Positions 1-64,000 of a stretch of 64,000 bases of DNA are shown here, piece after piece (the first letter of the stretch is position 1; each line of letters opens with the position of its first letter). This DNA comes from Octopus vulgaris. Taxonomy: Eukaryota. A program made the translations under genes and the position numbers. The notes below the pieces were generated by a model. That model was not told the DNA's origin, ran no database searches, and saw only the letters and a list, made by a program, of their open reading frames with translations. The stretch spans positions 103,602,001 to 103,666,000 of the forward strand of contig OX597815.1 of the NCBI GenBank assembly GCA_951406725.2. Direction: 5' to 3'.

Positions 1-101
1 TCGATCGATGTATACACACAGTCACACACACACACACAAACACACACACATTCACACTTACACACACACACACACGCACACACACGCACATACACACATA
101 T

Positions 102-485
102 AACAATTCAAGAAGTATGAGAGGTGAAAATATTTATTCGACCACTTGATATCCACAGGATGATGCCCGTTTCGCAGCCTTCATCGTATAATGATAATTT
201 CAGTGTATGATATATTATTTTACATGTTGCCGCCAGTATGCGTGGAAAGTTGAAGCATACGTGTATCCATTTGTTCTTTTGATCTGAAGAGCTAGCCTTT
301 ATATCTGCATTGATTTGTAATTGTGCAATAGTACGGTGCAATGTGTAGATGCCTAATGGTGGAGACATGTAAAATAAAATTATTATACACTGAAAGTATT
401 GTCATATGATGAAGTCTGCGAAACAGCCATCATCCTAAGTGATTGAATAAATATATTTCCCTGCCATACCTCCTAACATTTTATG
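102..485. mobile_element. Head-to-head inverted pair of PLE-like 3' ends with degenerate hammerhead-like motifs
   Basis: The reverse complement of 102-227 aligns to 365-485 (acatgtaaaata...tacactgaaa...GATGAAG(g/t)CTGCGAAAC...catcatcct...gaataaatat), with a 137-bp spacer. Confidence 0.7.
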
Positions 486-560
486 ATCTATATACACCCC
501 ATGAAATAATTTCACAGATTGGATCTTCTGGATTTCAAATGCATAGAACTCTACATCAAA

Positions 561-597
561 CTCCTACGTACGGATACTACGTGGTTCATCAGAGGAG
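561..597 (-). ncRNA. Degenerate type I hammerhead remnant
   Basis: Minus strand reads ctcct-CTGATGA-...-ACGT-aggag. Stem I (ctcct/aggag) is intact but GAAA is lost. Confidence 0.3.
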
Positions 598-1404
598 CTT
601 TCTGTGACTGTCACAGAATTCTATGAATCCACAACAAATTTAGTGTATGTGTGTGAATATGTGTATGCGTGTATCTGTGTGTATTCGTGTACGTGAGCGT
701 GCGCTTGCATCTGTAAGTAATCTATGAATAAATGACAGATCAATGAAGTTACTCAGATCAATGTCGAAAGTACCTTCTGCAATTGATTAAACTCTATATA
801 TATCTTGGAGTGAGGAAAACATTGACTCAACTTTGGCAATATAAGTTTTAAAATATACGACTTTCAGAAGGAACGTCAATCAACAGATCACATGTCATCC
901 AATGTTTGGCATAACCTTAGATACGTACAACACACACAAACAGATACCTGCGCGCACAAATACACACACACACACGCACACACACAAACAAGCACACACG
1001 CATAGGTGCTCGCCACTCAACCAGCCACCCCATTATATGTTAGCGTGTGTGTGTGTGTGGTGTGTGTGTTTATTTGTGTGTGTATGTGGTGTGTGTGTAT
1101 TAGTATGTGCGTGCGTCTGACTGCGTGTGTGTGAGTGTGTGTGTGCGCGCGCATGCACGGAAATTTTTTATGCCAAGTTTAAGCTATGTGTATGGCATCG
1201 CTATAATTGAATACGGTGCAAGGAATAAACTATATCGTAAACTAAGGAGACATCAAAAGTATCTGAAGAGAAAACGTAAAATAAGTACTTTCTTCGTGGT
1301 TTAGCTTTTCATATTGGATCATACTGAGAAATGAGTAGACGGAATTATGCATATAACTAGAAAGGCAGTACCAGGAATGTTGGTAGCATAGATATATGGA
1401 GGGC

Positions 1405-1438
<34 letters not shown>

Positions 1439-1536
1439 AGAGAGAGAGAGAGGGGGGTGAGAAAGAGCGTGAAGAGGTGAAAGGGTGAAGAAACAAGGAG
1501 AGGAAAATAGTTACCTCGCTAACCTGATATACACAC

Positions 1537-1582
<46 letters not shown>

Positions 1583-1810
1583 TTATATTGGAGAGAGATA
1601 GACGAAAAAGACACAAACAGACAGACTGACAGATAAAGAGAGAGAGGGAGAGAAATAGATTTAATGTATGAAATAGCTTTTTTAATACTATATAACTTAC
1701 ACAGCTATATAACATTTTTGACTGCAACACAACATATTCACAATATATATGAGTGTGCGTATGTATCTAAATGTATGTATGTATGTATGTATATATATAT
1801 ATATATATAT

Positions 1811-2196
1811 GCAGGCGTGGCTGAGTGATAAGAAGCTTGCTTCCCAGTCACATAGTGTTCCGGGTTCAGGCCCACTTGATTAGTGTCTTCTGCAATATCC
1901 TCGGGCCGACCAAAGCCATGTGAGTGGATTTGTCAGACGGAAACTGAGAGAAACCCATCGTATATATATATATGTATATATATATATTTGGGGTGGGGGT
2001 TGCCCGTGTGTCTTTACGTCTGCGTTAGTCTCTCATCACCGCTTGACAAACGGTATTGATGTATTTACGTTCCCCGTAACCTAGCTGTTCGGGAAAAGTA
2101 ACCGGTGGAATAGATACTAAGCTTAGAAATATAAGTCCTGGAGTCGACTTGTTCGACTAATACCCCTTCAAGGTGGTCCTCCAGCATGGCCGAAGT

Positions 2197-2200
<4 letters not shown>
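1811..2200 (+). mobile_element. tRNA-derived SINE family A (abundant octopus-type SINE), near full length
   Basis: A/B-box-like head (gtggctgagtgataag; gggttcagg), body cctcgggccgaccaaagcc..gtgagtggattt..gacggaaactga, internal TA tract, tail ggagtcgacttgttcgactaa..ccagcatggccg. Homologous to five other copies in the window. Confidence 0.85.
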
Positions 2201-2228
<28 letters not shown>

Positions 2229-2534
2229 CTTTAAAGTACACGCTTAGTATTGGTAATGCTAACAGGAGAAATAGAACTCAAAATACGAGAATGTGTATAT
2301 TTTTATTAATATTTAACAGAAACGACAGAGTGACTCAAGACCCGAGAATTTCGTGTGTTAGCACTTTACGTTTCACGCTTGATGTGTGCCGAAGCACAAA
2401 AATTTCGTCCTTTTCGCTTCTGCTAAATTTTAAGATGAATATAAAAGTATACGTATAAATATACGTATATACATTTATACAATATTTATTTTATATGTGT
2501 ATGTGCATATATACATACATTTATAGATGTACGC

Positions 2535-2577
<43 letters not shown>

Positions 2578-2639
2578 CGTTTTTCTTTTATTATTTTATT
2601 CTTTTACTGGTTTCAGCCGAAGGTTGGGGCCACGCTAGA

Positions 2640-3176
2640 TCACCACCTTTCAGTGTATTTGAATCTCCTTTCTGTACTGTCTTTGATGAAGAAGCGAATT
2701 GGGTGGAGTCACTCACCTTTGTGCTTCCTACCGTGATGTGGCTTCGTCTAGGACTTCTGATACAAATTTGTCCCGATACTTTTTGACGGCACCACATCTT
2801 CACCTCACAAATCTTTAAGGTTGTTTGGGAGGATGTTAAACAGTTATGGACCTCAGAAACCCAACCTTTTGCAGTACTGGTTCCTTATTCGAAACGGAGA
2901 AAACTTTGGTATTATGCAATTCTGTCCAGTCCGGTAGTTGTCTTATAATTCCAAAGTTGGGAGCGAGAGCATCCAGGCTCTTCCATATGTATTTCACTGC
3001 ATGTCTCTCTCGCCTTCTCTTCGGGGTATAGAGTTTCAGGTTTTTTTAGCCTCTCCCAGTAGCTCATCTGTTTCACCGAGTCGATCTTCTTCTTGATGTA
3101 ATGGTGCTAGATTACATCATGTTCCGCTACCAGTTCGACGCCTTGCAGTGACCACAGCTGGGAGCAGTTATCCAGA
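2640..3176 (-). pseudogene. CR1/L2-group LINE ORF2 C-terminal fragment, degenerate
   Basis: Minus-strand translation gives LDNCSQLWS...LKLYTPKRRRERHAVKYIWKSLDALAPNFG...FNILPNNLKDL, matching CR1-type post-RT motifs (YCSQLWSP, LYSLERRRER, WKIL..PN, FN.LP). Frameshifted. Confidence 0.75.
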
Positions 3177-3177
3177 T

Positions 3178-3223
<46 letters not shown>

Positions 3224-3295
3224 TGTGTGTGTATATATACATATATAGACAGATAGAGAGAGAGAAAGAGATACACATACTCACACACATATATG

Positions 3296-3342
<47 letters not shown>

Positions 3343-3349
3343 TCAAAAT

Positions 3350-3529
3350 AAGCAAATATAATGCTTACAACATTTAATAAAATGATATAGTACGAAACAA
3401 TTGTACCAAATTAACGGAGTCATTCTTGTTGCTTATTTTGGTTATAATCACCCCACAATTTTTTATGGATAACACCATACAAAATTCTGGTGCATCTAAA
3501 TTAAGTACCATATTCATTCGAATCTAAAT
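3350..3529 (+). mobile_element. PLE-like 3' end, 5'-truncated; same family as 25478-26320; carries the 3' half of a hammerhead
   Basis: ttacaacatttaataaaatgat..gtacGAAACaattGTAccaaatta..ggagtcattcttgttgctta matches 26245-26315 directly and 25494-25610 as reverse complement. Confidence 0.8.
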
Positions 3530-3568
3530 ATGTGTGTGTGTGTGTGTGTGTGTATAAGTATGTATGTA

Positions 3569-3605
<37 letters not shown>

Positions 3606-3990
3606 ATGTATGTATGTATATGTATATAATACATATATTATTTGATGGTGGCAAAGACCGACACAAAAACAAACACAAGCATATACACTCAGGGGCATGT
3701 CTATATATATTACAATCTATTCCTCTGAAACTCATTGAATTTTCTGTGTACATTTTTGTCCAATTTTTAACTTTTAATCTCGAACACTCCTAAACACCCA
3801 ATTTTTTTCATATATACTTGTACAAATTGATAAACAGAAAATTGTCGAAAGTATAATAGTTTGGTGTGTGAAGAAAAACTATTTAAAAAGGATTGCACGT
3901 TTTTTAGCTTCAGGTACATTTTCAAACCCTCAAACAAATTCAATATTTTTTTCTGCATGGGAATACACTTTTTCTTTCCATATATATAAA

Positions 3991-4029
<39 letters not shown>

Positions 4030-4030
4030 C

Positions 4031-4098
<68 letters not shown>

Positions 4099-4100
4099 GG

Positions 4101-4257
4101 ACGGGCATGTTTCTATCTAACAAATTCTCTCACGAGATTTTGGTCTGCCCGGGTCTATAGTGAAAGGAACTTTCATTATAGGTACGGTGCAGTGAGACTG
4201 AATCTGGAACCATGTGGTCGGAAAGCAAGCATCGTACCACACAGCCACGCATGCGCC
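4101..4257 (-). mobile_element. SINE family A, 5' half
   Basis: Reverse complement ggcgcatgcgtggctgtgtggtacgatgcttgctttccgaccacatggttccagattcagtctcactg matches the family A head. Confidence 0.8.
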
Positions 4258-4479
4258 TATACATACATATATACGAACTTTCTAGAGAACATGTCAACGT
4301 TCGTGGAACTACAAAATTACTGATGAAGTCTCTGTGAAGTAACTTCTTCAACGAAACTTCTTGAATGTACTTAGTAATATTTGATAATGTTGCACTAAAT
4401 TTATTTTCCTGGATGGTCACAGCAGGAATTTCTTCGATGAAATATCAGTTAAATAAGATGTTCCTGATTAGAGATATAC

Positions 4480-5277
4480 TATCAAGAACATAATGCCATA
4501 ATTTTGTGGTTATATTTTTATAAGTCTCTCCATGTGTCTTTCCCGTTTTACTTTTCTACATCTTGAAATTCCACCAAACAAACAACATGACCTTCTTTTC
4601 AGCCTACTCTTGTTTCACAACAGGTTCTGAAGTTGGGTGGAACGAAGCCACTGCTTCCTCTTGTTAGGTTTAGCAAAATAGATCCATTTTTCATCCCCAT
4701 TTAAAATTCGATGCTTAAAATGGGCGCCACAAGATTTTACCAGCAGTTGTTTACAATATTCGCACGCCGTTGAATCTGATCATTTTTAATTTCATGAGGA
4801 GCTTCTGGACAGCGCAGTTCACTCGATCAGATTCTGAAAACAATTTAAGAGTGTTTGTGCTTGGCTGTTGTTCAACCATTTCAAGCAAGACTTCATCTTC
4901 CATACTAGAAGGTCTCCCTGACCTTCAATTGTCTTTGAGGGAATTGTCTCCTTCTCTGAAACTTCTGAACCAGTTTTGTACACAAGTTTTCTGTTAGTTC
5001 CTAAGGAGTTCCACATCATTAAATTCTTTTGCCGCTGTCCTTGCACACAATTCTTTTTTCCACAGGTAGCATAAAATACCTCTAATTACAATTTTTTAAC
5101 TCATTATCGTGAAATAAAAAAGAATAAATGTGTATATGTTACATATAAAAATAAAGAAAAACAATTCAACAACGATTGGACAACAAGTTATATCAGATTA
5201 ATGATATAACATGTATATACAAGTTGCAAAAAATCATTAATAAAAATCCGGAAAAACTTTTGACTCATTGTGTGTAT
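4480..5277 (-). mobile_element. Degenerate mariner (Tc1/mariner) transposon with transposase pseudogene
   Basis: Minus strand: ATG at ~5104, HTH region WFRSFREGDNSLKD..RSGRPS (~4915-4972) and first catalytic motif NGDEKWIYF (4675-4701). Contains stops and frameshifts. Putative terminus next to TA at ~5275. Confidence 0.85.
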
Positions 5278-6531
5278 ATATATATATATATTTATATATA
5301 TATTGTATATACACACACACGTAACATTTTGATGACCGGGAGACTTCTAACTCCTTCCTGATAGCGCTAGAAAGCGTCCACATTCCACCGTGTAAACTTT
5401 TTCTCGGTGTATGTGGCTAATTCATAGATCTAGTAATTTAAGAAGGTATATAGTACGGTTTAGGAATAAAGTGTTATTGTGGGGAAATAACACTACGTAG
5501 AGGTATTTTACGCTGCCTGTGCAAAAAGACTGAGTGCAAGGGCACCTATCCAAAGGACGGGGGACGGACGGAACATATAAGGGGAATAGTTTTCTTGAGA
5601 GACAGCCGAGCACTATGCTAGCGTCAAGGGCAACACTACTGTTCTTAAATTTCTCGGAAACATTTCACGAGTGGAATATAGAGAAGAGTAGCCAACAGTA
5701 AATCTTGCTTCATGGAAGACGCACTTTTGTTTATTAAAGAAGAAGAACAATGAAATATATTTATTCGAACTGTGCTCGACACATCTGTAGTTTACTCTGC
5801 ATTAGAATATCACAAAACTATATCATGTTTCAAAGAATGAGAGAAAGACAAAGAGAAAGGGAGAGAAAGAGACTGATAAACAGAGGGATATTAATGATTG
5901 TGGGTGACTTTTTTCGAGGGTAATGGAACTGAGATTGCTAGGACTCGGAGTCTTGTTCATTTTGGATATCAGAATCTTCTTTCGCTCTTGGTGCTTATTC
6001 CTGCGTGAGTCTGATACAAAATACCTTCACTTATATATGTTTCATAGATATTATTAAATTAGTGGTGTGTTATCAGTATTTTACATCAATATTAAAAACT
6101 TTATTATATCATTTATATATACTTGAAAGTTACCTGTCATATGGAAATATACTTTGGCCGTTGGACGCCTTGGGTTATGCAGACCTATGGCACAAATAAG
6201 ATAATTATTAATTCACGTTTATCTAATTCCTTGGCGCTTATTGAAAATAATAAAATGAATACTGACTTTCAAAAGAAAAATATTACTCGATAATTCCTTC
6301 TGTTATTGTGTGTGAGGGGCAGAGAATTTTCTTTTAATCCTTAACTGCCACCAAGCCTAGTATGCGCAATCATGTTGCACATCTCATGTTAAGTCTCTCA
6401 GAACCTTTCTTTCGATTTCTCTCATCGTCATTCTATGCTAAGAGATATAAAAGAATTATGAATAAAACTAATTGAAATCGAATGGGATTTCCCAGCAACC
6501 AAGCATCTTTTTTAAATATCTATCAGTACAC

Positions 6532-6565
<34 letters not shown>

Positions 6566-7018
6566 TGCATGTATCTACGTGTATGTATACATGTGAATAT
6601 AAAACAAAATCAAATGTTAATCGAGAAAGCATTCAATACATATAAGTAGAGTAATATTTCATTTCTACAAGGAAAATCTCGAGATTGTCTTCCAAAATTG
6701 CAGTTGGATCAGTCTATCTGGTGAAGAATAACGCCGACGGCGAAACTTTGAGTTACCATGAAATTTTGTATGTGAACGTATATGTGTACACGTATGACTG
6801 TTTTTATGTATGCATGTATAGATGCATATATATATATATATATATTATATTTAATTTATATTTTTATGTGATATATTTATATATTACTAAATTTTTAAAT
6901 TTTTAAACGCTTTATAGATATAAATGAATATATGAATATATGTATGTGTTTGATATTTCTGAGCATTTTGTAATGTTCCTTTAGTTGTTGCTCGCATTGC
7001 CTCCCTCGGATAAAAAAA

Positions 7019-7082
<64 letters not shown>

Positions 7083-8160
7083 TTTTCAGTTAATTAGCAT
7101 ATGTTTGTATCAGATAGAAGTAATATATACAACTGTGTTTGAAATTATTTGTTGTTACAAACTAAACATTTAGGTACTGGAACCAAATCTATCGTCACTG
7201 CCTTCCTTATAGAATTAATTGAATGTCCGCTACAGTCTGAGAGCTGCTTACGTAATCGATTTTCACGGTCTTCAGTATCTTTCGTTTTTCATTGTTGTAA
7301 GCGGTCTACTTCTGTTTCACTTTCCTTAAACAAAAGATTTCACAACAAGAATCTTGCAAAACAAATACATAAACGTAACATTTTGTTTAAAGTATGGTAG
7401 ATTATTTATGGAAGTAGCGTTCGGGGAATTCCAAACTATATTGTTGTCATTTTTAACCCTCATCAATCTTGGCTTAGCATAAATATGATAAAACAGACAT
7501 CCTGTAACCGTCCCATCTTGCTGGCAAGTTGTTCTTTCCAATGGTGAGTCGCAAGAGGAATCAAGGTGCACTGTGGATTTCTAAAAAAATATATAAATAA
7601 AATAAATGTCATCCATTAATTTGTTAAAATAGGCACCATTAATAAAGCAATAATTCTCTACTGTTTCCAATTTGTAACTTTTATACCTTGGAATATTTAA
7701 TCTCTAATACGCCACGATATTAAAAACATTGAGATCCAGTGAAAGAGAGTATGATTTGAAAGAAATTGTCTCCCAATTCTTCTAATGTGATTAATTATAT
7801 AGCGTCTCCCGCATTGGTGTTTTATTTTCGTTTAGCTTTTGTCCTTGCTCCCGTAGTTGTTTCGTGGTGGATCACTCTTAATCGAGTAGATTGATAATAA
7901 AACGCGTTTGACCCACAACCATCTTAATTTTTCTTAAACCACATAGAACGTAAAACATTATTATCTAACGTTCGCTTTATAAGATGGAAGGATGTGATTT
8001 GAGCGGCACCTAGCTTCGGGCTCTAGTAAACTGACTGGTTTCATAAATGCTTCGTCGTTAATTTGATGAGCCTCTTCTATTAATATGGTTCCAAAATAGG
8101 TATCTCGAAAAAAGAGCGAACATTCAAACTTAAGAGATAAATAATTGGATAACGTAACAT

Positions 8161-8206
<46 letters not shown>

Positions 8207-8549
8207 TATATAGATATATCCTTTTCTCTCTCTCTCTCTCTATATATATATATCACACACTCTCTCTCTCTCTCTCGCTCCACAATACACACATACACAC
8301 ACACAAACACACACACACATACATACATACAAACACATGCGCGTTCATGTACACACGAACAAATGCATATATTAACTATATATTATACCCATCAACATAT
8401 AGTTAAAGGTAATCATTTTTTAATTAGAACTCCTATTTCGAGATGTAAACACGTTTACAAAATTGTGCGAGAAAAAGCATAGTCGGTTTATTTTGAGAAC
8501 AAGCACTACATATTTTTTTCTACCGGTAGATTGGATAACCTGCAGCTAT

Positions 8550-8797
8550 GGAGACGCGTGGCTTAGTGGTTAAGGCGTTCAACTCATGATCGTAAGGTTG
8601 TGGTTTCCATTCCTGGACCGAGCGATGTATTGTGTTCTTGAGCAAAACACTTCATTTTCTCGTTGCTCCAGTCCACTGAGCTGGCAAAAATGAGTAATCC
8701 TACGACGGAGCGGCGTCCCGTCCAGTTGAGAAATTTCTACGCCACTGAAACCGGGAAACCGGCCCTTATGAGCCTGGCATGGCTCGAAAAGGAACAT
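8550..8797 (+). mobile_element. tRNA-derived SINE family B
   Basis: A box tggcttagtgg, B-box-like ggtttccattcc, body ttgagcaaaacactt..ctccagtccactgagctggcaaaaatgagta shared with 12681-12950. Confidence 0.8.
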
Positions 8798-9559
8798 TTA
8801 TTTCTTTTTTATTTTTATGTATATCAGATATAAGGCAAAATACAACCAGTCTAATTTACATAACCTTACATCCATAGTCAAATTACATAGTTAATTAATC
8901 ACAACACAGGGTATATCTTATATGTAAAGGTATACCTGTGTGTGTGTATGTGTGCGTGTGTAGATATATATATATATTTTTATATATACATACATATATA
9001 TGCGTATATATATATCCATATCTAACTATATATGTGCGCGTGTGCGTACCAGTGTGAGTGTTTACATATATTATAGTCCTAGTCCTAGCTGACAAATGTA
9101 AGTATACGTAAACTTGTTTAAGTCTCTCTTTCATTCTGTATTTACAAAAAAAAAACAGTATTTACATTTAAGTTCTACATAATTAGTACTTAATTAGACA
9201 GATTAACAATGAATACACTGTTAAACAAATTAAACTGACCATCCCAGCTGAGTCCTGGTTTTCATGTGATATAAATAGTTGTAAACTATCAATATATTCG
9301 TGAACGGACAATGAGAGTACCGTCCCTGTCATTAGTCTCCAGATGGAGCTGAAATTTACCCACAAAATCACGATAATTTTCTGTCTGCAATATTTGTAGA
9401 AAATATACAACTTGCAGCGAGATTAAAAAAAAAAAAAAGCAATTGAAATGCATACATTAATTTCAGAATATCATACATTCCGAGACACACCTTATGTACA
9501 CACACATATGTATAATATATATAGAAATATATAGAAAGACATATAGAGAAATATAATAC

Positions 9560-9795
9560 ATGTCACCATGATAGATCGTTAGCCACTACACACTTTTTTC
9601 TCTCCTTTTTTTTCTCTCCTTTTTTTTCTCTCCTTGTTTCTCTCTTTGTTTTTTCTGTGTACCTTTCTGTAGAAGAGCGTAGGCTCGAAACGTAAAATAC
9701 TGTTTCTATTCCTGAGCGTTATACTAATACATCTGTTTGTTTTGTACACCACCTGTCTTCGGCTTTTGTTTTTTTTTCGTAAACTTACCCTATAA
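9560..9795 (+). mobile_element. PLE-like 3'-end repeat with a variant hammerhead-like motif; second copy at 58180-58332
   Basis: ccatgatagatcg(t/c)tagccacta...cctttCTGT(a/c)GAAGAG(c/g)GTAGGCTCGAAACGTAaaa...gagcgtta is shared by both copies. Confidence 0.75.
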
Positions 9796-9834
9796 TATAT
9801 GCATAGACAGATATCTATGTGTGCGCGTCGGATT

Positions 9835-9940
9835 TGAAGATGACTCAGTTTTTCGATCAACTAAAATTATCTATTCACAGAATTAACATCAACGTCGTTC
9901 AGCACACCTCAGTCACGTGTACCCCTAAAATGATTCGCAG
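9835..9940 (-). mobile_element. Old SINE family B 3' fragment
   Basis: Reverse complement ggggtacacgtgactgaggtgtgctgaacgacgttgatgttaatt resembles 12850-12900. Confidence 0.5.
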
Positions 9941-10509
9941 CCAAAAGAGGATTCGTATTGAAATTGCAATCTCAAACCGTGATTCGACATGAGTATTTAG
10001 AAAAATGTCACTCGCTGAAGATGCCCCGAAGTGATTTTGGGTTGCAAAACGTATTTCCTAAAACTTTGGTTATACGGTACCTATATATAACATAATATAA
10101 TTTCGTGTCTGTGTATGCATGTGTGTATGTATATAGGTATATGTATAGGTACAGACACACACACACACACACGCACATGTATATTGTGGGGTTTGTATCA
10201 GAAGGATCTCACCTAGCCTTCTTATTTGTAAAGTACGCACGTATGCAAAGTCAAGTAAATATTCGATCGTGATTCTTATTTATTTTTTTTTTTGCATTTA
10301 ACTGTGGTGACTCGTCTGAAAATATCGAACAACCAAGTGTCTGTATGCTGCTACAAATGTGTGTGTGTGTGTGTGTGATGTATATATGCATGTATATATT
10401 TCTCTCTCTCTCTCCCTCTCTTTGCATATATGTGTGCGTGTATGTATGTGTGAATATATACATGTGTGTATGTATATATATATATATATATATACATACA
10501 TGTTTAAAT

Positions 10510-10607
<98 letters not shown>

Positions 10608-10775
10608 CATATTTGTTTCTGGAGCGGCCGTACAGTTTAGTACAAAGTTACTTTAAATTTTCCTTTGTTTTCAATCTAAAATACATGTATTTACATACAC
10701 ACATGCACCGACATACATACATTCGTATCTATGTGTAACTATGTATATTCATACGTACACACAAACACACAGATA

Positions 10776-10807
<32 letters not shown>

Positions 10808-10887
10808 CGTACATACATACGCACATATTGCACACGCATATATATGTATATATACGTATATATATGTATATACTTCTATATTTATGA

Positions 10888-10920
<33 letters not shown>

Positions 10921-11683
10921 TATATACATACATATATGTATGTGTGTGTGTGTGTGTGTGTGTGTGAGCGTGCGTGCGTGTTCTCTGTATTATTTCCTGT
11001 CGCATGTGTATAAATGTGTATATGTTTTCTTTGACATACGCTTATACTATTGTATATATGTGCGTATATTTCTAACCAAATCGAAACATACTTTGTATAC
11101 AGGTAATATTTAAGAAAGGAAAAAAAGAAAGAAACAATAACAACAACAACAGCAACAACAAAACACGTATAAAACGGCGTGTAATTGAAAATGTTCAGTG
11201 AAGCATAACATAGCATAATCACTGAAACGTGCATAAATCTACACATATCCATTACCGAATACATTCTGAAACACCTGACTCAATATGACAGCTAGTTAGA
11301 TTTTCACTGATATACTTAGAACTGTACCTATTGACCTAGCAAAGTCGCTACTTACCCAACAAGTTATATTCCTTGTTGAGTTTGTTACCTGCAAAGTACC
11401 AGACAACTTGTAGGTAAATCGGTTCTAAATATTTAGCAGATATATTACACGTTCTGCCTGTAACAGTTCCTTTTACTTAATACTTTCGTAACCTCAGCAA
11501 AAACGGCGCTTAGCGAAACTTGGCTGTGTCGGTGACACTAAAGTTTTATGGTTAACGTTACAGTGTTACGGGGAACAACAGTTCGTAGAATGTCTAGCGA
11601 CTTCAATTAAAAGAGAATGGTGTACCGTTGCATCATTATCTCTTTCACTCTCTCTCGCTTTCGCTCTCTGTTGCTCTCTGTTG

Positions 11684-11728
<45 letters not shown>

Positions 11729-11870
11729 GCACACACACACGCACGCAATATATATGTACATATACAAACAAAAAATATATATACTGTGTACATATGTATA
11801 CTATCACACACACACACATATATATATATGTATGTATATATCTATGTATGTATGTATGTATGTATGTATG

Positions 11871-11955
<85 letters not shown>

Positions 11956-12045
11956 TTGTGTGTACACATTTGTGTGTACATATACATGAATATATATGCG
12001 TATGTACAAGTGTGTATAGGTATGTATCTGTCTATGTATTATGCA

Positions 12046-12103
<58 letters not shown>

Positions 12104-12680
12104 TGTGTGTGTGTTTGTGCACACGCATGTATTTGAACCCTATGAGACCGCCTTCAGGCGAAACAATCCCAGAAATTATTCCAGTCCTGTCTGTATTATC
12201 AACCTCAATCACATCAGAAACATCGACAACAAGGCTTTTAGACGCAGACACACAAACACACACACACATCGCAAACTCACACACTCATGTATGCACGCTA
12301 TTCACACACACACACATTCAAACACACTCATACTGGACGCGCGCGCGAACACACACACACTCGGGCCAAATTCCTCTCTGTATGCAAGTGTGTTAGCATT
12401 TCTATGCATGCGACTACTCGAGTACCTTCATACACCTTAGCAGTTACTATCATTTCTTCTCGTTTTAGCCTCTAGAGCATTTCTAATTAAGCAATAGGAA
12501 ATGAAACCGTGGCCATCCCTTTATAAATATTGAGGACAATATAGTTTAATGTACCTTATGGTGCTTTCTTTGTTTTTACTTTTTAAATAGTATGATCTCA
12601 TAGAGATTTCAATTCTGTTACAAATAGGCTGATCCAGAGGCCTCCTCGGCGACTGATAATTATTTCGCTTAAAAACTCGT

Positions 12681-12950
12681 CAGTTAGTGGTTAGGGTATT
12701 CGACTCACGATAGTAAGGTCGCGAGTTCGAGACTTTGTTTCACGCTCCTCCAGTCCACTCAGCTGGTAAAAAAAGAGTTGTGCCTCTAATTCAAAGTGCC
12801 GGCCTTGTCGCATTCTGTGTCACGCTGAATCACCCAGAGAACTACGGTAACGGTACGCGTGTCTGTGGAGTGCCCAGTCACTTGCATGTTAATTTCTTGA
12901 GCAAGCTGTTCCGGTGATCTAATCATCGTCGTAACTGATCGAGTGCCAGT
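12681..12950 (+). mobile_element. tRNA-derived SINE related to family B, with a different tail
   Basis: Head ttagtggttagggtattcgactcacgat..gcgagttcga, shared ctccagtccactcagctgg body, tail ggtacgcgtgtctgtggagtgcccagtcacttgcatgttaattt. Confidence 0.75.
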
Positions 12951-13847
12951 TTAAAGGACTCCAAACAATGTACCATTTGTAAAAATCTTTTATCTGCAGC
13001 TTGATTCGCCTCCACGTTAATCTCAGAAAATTTTAATCATTATCATTATTTTATTTTTTTCCTAATTGTTCAAAAATTCATCTTCAAATACCATTACTAG
13101 ATCGAAACATTCTAAACACCTATCCATTCATCCACGCATACATACATACATACATACATACATACATACATACATACATACATACATACATAAATACATA
13201 TATAGATACATACATAAATACATACACACATACATGCCCACACATACATAAACATATACATATATACATACATAAATACGTGTATACACATACATTCACA
13301 GAAATATTTTTATAATTTAATTACGAGTACCTATATAATTTTTCATTTGTTATAGGAAAACATGCATTCACTAACTACATAAAATTGTGTTCGAAGAGTA
13401 GTGAAATAAGTCATAGTGAAATAAGATCCAAATAAAAATGTTGTACAATGCTGAGTGGTCCAGTTATGTTTTGGTATTATTACTCCTCATCAGTGGTATA
13501 TGGATTTCTAAAGCCTACATGTGTGTGTGTTTGCGTTTGTATGGTTGGGTGTGTGTGTGCATACACAGACAACCATACACAGGACCTCGAACCCACAAGT
13601 GTGAACAAGAGAGACAGAGCAAGGCAGAAACAAAGAAAATGCCACTTATATTTGAACACTATACAAATATTCCTTTAAAAAAACATTTCTTTTAATTTTC
13701 TAAATTTAATTATTTAATCGTTACAGTTGAAAAGGTCTCAAAATGACTGAAACCGGTACTGAAATGTTCTTTATAAAATTATTTTAGCATTTTCTATTTT
13801 GACTTATTTTTTCATATATATCAACTCGTGTGTTCCTTTTCATCCTT

Positions 13848-13972
<125 letters not shown>

Positions 13973-14298
13973 TAGATATATACACATACATACACATATT
14001 TAGGTATGTTTGTATACAGACACACACATATATATATGCGCACACCCATATATATGTATATATACATATATATGTGTGTGTATGTATATATATATACATA
14101 TATATTAATATATGGGTACGAGTGTGCGTCTGTGTATATATATACACATATATACACGCGCACACACGTACCCATATATTCACATATATATGTATATATA
14201 AATATATATATATATAGATATATATATATATACATATATATATACATACATATATATATACACATATATATATATGCATACATACATGTGTGTGTGCG

Positions 14299-14330
<32 letters not shown>

Positions 14331-14728
14331 TATATGTATGTGTATGTATATACATACAAACATTACATACAAACATACATACATACATATATACATACAT
14401 ACATATATACAGATATAAATATATACATTTATATAGAGAGAGATAAACACACACGTATATTCATATTTGTATATGCATTAATATACACGCATATGTGCAT
14501 TCAATTGCTATATTGTAATCACTATAGTTATACTTCATTAGGAAATATATAAAAATCTATCAACTCCACAATTACATGTACTCATTTCCTTACCCTGACT
14601 TACCACTGACAGAAAAAAGGACAAGCAATGCTCTTTGTCTTTCTTCCACACTCAATATATCTTTCCTCCTTTCGTTCACCCTCCCTTTTTCATATACATA
14701 CACAAACATATATATATATATCCCAGGT

Positions 14729-14810
<82 letters not shown>

Positions 14811-14822
14811 TGTATATATATG

Positions 14823-14864
<42 letters not shown>

Positions 14865-15290
14865 CGTGTGTGTATTGCGTACGTGTGTGTATGGCTGTGT
14901 TTATGTATATATGTATGTGTGCTTGCTGCGTATATGTGTCTGTGTTAGTGTACGTGTGTCACTGCGGACGTGTGCATTATTTTACTGAAAGGTTGTTTGA
15001 TTGATATATTAATTGATTGATCGATTAGTTTGTTGATTGATTAACCGTTTGATTGTGGACCATATATTGTCAATCTGCCAATGTTGATAATTTTCACAGA
15101 CTCAAATTTAATGATTTCTCTATTAATGCAGAGATCGAATGTAGACGGTTTAGAAATACACACACAAATACACTCACTCACAGACAGGTATGTATTTGTG
15201 CGTATGTATATATTTACGTAAATATGTATGTTTGCACACACTTATGTTGTATGTGTACGTATAAGTATGTAGGTATATTGGTATGTTTAA

Positions 15291-15356
<66 letters not shown>

Positions 15357-15690
15357 GTATGTATATGTACACACATAGAGACAGACAGGCAGAAAGATAG
15401 AGAGAATAAGAAGGAGAAAGAGAGAGAGAGAGAGAGAGGGAAATATAACACCCACACACATACGAATGCACAGTTGCATACATCGGGTAGTTGCGTATGT
15501 ATGGAATGGCATACGCATCAGAATTTAAGTGACTTCGTTGGAGAATATAACCAAAACCACGCTACATTTATTAATGATATTCAAAAAAAAGTGGGAGAGA
15601 TCATTTGAAAGTATTAATTTCTTTCACATAAAATTGAATTTTTTATGCTTAGAAAGAAAAATCTCATCTTTGTTAGATGGCAACATAATA

Positions 15691-15730
15691 GCTACGGATG
15701 TTTCGGTTTATTAGAACTCATCAGTACAGC
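15691..15730 (-). ncRNA. Degenerate minimal type I hammerhead
   Basis: Minus strand gctgta-CTGATGA-gttctaataaacc-GAAAC-atc-cgtagc. Core intact, short stem II (gtt/aac), stems I and III imperfect. Confidence 0.45.
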
Positions 15731-17309
15731 ATATTCTTCTGAAGACCTCTTTGATCAGGAGAGAGCAACTTTAACAAGTAGTAAAAGTTGTAAAAGTATT
15801 GAAAAACTTTGGCCCTCATAATCTGTCTAATTGCAAAAAAAATAAAATGCGACATAAGAGAAATTGCTCAGTTAAACCAATAACGTTAATTTAATTCAGA
15901 TGGGTTTTGATCTACTGAGTGATGTACGCCAAAAAAAAAAAAAAAAAAAAGAAAATGTAAATGAACTTTTTCTTCTTAGTTGGACGAAAATATAATTAAT
16001 GGCATTTGTAAGCGACATTTAAAAATAGGAGAGATAATTTCAGGAAATTATAAATGAATTTCAGAGAATACTAAAATTTCAAAGTTAGTAGGAAAATCAG
16101 TTCGTTGTTAACAATGTAAGTGATAGCAATGGGCGGGCATATTTCGGTCGTGTGAGATCCAACCAGCCAAGTATAGTCTTCTAATCTTCTAAAGCCTACT
16201 TTGATCAATGGACACAGAGATTTTTACAAGTATCAAATTATTGCAGAAAATTTTCGCCTCAGTAATTTTCATAAATACAAGGTGTAAGCACAGACACACA
16301 CACACACACACACATACACGCACACACACACACACACACACGTACACGCATACATATACGCACACTTATGTACATGCATATCATAAATACATGCGTAATA
16401 ATTTACAGACATGCACAGATAGATTATTTGGTGCATGCATACACAGATGCATTCTCACACGCACTTGCACACATATGTATGCATAGATACATACTTGTGT
16501 CTGTGAGACAGCTGCGTGTGTATGTGGAGGCTGGAATAACAATCCTTGGTAACTAATTATCCAGGATAAATCATAGTCCAGTTCTAAAACTATAATTTAT
16601 CAAAGAATTTCACATTCGATTTAAGGTAACCATACAATAAATAAACAAAGTCGCTAAAACATGTTGATATTTCTTGCTGCAATACCATGATAAAACACAT
16701 TCCATCAGTGATCATCACGTCATTGTGCATACTGAGAAATATCGTTCTGCAATGTGTCCTTCAAATTTTCAAATTTAATAGGATGTTATTAGATTGTGAT
16801 TTGGTTAATTGATCGCATAGATCAAACGAGTATGTAAAACTAGAGCATCAAAGATTTAAAAGTATGAATCAAAGACATAAACATAAATATATTACGCTCA
16901 TATATACTCAACAACATAACTTATATTTATCAATGTAATAGTTTAAAAGCAGTTATTTAATCGTTTCGGAAGCCGATATTATATGTATGTTATATAGTTT
17001 CACATATACGTACCCAACTACTCTAACATGCACATACAAATAAATACACCCATAAGTACATTGATGCACATATATAGATATCCAGACTCATGTTAATTTA
17101 TGTACGCATATTTTATAGCACTCCTAAAATTTTAAAGATACACAAAAGCAAGCACTCGCACACGCACACACGCACGCACACACACACACACACACACAAA
17201 CTCGCACGCACTGCACATACATACGTACATACATACACAATATATAAATGCAGAGTTAGAAAGTTAGGGAGAGAGAGAGAGAGAAATAGACATACAGACA
17301 GATTAAATG

Positions 17310-17745
<436 letters not shown>

Positions 17746-18614
17746 GACAGATATACAATGACACAGAAGTCCTTTTAGCATTTAAATATTTTTTTTTCTA
17801 TTTTGCTACTATTTCAATTCTTTTATTTTGAACTATGACATTATCAAAAGATGAGAAAATATAGGAACGTATGTGAATGCACGTGGTATGTTTAAAGAAA
17901 AAATAAATTATCGCTCTTCTAAACATGTCGCTTTTCAAACGATTTAAACCTACAGGCTCATTTGAAGATATCTCAAGGTCTGCACTGCCACACACCTCAG
18001 TGAAACACAACATTCTATTACCTTTCATTATCAACCTGATCCACAGGGTTCAATGCAGGATGCTGCAAAAGTAACTCCATCTGGCAGTATTCTATCTAAA
18101 GGTGTTTAAAATCTTATGACAAGAAAACTTTTCACTTGTCAGCGGTTCATAAAATTATCTGACGATGATAAATGTACATGGCTTGCGATGTAGTGTGAAC
18201 AGGTCGTTCAGCAATAGCCTTTGATACAGACTACGTTAAGAAGGGTTTATTTAGTGATGAATAAAACTTTTCTTTCATCTTGCGCTCACTGTCAACAGGT
18301 TTAAATGTGGAGAATGGGGTTATGATCGTTACTTTCACTTGCCAAAATTTACTGTTTGGCTTGGCTACACAAGTCATTTACTTGGCTCCTATTTGTCTAT
18401 TGATACTATTATAACAAAATATTCTTACTTGAAGAAACTGAAATAAGTTTCAGTACAAGACATAAAATGGAAAAGAATATTCTTCAGCACAATTCTATGT
18501 CAACCTGGTGCGCACCTACGCAAGTGTTTTACTGTGAAATGCTTACTTAATGTATAATTTCTAAACTGCTGCTGGGGAAGACATGAACCGACTTTGGTGA
18601 TACAAATGTCTAGA

Positions 18615-18816
18615 CAGTTCTGTATTTCAGAGATGAGGAATTATGTACACAATTTACATTAATTACAATTGACGGATATATTTGTCTTCAAATTGTTTGT
18701 TGTTAACACAACGTTTCGGCTGATATACCCTCCAGCCTTCATCAGGTGTTGCTTGGAATCGAACTCGGAATCATGGGGTTAGTAGACCGCACTCTTAACG
18801 ACTACGCAATATGCCC
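18615..18816 (-). mobile_element. tRNA-headed, hammerhead-bearing SINE (family H), left arm of an inverted dimer, internally deleted
   Basis: Minus strand: tRNA-like head gggcatattgcgtagtcgttaagagtgcggtctactaaccccatgattccgagttcgattcc (A and B boxes), followed by the HHR and tail aacaacaaac..ccgtcaattgtaa..cataattcctcatctc. Confidence 0.9.
18705..18750 (-). ncRNA. Minimal type I hammerhead ribozyme with intact core
   Basis: aacac-CUGAUGA-a-ggcug(gaggguauau)cagcc-GAAAC-GUU-guguu. Stem I 5 bp, stem II 5 bp, loopless palindromic stem III (AACGUU), as in PLE/retrozyme minimal HHRs. Confidence 0.85.
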
Positions 18817-18867
18817 ATGTCATTTACAGGAGTGGCTCACATGACTACACAAACAAATATCCTTTAC

Positions 18868-18932
18868 TAAGAGTGCTGGCTACTAACCCCAATATTCCGG
18901 GTTCGATTCCAGATAGTGACCTGAGATAGTGA

Positions 18933-18995
<63 letters not shown>

Positions 18996-19172
18996 TAACA
19001 ATAACAATAACAACAACAACAACAACAACAATAGCAATAATAATAATAACAACATCGAAAAATGCCTTAGGAATGAAGACCCAGGTTCGAAATTCCCCCA
19101 AGACACCTGGTGAAGACTGGAGGATATATCAGGCGATGAGGACAAATATCCGTCAATTGTAAATAATGTACA
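18868..19172 (+). mobile_element. Family H SINE, right arm of the inverted dimer; includes an (AAT/AAC)n tract and a damaged hammerhead
   Basis: taagagtgctggctactaaccccaatattccgggttcgattcc, (AAT)n at 18937-19053, then cgaaaaatgccttaggaatg..gacacCTGGTGAagactggaggatatatcagg (GAAA region deleted) and tail gaggacaaatatccgtcaattgtaaataatgtaca. Confidence 0.9.
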
Positions 19173-19555
19173 AATGTCTAGATCTGATTGTTATGGATTT
19201 CTTCTCTTTTCTTTTTTCTTTTTTTTTTTTTTGTCTGCTTTTGATATCAGGTCTACTCAAAGATATTCACAAAACATTGAACATTCAAATCAAAGAACCA
19301 AAGAGGAAATTATGATATACGAAAGCGAATCTTGGAACGAATTCCGTTTTGGCAGTTGAAGAATATCTAAATTATGTACTGAGTGTGTGTGTGGATATGT
19401 GAAATAATATATACTAAAGGAAATAACATTAAGCGTTTTTTCCATGAACATTTAATTTTTTTATTTACAGTTGTATTACAAAGTATTAAAATGCAAAACA
19501 GACTTTTCAATTACAATATTGCCATTCATACATGCGCACGCAGATATATGAGTTA

Positions 19556-19629
<74 letters not shown>

Positions 19630-19824
19630 TGAGTGAAATAGATAGATAGATAGATACATACATACATACATACATACATACGTATAATGAGTATATGAGG
19701 GTATAAATAAATATATACGTATGCAAATATGTATATAATATGCGTATGTGTATAAACTTATATGCGCACGCACACGTGCGCGTGTGTGTATGTGTGTGTT
19801 TTGTGTGTGAGAGAGTGATAGTTA

Positions 19825-20094
19825 GTATGAGCTTGTTTTCGTGGGCGTATACTCGTGAAAGCTGAATACGCAAATCCATTATTCGTGCATAGAAACACAT
19901 GACATGAATTTTTCTATTCGCAAGACACTTGGAATTACAGGCACATTAATGAGCACACGCCCTATAAACCGGCCATGCACACAAACACGCAGACATGCAT
20001 GCACATGCATATATTGCATACACACATGTTTATTCAAAAAACATAGGTACATATATGAATATATATAAATATATATATATATATATATGTATAA

Positions 20095-20140
<46 letters not shown>

Positions 20141-20266
20141 TTTTATAAATACGCACACACACATACAGAGAGACAGACAGACAGACAATGAAAGAGAAAC
20201 AAACTGATTGATATACGTACTAATATATCTATATAGGTATATATATATTGACGTATTATTTGTACT

Positions 20267-20335
<69 letters not shown>

Positions 20336-20717
20336 ATCTACAGACATATGTACAAACACATGTGCATACGTGTGTGTGTGTATATACGCAGAAATACACA
20401 CACGATCTATGCAAATGCCTACTTTTACTCTGCCAAACGGTTTTTGAGTCAACATGTGTCATTGATTTCTGCTAGAATGTGTCATTTGCAGGAGTGGTTC
20501 ACATGACTACACAAACAAATATCCTTTACTAAACCATGGACTAGTGCTTCATTTCAGTATTGCTGGCTTGACAGCTACCTCACGTTGATATAAGCCTGTG
20601 TAGTGTACAATAACATGTCCTTATTTCTCAGACTTACACGTTTACAGGTCTATGTACCTATCTATCTATCTATTTCTCTCTCTCTCTCTCTTTCTCTCAC
20701 TCTCTCTCTCTTTCTCG

Positions 20718-20785
<68 letters not shown>

Positions 20786-20852
20786 ATGCAGGTATGTATA
20801 TGGACATGTATGTATGTATGTATGTATGTATGTATGGATAGATAGATAGATT

Positions 20853-20946
<94 letters not shown>

Positions 20947-21210
20947 CAGACAGTATGAACTTGTTTTCGTGGGCGTATACTCGTGAAAGCTAAATACGTA
21001 AATCCATTATTCGTGCATATCATAGAAACACATGACATCAATTTTTCTATAGGCAAGACACTTGGAATCGCAGACACATTATTGAGCACAAGCTCTATAA
21101 ACCGGCCATACACACAAACACGCAGACATGCATGCACATTCATATATTATATACACACATATGTATATTCAAAAAACATAGGTACATATATGAATACATA
21201 TAAACACATA
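19825..21210 (+). repeat. Local direct duplication of ~245 bp (19825-20070 vs 20952-21210)
   Basis: cttgttttcgtgggcgtatactcgtgaaagct...ctataaaccggccat...caaaaaacataggtacatatatgaata occurs twice with scattered substitutions. Confidence 0.9.
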
Positions 21211-21621
21211 TAAGAAAAAGGTATTCAACACATTTAGTAGGAGTTACATATATGACTATTTGAAACAATTTGTTACGGCTCTATGCGACTTAAAGTTTCG
21301 CACGCCACTTACAGAAACCTAGCTCGTCAAGTTCAGAAACCCGAATGGAGAAGCAGAGGAAGTCCAAGATGGCTACTGAGGAATGGGCTGCTATACATAG
21401 TGTTTTCAGAAGTGAGATCGGTATTTTAGCGACATCAGATGCATTGGAAAGGAGCGTGGCTGAGTAGTAAAACTGGTGGCGCCTGGTGTCTGGCGAAAAT
21501 TGAAGTGATTTTAGAAGCTGATTAGAAGGAAGGCCAGTGAGAGAGAGAGAGGGGGGGGAGTGAATTAGAGGGGGAGGGAATGAGAGGGCGAGGGAAGGAG
21601 AGAGGGAGGGCAAGAGAAAGG

Positions 21622-21653
<32 letters not shown>

Positions 21654-22082
21654 AAGTACACCAGATGTATTAGTACGTGGGTCTAGGTGCGTTATTAGTT
21701 GTATGGTCATGCGTGTGTGTGTATATGTACGGCACAAACTTTTGATCGTTATAAGCAAATCCTGTTTAGATGTTGTTGCGGAACCAACATCTGTCGTCCT
21801 CATACATGTGTATAATAAGCACGCTTATACGTTTATATATGTACTTACGTATGTAAGTATGTATGTATGCATGTATGTATGTATGTATGTATGTATGTAT
21901 GTATGTATATATGTATACATATATATGTATATATGTATATATGAATGTATGTATGTACATAATAATAATGTATGTGCGTATGTATGTGTTACGTATATTT
22001 ACATTGTGAATTTGTGGCTGCGTGTATGTCACTATGCCGTAGGCATTACTATTATGTTTATTTTGAATTCTTTCATTCTTTC

Positions 22083-22426
22083 ATTCTTTTATTCGTTTCA
22101 GTCATTTTCCTGCGGACATGCTGGAGCACCGCCTTTAGTCGAAAAAATCGACCCCAGGACATATTCTTTTTAAGCCTAGTACTTATTCTAACAGTCTCTT
22201 TTGCGTAAACACACCAACATCGATTGTCAAGTGATGCGTGGGGACAAACGCAGACACAAACATATCCATACATATATATATGTATATATATATCAGAATT
22301 GAACAGCCGAAATTTGCTATGATGATTCGGTGTCTGACTGAAGATTGAAGGCTTCGAATGATTTGTCTGTGTTCCGTGTTCGTCCCTTCCTGTATTTCAC
22401 GTTCATCATATATAAAAACATTCATT

Positions 22427-22520
<94 letters not shown>

Positions 22521-22531
22521 TATATATATAT

Positions 22532-22576
<45 letters not shown>

Positions 22577-22587
22577 CATATACATAT

Positions 22588-22669
<82 letters not shown>

Positions 22670-22817
22670 CGGGCTTCTTTCACTTTCCGTCTACCAAATC
22701 CACTCACAAGGCTTTGATCGGCCCGTGGCTGTAGTAGAAAACACTTGCCCAAGGTGCCATGCAGTAGGACTGAGTCGGTAAGCAAATTACTACTTACCAC
22801 ACATACACTCATGCACC
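22083..22817 (-). mobile_element. SINE family A, interrupted by TA/CA tracts and a short PLE-like insert (~22294-22430)
   Basis: Tail catgctggagcaccgcctttagtcgaaaaaatcgaccccaggac at 22117-22160 and head ttccgtctaccaaatccactcacaaggcttt..cacttgcccaaggtgcca at 22685-22817. Confidence 0.85.
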
Positions 22818-23438
22818 TATTTTCAATAAAATAAATATAAAAACTTATAAATTTCAGATTGATAGTATAAAAATATGTAAGTCATAACGGAATGGCATGT
22901 TGGAAAATATCAAGATATTCATGTTTAAATAGACTACATGTTATTTATAAACTTCTCTTAGAATGAAGTAAAAAATTTCTGTCGGAAAAATTTTTATACA
23001 CAGGTTATCTTCGTTATTAGCTTCCAGAGAGAACGGTATAACAGCGCTTGTAGTTTCATCAACATTCGTATTGTTAGAATTCTTTTTGAACAGAAGCTTT
23101 GACCAGAGAAATATTTAAGATAACTCATAATCTATTACAATATGTGCAAATTCTCTACAGATGAATGTGCTGTACTCCAAATTCAAACATTATTGATTAA
23201 ATTCAGGGAAGAGCTATACAGGTATCAATGAAAACGAAAAAAAAAAAAACATTTCCGAAATATACAATTTCCAAGATATTTTCTGCAAATTTTAGTAGAA
23301 GGCACACTATTATAGGAACATCCAACTTTTAAACCGAAAATAATACGAATACAGAAAAAGAAAAACTGCTCAACGGTAGTGATAAATATATATTTTCCAC
23401 ATCTATGTACGTCTCAGAAATTTTTATATGCTCTTTAA

Positions 23439-23478
<40 letters not shown>

Positions 23479-24446
23479 TATATATACACAGTCACACACA
23501 TGTGAATGTAGCAGTGTGTGGAGTGTATGAATGTATATGTGTATATATATATATGGGGGTGTAAGTGTGTGTGTGTACGTACTCGCAACTCTAAATATAT
23601 ATATATATATATAAATATATATATTCTAATATAAATAAGGATACATACATACATGCATACACACACACACATACACACACATATAATGAAGAACACGAAT
23701 AGGGTTTTAAATTCTCTACGGCTCTTAGGGTAGAAGTTTATTGATGCCTTTATAGATTATGTTATGGAATAAATCCACCATACGCCGGTATAATTTAAAA
23801 TAAGCAAGGGGAAACTTTGGTGGTAACATACTCCACAACAAACATGATGGATAAGTGATATTTTCAAAAAGAACAATCAAATTTATAAAGAAATCAGAGG
23901 ATTATAATGGATATTCTAGGAACAAAGGGGTCAAAACAAGCAGTTATTTTAATTAAGTTATAGCCGAGATCCATTATGCAGAAGTGCCAGGAAGCAGGCG
24001 AGCCAGCCCATAAGCATTTCTAGGAATATATCTTGTCGGTTAAGGGAGAAAAAAAGCTGACTTTGGGGTTGCAGAAAGACACAAAAATGTCATCACCATT
24101 TCACACTAGTACAGACACACGCACACACACACACACGCACACACACACAAACAACACACACACACACACACACATACACACACAGGTGCAGACATACACA
24201 TTCATATACGTTTATTGAAAGTATAAGCATACACACACATGCAGGATCTTGTCTTTCTCATTCGTAAATGAGCCCCACTTAATTTTGCTAAGATCGCTTT
24301 CAATTTTGGTGCATCGATGCAACTCTGAATTTTGATTACGACCGGCGAATTACTCGTAAATTAAAGAGTCTGGTGTTATTTGGAATTAAAGTTGGGAAAT
24401 TTGGGTAATTTTAGCCAGTCAGCAGGCAGTGTGGCATTAACAGCTT

Positions 24447-24460
24447 GTTACCATGACAAC
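24447..24460. promoter_or_regulatory. RFX X-box motif
   Basis: GTTACCATGACAAC matches the consensus GTHNYY-AT-RRNAAC at every position and lies in a repeat-free segment. Function unproven. Confidence 0.4.
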
Positions 24461-25477
24461 CGCACGCTGTGTTGTGGTTCACTGTTGTCTGTGCCGCTAT
24501 TGTCTACGTTGATTTTTCAAAGTATTTTTACATAGTTTTCATTTCATATATTTTGGTGATTCATTGTCTCCCATGGCTGGATTTATGATTTCACTAGGCT
24601 AATTCTATTCATAAAAATTTTAATTAGGAGTATTTCTTAAACGTTAGCTTCACATTTCAACAGCTTACCTGTTGAAATACATAACAGGAACTGAGAGGGA
24701 TATCGTAGAACAGAGAAATTGTGGGTGATACAAATAATTTGACATTATTTTTGAATTCTGCATGCAAAAACGTATGAGATACAGATATTCTTTTCCTTGG
24801 GACAAATTCTTTGTTGACCAATGTTATTCTTATCGTAGTTTACAAATCCAAGCATGAAAATGTTACTCAGCTTTGGACAGACGCCTCCTTTTCACACACA
24901 AACACATGCATTTATATATTAATGATGTACATAAATACATGGCAGTTATACATAATACTGCAGTACGCATAAAGTAAACCTATGCAGTCAAATATATTAA
25001 TATAACAAATTTTTAAAATGATAAAAACATACAATCAATGAAGAGACAAAAGAAACAGTAAGATGATACATGTTGATTTTATTAGGTATTTCTGTTTATT
25101 TAGAAACCAAAATGAAATTACGCATTTCTGTTTATTTAGAAACATACGATGAGCAGGTCAAACGCTAAACTTTAAATTTTACCTGATACAACCTTAATGT
25201 TGACACCGCCCCGCTCAATGCAGAAAATTTCTGTCTCACTATTGGCAAAAACTACCCATTCTTTTTTGGATTTTTAAACCTCTGTAACTTTTTCTGCAAT
25301 TTTTTTTCTCCACAGCATCATACATTCAAAGCAATGAGACTGGAAGGCTACATTATTATAGCTAATTTTCAGATTTTAACTTCCTTTTAAAAAGTGCATA
25401 TTTTGCGAATGGAAAAAAAAACTAGATCCCACACGCGCGCACACACACACACGTATATATATATATATATATATATA

Positions 25478-26320
25478 AGTTCAGCAAAAATTTAGATTCA
25501 AATGAATATGGTACTTAATTTAGATGCACCAGAATCTGGTATGGTGTTATCCATAAAAATCCGTGGGGTGATTATAATCAGAATAAGCAACAAGAATGAC
25601 TCCGATAATTATCTAGCAAAATTTGGGAACTAAAAACAAATAATATAGAATTCAACCCAAAATGGGATATAGTAAGAAGGGCGCAACCTTATAGAAATAG
25701 TAGGGATGGTTGTCAACTTTGTTCTATGGAAACTTATGAATTTTTGAAACATCAGAGTAATACAAATCTGTTGAATAACATCGTACAACTCGAACGTTTA
25801 AATACTTTAAATAATAATTTTCTGAGTATTCCTATATTTTTCAAATTTTAATTCTTTATAATCAAATAAGGACCACTTGACATTGACCTAGTTCTCTCAT
25901 CAAATAGTAGTAATTGGCATTTAGTAGTGACAATTGCTGTCCTCCACATGAAATCCTTTTATGGAACTCTGAAGCCCCCTTTACCCCATTTCTATAATTT
26001 GAAAATCTTTATTGCTTTCTTCAACCTATTCCTCACAACTTTACAGCAGTCTGGAACAACCAAATCTTAGTCAGTCAGTTGAGGGACTCCACTACCTCAT
26101 ATATTCTTAAAATTTAAATCCACATCTTTGTCTATATATCTACCTTCTCTATAATGTTGCCACTTGATTTGAAAATTTTTGTATTAATGGAAAACCTCTA
26201 TAATTGGCTGATGAGTACTCATCATCTTAAATATGTTGTAATACTTACAACATTTAATAAAATGATGTAGTACGAAACGATCTTACCAAATTACCGGAGT
26301 CATTCTTGTTGCTTATACTG
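25478..26320. mobile_element. PLE-like non-autonomous element with head-to-head inverted 3' ends
   Basis: 25494-25610 is the reverse complement of the family tail (cf. 3410-3529). 26201-26320 is the plus-strand HHR and tail. Confidence 0.7.
26201..26293 (+). ncRNA. Type I hammerhead with extended stem II
   Basis: taattgg-CTGATGA-[gtactcatcat..atgttgtaa tac ttacaacat..atgatgtagtac]-GAAAC-gatc-tTA-ccaaatta. One stem III mismatch; the 3390 copy retains GTA. Confidence 0.75.
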
Positions 26321-26321
26321 A

Positions 26322-26368
<47 letters not shown>

Positions 26369-26632
26369 CATTTATGTACATATTTCTCTATGTGTGAATA
26401 CTTGCATGATCTTATACGCGCATACTCATATAATACACTCATACATAAATGCCTACATACACATGTAGGTAGGTGGGTAGGTAGGTAGGTAGGTAGGTTG
26501 GTTGCTAGGTAGGTAGGCAGGCAGGAAGGAAGGAAAGTAGGGTTTGAGAGGGCAAACAGCAGTGCAAAAAACAATTTCGATACATGTGAATATATAACTT
26601 CACATATAACTATATATATATAAGTGACAAGA

Positions 26633-26692
<60 letters not shown>

Positions 26693-26833
26693 CGTTGACG
26701 TGTCTGAAGACTTTCCTGACATACATGAAGTTGGGTTTAGTCACTGTGCATCGACTTGGCTGAGCAATGCCTTGTGTGTGAATTTGTTTAACCAAAACTG
26801 AAAAAAGACCATTCATTCACAAGCACACAAATA

Positions 26834-26903
<70 letters not shown>

Positions 26904-26904
26904 T

Positions 26905-27130
26905 GGTTGCTTGCATTTCTCTCCCATCACACAACCCCTTGGAAACCGGTGTCCGTTTGTTTACCTCCTTCTGAATGAGCGGTTCGACAGACGAAACCGA
27001 TGAAACAGATGAAAGTAGTAGTCTTTTAAATGAAAGGCCTGTGGTCGATTATTCGACTAAAGGTTTCAAGGCATTGCTCTATCATCACCACAGTCCGTTG
27101 ACTGAAACAAATAGAGATAAAAAAAGAAAA
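26905..27130 (+). mobile_element. SINE family A, 3' half, diverged
   Basis: agcggttcgacagacgaaaccga..gtggtcgattattcgactaaagg..gactgaaacaaatagagataaaa. Confidence 0.7.
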
Positions 27131-27209
27131 GATATCACACACACACACACACATACACACACTCACCTACATATATATATATATATTGACATTTTTTCTT
27201 TTTTTTTCG

Positions 27210-27510
27210 AATGTAATCATGTTTCATCATGTAAGTGTCACGGTCTTAGAATATGTCGAAAGCTCTGTCTATTGGCTTTTTGTGTGTCTGATACTTTGTA
27301 TTTGGTAGTGACTTCATGACATTCTTGCTGCGTGGAGTGATATCGCGTGGCTGCGTGGGTTGCGAATGCTAATTAATTCATATGTTTTGTTTTTTTTATA
27401 CTGGATGTATCGTGTTGAAAAATATTTGCTAGATTTCAACGTTATTTTGTTGATATTTATTAATTTCTTTTGTGTGTTGGAAATTAATGTGGGTGGACCG
27501 TCCATTATTT
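27210..27510 (-). pseudogene. Probable degenerate PLE GIY-YIG C-terminal fragment
   Basis: Frameshifted minus-strand translation with remnants TLKSSKYF..KNKTYEL..ATRY..ECH..TELSTY, similar in layout to 48250-48436. Confidence 0.35.
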
Positions 27511-27729
27511 TTTCATTCAGCTATATATATATATATATACACACACACATAGACATATCCATCTTTTACATTTGTTTATAGCAACGTTTTAAAGATACAA
27601 ATAAGGTTCCTGTTCGATTATGTCGGCCACCGTCTTATACTGCTGACTAATGTGCTGGTTATTCGGGGTTGCATTAAGTTATACCGATATAATGTAGGAT
27701 ATGTATATATCTATCTATCTATCTATCTA

Positions 27730-27775
<46 letters not shown>

Positions 27776-27780
<5 letters not shown>

Positions 27781-28434
27781 GTTGGATAATTGGAATACCT
27801 TAAAATTTCAAACAAATTTATTTTAATATGGGGTAGGACTGCCTTTGGCATTAATTAGAGCTTGAATTCTTCGAGGTATGGACTCGTACCAAGTTTGAAA
27901 TATTTTCAATAGAATTTTTGTCCATTCTTCAGCCCTCCCACGAATTCCAGCTTTGTACAACTCTCGGCGAACAGTTTTTGTGGAATCTGGGTTCTAGAGA
28001 TGGTCATTAAGCTCTGCAGTAATTCTGGGAGCTGTACTATTGTGATCCTTTCTAACAATTCGCATAAAAGTCCGACGGTCCCTATCTGAAAGTTTTAGTT
28101 TTCTTCCGAAATTTTGTTTCGGCGAAGAGGTTTTTCTCTCTTTTTCAAATGCTGCCGTTACTTTTGAGACAGTATTTCTTGGTACAGCAAATATTTCGGT
28201 TGTTTTCATTACGCTAGCGCCTGCCATACGAGCACCAACAAATTGACGTCTTTGAAAGTCCGATAAATCTGTCATTTTAATTAATTTTAATTGCCTTTTT
28301 CTGATGATATCTGAAAAGAAACAGCAATTTTAGCCAAAAAACATAAAAATAAACAAGCTTTTGACGGTTTTATAGATATTTCAAAATTATGATGGTATGA
28401 TGCTAGGTGTTTCCGTTATTTTGTCCAACCCTTG
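27776..28434 (-). mobile_element. Internally deleted Tc1-like DNA transposon
   Basis: TIRs (aggggttggataattggaatacct / aggtgtttccgttattttgtccaacccttg) flanked by TA. ORF 27994-28275 (MTDLSDFQRRQFVGARMAGASVMKT..GRKLKLSDRDRR..STAPRITAELN) is a Tc1 paired-HTH N-terminus; the DDE domain is deleted. Confidence 0.9.
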
Positions 28435-28439
28435 TATAT

Positions 28440-28710
28440 GAAAATTAAAGAAGGAATAAACGATTTTCTTACGAACTTCATTAGCTTACAACTGTTTCCA
28501 CTATAGAATGCGGTGGAGGCATAACTGAGTACTTGAGAAACGCGTTTTAGCTTCATCGGAGCCTCAAACATGAAATGCCATGTTTGAGGCTGCGATGAAG
28601 CTATAAGGTGTTGCTCAACCACTCAATTAGTATTCCACCTCATCTCATAGGTCTGGAACAGCTGTAAGCTAGTGAAGTTCATAAGATAATCATTTATTCC
28701 TTTGTCATTT
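28440..28710. repeat. Foldback element with ~130-bp arms and a 6-nt spacer; PLE-tail-like
   Basis: Centre gcctcaaacatg-aaatgc-catgtttgaggc. Arms include aaggaataaacgattttcttacgaacttcattagcttaca / tgtaagctagtgaagttcataagataatcatttattcctt. Confidence 0.85.
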
Positions 28711-31369
28711 TTATTTGTGATTACCGCTCTATACTCGACTAACGCTTGGAACAAATGCATGCATATCTTGAATTCTACGCCTTGTTATTAGTTTTTCTAT
28801 GCCTAAACCCAAAATCCACCTACCTACCTACATACATACCAACATACATACCTACATACATATACATATAAATATATATACATACGCACATATGAATATA
28901 TACATATATACACACACATATATATATATATACACACACATACTCATATACTGAACAGCTGCTTTTCTACTAACCAATTATATATGTATCTAAAACATCT
29001 CAGTAATCAAGAAAATGAAAACAATAAGAATGGTATAAAAACATACTGTCTACTTTGTAATACTTACGACTCCTCTCTGGATATATATCAACAAAAGTGA
29101 ATCTTTAATTACACGATATTCTTGAGAGTCAAAACATATATGAACGAATGTTCAGACATATACAGCAAAATACAATTAATTTCGCGCTATGCATTTATAC
29201 CAAGGCAGTTCAGAAACTTGACATTGCATTTTATGTAGTCAAGATCCATAGTTATGTTTTCTATGTACTCAGGTTTCATGACTTCAGCATCATCAGCGTT
29301 TGCCTCCACATTATAAAAAAAAAAACGGAATGCTGATAATGAATTATAGAATGTAGAATAGTGTTAGCTAAATATCTATGTATTTGTCTATATCTACCTT
29401 TGTATACCTGTATATCAATCAAACTCTTTCTCTCTGTCTCTATCTGTCTGTCTCTCTCAAACACACATACACACTCTCGCTCGTTCTTTCTTTCTCTAAA
29501 TATGTATCCGAATATATATATATATATACACATACATACATACATACATACATACATACATACATACATACATACATACATACGTATGCAAGCTGAAATC
29601 ACCTGACGCAGACGACAGGTGAGCTTCTGCTGATTCTTACTCAGTCAAACTGCACAGAAAATATATTTATAATGATCAAATCTTTGTGAAGTTTATAAGC
29701 AAACTTCCTCCCTCAAATCCTCAATGCCTGTACATGTGGACAGTGTGCCACCTGTCTGATGTCCATCTTATCGCAGAGTAACCTGAGAGCTGTTTTACTG
29801 AAGATCATGACACACCACCCGGCACAGTATTCAAAACCGCCATGTTTAATCATCGTGAGTGCAACATCCAAACCACTGTGTGTGTGTATGTGTGTGTGTG
29901 CTTGTGTGTGTACGTGCGTATGTGTTTGTGTGTTTGCGTTGAGATACAATTCTAAATGTTTGAAGAAAAAGTTTCTGAAAATACAAGTTATTCTTTACCC
30001 TTAAGAAAATGCCAGAATAACACAAACACCAGTGAAACAAATTGTGTTTTTAGGTGTCTTCAGCTTTTTGAACACATATATAAAATAATCTGAATAGTGG
30101 AACTAATCTTTACTAACTATTAACTTTTCATTTTCAGATTTATATTTTTATAGTATACTTTTCTTGTGGATCAGTTGGTACAGGATTTCCTTTAATCTGT
30201 GTATCATTAGTAATCCATTAGTATCCCTGATAATATTTTTGTTTTGTGAATTGTTTTAACTTTGTCTTTTTGTTCTACTTTTACAAACCCTGGATTGTAG
30301 TTGTTGATGTGTCTAGTATTATTGTTATTATATCTTCCTTGGTATGTTGACTTGTTTTTAGTAGATTTATACTGTTTTCTTCTGCTTGACGTCATATTTT
30401 GGCCTGCTATCGTTTGGAAGACTTTGCTCGCTGAGCTTGTTTTGATAAGTGCAACTGAAGTTTTGTTTACTTTTCGTTATTCTTTCCGTATAGAAGAGGT
30501 TAAGCGCTGTCACCCTTTGATTAATTCCTGATCTGACTTGTAATTTATTACGAAAGGTCTTATGTTTCCTTATACTGCTTATCTTTTAGTTTTCACTAAT
30601 TCTGTTTTGTAATTCGCTTCATAGTCTTCTAATCACAATTCTGCTTTTTTTTTAAATTTTGAGATTTTGCTTCATTCTACTCTTTCTAAGTCTTTTACCA
30701 GAGATGTAATAAATATTAATGTGCCCTACTATTCGTTTGTTTGGTGATTTCTTTTCTTCATTATGTTACTATACTTACTGAGTTTGTTTTGAATATACGT
30801 GCTCGAAGTCGTTGTAAGGTAAATTTTGTTTCAAATCTTTGAAGTGCGAATTTTATTCTCATTTTAGTTTCTTCGTTTGTTTCTGATTTTATATGTTACG
30901 CAGAATTTACTGGGGAAAAAATGTTTTGATTTATTTTTTTCAACTTCTCGTAAGTATCTGTCAAATTTTCGTTTCTAAGTGCATTCCCCTACATTGTTTT
31001 CTTTGATTTAATAATCAATTTCACTCCCTACCATACGTTTCTTTCTCTCCCTATACATAAAAATATGTGCTAATGTGTATATGGGACTTGTGTATGTGTA
31101 TGGATGCTTGTGCGTTATCTTAAGAAGATGGATGTATGCACCAACTGTATTTCGATTTTCTATGTGCAGGTTACTTATGATAATCTTAAAGATAACACTG
31201 AGTTATACCCTTATCTGAAATTTGAATGTTATTATTCAGATTGCAAAAGTTAAACGTTCTCTAAGTGTCTCTGGAAATTGAACTTGAAATTTGTTTTGAA
31301 TTATTTAAAATCATTTAATTTTTTGTCTCTACATCGCATCTTGAAATTTTACCATTGATCTTTCGAGAA

Positions 31370-31650
31370 TAGATCTTATTCTTACTCCTTCAAAGTCAGC
31401 AAATCGTTTTAAGTTTTGAAGACATTTCCCGAGTCTCTCTTGTTTGAAGACAGATCCTGAAGCCTTGTCTGACTCCACTATTTTCATTCCTTTGCAATAA
31501 GTTTTCTACATTCTTATAGTTTTCTTTTCTTTCTGACGCTTGTAATATAGTTTCATGTGAGTTGCATAAGCTGCTGCCCTTCACTAAATTTCTTGGTTTT
31601 GTAATTTTTGTTCCGGAGTCAGCTAAGATATTTTGTAACTTTCCGGCATT
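31370..31650 (-). pseudogene. Possible decayed DNA-transposon-like ORF start
   Basis: A single frame MPESYKIS*LTPEQKLQ..MKLYYKRQKEKK..QERLGKCLQNLKR with several stops. Family not assignable. Confidence 0.25.
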
Positions 31651-31900
31651 GTGAGTAAATTCGATAGTAAAGCAAAGACAATGGAATGTATTATTTCCTG
31701 TTAAACGTAACTAGTAACATTAGGTGACTAAAGCAGATAAGAGCAGATCACTTCCATGAGTTCTGCTCACATTCTCAATACTTTATACACACGCACACAA
31801 ATTCACATGCACACACACACACACACACACAAATACACACACATAGACATACACACACACAAACACACGCGCGCGCGCCGCACACACATACACACACACA

Positions 31901-32165
31901 CAGAGTGCGGTGAATAAACTGTCAACTAAATTACGCAAACATGAAAATAATTCTGACATCGCATTTTAACAGAGATATTTACCAAAATTACATAAAAAAA
32001 AAATTACATAGAAACATCTTGAAATTCTAACGAGTAAATTTATTCCATGAAATCGTCTTTGGTTTCAACCAAAGTCTCCCGACGACTTCAGAATTTCCTG
32101 CAACTCTTCTGGGCGATATCCTTATTTAAGTTGGTGAATTCTTCCATAATCTTTGCCTTCAGTTC
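31901..32165 (-). mobile_element. Tc1/mariner-superfamily 3' fragment (transposase C-terminus and terminus)
   Basis: Minus translation ELKAKIMEEFTNLNKDIAQKSCRKF*SRRETLVETKDDFME* is typical of the final helix of DD37D/Tc1-type transposases. Confidence 0.65.
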
Positions 32166-32318
32166 TACAAATTATATACGTTTTATTATTATTTTTTGCA
32201 ATTTACTTAATCATTGGCATTTTATTGTTATTTTAATTTTAATATTTCTATTATATTTAATTTTCTAGATGGTGTAATTTAATTATTCATTTTGAATTGA
32301 TAACAGGTAGTTTTTTTC

Positions 32319-32370
<52 letters not shown>

Positions 32371-32431
32371 GCATATATGTATGTATGTATATATGTATGT
32401 ATATTTGTATGTATGTATATGTATATATATG

Positions 32432-32487
<56 letters not shown>

Positions 32488-33085
32488 AATGTGTCATGCC
32501 ATTTTTAAGAAGATATATTTTGATTTGGTGGTAATTTAGATGCTTTTTACCCTCAGGTAGAATGTTCATGATTGCCTCTTTAAAATTAGTGATATTTAAT
32601 TTTTGTAAATAAAAATGGAGTTAATAATTATAAAATCCAAACTATCGAATTAAAGATGATATTGCAGCCATCGGTAAAGTATCATATTTACTCAAATTTA
32701 TTGGTAATGAATTGATTAATGAAGATTAGAACGGATCTTTTATTGTTTTAAAGGCATTAAGCAATATTTCAGTTTCGTTGTTGATTGTTTACAGAGTAGC
32801 ATCATCAATTTTATGTACGTAAAGTAGAAATGTAGCTATTAGTGAGATATAAATAACAAGAAACCACTGGAAAATAAGAATATTTGATTAAACATCGTAG
32901 TGAAAATAAGGTGTCCTGAGAGATATGCAACTCTGACAATACAATCATCGATTGAAGTTCATTTTAAGTTTGATGGCTTTAGTAATGGATATAAACAGAA
33001 GTCCTTGTGTTCCCAGTTCTACATATATGCAAACAGAATTATATATATAAATATGTGTGTATGTGTGTTTGTGTGTATGTATGTA

Positions 33086-33132
<47 letters not shown>

Positions 33133-33345
33133 AAGGATTCATAAGAAACTAGGCATATCAACAAGTAGGACGCCAGGATTGGCTGGGATTCCTAACGATG
33201 AGTTCGCAATAAGTTAAAACAACCATTAGGTGTCATTTGTTGGTAGCATACTGCAGGTATATATATACAAAATCCAACATAAACCGTAAATCCGATCCAG
33301 GGTTGCTTCCATATGTGGCGTATGTATGAAACAAGAACAGAAGTG

Positions 33346-33447
33346 GTGTTTAAAATTTACTACAGTTGTTTCGGCTACATCTTATTGATGCATTCTTAGA
33401 TTATATCATAGCAAAAATCAGCCATCTTCGGGTAAAATTTTAGACAC
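33346..33447 (-). ncRNA. Type I hammerhead with long stem I (core U4>C)
   Basis: Minus strand gtgtctaaaattttac-CCGAAGA-t-ggct...agcc-GAAAC-aact-GTA-gtaaattttaaacac, with stem I of about 14 bp. Confidence 0.7.
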
Positions 33448-33737
33448 TTATAAACAGGCAAAGTAAAACCGGATGGCAGGGGATTCAATCGGATTTCGAT
33501 CGAATCCCCTGCGAAGTAGCACGGGATCTCCTAATGCGAAGCATCCCTTAGCCTGAAGAGTGGCTTGCATTCTATTCCTCGTTTGGATAATTACTACTTC
33601 CGAGGTTCCGCTAGCTATGAAACAAATCTAGCCTGAATGTTACCTTTTTATCTACTCAATTCCCTAATTCTTGGATATGTATACATTTGTTTGTACGTAT
33701 GCGTGTGTCTGTGTGTGTGAGTGAGTATGTGTATGGG

Positions 33738-33800
<63 letters not shown>

Positions 33801-34390
33801 ATATTCACAAAAGTGTTTACATAAACACATAAGAGAGAGGCAGACAGACAGACAGAAAGAGAGAGAGCGATTGAGGAGAAAGAAATACATAGCGTTCATA
33901 TATAATTGATCGTGCATAGATGCACACAAAAAATATTATTCACAGTTTTAGAATGTCTAACAAAACATGTTTTCTGTGGATATGAATTATCGAATAGAAA
34001 TTCATGCTTATGTAGTCCCAGTAAAACTGAGGAGAGAGCAACAGTTAAAAATATACTCTGACATTAGAAATGCCGGTTTACAAATGTACGTGTTTCACCC
34101 AGTAGCATACAATATCAAAACTATTTTTTGACCCACTAAGTTCCAGAACTTATATCGACTCAATATAAAAGATACACGTTTTAAAGTTTTGAACATTAGC
34201 AGGATCAGATACGGGCATACTCGTAAACGCGCGCGTACACATTCACTCACAAGCATAAACACACACTCATACATAAACAAACACGCACACATACATACAT
34301 GCATACATATATCTATAGATATACATATGCATGTATATATACATATATACATATGTCTATATTTACTCGCATGCAAACACATATTGGATT

Positions 34391-34484
<94 letters not shown>

Positions 34485-34500
34485 AAGATAGGTAGGTAAG

Positions 34501-34587
<87 letters not shown>

Positions 34588-36201
34588 ACACTTCTATAGA
34601 TACATACAAACATACGTGCAGACATGATTTAGCGGTATGCTTTGGATCTAGGCTGTATTCAACATAATGCACTCCGTATGCGTCTTAAGGAGATATCTAT
34701 ATGTAAAAAGTAGATTGAATACCGTGTCTGACCATACACTGTTGTTGCCTTCCGTGGTAATGCTTTTGGTACTTGTAATTTATCGCCCTGGAACTAATGC
34801 TGAATCAAGTCGATTTCCTTCGTTATGAGAGCTGAATATGCAAATTAGAATACAGTGTTATTCTGCATATTTACTTATTAATCTTCTAACTTTCGTAAAG
34901 CACGTAACGTATCTATGTAAATGCGAACGTTTCGTGCCATATTTGAAAAGTTTGACAATAAAATTTAATTTTTCCCTCTCTTCCTCTTATTCCATATTTG
35001 ACGGACTACCAGAGATGAATTAACAGATGTTTCCGTGAAGTCAACGAATGGGTCCCTGATATAAAATACTTTTAAAGTGTTTAAATATTCGTTTCTCAAA
35101 CTATTTTATTACATTGTTTTGCTTCTGTATATTTAAGAAACATAATACATTTACAAGAGCGTCTATTTTTCTTTGCGACATAAGAGTATGCCTTTATTTG
35201 TAAATTGCTAGAGCAATATTTTTGCTTTTGTGTGTCCTCTTTGTTTATGTATAGCAGCAATACTTAATGTACTACTGGAGATAACGTTGCTATTTAGTGT
35301 ATATTTCAGTGGGACAGTTCAGTAGAGCCCGCACTCTAAAATTGGTAGTAGAAGCCAATGCTACGAAATAAATCTAGTCGATAAATGTTCTACGTTCAGA
35401 GGAAGACGTTTCATTATTTATGTATTGAAACAGATGCTCAGAACCACTGGTGCTTACTTACACTTTAGCATTACCTATTACTTGTATGTATGTATGTATA
35501 TATGTATGTATGTATATATGTATGTATGGCATGAATTAGATACAAAATATACATATGGTATTTAAAGCTTAATAATATATACACGAGTTTCAGTAAATTA
35601 TTGCTAGCATTACATAATTCCTTGCCGAAACCTTATATAATCTTGTGAATTTATCTCTTTCACTTAAATTTGAAAAGTTAAATTAACGATATAATATAAT
35701 ATTTCAAAAAAAAAAACAATTATGTAATCCAGTGAGTAATTCGCCGAAACGCCGGTGTGTTGTATAAAACATAACACACCATATATGTCTTAAGTATTTC
35801 AGTACCGCTTTGCAGCTCGTATGCCATAATATGATGCTCCGCGTCGTACGGCACTGGATATGAGTGGAGTGTGAGACCAACAACTGAGATCGAACTTAGG
35901 TTGCTTGTCGGATTTCACAGCGCATATATATATATATATATATATATGTATTCCCTTCCCCCTCTCTCTTTCTCTCACTCCCTCTATCTCTCTCTGTATA
36001 GATATATTATGTGTGCGTAGATGTACATATGTGTGTATGTATGTGTGTTAGTGGTATTGGAGTAAAGTAATAAAGGAAGCAGTTTTGTATTTATATACGG
36101 AATAAATTATAAAAACCATTGGTGAAGCACGTTAGCGATATAAAACGTTTTGATGTAATTCAACCGTTATTCACTCTCTCTCTCATTCTTTCTCTCCTTC
36201 T

Positions 36202-36233
<32 letters not shown>

Positions 36234-37701
36234 TTCTTCTTCTTCTTCTTCTCCTTCTTCTTCTCATCCTCCTCCCCCTTCTTCACCTTCTTTTTCTTCT
36301 CCTTCTTCTCCCCCTCTCTCTTTCACTTTTTTGCTTTCTATCAATCCCCCAATCACTTTCTTTCCCTTTCTCTCCCTCCCCCTTTCTCTCTCTCTTTCTC
36401 TATCAATCTATCTATATAAGGAGAGAAAGAGAGAATGAGCATTTGGTAATGCAGAATTTGTGGTCTCCTTTGATATATGATGGGAGAAAACGCAAATATA
36501 AACTTAATACCTGTAAATGTTTTCCAGTGTTCTCTTGGATTTAGATTTTTTTCTTTCTTGTTATAGCTGATTGATTTGTTGCTGCTAAATTGCAGTTTTG
36601 TGACCAGAGTAAACCTTCCATCTTGAAAATTAGTCTTGCATTTAGTTTTAAAATATACTGGCGTCATAAATGCTGTGTTGCTCTTTGAAACTTACTACAT
36701 TTAAGTCAAACTGATTATATGGCAACTTAGAAAAGTGTTTATTACAATATTCTTAGATCCAAGTCTTATGACAGGGGTTCCTTGTTTGATTGAAGGCCGC
36801 AGTAAAACTGGGTAAGCTTCTTATACTTTAAACTTCGGTTGGCTCTAAATCTTGTGGGTGATACTGTGAAGAAGACCGTCGTTTTGACTGCACCACTTTT
36901 TCAACGGTGAATCTAATACATTTCCCGGTAAAAATAGCAGACTGGACTGTAGATGCTTTTTATGGTGTTCCCATGTTGCAATAATTCAGATTAGATCTTC
37001 CATAATTTGATGGCACCTTTTTCTAACTACAACTTCAGAATTTGATGCCACCCTTTATACTACAACTAGATATGGAAATGATTTCTTTAAATATTTGTCC
37101 CTAACATTCTCGGCGATCCCTCAGAAAATATCGTCCAACTCGTTCAGATAAGAGAAATAAAATTCAAAAACTTTCTATACTGATATGATAAACATTAATT
37201 CGAGATGAATAATTAATAGGAGTGGTTTAATATTAACATATCACATAGGGTAGATGTTAAACTAAGTTCAAATATAGTTGTTCATATTAGATAGATGCGT
37301 GTGTTTGCGCATAGCGTATGATGATGTCCTGAACGATTTATTTCTAGTAAAATGATAAAGAAATCAATATCAATATGGGAATCAGAACCATTAAAGCATT
37401 TACACACGCAGTGTTACATTAGAGTTGGATATCATTTTCTTTTTTCAAACTTTCTTCAAGATGCAAGTTACTCATTTATCCCAAGTGGGTACTAGACGAA
37501 ACAACCATTTGACAATATCTTTCCAATCATCTTCACTTCATTTAAAGTATTGCATATTGTACTATGTTATTCAATGTGTCTGTCTCTTTCAAGGCCGTAT
37601 CGTGTGATCTGAAAGAGATTTCCCTGCTTTCACTGAGAAGTCGAGCCAGCACATAGGTGTGTCCAAGCGAGCTGAAGTTTTGCTGCTGCTGCTGCTGCTG
37701 G

Positions 37702-37733
<32 letters not shown>

Positions 37734-38468
37734 TTGTCGTTGTTGCTCTTGATCCTTGATTTTATGTGAACCTTGACCCGGAAAATTGATGATTAAATTA
37801 TATCACTCGCAACCAGCTGGTTTTTATTTCACACGCAATATATCCTGGAATATATAATGACGGTATGGGTTGATTTTTGGGTAAATTGCTTATTATTAAA
37901 AGAAAGACAAGTGACCACCTTTTTTTCTTTACTTCGTTGATATCGGGGTTTTATCAATTTAACATCGTTTATATATGTGTTATTTGCCAATATTTACAAA
38001 AATGTAAATTTGCTTTACTGAAGGAGACAGATGCATAAACACCTTTAACTAAACCAAGATGTATATAGTAAGATTTTAAAATCTATTCTCTAGCCCACAC
38101 CTTATACTGTCTAGACTCAGACATTTTGTGGTGTATGTGAGAACTTTTATATACATCCAATTACCAATTATACTTCTTTCATTTAAATTCAGATCTACCA
38201 TTTAACTGTAACACAAGTATTTCAATAGGTTGCACTGGCTTATGTGTAAAATGCGTGCGTATGTGTATGTGTTTGTATGTGTATGTGTATATGTGTGTGT
38301 ATGTGTGAGTGTGTGTGTATGTTTTTGAGTGTGTATGGAACGTGTGTACAAGAAATTAGTGTATGTAATGGCTATGTGTGGTTACACTTTGTGAACGTTG
38401 ATGAAGTGTGGTTGTAAGAAGTGAATTGTTGAATGTGTTAATTTAATAACAAAATATACGAGATTTGC

Positions 38469-38516
<48 letters not shown>

Positions 38517-41500
38517 ATATATACATATACATGTATATTTGTGTGTATGTCTGTAATTTGCTTGTGCACGTGTGTTCGGTGTGTGAATGTGTATCATCTG
38601 AATTTATCTATGAGAGATTACTTACCATTGAGAGACCTTTTACGTCTCAACAGCTAGTCAACACATACTTATGTCTTAGAGAATCAAACGGATCAAATAA
38701 ATAGGAAGAACATATCTCAGATAAAATATAGGATATTTACAACGAAATAACATGTGAGACATCTAAATGGTGCAATGAATATCACCTCGTCAAGCATGAT
38801 TTAATCAAATATAGTTCTTCGTTTATCTCATAATAAATATGCAATGTATAGTTTATACTGTTTGTCCCTTAAGTGTTTATATGAATGTTATATGAATGTT
38901 TATATGAACTGACCAAGAACAGTCACAGGAAGGAAGTGAAGATTTTTTACGTATCACTGAAAAATAATAATTGTAGTAAACTAGTGTAATTTATGCATTA
39001 ATTAAGGAACATAAGTAAAAACATTTAAATATATTTCGACAGTTATATTGCAGAATGATTCATATGAATATAGATAGTATAATGTTAGTTCATTTAAGCA
39101 AGTTATTTTCTGAACATGTGGTCTATGCTATGAATTTATTTCTGCAGGAATCAAACTGGAGGAATATACATCAAATGTACCACACAAAGAAAATATGTAA
39201 TATTTACCATAAGATGCCTCATTGGGAATCTATATTTTCCTTTGACCATCTACATCGCCAAATAGTGTCGAACTAAAACCTGTTACTCGTTTAGCGACAG
39301 AGCATACAGTAGTTGTTGATAATACGAATGGCTGTTCTATAAATTGTCCAGGAAATCTGTGACTTGAGATGTATATGTGTGTACGCGTGAGTATGTGTAA
39401 CCTCCATATATATTTGTGTGTGAGGATTTGAGTTGTGCTTTTTCTGAATGACATATCTTCGCGGTACAACTAGATGCCTTGGGCTCCTTAGCAAATTGTT
39501 TACGTTTCCTTTAAAATATTTGAATTTATCTTGTAAAGAAATAGTTTCTGACTGAGGGGTAAGGGAACTGTTGTTGGAAGTTAGCGAATAACACCAAAGA
39601 GTTGCATTGTTACATTGTTTACTGATTCGCTTAGAGATGGCAATTTCAAAACGTATATTATGTAGTCACCTTCTTTGAGTGGAGATTCACAGATATTCTA
39701 GATTACCCTATCAACCATCACTAACTTCATCAGATATACTTATAGAAATCGATATAAATGTAAAATCTCGATAAGGCAGAAAAGCTGTAGGTTTAAAAGC
39801 AAAGCATCTGACCTATAATAACCGTACTTAATAGTTATTCTCTGATATAAAATACTACAACAAGCTTGTTTTATTTACATTTTCTGACAGCTTTGTTATT
39901 TGGAAATGTTAATCCATTATTCCTTGTATTTATAAGTTTGTTTGTATATGATCAACATCAGAAGTGTTTTCCAAATTTATACCAAGGAAGGCGTTTACAT
40001 GGATTGAAAATTGTTTTATCAACATTTTCTGTTTGAAATGTAATGTGGTAATGGAATTTAGAGCCGGTTACTGACGCATGTAATATTCCATATAAAAAGG
40101 ATATAATCGAGGATTCTGGTTGCTCTTTGAGGCTTTTAAACACCTTAGATTCTCTTTTGTTTGAAAAGCATTTTATTTTCCTATCTCCAGCTCTTGGATT
40201 GAAAAAGCATAAACATCAAAACGTGATGTAATGGTCACGAGTGTAAAACACGCTACATTTCTAGTCGAGGTTGTTTTAGAAAGAATAAAGCTTTTAATAC
40301 CCTCCTCATGTATCTTTTGTTTTGCTTTTTTGCTGTCATATAACGTGTTTCTCGTACATGCTTTTGTTGAATGCACTCTTAGAGCAGTTTTGGTGGCGCA
40401 TGAAATACCATTAAGCACTGAGTACTTCTTAAGAATTTCACTCCCCATTCTTTTATCTTTTGATCGCTTCGTTAATGTATTTGTTTCTCGTAATATTTTA
40501 AAGAAAATGTCTATACAATATACAATATTCAAAGACAGTTTTGACTGACCCCTTAAGCCTCATTCTCGGTTGTGCTCTTTATTTTGTACAGGATAAAGCC
40601 TAACTATTATTCTTACGGAAGTATCCACTTTATGTCAAGATCTTGTCTGTTTTAATATCCACGGAGTTAATTTTCTTCATTGGCTAGTCAAGATTCCTAA
40701 ATGCTAGTACCAATATTTGTTTTGCAAATATACTATGGAATATTGTCTTGCTGTAAGCGAAAATTTCTGACTGTCATAACTATTAATGTCTGGTACATTA
40801 ATAGTTATGACATTCTTAGATAAATCGAAGTACTTGTATATGATATATGTTTTTCAATGTCTAAGTATTTGCAGCACCTGCTGAGTAGAAAAATTGAAAT
40901 AGCAGTAGTATTGGGTCAGCTTTCAGTTCGGGAAGCTGGGCTTTTGCGCATTCAAGTATGATAAATGAGCATTTGTTTTGGTTAAATACAATACTTATAT
41001 CAGATAAAAATATTTTAAAATCAGCTCTTCACTCACAAATGCAATCAGTTTTAGAATAGTTATTTAAATGAAACTATTTATTTTTATGTATGTCGATATA
41101 TATATACATATATCATACAAATAAACACGCTTGAGCTTGGTATATAAAATATGCGTACATAAATCTACACATATAAATATATATAGGGATAGAGAGATAA
41201 AAAAAACTGGAAATATCCAGAATTAAAAACTCCGTGTATAAGCACATATGTGTTTATATATTTACAGAAGAAATGTCCATGAAGTCCAAAATATACAGAA
41301 CACTAAAGGGAAAGACCATGATATTTCAAGTCCAACAGCTGTTTCTAGGGGCTCGGAATTACGTTTTAATTTTAATGTGTGCAAATGGAATGATTAAAAA
41401 GCCAAAGATATGCAACCAGTAAGAGATGCATATAAATATTACCGTGTCGTCGGCCTCTGTTATCAAAGTGGAAAAACTGCAATTGGCAACTAGCCAATCT

Positions 41501-42844
41501 TTTCACCCTAAAGATGATAGCCGGCGTAATATTTCATACAATAACAATGTGCCCCAAAACATCCGTAAAATCGTACCAATATATTTAATTTATTACCAGC
41601 TCACCGATCTTGGAGTGACTGTAATGACAATAGCCATTGCATACACCCCTAAGCAGTGAATAGAAGAAATACATTTCAAGTTTATTAAACAAGTTCTTCC
41701 GCACCAGTTAAGTAGATTAATTATTTTTCTCTGAAAATTGAATAAAATGAACGTAAATGACGTATTTATATATCGGTAACATTTAATAGCTTGTGCAACC
41801 TATATCTTTACAATGGCTGTGAAGAATGTTTTTTTTTATTACGAAAGCTCATTAAACAGTTCAAGTTTAGTTCTGTAGGTAACTTCGTATAATGGATACG
41901 ATGTTAGTCTAAATGATTTATTGCGTTCAGTTGCAAGCGTCGTTGTTTTCCGTTATACGATAAAATCCCACCGGTTTTCCTGAAAGTAAAACGTCCAAAG
42001 TCGATATATTAAGTAACAGAAGTATACCTTCACTCAAATGAATATTATACATCTTTTATCCCATAAATTTCAACCTTCTTCTCAACGAGTTGATCAGGTA
42101 AGAAAAGAGGAAAAGATCAGGAGGAACATTATATATGCGGATTGTTTCTATTGTAATATACGTGCTATGTGAAAACATGGCTTATTTAGCGTGAGGTAAG
42201 AGTCGTTAAACATGAAGTACAAATATGTATTCATCACGTCTGTCAACATTAAATGTTTAATTTAATACAAAAGAAGCAAATGTTTTATACACACTTTAGC
42301 ATTGACAAACTTAGTACAGTGCAATAATATTGATCATTTAGTTAACACTCTGCAGGATAAACTTCTCAAAATACTACTGTGAAAAGAATGTTTTTTAACA
42401 AGACACTTCGTTCTTGACGGACGTCGTTATAAATCTGTAAATAAACACACTTTGTTTTTATCTTTCACCACCAGTTCATCATGTATCGAGTTGATATATG
42501 ATCAAGGTTCTTCCAATTATAACAAACCAGTAATCTTTTATTCGGGCACAGTTCAAGTAAAACGAAATTAGCCATAAGTTCATTCTATAGTAATAGCTAC
42601 GATTTGAAAATTTGCGGCTATGGGAAGAATCATTCGTTACTTCATATCGTGAATGGTATGAGCTTTATGAATGATGAGGAACGATAATGAGGGAAAACTA
42701 AAAGAGAGACAGAACCTAATAGCTTGGAGAATTAAAAGCAATCTAATATAAAGTCTTGGTATAATGGCCAGCGTCGTTAGAGTATCGGACACAATACCTT
42801 GCACTATTTCATGCAGAACTTTACCTATTGAAACATGCACATAT

Positions 42845-43001
42845 TCTTTTATTCTTTTACTTGTTTCAGTCAGGAGACTTCAACCAGGCTGAGGCACCGA
42901 CTTGAAGAATTTCAATCGAATAAATTGCCACCAGTATTTGTTTTAAGCCTGGCACACTCACACTCATATATACATACCTATGTGTGTATGTATGCGAGTG
43001 T

Positions 43002-43044
<43 letters not shown>

Positions 43045-43215
43045 TGTGTGTGTGTGTGCGTGTGTGTGTGTGCGTGTGTGTATACTACGGGTTTCTATCA
43101 GTTTCTGTCTACGAGCTTAGCAAAAGTCACTTGGCCGTGGTACTACGCAGTATGACTGAACCCGGAACCATTTGGTCCGGAAGCAAACGTCTTACTACAC
43201 AAACGCGCCTGGGCC
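42845..43215 (-). mobile_element. SINE family A, old, with an internal (TG)n tract
   Basis: Tail ttcttttacttgtttcagtca at 42852 and head tgaacccggaaccatttggtccggaagcaaacgtcttactacac at 43157-43200. Confidence 0.7.
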
Positions 43216-43306
43216 TATATAAATGTATTTATGAAACACACCGTAATGTGTGAGTATGTGTATATATTCACATGTACATATATGCATATATAAATACATA
43301 CATACA

Positions 43307-43339
<33 letters not shown>

Positions 43340-43374
43340 GCATATATACATACATACATACATATATACATACA

Positions 43375-43415
<41 letters not shown>

Positions 43416-43451
43416 GTGTATGTATGTATGTGTGTGTGTGTGTGTGTGTGT

Positions 43452-43755
43452 GGAGGCGCAATGGCCCAGTGGTTAGGGCAGCGGACTCGCAGTCGTAGTA
43501 TCGCGGTTTCGATTCTCAGACCGGGCGTTGTGAGTATTTATTGAGCGAAAACACCTCAAAACTCCACGAGGCTCTGGCAGGGGATGGTGGTGATCCCTGC
43601 TGTATTCTTTCGCCACAACTTTCTCTTACTCTTTCTTCTGTTGGCCTGCTTGCTTAGCCAGCGGGGTGGCGTCATTTGAAGGCTAACACAGTGCGAAACG
43701 CATTGTGGCCAGCGATGAGAAACAACATCTGATAGCCTGGTCGGACACGGTCACG

Positions 43756-43760
<5 letters not shown>
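43452..43760 (+). mobile_element. tRNA-derived SINE family C, apparently full length
   Basis: ggaggcgcaatggcccagtggttagggcagcggactcgc (A box), ggtttcgattctc (B box), GC-rich body, flanked by microsatellites. Confidence 0.85.
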
Positions 43761-43818
<58 letters not shown>

Positions 43819-43858
43819 TACCACGTGTAGTTTCTATTTTCTTTTTGTAACATATTTC

Positions 43859-43903
<45 letters not shown>

Positions 43904-43907
43904 TGAA

Positions 43908-44049
43908 GCCGCCGAGGTCGACTGTGCCTTTTATCCCTTCGGGGTCGATAAATAAAGTACCAGTTCCGCACTGGGGTCGATGTAATCGACTTAATCCCTT
44001 TGTCTGTCCTTGTTTGTCTCGTCTATGTTTAGCCCCTTGTTGGCAATAA

Positions 44050-44052
<3 letters not shown>
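43908..44052 (+). mobile_element. SINE with a Meta-like central domain, 5'-truncated
   Basis: ccgaggtcgactgtgccttttatcccttcggggtcgataaataaagtaccag resembles the MetaSINE core. Confidence 0.7.
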
Positions 44053-44110
<58 letters not shown>

Positions 44111-45313
44111 GGTACATTTACATTTATATGTACATACCCACATAGAGTGGGAGAGTGGGAGATAGTGTGGGAATTAGTGAAAGAAGAAGAGCTAGATACC
44201 ATTATTTAATGCAAAAGTGTCTACCTTACGACATTGCAGCTAAAAGCCCGTTTATTAAAAAAACTAATTACTCGTAAGCGTATCTTACATTTACACCCCA
44301 CCCACCGACGCTATATAATGGCTGGTAGAATACTATTTTATCGACAAAAGGCAAACGTCTTGGTGTACACTAACAGTGTAAAATGTATTTATTGTCATAG
44401 TGAAGAGAAGTTTGAAACGTTCAGCACGCAACGAATAGTGTTTGCAAACGAGTATTTTTGACTCCACGCTTAGATTAATACCTTATCAGGAGATGTAACT
44501 CCACAGGAACGGTAGTGGTTGTAACTGGATACCGAGAGAAAGTCAAGTTGTATACAATCGGTGATGGTACGCACTATTTGTCATCTTTGAGACGTTAGAA
44601 ATTATGATGAAAGTGTAATATTTGACGATTCGCTATTCAAAAATTCATAAAAGATCTTTCCTCATCCAGTTAGTAATAATCGAGTTTATAGAAATATCAT
44701 TTGAATATACATCACACCTTTATTTATTAACCCAGCTATAATCAAGAGTCTCCAGCGTATTTCTCGTTTATGGAATTTCTTGAAACAAAGAATTGCTCAT
44801 CACAGACGAACATTGAGGCCTATCGATTTACTTTACATTTTCTTTCAATTTACAGCAATACAAAGCACATTAAACACATTGTGTAATTGGAATAATTATG
44901 CTGTAAATATATAGATTCGATTCTTGTTCAGTTAACCAGCAGAGTGTAACAGGATGTCGTTGCATTCGCAAGGGAGGAGAAACGATTACGAGAATAAGAT
45001 AGTTTATATTAATGGTGATGATGGAATTGTTGTTGATGGTAATCGAGTTGCTTAGTCCCTGGTCTACGCATTTCGAAATGATCTATCACCAAATACATTC
45101 CAGATGTGATCACCCCATCTTTTTGTATGTCAGAGAAAGCGTTGTCCGTTATATCACTTTCCATTTAATTGTGGGAGAATTGACATATTTCAAGAAAGTT
45201 GCGTACTGATGGTATTGATGAGTGATGGTCAGGTTGATGATCATCGTGTGGTCGGCAGTGTGACAGAGTAGAAACCGATAAGTTGAAAACAACGACGACG
45301 ACGGAACAGAATG

Positions 45314-45457
45314 GAAGAAGAAGAAGAAGAAGAAGAAGAAGAAGAAGAAGAAGAAGAAGAAGAAGAAGAAGAAGAAGAAGAAGAAGAAGAAGAAGAAGAA
45401 GAAGAAGAAGAAGAAGAAGAAGAAGAAGAAGAAGAAGAAGAAGAAGAAGAAGAAGAA
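45314..45457. repeat. (GAA)48 pure trinucleotide repeat
   Basis: Direct reading of the sequence. Confidence 0.95.
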
Positions 45458-46479
45458 TGGTGGAGGGTTGGGTGTAATAGGAGTGACGGTGGAAGTAATA
45501 TAGTGGCAGGAGGAAAGCATAGCAAATATTTGAAGTTTTAATATGCTATATAAATGTTGAAAATTAGGAAATTAACACAGTTTGAGAAGACACGTTATTT
45601 CAGCTTTGTCTTAAAATATTTGTCAAGATGACGCTGCTTCTTTAATTATATTATTCTTTCATGTAACTCCTTTCCTATTAACACAATCAACAATTAATTT
45701 ACCGGAGCCAGTCAGTAAGTTCTAATGTCTAATGCATGTACTTTATTGGTATTTACATTGTTTCAAATTTGATCATGACAAAGTGTAGCTAATATTCTGT
45801 CATGATCAAATTTTGCTAATACTTTAATCATGGCTGACATGATCAAAAATTGTCTCTTGTGATGGATATAACTGTTCATTTTCAATGTTCTGCATGTGTC
45901 ACTATATAACGCTCGCTGCCCCAACCAAACCTCATTCAACCTCATCTCACTCGCTTTTGTCGTTTCTCCTCCCTCTTCTATACTTACACGAACATCACGG
46001 TCCAACAAATTATCTCTGTGTTTAGCAGGCTCTCTAGAAATACCCAGCAAATCCAGTCAAATGCAACGTAATGTCTGGAAAGATGGGCACGTTGTACAAT
46101 ACAGACATTGATCCTAACCCTGCATCTTCAAGCCAGATATGTAGCTAATGAAAGCAGTTATCATTTTGACCAAAATAAAAGGTCGATTTTCTTTCCTATC
46201 CAAGCGAGTTTCTTCTGAGCAATTCATTGACAATGATTCAAACAACAATTTAGCATCGATAACAAAACAACTGTGTTGAACATATGAACTGTAAAAAAAC
46301 ACATAAATGTTATATAGGAATTTTTCTCCTCCGCTTATTTTCCTTCTATATCCAAAAGACTTTCGAATTGTTTAACTGTTAGAAATTATTCTGAGACCGG
46401 TGACCTAACCCAAACGATTACGACAGGCAAGATGCCGCTAAAAAGCATCCAAGAGCATCACGGATGAGTAATAGCTCAC

Positions 46480-46630
46480 CATTTCTTTGAAACTGTTTAT
46501 GTCTATTTACGCACAGGATTTCAATCGGTCCGGAGCTTTGCCTGAAAAAACTGGGTCAAAATGTTCTGCTGCGTGATCGAACCCCAAAACATGAACTTGA
46601 AAATAACTTCTTAAACACAGCAGCTCCTAT
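46480..46630 (-). mobile_element. Old tRNA-derived SINE head
   Basis: Reverse complement ggagctgctgtgtttaagaagtt..ttggggttcgatcacgcagc carries a B box. Confidence 0.45.
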
Positions 46631-47076
46631 ATTTATGACTTTAAACAATGAAGTTAAAATAGTTGTGAGCTTAACCGGAATCGAGTTGCACTCACCTTAA
46701 AGAAAAATTGACTGCTCACTTCCCAAAATAAGACGCATGAGATGCGATATAATTATTATTTTGTATTTAATACAACTGTTATTGAATATCGTTAGAAGAT
46801 TCCATCATATAAATCACTTGACTACCGTATTTCAGAGGGCAGAACTTGCAGGAAAAGTTTTATAACTTAGTACTAAGCGATCGGAAAGGATTTTATTCGA
46901 AAAAAAAAAAAATACATATTCAAAATGTTTTTTTTTTAAATAAATAACGGTAAACGATATACGTATACGAATGCGTACATATATACTATAGACCAGCGTG
47001 GTTGCAAAGCTCTCTTCTTAAGCACATAGCTATGACTGTACCCAAAATATTACATCCAGTTATTTACATGTTAGTT

Positions 47077-47300
47077 AAGGCGACAAACTGGTAGAATTGT
47101 TATCGCGCCGGGCAAAATGCATGGCGGCATTTCGCCCGTCTTGGCGTTATGTGTCCAAATGCCACTGGGGTTGAATTTGCCTTTCATCCTTTCGGAGACG
47201 ATAAAATAAGTTCCATTTAAGCACAGAAAGTTCCTTTTGAGCACAGTAAGTTCCATTTCAGAGCCCCCACCCCTGAACTTGTTGGCCTCGTGACAAATTT
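47077..47300 (+). mobile_element. SINE with a Meta-like domain
   Basis: ggcgacaaactggtagaattgttatcgcgccgggcaaaatgc..tttgcctttcatcctttcggagacgataaaataag. Confidence 0.75.
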
Positions 47301-47305
47301 TCAAT

Positions 47306-47740
47306 TGGATATGGAGGTTGGTCCGCATTTCCGTGAAGGTATAGGTCCTTAATCTATTCCTTCAACATGAATGCAACATTCAAAATACTGCCAATTTACT
47401 GCCTGGTTTTACCTGGTATTATACTTAAGGACCTATACCTTCACAGAAGTACGGACCAACTTCCATACCCACTGGAAGAAGATGAGCTGGGAACTTTATT
47501 CTCCTGTCTTTATTCTTCTGTCTATCTATTTCTATCTCTATCTACTCTTTTATTCTTTATTCTTCTATCTACAATTTTATTCCTTTATAAACTATGAATG
47601 CTCTGTCTAGAACTTTCATGCATACTCACCTTCTCTCGGATAACGGAATACTCAGTGTATATAGAGATGCTACCCTATCACTTGGGATAACACCACGTAA
47701 AAAGAATTGTGCGGTAGAGTCCTAAACCTCTAAACATCTA
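47306..47740. mobile_element. PLE-like repeat with a short inverted 5' arm; same family as 51038-51320
   Basis: 47306-47352 is the reverse complement of 47425-47471. Body gaagtac.gaccaac.tccata.ccactgga.aagatgag is shared with 51060-51100. Confidence 0.7.
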
Positions 47741-47789
47741 ATCTTGAATTTGTCTCATATATCTTTATTCTTTTCTACATGCTTGACGA

Positions 47790-48436
47790 GATAGATTCGT
47801 TCTACGAACCTAGGAAACTTTAAATTGCATAATGCTATCTAGCTATCAGCGGTTTCAAAGTTAATATATGTTACAATACTTAAAGTAAAAAAATATGAAT
47901 CCTAAACATAGACCTGGAAAAATAATATGGATCTTCCTTCAATGTTAAAATTAATTAAAGCAGGAAATTCGTCTCTTTTAGATATGTATTTTCCAGTAAA
48001 GCATAAAAACAAGATTGGTAATAGATAACTAAAAACATTGAAGTATGATACGGCTGCTGCACTATTATGAAGAACCTTATCACTAGTATGCATCAAGAGG
48101 ATCCCACACCCAGTTGTAATTGTCAAGACCCTGAAGCTTGCCCACTAGATAAGGCGTGTAATGATAAAATACATAATCCACGAGGAAGAAGTTACAGCAA
48201 CGCTTCATGATAACGTAACTGAAAAGAAGATTTTGTACGAAGGCGACTTCAAAAGATCTTATACAAACCACTAGCATTCTTTCCGACACATCGACATAAG
48301 TAAAGCCACTAAGATGGCTATCCACATACGGAATTTCAAGATCAACTACACGACGCCACATACGATCAAATAGAGAATTGTAGAGAAATCCATACCATAT
48401 GTGAACGTATTTAAGAAATGCAACTCATGTGATCGG
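47790..48436 (+). pseudogene. Penelope-like element (Naiad-like) linker and GIY-YIG endonuclease fragment
   Basis: Translation KIIW...SCNCQDPEACPLDKAC...EGDFKRSYTNH*HSFRH..ATKMAIHI..IK*RIVEKSIPYVNVFKKCNSC. CxC-CPL-C knuckle, FK.RY.NH..SF and CxxC motifs are present; stops and frameshifts throughout. Confidence 0.85.
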
Positions 48437-48975
48437 CCATTCGTTTTAGCTCTAAGAATTCCACCGCATCACTTTCGAGGTCCAAAATTTTCTTTGCGAA
48501 AACCTCTCCAAATTGAGCAGCTCTCTGGTAGACTTTAGACTTCTCTCCGTTGAATTCTACAACTAGTTTAATTATGGCTTGTGCAGTGAAAGGAGATGTA
48601 ACTTAAGTTTTCTCTCTTTCCTTTTTTTTTCCATTTTTAATCACCCTTCCAACTTTCTCATGAACTTCCTCTTTCTTTCACGTTTCTATTTTCGTGTTTT
48701 CTCATCGTTCTGATTTTCAAATAGAACAGCTCATGTGGTTCGAGCCTTAAGATTGCTTGGAAACACAAGGAACATTATAAAAACCTACCCAGCTATGTGT
48801 CTTCACGGCAAAAAATTATTCGTAGTTCTTATTTCTATACTGTATTTATCAAATGATTTTTATCTCTCACTAGATAGAGTATATATTTTTGTTAATATTA
48901 CCTCAATGGAGTAGTAAACTATATACATATATATATATATATATATATAGTTTATAGCTACAGAGATTATAGCCA

Positions 48976-49927
48976 GTTATTTGATATACCAATTTACATA
49001 TTAAACGCATTCCTATGACTCGTATGTAAATATTAATGACTTGTAAGCACGTGATATTTCGTTATGCAAGCATAATATACTATAATGTATATTAAATGTT
49101 TTTTTATGTGTCAACACCAAGTTCTACTGCGTTAGCAGTCCTGTTTACATTATTTTGTTAAGGTTATTTCTACAGAAATTATAGCCAGCATTGACTTTTG
49201 CTACAACGTTTCGTATCGAGACGCCAGATGTAAAAAAAAACCAAAGAACAATTAGATCGGAGACAAAAATTCGTATTGAGTTTATATACCATACTTCGGT
49301 GGGTTTTGTCCCTTCATCAGCACCCATCTGACTCACTCTTACCTCCGAACACATTGCTTATACAGCCACTGCATACAGCGATGTTAAGTTATTGGATATA
49401 CCAATTTACATATTAAACAAAATAATGCTAAAAAATAATGTAAAAAAGCACTGCTAATGTAGTAGAACGTGGTGTTGACTCATAAAAGCATTTGATATAC
49501 TTTATAATACATTATACTTGCATAACGAAATACCACGTGCCTACAAGTCGTTAATTTTTACATACCAACCCTAGGAATTCTTTTAATATGTAAATTGGTA
49601 TATTCAATAACTTAACAACGCTATGTGCGGTGGCTACATAAGTAATGTGTACGGAGGCAAGAATAAGTTAGATGGGTGCTGATGAAGGGACAACCCCCAC
49701 CCTACGAAATATGGCATATAACTCGTTACCGATTTTTGTCTACGATCTCATTTGTTTACATCTGACATCTCGATACGAAACGCTGTGGCAAAAAAATTTC
49801 TGTAGAAATAACCTTAACAAAATAATGTAAACAGGACTACTAGCGCAGTTGAATGTGGTGATGGCTCATAAAAACATTTAATATATTTCATAGAATATTA
49901 GGCTTGCACAACGAATTACAACGTGCA
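48976..49927. mobile_element. Inverted pair of greater-than-unit-length, circularly permuted ~390-410-bp monomers carrying CTGATGA cores
   Basis: Left arm (minus, 48976-49418) repeats its end with period 412. Right arm (plus, ~49415-49927) repeats with period ~387. The arms are reverse complements in a different register. Confidence 0.85.
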
Positions 49928-50542
49928 TATATATATGTAATTTCTCAAAGATGAATACATGTGTATACTGTCTAATGTTTCGTAAGGATCCATTGTACTT
50001 AAGTAAAATCAAGATGATGATATAACAAAGTAGTATTTAAACAAGGCGACTACTGAAAATCAGTTTAGGTAAAGAGATACAATACATATGCAACGTATTG
50101 TTTCCTTGGACTTATTTATATATGTTGGGGGGTGAGTGTGTGTATGCGCGCGCGCACAAAAAGTGAGATTTTGGAAATATACACATTTATAAAGCCTCCT
50201 GGATATAACATAAGGCAACTTACTGCACTTAAAACGAGTTGAAATGTAAAATTTGAACACCGTCCTTTTGGATGCAAATGCCATACATAAAAGCGTTACG
50301 AAATTTGGATGTAATATTTAAAATAGTGAATACGAGCAACATAACGAATACTTTACGAGCGTGATCAATATAGTTATATAAACACAGAATGTAAGTACAG
50401 TAAATAAAATGCATTGTACCAGTTTTTAATCATTTCTGTATTGTTTATGAAATAATTCGGTGTTATTTTATGTTAGCTACGAGTGGAATTTGAATAGTCT
50501 CCTTCTAGTGACAAAAGCAACATGTATACGTCTCTCTCATTT

Positions 50543-50580
<38 letters not shown>

Positions 50581-50586
50581 ACTCTC

Positions 50587-50620
<34 letters not shown>

Positions 50621-51037
50621 CATATATATATATATATGTATGTATATATGTCTGTACATATACATATGTGTGTGTGGGATTGTGAGTGTATGTGGGTGCG
50701 TGTGTGCATACGTGTGTATATGTGTATGTGTATATGTGTGTGTGTATTTACAAAATCTCTTTGAAGAATTACTAGATTTGAATACGAAAGTAGCCAAACA
50801 ATGCAAATACTATTCACAGCTTCTTTATATTTTTATAAAAATAATATTGACATTAAACTACGTGCAATACCAGCAATGATTGTGATGTTCTTGCTAGCTG
50901 CTGCCAGGATAATTTTTCGTCCCACCCACATACACAATAAATTTTTAACATGGCACGTTAAGGAAGGATTTTACCTCGAAGAAAACTGCAATATCTCTGA
51001 TGGCAATGGCATATATATATATATTTATGGGATTTTA

Positions 51038-51320
51038 ATTAAAAGTCTGTACTTTCATGGAAGTACCGACCAACATCCATATCCACTGGAAAAAGATGAG
51101 TTGTGAACATCATTTTCCTGCCTATATTCTTCTAACTAATTTTACTCTTTATTATATTTTACTCCTTTATTCTTCTGTTTATTTCCTTATAAACTGTGAA
51201 TTTTATTCGTTTTAAATTGTAAAAATATTCATACCTTGTCTCTGATGACGGAATACCCCGTGTAAGAACATGCTAACCTACCTCTTCGGTTATCCTAGAA
51301 ACTGCCTCAAGACTTGAAAT
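51038..51320 (+). mobile_element. PLE-like repeat with a degenerate hammerhead at 51238-51313
   Basis: gtct-CTGATGA-cggaataccccg...cggttatccta-GAAAC-tgcctca-agac. Stem I is gtct/agac. Confidence 0.65.
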
Positions 51321-51459
51321 TATTCTAAATGACTTGAGATATTCGTTCTGCCTTGGTTTTCATTTTTACATCTAATATAATATAATGCATACACACACAC
51401 ATATGTATGTGTGTGTGTGTCTGTGAGTGTGTATGTGTGTGTGTGCATACAGAGAGAGA

Positions 51460-51510
51460 TACTAGCAGAAGTACCCGCCGTTGCCCGTGTTGAATATGAA
51501 AATGAGATAT
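51460..51510 (+). mobile_element. Helitron/Helentron-associated terminus fragment
   Basis: tACTAGcagaagtacccgccgttgcccgtg resembles the ACTAG plus GC-hairpin end of DINE/HINE-like elements. Confidence 0.4.
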
Positions 51511-51630
51511 ACGTATATATACATACATAGATATATACATATAAGCATACATACTTACACACATACATACACATATACATATATACATACATGCATGCAT
51601 ACATACATACATTCATACATACCTATATAC

Positions 51631-51707
<77 letters not shown>

Positions 51708-51935
51708 TAGATAAACGAAGATAGGTTTCAACCAAAGATTGGTCTAGGCCATGTCTAACTTCACCTGATAGGATTATCTAAGGCAAGTTTTGTTTATGGT
51801 CCATTCAAGTAGTGAGATCTCGTTGAGTGTGTTATATCCAGTTATGGGGTAATTTTGCCTCTTTTTATGGAAGCAAAAATGTTTATAAAACTGCAAGAAA
51901 GAAAATCTCAAATGAGATTGAGACAGAGATAAAAC

Positions 51936-52157
51936 ACATTGATTAGAGAACAAACATCAAATTCGAGTCAACGACTTATTAACACCACGCTTCAATACAT
52001 TTGATCGTATATAAATATTACCATAGCTTTTATATATAAATATATATTCTTTATATGCTAAAAGCCATGGTAATATTTATATATGATGAAATATATGAAA
52101 GCGTGGTGTTATATAAAGTCATTGACTCCAATTTGATGTTTGCTCTCTAATCAATGT
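51936..52157. repeat. Foldback with ~97-bp arms and a 26-nt spacer
   Basis: acattgattagagaacaaacatcaaatt..aacaccacgctt..taccatagcttttA / Taaaagccatggta..aagcgtggtgtt..aatttgatgtttgctctctaatcaatgt. Confidence 0.85.
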
Positions 52158-52168
52158 ATATATATATA

Positions 52169-52201
<33 letters not shown>

Positions 52202-52227
52202 ATATGCATGTATGTATGTATGTATGC

Positions 52228-52285
<58 letters not shown>

Positions 52286-55106
52286 GTCAATTAATCATTG
52301 GCGAATTTTCTTCAATGCTTTACACAGTCTTCCAATAAACTGTGATATCTTGAAGTTATACCTTTAAACTTGTTTATTTGTGGGCCATTGAAAATTTTTC
52401 TTGCTGGTATAATTATAATCTTTGTTGGTATAGGAATATATATTTTCTAGAATCAATAATCCACACGTTTAGCTGTTCTTCCAGTTAACACCAATTTTGT
52501 AATATCACTTGAAAAGTCATATTTTGTGAGCGGTGACGTTATCAGCCTACTTGCTTGTCTTCATCATTCTGGTATTGTTGGTTGCTCGCACAAAATGATT
52601 AGCTTCAGCTACGTTACCATCCTTTTTAGCATATGCAGTCATCTGTAGGATTTTACGCAATGAATATACAGAGGGCTTCTGCTTAAATCCAAATAGGAAA
52701 TAGAAGACAGTTATATATACTTAGTGAATGAAAGTAAGAGATGGAACTGAACCTAATGAGTTCTATGAGCTATTGCATGTATCCATTCAGCAAGTGGAAA
52801 AATATATTTGCAAAATAGCACATCAGCACTGGTAGTTGCCCACGATTATATATCACATCACTTGATGTTGAATGCATAGTGAAATGTTGCAATGAGCAGT
52901 CCTCACTTTCTTTATCACAGGCCAAATTTGAAAGTATTGCGAAAGTACTATTGATCTATATTTAATACTGAAATATTAATGTGTGTAATTTTACACTTTT
53001 CTTAATTTCAGTATATCCAAATTCTTAATAAAATGATAATATGTTTCGGAAGGTAAATTTTGAAAAATGTTTACGCGTTACAAAGTGTATTAAACATGCC
53101 GGCAAATAAATACACACGCACTCGCGCACGCGCAAACCCGCGCTCTCATGCACACGCACATAGATGTTACCCATCATTTCTTGGGTTATATCAAGAAATA
53201 TGACAGACAATAATTTTAAATTTAATTTTATCAAGCTATACGGCGCTTATACAAATTTACGAAATGAAATGAATACTAATTTTCAAAAGAAAATTATTTA
53301 TTATCTGGAAATAAAATTAAATAAAGCAAAATCTCATTTGTAAAACACCATTCATGATGTCTGTATCATTTACTCTTTCTCCTCCTTCTCCTCTACTCTC
53401 TTTGGAAACATTCTCTCTTGAGGTCTGAGTAAAGCATTTATTTTTTTATTGCTTGCCACGAAACATTCATCCTAAATCTTTTATGTTAACTCTCTCATTA
53501 ACTCTTTCTCTCTCTTCTCATACGGTGTAAATCATGGCTGAGAAAATAAATTAGTCGACCAAAATGTATAATACGTGCACTAAACCTTCACCTCTTATGT
53601 TAATTTTCGTTCTATTACTCTTTTACTCTCTCCCTCTCTATATGAGAAGTAAAGCATGACTGGAGAAATCAATCCAGCAACATTTACACCGGCTATTTGC
53701 ATATGTGTGTATGTGTGATTGTATGTGCGTACATAAATGCACACACAGACACTTAGGACTTGCCACTCACATATATGTTATAAAAGATTATTCTGTAATA
53801 TATTAATGGATATATAGATACAGACACATCTAAATATGGTTATGTGTCGTTGCGTAACTAACATTAAAGAATGGGGCGTGTTTTTGACAAAGAATTTATA
53901 TAATAATACGATCATGTATACTTATAAAGACATATGAAGCTAGTTGTGGATAATTATGATGCTGTCGCTGCTTTAGATTTACAGACAATAGCTTATGAAA
54001 AACTGTGAAGCAAATATATGTCAGAATTGGACAATGGCTTCACTCGTCTATGGAAACTGTGTCGATCAAGTCTTGTATTGATGATACACTGGGAATTCAA
54101 CAGTTGTTTAGAATGGTAAGTCATCTTATATAGATGTTGAATGATTTTCTGACCTGTACACATCAAATGTTATGAGTCAAAAACTTCACATAAAGTCATT
54201 TCAGTATTTCCATGGACAATATTACCCAATTGCAGCAGTGTATCATCAAATTATCTCGTTTTCCGAAATATCAACGTCTTGTATTCACGGTTTGTAATAT
54301 TCCATTCATGAAAGTTTGATTGGCTTTCAAGAGAAGCTTTTATTTCGTGAATACAAGCATTAATGTATGGAATCACATACAAATCTACTCAATCTTCTCA
54401 GCTGACGGATATATGATATGTCAGAAAGGTAACCTAAGTATATAATGTTATATACAATTATATACATAAATGCCACCATTTCGATTCGGAATTATTTCTA
54501 TTTAAGCTAAAGTGATATAGAGGACGTTATTGTTATTATGTATATTGCTTAGCGTTAGTTCTTCCATTTCTGATTGAGATCACAAACGTTTCAACACAGA
54601 GTATCCTGTCCTTCTCTTAGACATTTTTTATCCAGGAATATATTATTCATTACGCCACTCTTTTCAAATTAATAGGCTGAATGTTGAGTGAAATTTGGTT
54701 GTTACTCCTGACAAATAGGAACATTAAATAGTGAGTAGGTGGTTAGTTTTCTTTTCTTTGCTCATATTTGTCAACGTTTACTTTAAAAAAAAAAAAACCT
54801 AATTTTAGTCAACTGTAGAAGGCAAGTCCGATTCTAAACCGGATAATATCAAAGCCGTTACTGAAAAACATTTTGCTCTACACAAATTACCGTAAAACAT
54901 GTTTTAGTAATAGCAAGCTGCTTACATTAATACACACGTATTTGTCCCTTCAGTTATGCATACATTCAGGAGTATAACCAAATACACATGTCCGCAAAGT
55001 CACACAAGAGTACACACCGGAACGTATTCCACAGTCGTCTATAGGCTCAATAGCCAATGTAAGGATGGTTTCGAGTGTAGTGAAGTATAAAACAGATGGG
55101 TTGAGG

Positions 55107-55188
55107 TTCACTAAATCTGTTTCGGACGTGTTCTTTATTAATGAATAAAATTATTACATCATGTAAAACACCGTTTCCTTCAGGCGAA
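55107..55188 (-). ncRNA. Degenerate type I hammerhead with extended stem II
   Basis: Minus strand ttcgc-CTGAAGG-aaacggtgttt...gaacacgtcc-GAAAC-agat-tTA-gtgaa. Confidence 0.5.
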
Positions 55189-55423
55189 TGAAGAGTAAAT
55201 TTTAACATTTATGATTAAAAAGCAAAGATTGGAAACTTTCAGACGATAAATATTTCAGTATAAAATTATAGATGTTTATATTAATAGATCCAATTTACAC
55301 AGAGTACACACGACAGAAAAAATTTAAAGGGGAGGAAGTAAAGTGTTATAAATCCAACAACTGTTTCTGGGAGCTCTAAGATCCATTATAATGTCGGTAG
55401 ATGTAGTACACCACAATATGTAA

Positions 55424-55835
55424 GCCGTAGGCCTATTTGTTCTTTCCCAAATAAAACAACACTTCTCCAAACTCTCCGGAGGTATCTACAGAGATGATGC
55501 ACTTCTTGCATTATCTGGATTATCTCGACCTTCAGTTGACGCACCAAGAAAGCTCTCCCATAAACTCTTTAAGAATTATAACTTAAGTATCTTATTCAAA
55601 AACAACACTAAATTCGCCAATTTCTTAGACTTACGCTAGACTTAAATACAAATTTATATCACCCTTTTCATAAACCCAATCAATCATTAAAGTATATCTA
55701 CTTCCTATCAAATCAGACTAGAATGCCCTTAATAGTATAGTCACAGGCATTTCTATCAGTATCTGCTAATGAAGACATTTTTATCAATCATACCCAATAT
55801 TAAATTCAAGCTATCCAGATAAGTTGTTTCCGTGA
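55424..55835 (+). pseudogene. Penelope-like element reverse transcriptase fragment (Naiad-like)
   Basis: AVGLFVLSQIKQHFSKLSGGIYRDDALLALS..NFLDL/LDLNTNLYHPFHKPNQSLKYI..SN. Catalytic YRDD at 55487-55498, followed by FLD and KPN motifs. Frameshifted. Confidence 0.9.
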
Positions 55836-55839
55836 AAAG

Positions 55840-55968
55840 TTCTTCTTCTTCTTCTTCTTCTTCTTCTTCTTCTTCTTCTTCTTCTTCTTCTTCTTCTTCT
55901 TCTTCTTCTTCTTCTTCTTCTTCTTCTTCTTCTTCTTCTTCTTCTTCTTCTTCTTCTTCTTCTTCTTC
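55840..55968. repeat. (TTC)43 pure trinucleotide repeat
   Basis: Direct reading of the sequence. Confidence 0.95.
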
Positions 55969-56149
55969 GAAAAATATCTTAGGAATGAGAACCCAGGTGC
56001 GAAATTTCCCCCAAACACCTGATTGAAGGCTGGAGGGTATATCAACTGAAATGTTGGGTTAATAACAAACGAGATGAGGACAAATATCTATCAAGTGTAA
56101 ATAATCTAAATAATATACATAATTCCCCATCTTTCAAATATAAAACTGT
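55967..56149 (+). mobile_element. Family H SINE 3' part (hammerhead tail), degenerate
   Basis: cgaaaaatatcttaggaatgagaacccagg..aacacCTGATTGAaggctggagggtatatcaactGAAAtgttgggtt..gaggacaaatatc matches 19056-19172 and 18615-18750. Confidence 0.9.
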
Positions 56150-56157
56150 AAGACAAG

Positions 56158-56247
<90 letters not shown>

Positions 56248-57501
56248 TATACATACATACATACATACATACATAAGCAAAGTTTTATCTGAAATACAAG
56301 CTGAGCCTCCATCATATCAAGAAACAGAAATAAGGACGGTGCTGTCGATCTCACTGACTCATCATAAACTTACATGCTGGAAAGCTGCAAAAGTGTTATA
56401 ACTTAAACTGGCAATCACGCCGATGCTTGTACCCCAGCATGGACAAACCTCCGGATAAAAGAAGTAAAAGTAGTAAAATTAACATAAGAAAATCTAAGTG
56501 TAAATGCGCGCGTGTGTATATATGTACAAACATGTATGTGTCTGTATACATGCATATGTATACACACCCATACACTCTCTTACACATACATACATACATA
56601 CAGACAGACAGACGGACAGACAGAGATTGTAGGTGGGTGGGATAGAAAGTAAATCACGGGAAGAATGTTCATGAAAGTATGCAAGAGCAGTATGTAGTGA
56701 TATACTGAAGAGTTTTCATATACTATACAGAGAAAGATGAAAAGACGGGAAAAGCAACTAAAATATTGAAAAAGTGAGAAGACAGAAAAATGAAAGGTAG
56801 GTTGAAATGCGGGAGGAGAGAGTGAAAGAGGGAAGGATAGTGATTGATAGATAAAAGCTCTTCAGTTCAAAAGATTCAATTTCATTAGTATGAACGTCAG
56901 GAATCCATGTCAATTTCTAGCTATATAGTTTGTGGCATATTGGTTTCTCTTCCTTCTACACGCGCACACACATGCGCACACATGCGCAAACACAAACACA
57001 CGCACACACACACACATATGTATGCGCATGTATACTTGACTATAATTACTGTGTTGCTTGAAGACATGTGAAGTTGTGAAGCTGTGAAGCTGAAAGTGTT
57101 AAGTTGTTATAAATCTAAAAGACATAGCTCTGACATTGGCGAGATGTGGCTACAATTTTTTTTTCATTTTATTTATATTTTTGTCAATAGGACATGTACA
57201 GATATTAGATAGGGTCATAAATGTTCTTGAGTATGTGACACATATCTCTGCCAGTAATTAACTACGATCATACATCCTTCAGTTATTTTGCTACAAGATA
57301 TACATCTCCGCCAAAGAATTTATAATGTCATATAGTCCAGTTATTTGGCAATAGTTGAATTTCCGCCAGTGACCTGACATGAACATAGTTTCTTCATGCA
57401 TTTTCTATAAAAATCATATTGACGTCATATATGGTCACAGAAGATTTAGATATTTATCAAAAGTATATACATATTCATACACAAGCACACGCACGCACGC
57501 A

Positions 57502-57557
<56 letters not shown>

Positions 57558-57706
57558 ATTCATAAATGAGGGCAAAGGAAAAAAATTCTAATGCCAAATA
57601 TGCCGAAAAATTGGACATATTGTCCATTAACCATATAATTTTTTGACAATACGCACGCTACTCGAAAAAAGGTCGACAGAAATTTCTAAAACATTCCATT
57701 ATTACC

Positions 57707-57761
57707 ATATCGGACAGATTTCAGAGTTAGCTACTAAGAACCCTCTCTTCGTCAGTGATAC
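57707..57761 (-). ncRNA. Degenerate type I hammerhead
   Basis: Minus strand gtatca-CTGACGA-agagag..ctct-GAAA-tct-GTC-cgatat. Confidence 0.5.
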
Positions 57762-58179
57762 ATGTCGCAAAAGAAATAAATGAGATACTTACTCATACTC
57801 ATGGAGGAAGCAAATACTAAGTCACGGACACAACTAAGTACCCCAAATACATCCAATATAGAAATACTCCAGCCCATTCGAGGCACGAGCGATTTGATAT
57901 ATATATATATGGGTAATAATTGAGGAGTGAGTTACGTTACGCTAATAATATTTTCAGAAGTCAAACACGTATAGTAATAAACAAACGGACGGAAAAACAC
58001 AAAAGGTGAAGTTGAAAATATATATAGTAAATGCGCAGACGAATGGGGAGCAAATACAGGTCACCAACTCGTCATGAATATATATATATATATATATATA
58101 TATCGAGAGAGAGAGAGCGAGAGATACATATAAATATATATATATATACATATACATGAAAATAAATACATGCGTATCG

Positions 58180-58328
58180 GTATTCGCCATGATAGATCGC
58201 TAGCCACTAAATCTTTTCTATTTTCTGTCCCTGTTTATTTCTGTGTTCCTTTCTGTCGAAGAGGGTAGGCTCGAAACGTAAAAGACTTTCTCTCTTCCCG
58301 AGCGTTAAACTAAGACATATGTTTGTTG

Positions 58329-58332
<4 letters not shown>
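58180..58332 (+). mobile_element. Second copy of the 9560-9795 PLE-like family
   Basis: ccatgatagatcgctagccacta..cctttCTGTCGAagagggtaggctcGAAACGTAaaag. Confidence 0.75.
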
Positions 58333-58394
<62 letters not shown>

Positions 58395-58802
58395 CAGAAA
58401 CGCATTTACACGCACATACACACACGAGCGCGCCCACAAACAGACACGCACACACCTACACAGGCACACACACATATATATACATACGCTATCTAGATAT
58501 GCTCATGGACGTTTTATGCCTATTGGTTTTACATATCCACAAAAATAATGTATAAATAATTGGCAACAAGTAGCAAATACGATCAGTAAGACTTTCGTTC
58601 TTTCCCACATATCTCCACCACTTCTTGTTATTTTCTCATAGATACTTAGTCACTTGGTCAAATATCCACCTGCGCTTCTATATGACCATAATATGTATTA
58701 TGTATTTTACTAGAACTAGAAAAATGGAAATGAGAGATGTATCATTTTTCTTCTCCATCAAATACCAAGCAGCTGAAAATATTAATTTGAAGTAATATTG
58801 TT

Positions 58803-58885
<83 letters not shown>

Positions 58886-58895
58886 TATATACATA

Positions 58896-59057
58896 GCGCA
58901 GAAGTGACTGTGGGGTAAGAAGCTTGCCTCCCAACCACATGATTCTGAGTTCAGTCTCACTGTGTGGCACCTTGGCCAAGTGTCTTCTATTATAGCCTGA
59001 GCCCGACCAAAACCTTGTGAGTGGATTTGGTAGACGGAAACTGAAGGGAGTCTGTTG
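58896..59057 (+). mobile_element. SINE family A, 5' half
   Basis: gcgcagaagtgactgtggggtaagaagcttgcctcccaaccacatgattctgagttcagtctcactgtgtggcaccttggccaagtgtcttc..gtgagtggatttggtagacggaaactga. Confidence 0.9.
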
Positions 59058-59078
59058 TATATGTATATATATATTCAC

Positions 59079-59870
59079 AGCAAGACATAGGGAAGCCAAA
59101 ACAGCAAACGAACTTAAAAACCAGAAAAAAGAACAGAAATTATCTGATTGGCAGGAGAAGGCGTTGCATGGTAGATTCACAAAGATATTTGCAGCAAGTA
59201 GTAATAGTGGACATGGATATGGATGCAGAAAAGAAAGCTGGAGTGTGAGACAGAAAGTTTGTTAGTAGCTGCACAGGATCAAACTTTAAGAACTAATTGG
59301 ATAAAAGCCAAGATAGACAAAATCCAAGTAGATTCCCAGTGTAGGATTATGCAAATCAAGAGAGGAAAGTGTTATTCATATAGAAAGTAAATGCACCATG
59401 CTGGCACAGAGAGAATACAAGAAAAGACATGTCAATCTAGGGAGAGTTATCTACTGGAATGAACATGAACATGAACCTAGAAAAGTACTAGAAAGTAAGA
59501 AATACAAGATTTTGTGGGGCATTAACATTCAGACCGACAGAGTAATAAAAGCTAGAAGGCCTGATTTAGTAGTAGTAAATAAAGAGAATAGAACGTGCCA
59601 GATATTTGATTTTACAGTCCCAAATGATACAAATATGAATATGAGACGTATAGAAAAGATAGCAAAGTACCAGAACCTAGCCATTTAATTATAGAGACTA
59701 TGGAAAGTGTAGGTAAAATTTACCCCAGTTGTTATAGGTGTATTGGGAACTATCCCTAAATATCTGCACAGATAGATAGAGGAAATAGGCATAAAATCCT
59801 GTTTAGTACAACACCAGAAAGCAGTGTTATTAGTGACAGTAAGCATACTTCGGAGGGTTCTTCCAATGTT
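59079..59870 (+). pseudogene. R4/Dong-type non-LTR retrotransposon C-terminus (zinc knuckle and restriction-like endonuclease)
   Basis: WQEKALHGRF..ETESLLVAAQDQTLRT..CR/CK.REESVIHIESKC..YKKRH..KILW..IQTDRVIKARRPDLVVVNKE..FDFTVP..EKIAKYQNL..PVVIGVLGTIP. Frameshifts and stops present. Confidence 0.9.
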
Positions 59871-59924
59871 AGGTTTTCTTTTTCTTTTCCAATAATCTGT
59901 CGTGTATTTAAGAATATAATAATG

Positions 59925-60075
59925 ATAATAATAAGTCCCAACGAAAGGATAAAATTCCTAACCTCTGGTTGAATGCCCTCCCAGAAAGTCATGAGCTGCT
60001 AAAAAAAACTTTGCAATAACCTAGTATAATTCCCTTTTGGCTAGTTAACGGTGGGAACACAAACCGCCTCCTGTG
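59925..60075 (+). pseudogene. Possible RT N-terminal remnant of an R4-type LINE
   Basis: KSP./KDKIPNLWLNALPESHELL..PFWLVNG resembles the KSPGxDxIxNFWL..PxWL..G motif. Confidence 0.45.
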
Positions 60076-61915
60076 CTTGAAAATGACCACATCTCACTTT
60101 TCAGGAACTTCACCATTTAAACTGACAGAAACATAGATGCGAATTGGCTAGACATTATATTCAAGGACTTTAGACAAAAACATGATTTTCCCAAGATCAT
60201 GATTTTCCTGAAAGAAAAAAACATGATCTTGGAAAGAAAACCTTTGATCATATGTCTGTCCTGTCATTATTGACTTTGAGCTAAACAACAATATATCATT
60301 ATTAGTTAGTTTACTTACCCAGAAGTTTCATAATCAAAAACAAATTATTTTGTCTTTGCAAGACACTGAATGAAGAAAGGTTTATAGAATGATAATATCT
60401 GTCCTTGCCAAGCCGGAGGAATTCGGTGAGGTTGATGTTCAGATTGAACAATTGTTGATCGAGGTCTGAGAAAATCTTAGGACAGAATGAATTTCTAGAA
60501 AGAAAGGAAATTTTAGGATCTGTCTTGTGGGATGGTGAGATAAAGGTAACGTATATAAGATGCGGAAGTATAGTGCATGTGTGTATTAGAATTCAATGGG
60601 TTAACTTGTTGATAGTTCATTGTAATATGGTCAAAAAACGTGAGAGAAAATACAACACGTATGTAAGCTAATGGTTACAGCGAATCATTGATAATCAACT
60701 GAATTATGTTTTAATTTTTTTTACCCAAGTTTTCTGTTGCTGTCGCCTGAGTAATAGCACTATTCATTACATAGAAGCAATATTACATAGAAGCCACGTA
60801 CTTGAGATTTAGAAATGATATGTACATTTATCAGCTATCACTTAATGATGTTTCCAAAAATACTAAGTTTCCAATATATACTTAGTGCAGAGTCAAACGG
60901 CTTTATATGTTACTGTTTTTAAATAAAGCCCCAAGCAACAATTACTTCAACATCATTCAGTGTACCCGAAAATTTTAAACGAAAATTTAATATTCAATAG
61001 TATGTGAATTACCAAAGTAGGCAGACTTTCTATAATAAAATTAAAATTAACTGTTTGGCTACAACTGGAGAGAATATTATGGCTGTTTCCATGTTATTCT
61101 ACTTTCGAATTCGAGATAAGCATACAATGAACTGTAGTTTTCACAGGAAAAACCATGAAAAATCTGCTTCTTTTTCTTTGCCTTCATATTTATGTTACAC
61201 ATATGACAAAGATGTTTTTGTAAAAAATGAAAAAAAAATCCATAAGGATATGGTTGAATGAGGGAATATTCTTGTTCATGATCACATATTTTTGGAAGTT
61301 TCGACCTACAGGAAATATTTTCTTCATACACTGCTGAACAATGCCGATCGTTAATGTTAAAGGCTTGTGTACAGGGATGTTTCTAAGAGAACTCATTTCA
61401 TGTTAGTCGCTTCAGTGGTTATGATTTATGACAAAAATAGTAAATTCCGCATAAACACAGTTATAGTTATAGGTAAAAACATAATCACTGGAAAGCTGAT
61501 TTGCTTGATTAATATGGTTTTGTTTATATACAAGATCATAATTGAAGCAGTTATGATCGACCCGGAGGTTATATCAAGGATTTCCAGAAATATTCAAATC
61601 TTTATGTTTGTGTGTGTGTGTGTGTGAGGAGAGGTATTTAAATATCTGTGCGATTCTGTATCTTCATGCATGTATGTAACTGAGAGCTCACAAGAATTTG
61701 TTTGCGTTTATTAGTATATGTATAAATATAAACATCAGAGAGCGTCAACACACGCAGCGTCGAAATATTTCTTTCTACATACTTGATTTAGGAATTAGAA
61801 TGATAAAAACAGATATAAGAAAACGGCTTGAAAGCACCTTTACGTACTGTTACATACTCACGCGCGCACACACATACATGAATATATATATATTCGAACG
61901 CACGTGTGTATGTAC

Positions 61916-61960
<45 letters not shown>

Positions 61961-61998
61961 TATATGTATATACATATATGTGTGCATATGTACATGTA

Positions 61999-62044
<46 letters not shown>

Positions 62045-62421
62045 TATATATATATATATATATATAGGTAGATTGATAAATAGATAGATTGATTGATAGA
62101 AAGATATACATATGTGTATGTGGGGGAGTACTAATGTATGTTTATGTAATATTATACATAAGCAAAAATAAAATGAAAATTCTTGAACGCGCTCCCAATA
62201 CATTTAGGTTGAATAATAGATTCTTTCTACAAGGAAAAGTTTCACCGTACCTTCGAACTTTCAATGTTGATTGCCTTCGTCACACTGTTATACACACATG
62301 CATACTTGCTCTCTGTCTATATGCCTCTCTCTCTCTCTCTCTCTCTTTCCCTCTTCTCTCTCTGTCTCTCATACACACAGACTTGCACACACTTGCATAT
62401 ATATATACGTACACATATAAT

Positions 62422-62759
<338 letters not shown>

Positions 62760-63239
62760 TATATATGCATATGTAAATGCATTTATGTTCAGAGAGAGAA
62801 ACAAAGCAAAACAGAGATCGTCATACTACAGTCGTTTCGACAGCCTTATCAAGTGTGATATCATATATTTTGCCGTCATATTTCACGTATATTTTGTGTT
62901 ATGTGATCAAGAACGATCGCTACCTATCTCAATAATATCAAACCAAAATATAATACAGAAAACCATCAAAATATTTAGGAATTAGAACGTAATATATATA
63001 AGACATGATATGTAATAATGATCTAGAAAATATTTTCTAATGAATTATAAAGAAAGGTTTTATCTTTGCCAAAATGGTATCTTTTGTCTACTTAAACTTA
63101 ATGTTATATTTCTGCCATGGAAGCACAGAAAGGCTGACCAAGAATATGTCAATGGATAATTATATGTATCAGAATATGTTAAGGGATAATTGTATATATT
63201 GTTTTCGGTGTAGTACATAACAGATATAAAAATGTTACC

Positions 63240-63430
63240 GGTCTCGGTACAAGGACGGCAATTTTTTGAGGGGAATACCATTGACATCAGTACTCGACAC
63301 ATTTATGTACCTAGGAGGGATAAAAACCAGAGTTGTTCTTGGCAGTTTTTGAACTCAGAATCTAAAGAGCCTGAGGAAACACTGAAAAGAACTCTTTAGA
63401 CTCTCTAACGTTTCTATTTCTGCCACCCCA
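63240..63430 (-). mobile_element. Old Meta-like SINE copy
   Basis: cagtactcgac..gggataaaaaccagagttgttcttggcagtttttgaactcagaatc..ctctaacgtttc is a diverged reverse complement of the 47077 family. Confidence 0.5.
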
Positions 63431-63452
63431 CAGGTGTGATAGATAGATAGAT

Positions 63453-63503
<51 letters not shown>

Positions 63504-63550
63504 AGGAAAGAAAGAAAGAAAGAAAAAAGAAAGAAAGAGAGAAAGTAAAA

Positions 63551-63585
<35 letters not shown>

Positions 63586-63586
63586 C

Positions 63587-63654
<68 letters not shown>

Positions 63655-63819
63655 GAGCGGTGACTTTATTAAAGCCCACAAAACCTTTTTGGAGTAATGA
63701 CGGTGTGTGTTGTTCATGGTTAGAAGCCTGGCAGAGCCCACAACTCTCCCGAACAGAGAAAACAACAGACAAAAAGAGTGAGTAAAAGAGAAGAGTGGAC
63801 ATCACACATGACATCTACT

Positions 63820-63950
63820 CCTTGCATAGGGTTCGATAAAAGGAAAAGCAAATTGGACTTCACTGTTACTTGAACTCACAACAAAGAGAACATGAAGTTT
63901 GACCACAAAGCAATTTCTTCGGCTCTCGAAAGATTCTGCTAGTCGGCCTC
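63820..63950 (-). mobile_element. Old Meta-like SINE copy
   Basis: gataaaaggaaaagc..ttgaactcacaac..gattctgctagtcggcc. Confidence 0.4.
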
Positions 63951-64000
63951 ATTTAGGTACACATGCATACATGTGGTTGTGAATGAATATATGTATGTGT

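Follow-up and report, generated by a model that had tools for sequence, protein, structure and literature searches.

A head-to-head pair of Penelope-type terminal repeats in the Octopus vulgaris genome, probably joined through a patch copied from neighbouring DNA

How two copies of one short element come to lie head to head inside one target-site duplication, with a piece of chromosomal DNA from elsewhere between them, is the question raised by positions 18601 to 19182 of the window, the whole stretch of 64,000 nucleotides that was analysed, which runs from 103,602,001 to 103,666,000 on contig OX597815.1. An answer depends on what the element is, whether the two arms arrived together, where the intervening piece came from, and when it was acquired.

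Anatomy of the insertion

The insertion is flanked by an exact 14-bp direct repeat (plus strand, 18601-18614 and 19169-19182), identified by sequence comparison. The 14-mer occurs twice in the window, both times at an arm end, with a single-site probability of 1.3e-8, which bears out the single target-site duplication around both arms proposed in the initial annotation. The left arm, aligned on the minus strand at 18614-18819, ends at the outer of two start sites (see below) and carries a 33-nt tail. Its 5′ end lies at most 2 nt from the usual start, its 3′ end is full, and its (AAT)n middle is deleted. The otherwise complete head is tRNA-like (18755-18817, minus strand), with motifs that we take to be A-box-like and B-box-like from the generally known consensus; ARAGORN made no tRNA calls across six loci. 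A minimal type I hammerhead motif was read from the sequence at 18705-18750 (minus strand), with a CUGAUGA core, stem II, GAAA, and a palindromic ACGU in place of stem III. By its sequence this motif is intact and constitutes a putative ribozyme; Rfam returned no hammerhead or other relevant match, either for the whole window at the gathering score or for the locus by E-value.

The right arm was aligned on the plus strand at 18868-19172 and ends at the inner start site, 33 nt before the full 3′ end, sharing 4 nt with the right copy of the duplication. It lacks 24 nt of the head, and contains a 13-nt tandem duplication (18911-18936) followed by an (AAT/AAC)n tract at about 18937-19054. Its hammerhead (about 19102-19136) is broken by a core change and by a deletion of ~25 nt, which takes out GAAA and the 3′ strand of stem I. 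Of the two arms, both described earlier as hammerhead copies, only the left one has an intact hammerhead. The minus-strand and plus-strand orientation of the arms, and the TAA overlap at the start of the plus-strand copy, were borne out by alignment.

The joint with its filler was also found in contigs labelled as organisms B and H (X3 record 32 crosses the left joint and X20 record 24 crosses both joints), indicating that the insertion is shared and is no assembly artefact. Contigs of runs X1, X3, X19, and X20 gave the filled state only, and no empty allele, where they cover the locus; those of X10, X12, X16, and X18 had no match to the left flank and carry no weight either way. A second piece of the element, headless and with an outer-site end, lies between (TTC)n and (AGAT)n tracts at 55967-56149 of the window.

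Source of the filler

The filler (18818-18870, plus strand) is identical at 51 of 53 positions to 20480-20532, single-copy DNA on the plus strand in the same orientation, as sequence comparison confirmed. BLAST and a search with a 22-nt pattern, allowing one mismatch, placed the filler at exactly two sites in the 2.8-Gb genome, and a control pattern gave no hits. A high-copy repeat or a part of the element consensus, which the initial annotation had named as a finding that would count against its reading, was ruled out by these genome searches and by comparison with the element. At the right junction, the filler overlaps the arm by 3 nt (TAA); at the left junction, the overlap is 2 nt, or 3 nt if one CpG decay is allowed, so that the unique filler is 18820-18867. 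The similarity between filler and donor ends at the arm boundaries. The donor is indeed nearby, but the distance of 1.66 kb first given for it counts the insertion itself; 1298 bp separate the right duplication from the start of the donor, which lay 1.3 kb from the cut before insertion. An older local duplication, unrelated to the filler, is present near the donor (19809-20079 and 20937-21212, 81-89% identical, at 1.13-kb spacing).

Identity of the element

The element had been labelled a SINE. This label did not survive comparison with long copies, in which a protein-coding frame adjoins or enters the short element, identifying it as the terminal repeat (pLTR) of a Penelope-type element. In long copies, the stop codon of an autonomous ORF lies ~30 nt upstream of the tRNA-like head, and in other copies (L132, L137, and L144) an open frame begins immediately ahead of the hammerhead, crosses both start sites, and continues into the ORF. 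The end of the ORF before the head, together with the open start of the ORF after it, defines the short element as a pLTR, consisting of a 5′ leader and the ORF start. A stand-alone tRNA-derived SINE was ruled out, since the head follows closely behind an autonomous ORF and the body encodes the start of the ORF. A TATA-like word was seen at the stop of the preceding ORF, ~30 nt before the head, in L101-L125 and L132.

Broken ORF pieces in L106 are arranged in the order reverse transcriptase, then endonuclease of the GIY-YIG type. A Pfam search of five ORF pieces gave one weak match (RVT_1, E = 7.7e-4, below the curated cut-off) and no GIY-YIG match; the last 212 aa of L106 gave Atlas feature matches of 0.96 to clusters in which 12-27% of the members carry GIY-YIG. 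No full-length copy with an intact ORF was recovered. Judged by domain order and pLTR anatomy, the element is probably an EN+ Penelope-like element (PLE) of the Penelope/Poseidon type. The features of EN+ PLEs found here are the order of reverse transcriptase and GIY-YIG, a pLTR that contains a hammerhead motif and the ORF start, an inverted 5′-truncated copy, a 30-40-nt tail at one end, and a duplication around the whole unit.

Among 52 copies on contig C1, 31 begin at the start of the head (29-40 nt before the anchor sequence used in the searches) and eight begin further upstream. This distribution is compatible with transcription starting at the tRNA-like head. Solo pLTRs behave like a SINE, with most short copies starting at the head, and for annotation the consequence is that what looks like an abundant "SINE" consists of solo pLTRs from an autonomous element.

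Two-armed insertions across the genome

Head-to-head pairs are a recurrent form of this element. An exact two-anchor pattern was found 416 times in the genome, compared with 0.64 expected from 8,876 anchor hits. For a sample by eye, 60 anchor hits were taken in order along contig C1, skipping a few neighbours and two known dimers; eight were background and 52 were element copies. An inverted arm abutting the 5′ end was present in 32 of the 52 copies, with two more recognized on a later check; two copies were unclear, 16 had no inverted arm, and three pairs look like duplicates. Two arms are the normal product of this element.

The arms of a dimer enter together. Both 3′ ends were present in 75 of the 95 dimers examined, and in 41 of these 75 a duplication scoring at least 9 surrounded the whole dimer, compared with 2.5% of 1,500 mismatched pairs. 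This extends to inverted pairs elsewhere the duplication seen at the study locus, as the initial annotation had suggested should be checked, and supports its view of the dimer as a single event. The two ends of a dimer are not interchangeable. With 13 dimers that have a more shortened arm excluded, both ends could be classed in 62; one outer and one inner end were paired in 53 of them, two outer ends in one, and two inner ends in eight, where 30.6, 12.2, and 19.2 were expected (p = 3e-9). The inner end lies ~25-45 nt before the outer end, and both are fixed zones lacking poly(A). The offset is the tail known from PLEs, which in vitro work attributes to two internal start sites (PMC11167929). 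The outer-inner pairing supports the earlier proposal that both strands of the cut primed reverse transcription. Microhomology at the priming sites averaged 2.4 nt for inner and 1.8 nt for outer ends, against nulls of 1.2 and 0.6, with no clear difference between the two.

The arms of a dimer also resemble each other. At a subfamily site with a frequency near 60:40, the arms agreed in 50 of 52 dimers (52% expected), and rare non-CpG variants were common to both arms in 20 of 62 dimers, compared with 12.8% of unrelated pairs (0.52 versus 0.14 rare shared variants per pair). Both arms derive from one source, either the same RNA used twice or two RNAs of one locus. The "separate RNAs" of the initial annotation, if unrelated ones were meant, disagree with the concordance at the subfamily site. 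Part of this signal could come from subfamilies being active in waves, or from conversion of one arm by the other. The signal is weak at the study locus: the subfamily site falls in the deletion of the left arm, and the arms have no rare variant in common; they share one minor allele (13 of 123 arms).

Joint fillers across the genome

A first set of 81 loci was assembled from 10 kb around 80 long-joint dimers and the study locus; 40 of the dimers were picked among 87 listed sites for looking long or foreign, and 40 among the 50 listed of 80 sites. Forty fillers of at least 15 nt were found in 39 of the 81 loci. Twelve of these derive from the element ORF (eight from the ORF start and four from the contiguous ORF end), three from the element head, and 25 are foreign. 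For twelve of the 25 foreign fillers, including that of the study locus, the flank of the same locus gave a better match than any of the 80 other loci. The other foreign fillers comprised three simple repeats, one ambiguous case, and nine that did not map; extension of ten loci to 15 kb yielded no further donor. For validation, 20 further loci were chosen by their first 80 letters. They yielded 15 fillers, nine of which scored higher in the flank of their locus than in any of the 100 others; the filler of L173 is of low complexity, and that of L175 maps only in part.

Pooling the two sets, 21 of 40 non-element fillers have a local donor, compared with fewer than one expected by chance, and 19 have none. 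Mapping the spacers back to the genome, the check proposed in the initial annotation, thus shows that a filler taken from nearby DNA is a recurrent feature. As the sites were hand-picked, the 21 of 40 is a share of the foreign fillers and not of the insertions; the rate of local patches is at least 7 of about 443 anchor-defined dimers (~2%, a lower bound). Five donors (L029, L052, L058, L074, and L087) also match other loci more weakly, as copies of repeats. Mapped fillers are 22-166 nt long, with one of 21 shorter than 25 nt. Measured beyond the arm end, donors lie at a median distance of 649 nt, and over a search span of 4.7 kb, 19 of the 21 are no more than 1.6 kb away (p = 1.5e-7 versus a uniform distribution). 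Filler ends overlap the arm by at least 1 nt in 27 of 42 cases, a count taken from local alignments without a null, and in 17 of the 21 local-filler loci at least one arm reaches to within a few nt of its natural 5′ end.

In the first set, donors lay mostly in direct orientation and on the side of the inner arm (eight inner, two outer, and two unclear). This bias, set down as a prediction ahead of the validation, was rejected there, with two inner and seven outer donors, five direct and four inverted. The pooled ratios are 10:9 for inner to outer and 13:8 for direct to inverted, so that no ordered first-strand and second-strand model is supported. All four combinations of side and strand suit two free cDNA ends and exposed DNA flanking a double-strand break.

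Some joints have a more complex content. At 4930-5105 of L052, a complete head is followed by a short fold-back, 139 nt from just past the arm end, and an inverted piece of the head. Short telomere-type (TAACCC)n repeats lie between the arms of L012 and L027, as if a cDNA end had been extended before joining. Fillers from the ORF start, which is downstream of both start sites, occur in L018, L023, L034, L038, L053, L054, L067, and L077, and those in L018, L054, and L077 finish with a run of A directly ahead of the head. This run suggests that synthesis jumped from the 5′ end of an RNA onto a short transcript, entering at its 3′ end.

Timing of the patch and alternative explanations

We give a probability of roughly two in three to the reading that the study locus is one two-armed pLTR insertion, whose filler is a copy of DNA 1.3 kb away, likely made while the cDNA ends were being joined. 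Likewise, the local patches elsewhere likely record how Penelope-type elements seal two fresh cDNA ends. The main alternative accepts the two-armed insertion and places the patch later. Long palindromes get revised at the centre. The dimer would have been inserted as a near-perfect palindrome, whose centre later broke as a cruciform or hairpin and was patched with nearby DNA by host end-joining, so that the filler would mark palindrome instability and not insertion.

The divergence of fillers and arms bears directly on this possibility. At non-CpG sites, pooled filler-donor divergence (102 of 1510, 6.8%) equals arm-arm divergence (189 of 2567, 7.4%; p = 0.49), so that no age gap between fillers and arms is visible, which argues against later repair, although such a gap would be missing too if the repair had followed insertion by only a few generations. 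Across the 21 loci, filler and arm divergences are uncorrelated (rho = -0.16), and the filler is less diverged than the arms in 14, a tendency that later repair would produce. The study locus itself has the same tendency: its filler differs from the donor at 2 of 53 sites, and its arms from each other at 13 of 119 (p = 0.10), so that the filler looks younger, and the head of the right arm is 24 nt short. Together with the lack of a shared rare variant, this means that later repair also fits the study locus.

The structure of other joints tells against later repair. Near-perfect palindromic joins persist, in 8 of the 50 listed sites having the 86-nt length expected with no spacer. In L040 and L060, both arms retain the core, which is not palindromic and could not have been supplied by a simple palindromic join. 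The eight ORF-start fillers occupy the same joint, with no full local copy of the element to provide them. These three observations favour joining at insertion, and leave the later breakage of a palindrome as an unlikely alternative for the study locus.

A second alternative retains joining at insertion and changes the template: the reverse transcriptase would have jumped from the 5′ end of the element RNA to a nascent transcript of the invaded locus. Fillers drawn from the downstream RNA of the element, three of them with an A-run before the head, suggest jumps from RNA to RNA, and local transcription would yield proximity. The occurrence of donors on both sides and both strands, thinning past 1.6 kb, is better matched by exposed DNA, and we regard an RNA template for the local fillers as improbable. 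Two independent insertions flanking an old 53-bp duplication, with a 14-bp repeat arising by chance, are hardly credible: the arms do differ at 11% of non-CpG sites (above the 7% mean) and an unrelated local duplication lies nearby, but the exact 14-mer stands at both arm ends, the donor similarity halts at the arm boundaries, and the outer-inner pattern is typical of single events.

Proposed mechanism of integration

In the reading favoured here, joining at insertion on a DNA template, the endonuclease of the element would make a staggered cut that leaves 14-nt 3′ overhangs, and each overhang would prime reverse transcription at one of the two fixed internal start sites. The templates would be the same RNA, or sister RNAs from one source copy. 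Both cDNAs would be extended toward the 5′ end of the RNA, where they would usually anneal via short complementary words. At the study locus, one cDNA end would first have moved onto chromosomal DNA made accessible beside the break, where resection or opening had exposed about 1.5 kb; after copying some 50 nt, it would have come off and annealed to the other cDNA. The patch could be synthesized by the reverse transcriptase of the element or by a host polymerase; the jumps onto the element's own RNA are a hint of the former.

A broader proposal, which we hold tentatively and at slightly less than even odds, is that double target-primed reverse transcription is the usual route of PLE integration, each strand being primed at its own fixed start site on one source RNA. 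Conventional 5′ attachment would not take place, and the ends would be sealed by template jumping over ~1.5 kb on both strands, onto the element's own RNA, or onto telomeric repeats. If true, double target-primed reverse transcription explains through a single step why the pLTR is inverted and why only one side has a tail; Penelope-type elements would then be a source of short local duplications. The octopus joints themselves provide values that can be tested in the existing in vitro system or in cells: each strand uses a single start site, the two arms share a source, the cDNAs are joined at their 3′ ends, and a patch is drawn from DNA at most ~1.6 kb away in at least ~2% of the dimers.

Relation to known systems

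The closest described arrangement, in the accessible portions of the sources, is that of Pen2a_Av, in which an inverted 5′-truncated pLTR lies beside a direct one, with a 30-40-bp tail at one end, a duplication of the whole unit, and the ORF start within the pLTR (PMC3846280; PMC8557442); unrelated sequence captured between solo pLTRs is also mentioned (PMC3846280). The octopus insertions resemble EN+ PLEs of the Pen2a_Av type in the inverted pLTR, the one-sided tail, and the duplication around the unit. They differ in that the unit consists of the pLTR only, has a tRNA-like head, and contains a captured piece that could be traced to DNA beside the cut. The accessible portions of PMC3846280 and PMC8557442 contain no mapping of joint fillers to local DNA and no counts of outer and inner ends. 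For Poseidon_Ac, in vitro experiments described in the available text showed that both strands are cut and extended; reverse transcription began at two neighbouring internal positions within the start of the ORF, and the tail corresponds to the interval between them (PMC11167929, Frangieh et al. 2024). In that system no difference in start site was seen between the strands, and the joining steps were left open (PMC11167929); the octopus dimers, in contrast, use one start site per arm and show how the ends are joined. The inverted repeats, tails, and sealing of PLE insertions are posed as open questions in the portions available of PMC8557442 and PMC11167929.

Twin priming of L1 provides a second point of reference. 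As far as the available parts of the sources go, both nicked strands prime cDNA, the ends join by short complementarity within one duplication, and a growing cDNA can copy genomic DNA over less than 250 bp (bioRxiv 10.1101/2024.08.27.596794; PMC2912911; PMC11702581). The octopus dimers likewise have opposed cDNAs inside one target-site duplication, joined by microhomology. L1 uses poly(A) and a variable internal site, and gives mostly non-overlapping arms in a minority of insertions, whereas the octopus element has two fixed sites, overlapping arms, and two arms as the rule. In 22 templated L1 insertions, the template was typically no more than 15 bp from the insertion site (bioRxiv 10.1101/2024.08.27.596794, in part); only one of the 21 octopus donors is so close, and their median distance is 649 nt. 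Patches made by polymerase theta are templated by the flanks, primed by a few bp, sometimes patchworks, and generally shorter than 25 bp (PMC12426944, available portion). Flank-derived patches are common to both systems, and those of the octopus may also have been primed by short overlaps; the octopus patches are 22-166 nt long, 20 of 21 exceeding the length typical of polymerase theta, and their donors extend to about 1.5 kb, with two farther away. Retrozymes have been linked to PLEs, with tRNA and target sites unmentioned in the accessible part of the source (bioRxiv 10.64898/2026.07.22.740005).

By the features tested, the study locus is a PLE insertion, twin-priming-like with an SDSA-like detour. 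Inverted arms, the tail, and templated insertions were already known singly. What is new is the recurrence of local fillers, their range of 1.6 kb with no bias of side or strand, and the strict pairing of one start site per arm. No account of locally templated PLE joints or of a tRNA-headed pLTR was found in the openly accessible literature; an earlier description may exist elsewhere.

Tandem and one-armed copies

Two minor forms of the element were also noted. L143-L146 consist of tandem head-to-tail units, each made of the pLTR body and ~70-130 nt of the ORF start, and it is possible that they arose by rolling or repeated jumping on a small RNA. Fifteen copies, almost all of them lacking an abutting arm, were searched for local donors of the 70 nt that precede them, and one match was obtained (L195). 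There, the 60 nt upstream of a one-armed copy match DNA about 1.1 kb away, and may be either a patch of local origin beside an insertion with a single arm or part of a tandem repeat.

Follow-up and report, generated by a model that had tools for sequence, protein, structure and literature searches.

A decayed hammerhead-bearing element in the Octopus vulgaris genome, best read as a non-coding unit inserted head-to-head by Penelope-like machinery

A 64-kb stretch of the Octopus vulgaris genome (hereafter the window) harbors two head-to-head arms of a 386-412-bp unit, which are about 14% apart and have TA tracts on both sides. We consider it slightly better than an even bet (roughly 55%) that they are the remains of a decayed, non-autonomous and non-coding hammerhead element that was mobilised by a Penelope-like element (PLE) and inserted into a TA microsatellite from an uncleaved linear multimer, with both target strands acting as primers. 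The best reading of its class is the known kind of non-LTR retrozymes or of units derived from PLE pseudo-LTRs, a placement that one decayed copy does not settle alone.

Self-alignment resolved a left arm of 444 bp on the minus strand (49418->48975; period 412, 1.08 units) and a right arm of 510 bp on the plus strand (49420->49929; period 386, 1.32 units), the latter carrying its first stretch (49420-49543) again at 49806-49929 (124 bp, 78% identity). The 5' ends of the arms abut at 49418/49419. The initial annotation had described about 1.07 and 1.3 monomers with different start points, joined head-to-head near 49415, and our alignments bear this out. All unit positions given below refer to unit c, in which position 1 is 49418 (Table 1). 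Both periods lie within 150-450 bp and the GC content of the unit (0.33-0.34) is below the 45-50% retrozyme limit, while the CpG observed/expected ratio reaches 1.15 in both arms (vs 0.81 in the masked window). The window itself is AT-rich (30-37% GC) and dense in microsatellites. Both ends of the element adjoin TA tracts, a point weakened by the abundance of such tracts across the window, and the sole candidate for a target-site duplication is an 11-base low-complexity match (49926-49936 vs 48926-48936). A search of the window with nhmmer --max detected no further copies of the unit (next best E 2.9), and unit sequence was not found to extend into the flanks (48430-48949 and 49930-50500). A satellite array is not indicated either, as fewer than three units are present, in two orientations, and TRF lists no array of such a period here.

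Table 1. Coordinates of the two-armed insertion, its hammerhead-like motifs and the PLE remnants of the window.
Feature	Position	Strand	Remarks
Left TA tract, likely target site	48920..48949	.	TRF, 15 TA copies
Outermost short piece of left arm, unit positions 231-258	48950..48976	-	secure core 48958-48976 = positions 231-249
32-bp repeat of unit positions 1-32	48975..49006	-	31/32 identical to 49387-49418
Unit c, complete, 412 bp	49007..49418	-	coordinate reference
Second GAAACG motif, left arm	49205..49227	-	without A9, without helix II; fold z 0.03
Decayed type I hammerhead, left arm	49276..49326	-	CUGAUGA 49320-49314; predicted cut after 49283
Head-to-head junction 49418/49419	49416..49432	.	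~3 bp microhomology; right arm start = unit position 250-263
Partial unit a, positions ~250-412, opens right arm	49420..49580	+	self-alignment
Unit b, positions 1-375, closes right arm	49581..49929	+	without 13- and 14-bp segments found in unit c; 4-bp insertion in hammerhead
Decayed type I hammerhead, right arm	49671..49727	+	core boxes intact; predicted cut after 49720
Second GAAACG motif, right arm	49762..49784	+	without G8, A9, U16.1, helix II; fold z 1.03
A/C-rich block, 44 bp, identical in units b and c	49795..49838	+	candidate cis signal (inferred)
Right TA tract	49926..49936	.	11 bases common to 48926-48936
Hydra-type PLE 3' remnant between TA tracts	25455-26345	hammerhead +	endonuclease C-terminus 25582-25779; hammerhead 26208 with long helix II
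Hydra-type PLE linker + endonuclease remnant (CxCx5C), frameshifted	47935-48433	+	51% identical to Octopus vulgaris predicted protein CAI9737591.1; 43 relatives (of 10 looked up, one with a name)
Hydra-type RT remnant, then GAA repeat and further segment	55427-55842, 55969-56149	+	segment 82% identical to 18614-18750 (-)

Overlooked in the initial annotation, the outermost piece of the left arm (19-27 bp, extending the element to 48958 or 48950) ties the two arms together. It corresponds to unit positions 231-249, or up to 258, since 48950-48976 and 49161-49187 are identical at 23 of 27 bases (18/19 in the core; 0/300 shuffles as good), with three differences among the outermost eight bases, where the match to the unit is poor. 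Local alignment places the start of the right arm at unit position 250, or at 263 should its first 13 bases represent a small duplication, and its end at position 375 of the following unit. In ribozyme-sense order the pieces hence read unit c (1-412), 1-32, a 198-bp gap, 231-249, and then the right arm (250-412, followed by 1-375), which amounts to a colinear template of ~1200 bases (~2.9 units) whose upstream part is flipped. By our estimate, such arm adjacency would arise by chance with odds between about 1 in 15 and 1 in 100, according to the tolerance allowed. Judged from these alignments, the arms are consecutive stretches of one colinear template. As the arms adjoin on the template, their two start points amount to one breakpoint and one truncation, and do not constitute independent evidence for a circle. 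Since each arm passes through all unit positions with the same head-to-tail junction, a short tandem or a circle must have predated the insertion. The right arm ends ~37-45 bp before the position at which the main body of the left arm starts, so the opposite arm order is also possible.

Two sequence features accompany the breakpoints. The 32-bp repeat shares a 2-bp microhomology with the short outermost left piece, and may be either a PLE-type tail or a remnant beside the 198-bp gap (positions 33-230). The 5' part of the A/C-rich block is the point to which both the short left piece and the right-arm start map. Each unit has two instances of a similar A/C-rich word, AATAAC followed by TTAAC (49606-49616 and 49807-49818 on the plus strand; 49393-49383 and 49168-49157 on the minus strand), and in the left arm the 3' ends of both pieces lie at or beside words of this type. 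By analogy with the A/C-rich start site reported in PMC11167929, we regard it as a candidate start signal for reverse transcription.

We reason that a borrowed Penelope-like reverse transcriptase (RT) and GIY-YIG endonuclease would have inserted the element into the TA microsatellite, a mechanism drawn from this single locus. A tandem unit array would have been transcribed into an RNA of at least three units, uncut at its hammerheads, and both strands of the target would have been nicked. Synthesis of the right arm may then have begun from the bottom strand at unit position 375 and run for 1.3 units, down to 250-263, while the left arm would have been started from the top strand just upstream (at 249-258) and extended in the opposite genomic orientation. 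Positions 33-230 could have been lost through an RT jump or by a later deletion at the 2-bp microhomology. The two cDNA ends would finally have been joined head-to-head, and the copies left to decay. The purified PLE protein is described as cutting and extending both strands, preferring AT-rich DNA and mainly using uncleaved RNA (PMC11167929); inverted 5'-truncated arms and 30-40-bp extensions are documented for PLEs (PMC8557442; PMC3846280), and Hydra and Naiad PLEs are described as inserting into (TA)n. Twin priming is the model put forward for L1, in which two inverted fragments stem from one RNA (PMC2837659); among the papers on twin priming found with Penelope as a search term, titles and abstract openings held nothing on the PLE mechanism. 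Self-priming by fold-back, as proposed for PLEs in PMC3846280, was discarded, given that the junction is not a palindrome and ~160 bp separate the symmetric arms.

An internal control is available, as the window contains three remnants of Hydra-clade PLEs (25.5-26.3 kb, 47935-48433 and 55427-55842). The first bears an open reading frame (profile E 1e-12) and a well-folded hammerhead (z -4.75), and a solo copy of it lies at ~3342-3528. Its inverted arm (25491-25610) aligns with 3409-3528 in the solo copy at 92.5% identity and its other arm with the same copy as far as 3436 (92.3%), and the two overlap by ~28-37 bases on the template. An ordinary PLE in this genome thus has the same adjacent-arm flip, and this geometry was found at both of the loci examined closely in the window (2/2). 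The initial annotation had taken two different start points, each followed by over one unit of sequence, as a sign of reverse transcription around a circular template; with arms adjacent on one colinear template, and an ORF-bearing PLE remnant of the same geometry in the window, this argument finds no support. The broader label of a retrozyme-like element fared better, in that the non-coding ~400-bp hammerhead unit and a template longer than one unit are retained, while circular copying draws no support from the start points. The fragment at 47935-48433 ends ~500 bp from the element, with unrelated DNA and a TA tract between them, and a link between the two was rejected, as no shared sequence was found. 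The relatives used for these remnants (85 full-length among the 120 matches listed) carry the motifs described for the Hydra clade (DKT 82/85, CxCx5C 84/85, RWK 64/85). In a published table, 190 PLE families account for 6.83% of the O. vulgaris genome (PMC13282606).

The window holds further repeats and motifs. The stretch at 18614-18750 (-) has a minimal hammerhead-like motif at 18745 (-), and a further partial copy of it lies at 19057-19131. A two-copy family (47414-47689 and 51028-51292, 72% identity) that includes a further head-to-head inverted pair (47300-47352 and 47425-47477, 87%) and has CTGATGA at 51242 in one copy is possibly another PLE 3' end, and CTGANGA motifs with short hairpin-like stretches at 15724 (-), 12683 (-), 13493 (-) and 10015 (+) are possible decayed PLE ribozymes. 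Two more inverted pairs were recorded at 112-241 / 351-472 (75%) and 5036-5084 / 5498-5544 (82%). The dispersed short repeats at 1811-1956, 4109-4244, 22671-22773, 43124-43201 and 58898-59045 form one family, probably a SINE. We also presume that the open frames at 27997-28329 (-) and 59332-59685 (+) resemble the N-terminus of a Tc1-type transposase and the C-terminal restriction-like endonuclease of a LINE, respectively.

The hammerhead in the unit is real but decayed, and of type I. One CTGATGA occurs per strand, at 49320-49314 (-) and 49679-49685 (+), exactly where it had first been placed, and each arm combines CUGAUGA with a GAA(A/G) box, a near-palindromic helix III and a helix I of 5-7 bp. 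Residues follow the hammerhead numbering. The left copy is damaged by a G at A15.1 and a G-A mismatch at the base of helix I, its helix III being near-palindromic; in the right copy helix I has 7 bp with one unpaired G, helix II has 4 bp with extra bases before GAAA, and helix III is a palindrome of 5+1+5. A descriptor written after the motif had been seen (core boxes, helix I >=4, helix II >=2, helix III >=4) matched both arms but not one of the 5000 shuffles made from each unit; its only matches in the window were the two arms (shuffled windows: no matches in 29/30 and two in 1/30), and it fails to detect the other hammerhead at 26208. Rfam gave no matches at gathering score in the 64 kb, and at E<=10 around the locus no hammerhead family was among the 45 and 5 matches. 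At -6.0 and -4.4 kcal/mol, the hammerhead folds are 4-6 kcal/mol less stable than the minimum folds (-11.7 and -8.2), and neither region surpasses its shuffles in folding stability (z 0.43 and -0.37); the initial annotation had described the ribozyme folds as degenerate. That annotation had also listed a second motif in each arm, which is indeed present in both; as a ribozyme we rejected it, since its GAAA box is there but A9 and helix II are absent from both copies, and by its sequence it would be at most a relic. The idea of the unit as an old dimer of two subunits was dropped, because the spacing of the hammerhead-like motifs differs from that of the AATAAC motifs. With a single damaged hammerhead per strand and no two consecutive ribozymes (a property of this copy, not of the family), the locus has no means of releasing a monomer by double cleavage. 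For an RNA transcribed across the two arms (48950-49929), ~305 arm-to-arm base pairs are predicted; such a read-through RNA would fold into a long hairpin and might be a source of double-stranded RNA.

The strongest alternative, which we nonetheless hold to be rather improbable, is that the template was a covalently closed monomer circle (a retrozyme circRNA), around which RT proceeded for more than one turn from each target strand. In its favor, each arm exceeds one unit and runs across the hammerhead cut site, the main body of the left arm stops 32 bp past one turn, and an equal divergence of the three copies is statistically compatible with the data (p 0.096). The unit length resembles that of mussel retrozymes (350-390 bp), which accumulate as circles (PMC7229834), and more-than-unit reverse transcription from circles has been proposed for PLEs (PMC4209133) and for retrozymes. 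Against the circle stand the adjacent, hence not independent, start points, the hammerhead folds well above the minimum, the lack of any arm end at the predicted cut site (unit position 136), the 13- and 14-bp indels by which the copies differ and their mildly unequal divergence. When folded as circles, the sense units showed no gain in stability over their shuffled versions (z -0.76 and +0.73, with 60 shuffles for each), a result that is weak for the ancestor as the copies are decayed; the antisense strands (49007-49418 and 49420-49805), folded likewise, were more stable than shuffles (z -2.79 and -2.01; 60 shuffles each). The preference of the purified PLE protein for uncleaved RNA and its extension of both nicked strands (PMC11167929) count on the same side. 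There is also a difficulty of priming. PLE RTs are not known to have RNase H; on the assumption that they lack it, after 1.3 turns a circular template would be fully paired with cDNA, so that priming just ahead of the first RT should be harder than on a linear multimer. In terms of simplicity, the uncleaved linear multimer does at least as well as the circle in accounting for the locus, and we favor it by about 2.5 to 1.

Divergence between the copies bears on the age of the arms. Unit c and the right unit differ in 47 of 342 aligned columns (27 transitions, 20 transversions), with another 35 gap columns, and this 14% divergence between the arms rules out an assembly duplicate; an assembly artefact was rejected on the same grounds. 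Private substitutions in 110 columns number 9 in a, 13 in b and 4 in c, a weak inequality (chi-square p 0.096; P(smallest <=4 of 26) 0.107), and the arm vs arm comparison yields p 0.051. With the tails added post hoc, the left-arm copies carry 5 private changes in 174 columns and the right-arm copies 24 in 252 (p 0.0098). The inequality leans towards unlike template units, and two insertions of different age fit too. Tests for purifying selection on units b and c gave a longest identical run of 44 (permutation p ~0.04, one of three statistics tried), p 0.06 for the top three runs and p 0.5 for dispersion.

These figures also lend something to a history that we judge quite unlikely, in which the arms acquired their orientation secondarily, either because a partial tandem with all its units in sense orientation underwent a later inversion between 5-bp inverted ends or because a younger left arm was inserted against an older right arm. 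Beyond the fewer private changes of the left arm, the flipped block (48950-49418) has complementary 5-mers at its two ends, the left piece is a poor match to the unit over its outermost eight bases, and the PLE endonuclease is reported to be able to cut its own pseudo-LTR (PMC11167929). A later inversion, however, requires one break exactly at the 5' boundary of the element, two insertions give no account of the left piece continuing the start of the right arm, and the control at 25.5-26.3 kb reached the same geometry with no need of such a history.

Evidence of coding capacity was sought with Hydra-clade proteins and Pfam. A frameshift-tolerant profile of the Hydra-type endonuclease scored 20-25 on the four arm strands (null ~21; 4-21 of 40 shuffles as high), compared with 166 and 101 for two controls, and the full-length Hydra profile reached -3.5 bits at best on the unit (46/100 shuffles as good). 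Pfam gave one sub-threshold match in six sense frames (E 0.029), and the same library recognised 0/10 Hydra-type endonuclease matches. The 85 full-length queries produced one match to the unit (E 0.042). A putative remnant with 7 of 9 residues of the Hydra endonuclease motif (tblastn, E 0.55) was rejected, the profile tests being at chance level. Hence, the profile searches revealed no Hydra-clade coding remnant in the unit, and the single ORF of PLE RT and GIY-YIG endonuclease left no signal in the element and a clear one in the three remnants elsewhere in the window. None of 15 candidates scored in a word-index protein search with a degenerate fragment, a phage collection gave no match, motif searches in two literature supplements had no matches, and no partner PLE sharing the unit sequence was found in the window. 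The least probable of the readings, that the unit is simply the last 400 bp at the 3' end of an autonomous PLE, left as truncated partial tandems with no independent short family, draws on the standard PLE character of the hammerhead, the tail-length 32-bp repeat, the inverted arm and the TA target, on the dual minimal hammerheads described 100-700 bp apart on opposite strands (PMC4209133) and on the PLE remnants common in the window, but random 5' truncation would not yield the same head-to-tail junction and constant period in both arms, the unit has neither coding remnant nor extension into the flanks, and the neighboring PLE fragment is set apart from it.

The PLE-type flip of a non-coding hammerhead unit within a TA tract is in keeping with a link between PLEs and retrozymes. 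Published work notes that retrozymes resemble PLE pseudo-LTRs and proposes a PLE origin and mobilisation for the non-LTR kind (bioRxiv 10.64898/2026.07.22.740005); PLEs have thus been put forward as the retrozyme helper, and the inverted structures of PLEs have been called unexplained (bioRxiv 10.64898/2026.07.22.740005; PMC8557442). A more far-reaching proposal, which we regard as doubtful, is that the element belongs to an undescribed cephalopod retrozyme family with the full PLE signature, that PLE inversions arise from adjacent priming on both strands, and that the RNA here was a circle read more than once per strand. If true, a new retrozyme family would supply structural, as opposed to phylogenetic, evidence that PLE machinery moves retrozymes. 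Arm adjacency offers a simple genome-wide criterion for separating twin priming from self-priming, and linear multimers from circles.

Among known systems, the element is like metazoan non-LTR retrozymes in its apparently non-coding unit of ~400 bp, which has a low GC content (33-34%), a single type I hammerhead and a head-to-tail arrangement (PMC7229834; bioRxiv 10.64898/2026.07.22.740005), in its co-occurrence with PLEs and in a unit length near that of the mussel retrozymes. It is unlike them in having no two consecutive intact hammerheads, no predicted stable self-paired sense circle, and PLE-type inverted arms (the word 'inverted' is absent from the main text of PMC7229834, which does not name cephalopods either). 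A literature search that reached few subscription papers found no report of octopus retrozymes.

With Hydra-clade PLEs (Hydra-1_Obim, Penelope-13_HM) it shares the TA target, the palindromic helix III (tabulated for Hydra PLE ribozymes in File S2 of PMC8557442), the inverted 5'-truncated copy at the 5' end and, if the 32-bp repeat is a tail, the 30-40-bp extension (PMC8557442), and remnants of this clade lie in the same window. Unlike these PLEs, the unit is devoid of RT or endonuclease sequence and its hammerhead differs from the listed Hydra-1_oBim motif; none of eight unit motifs (9-16 bases) was found in the PMC8557442 supplement. The minimal PLE hammerheads of PMC4209133 likewise have an extra base after A9, a palindromic helix III, thought there to suit dimer folding, and opposite-strand motif pairs a few hundred bp apart, whereas their helix II has 6-8 bp (2-4 bp here) and the helix III described here is longer (4-5 bp) and begins A-U-A-U. 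Finally, the locus parallels L1 twin-priming inversions (PMC2837659) in its two opposed fragments of one RNA, adjacent on the template and joined in the middle by their 5' ends, and departs from them in having neither a poly(A) tail nor an L1 endonuclease site, in its tandem-unit template and TA-repeat target, and in its probable mobiliser, a PLE instead of a LINE.
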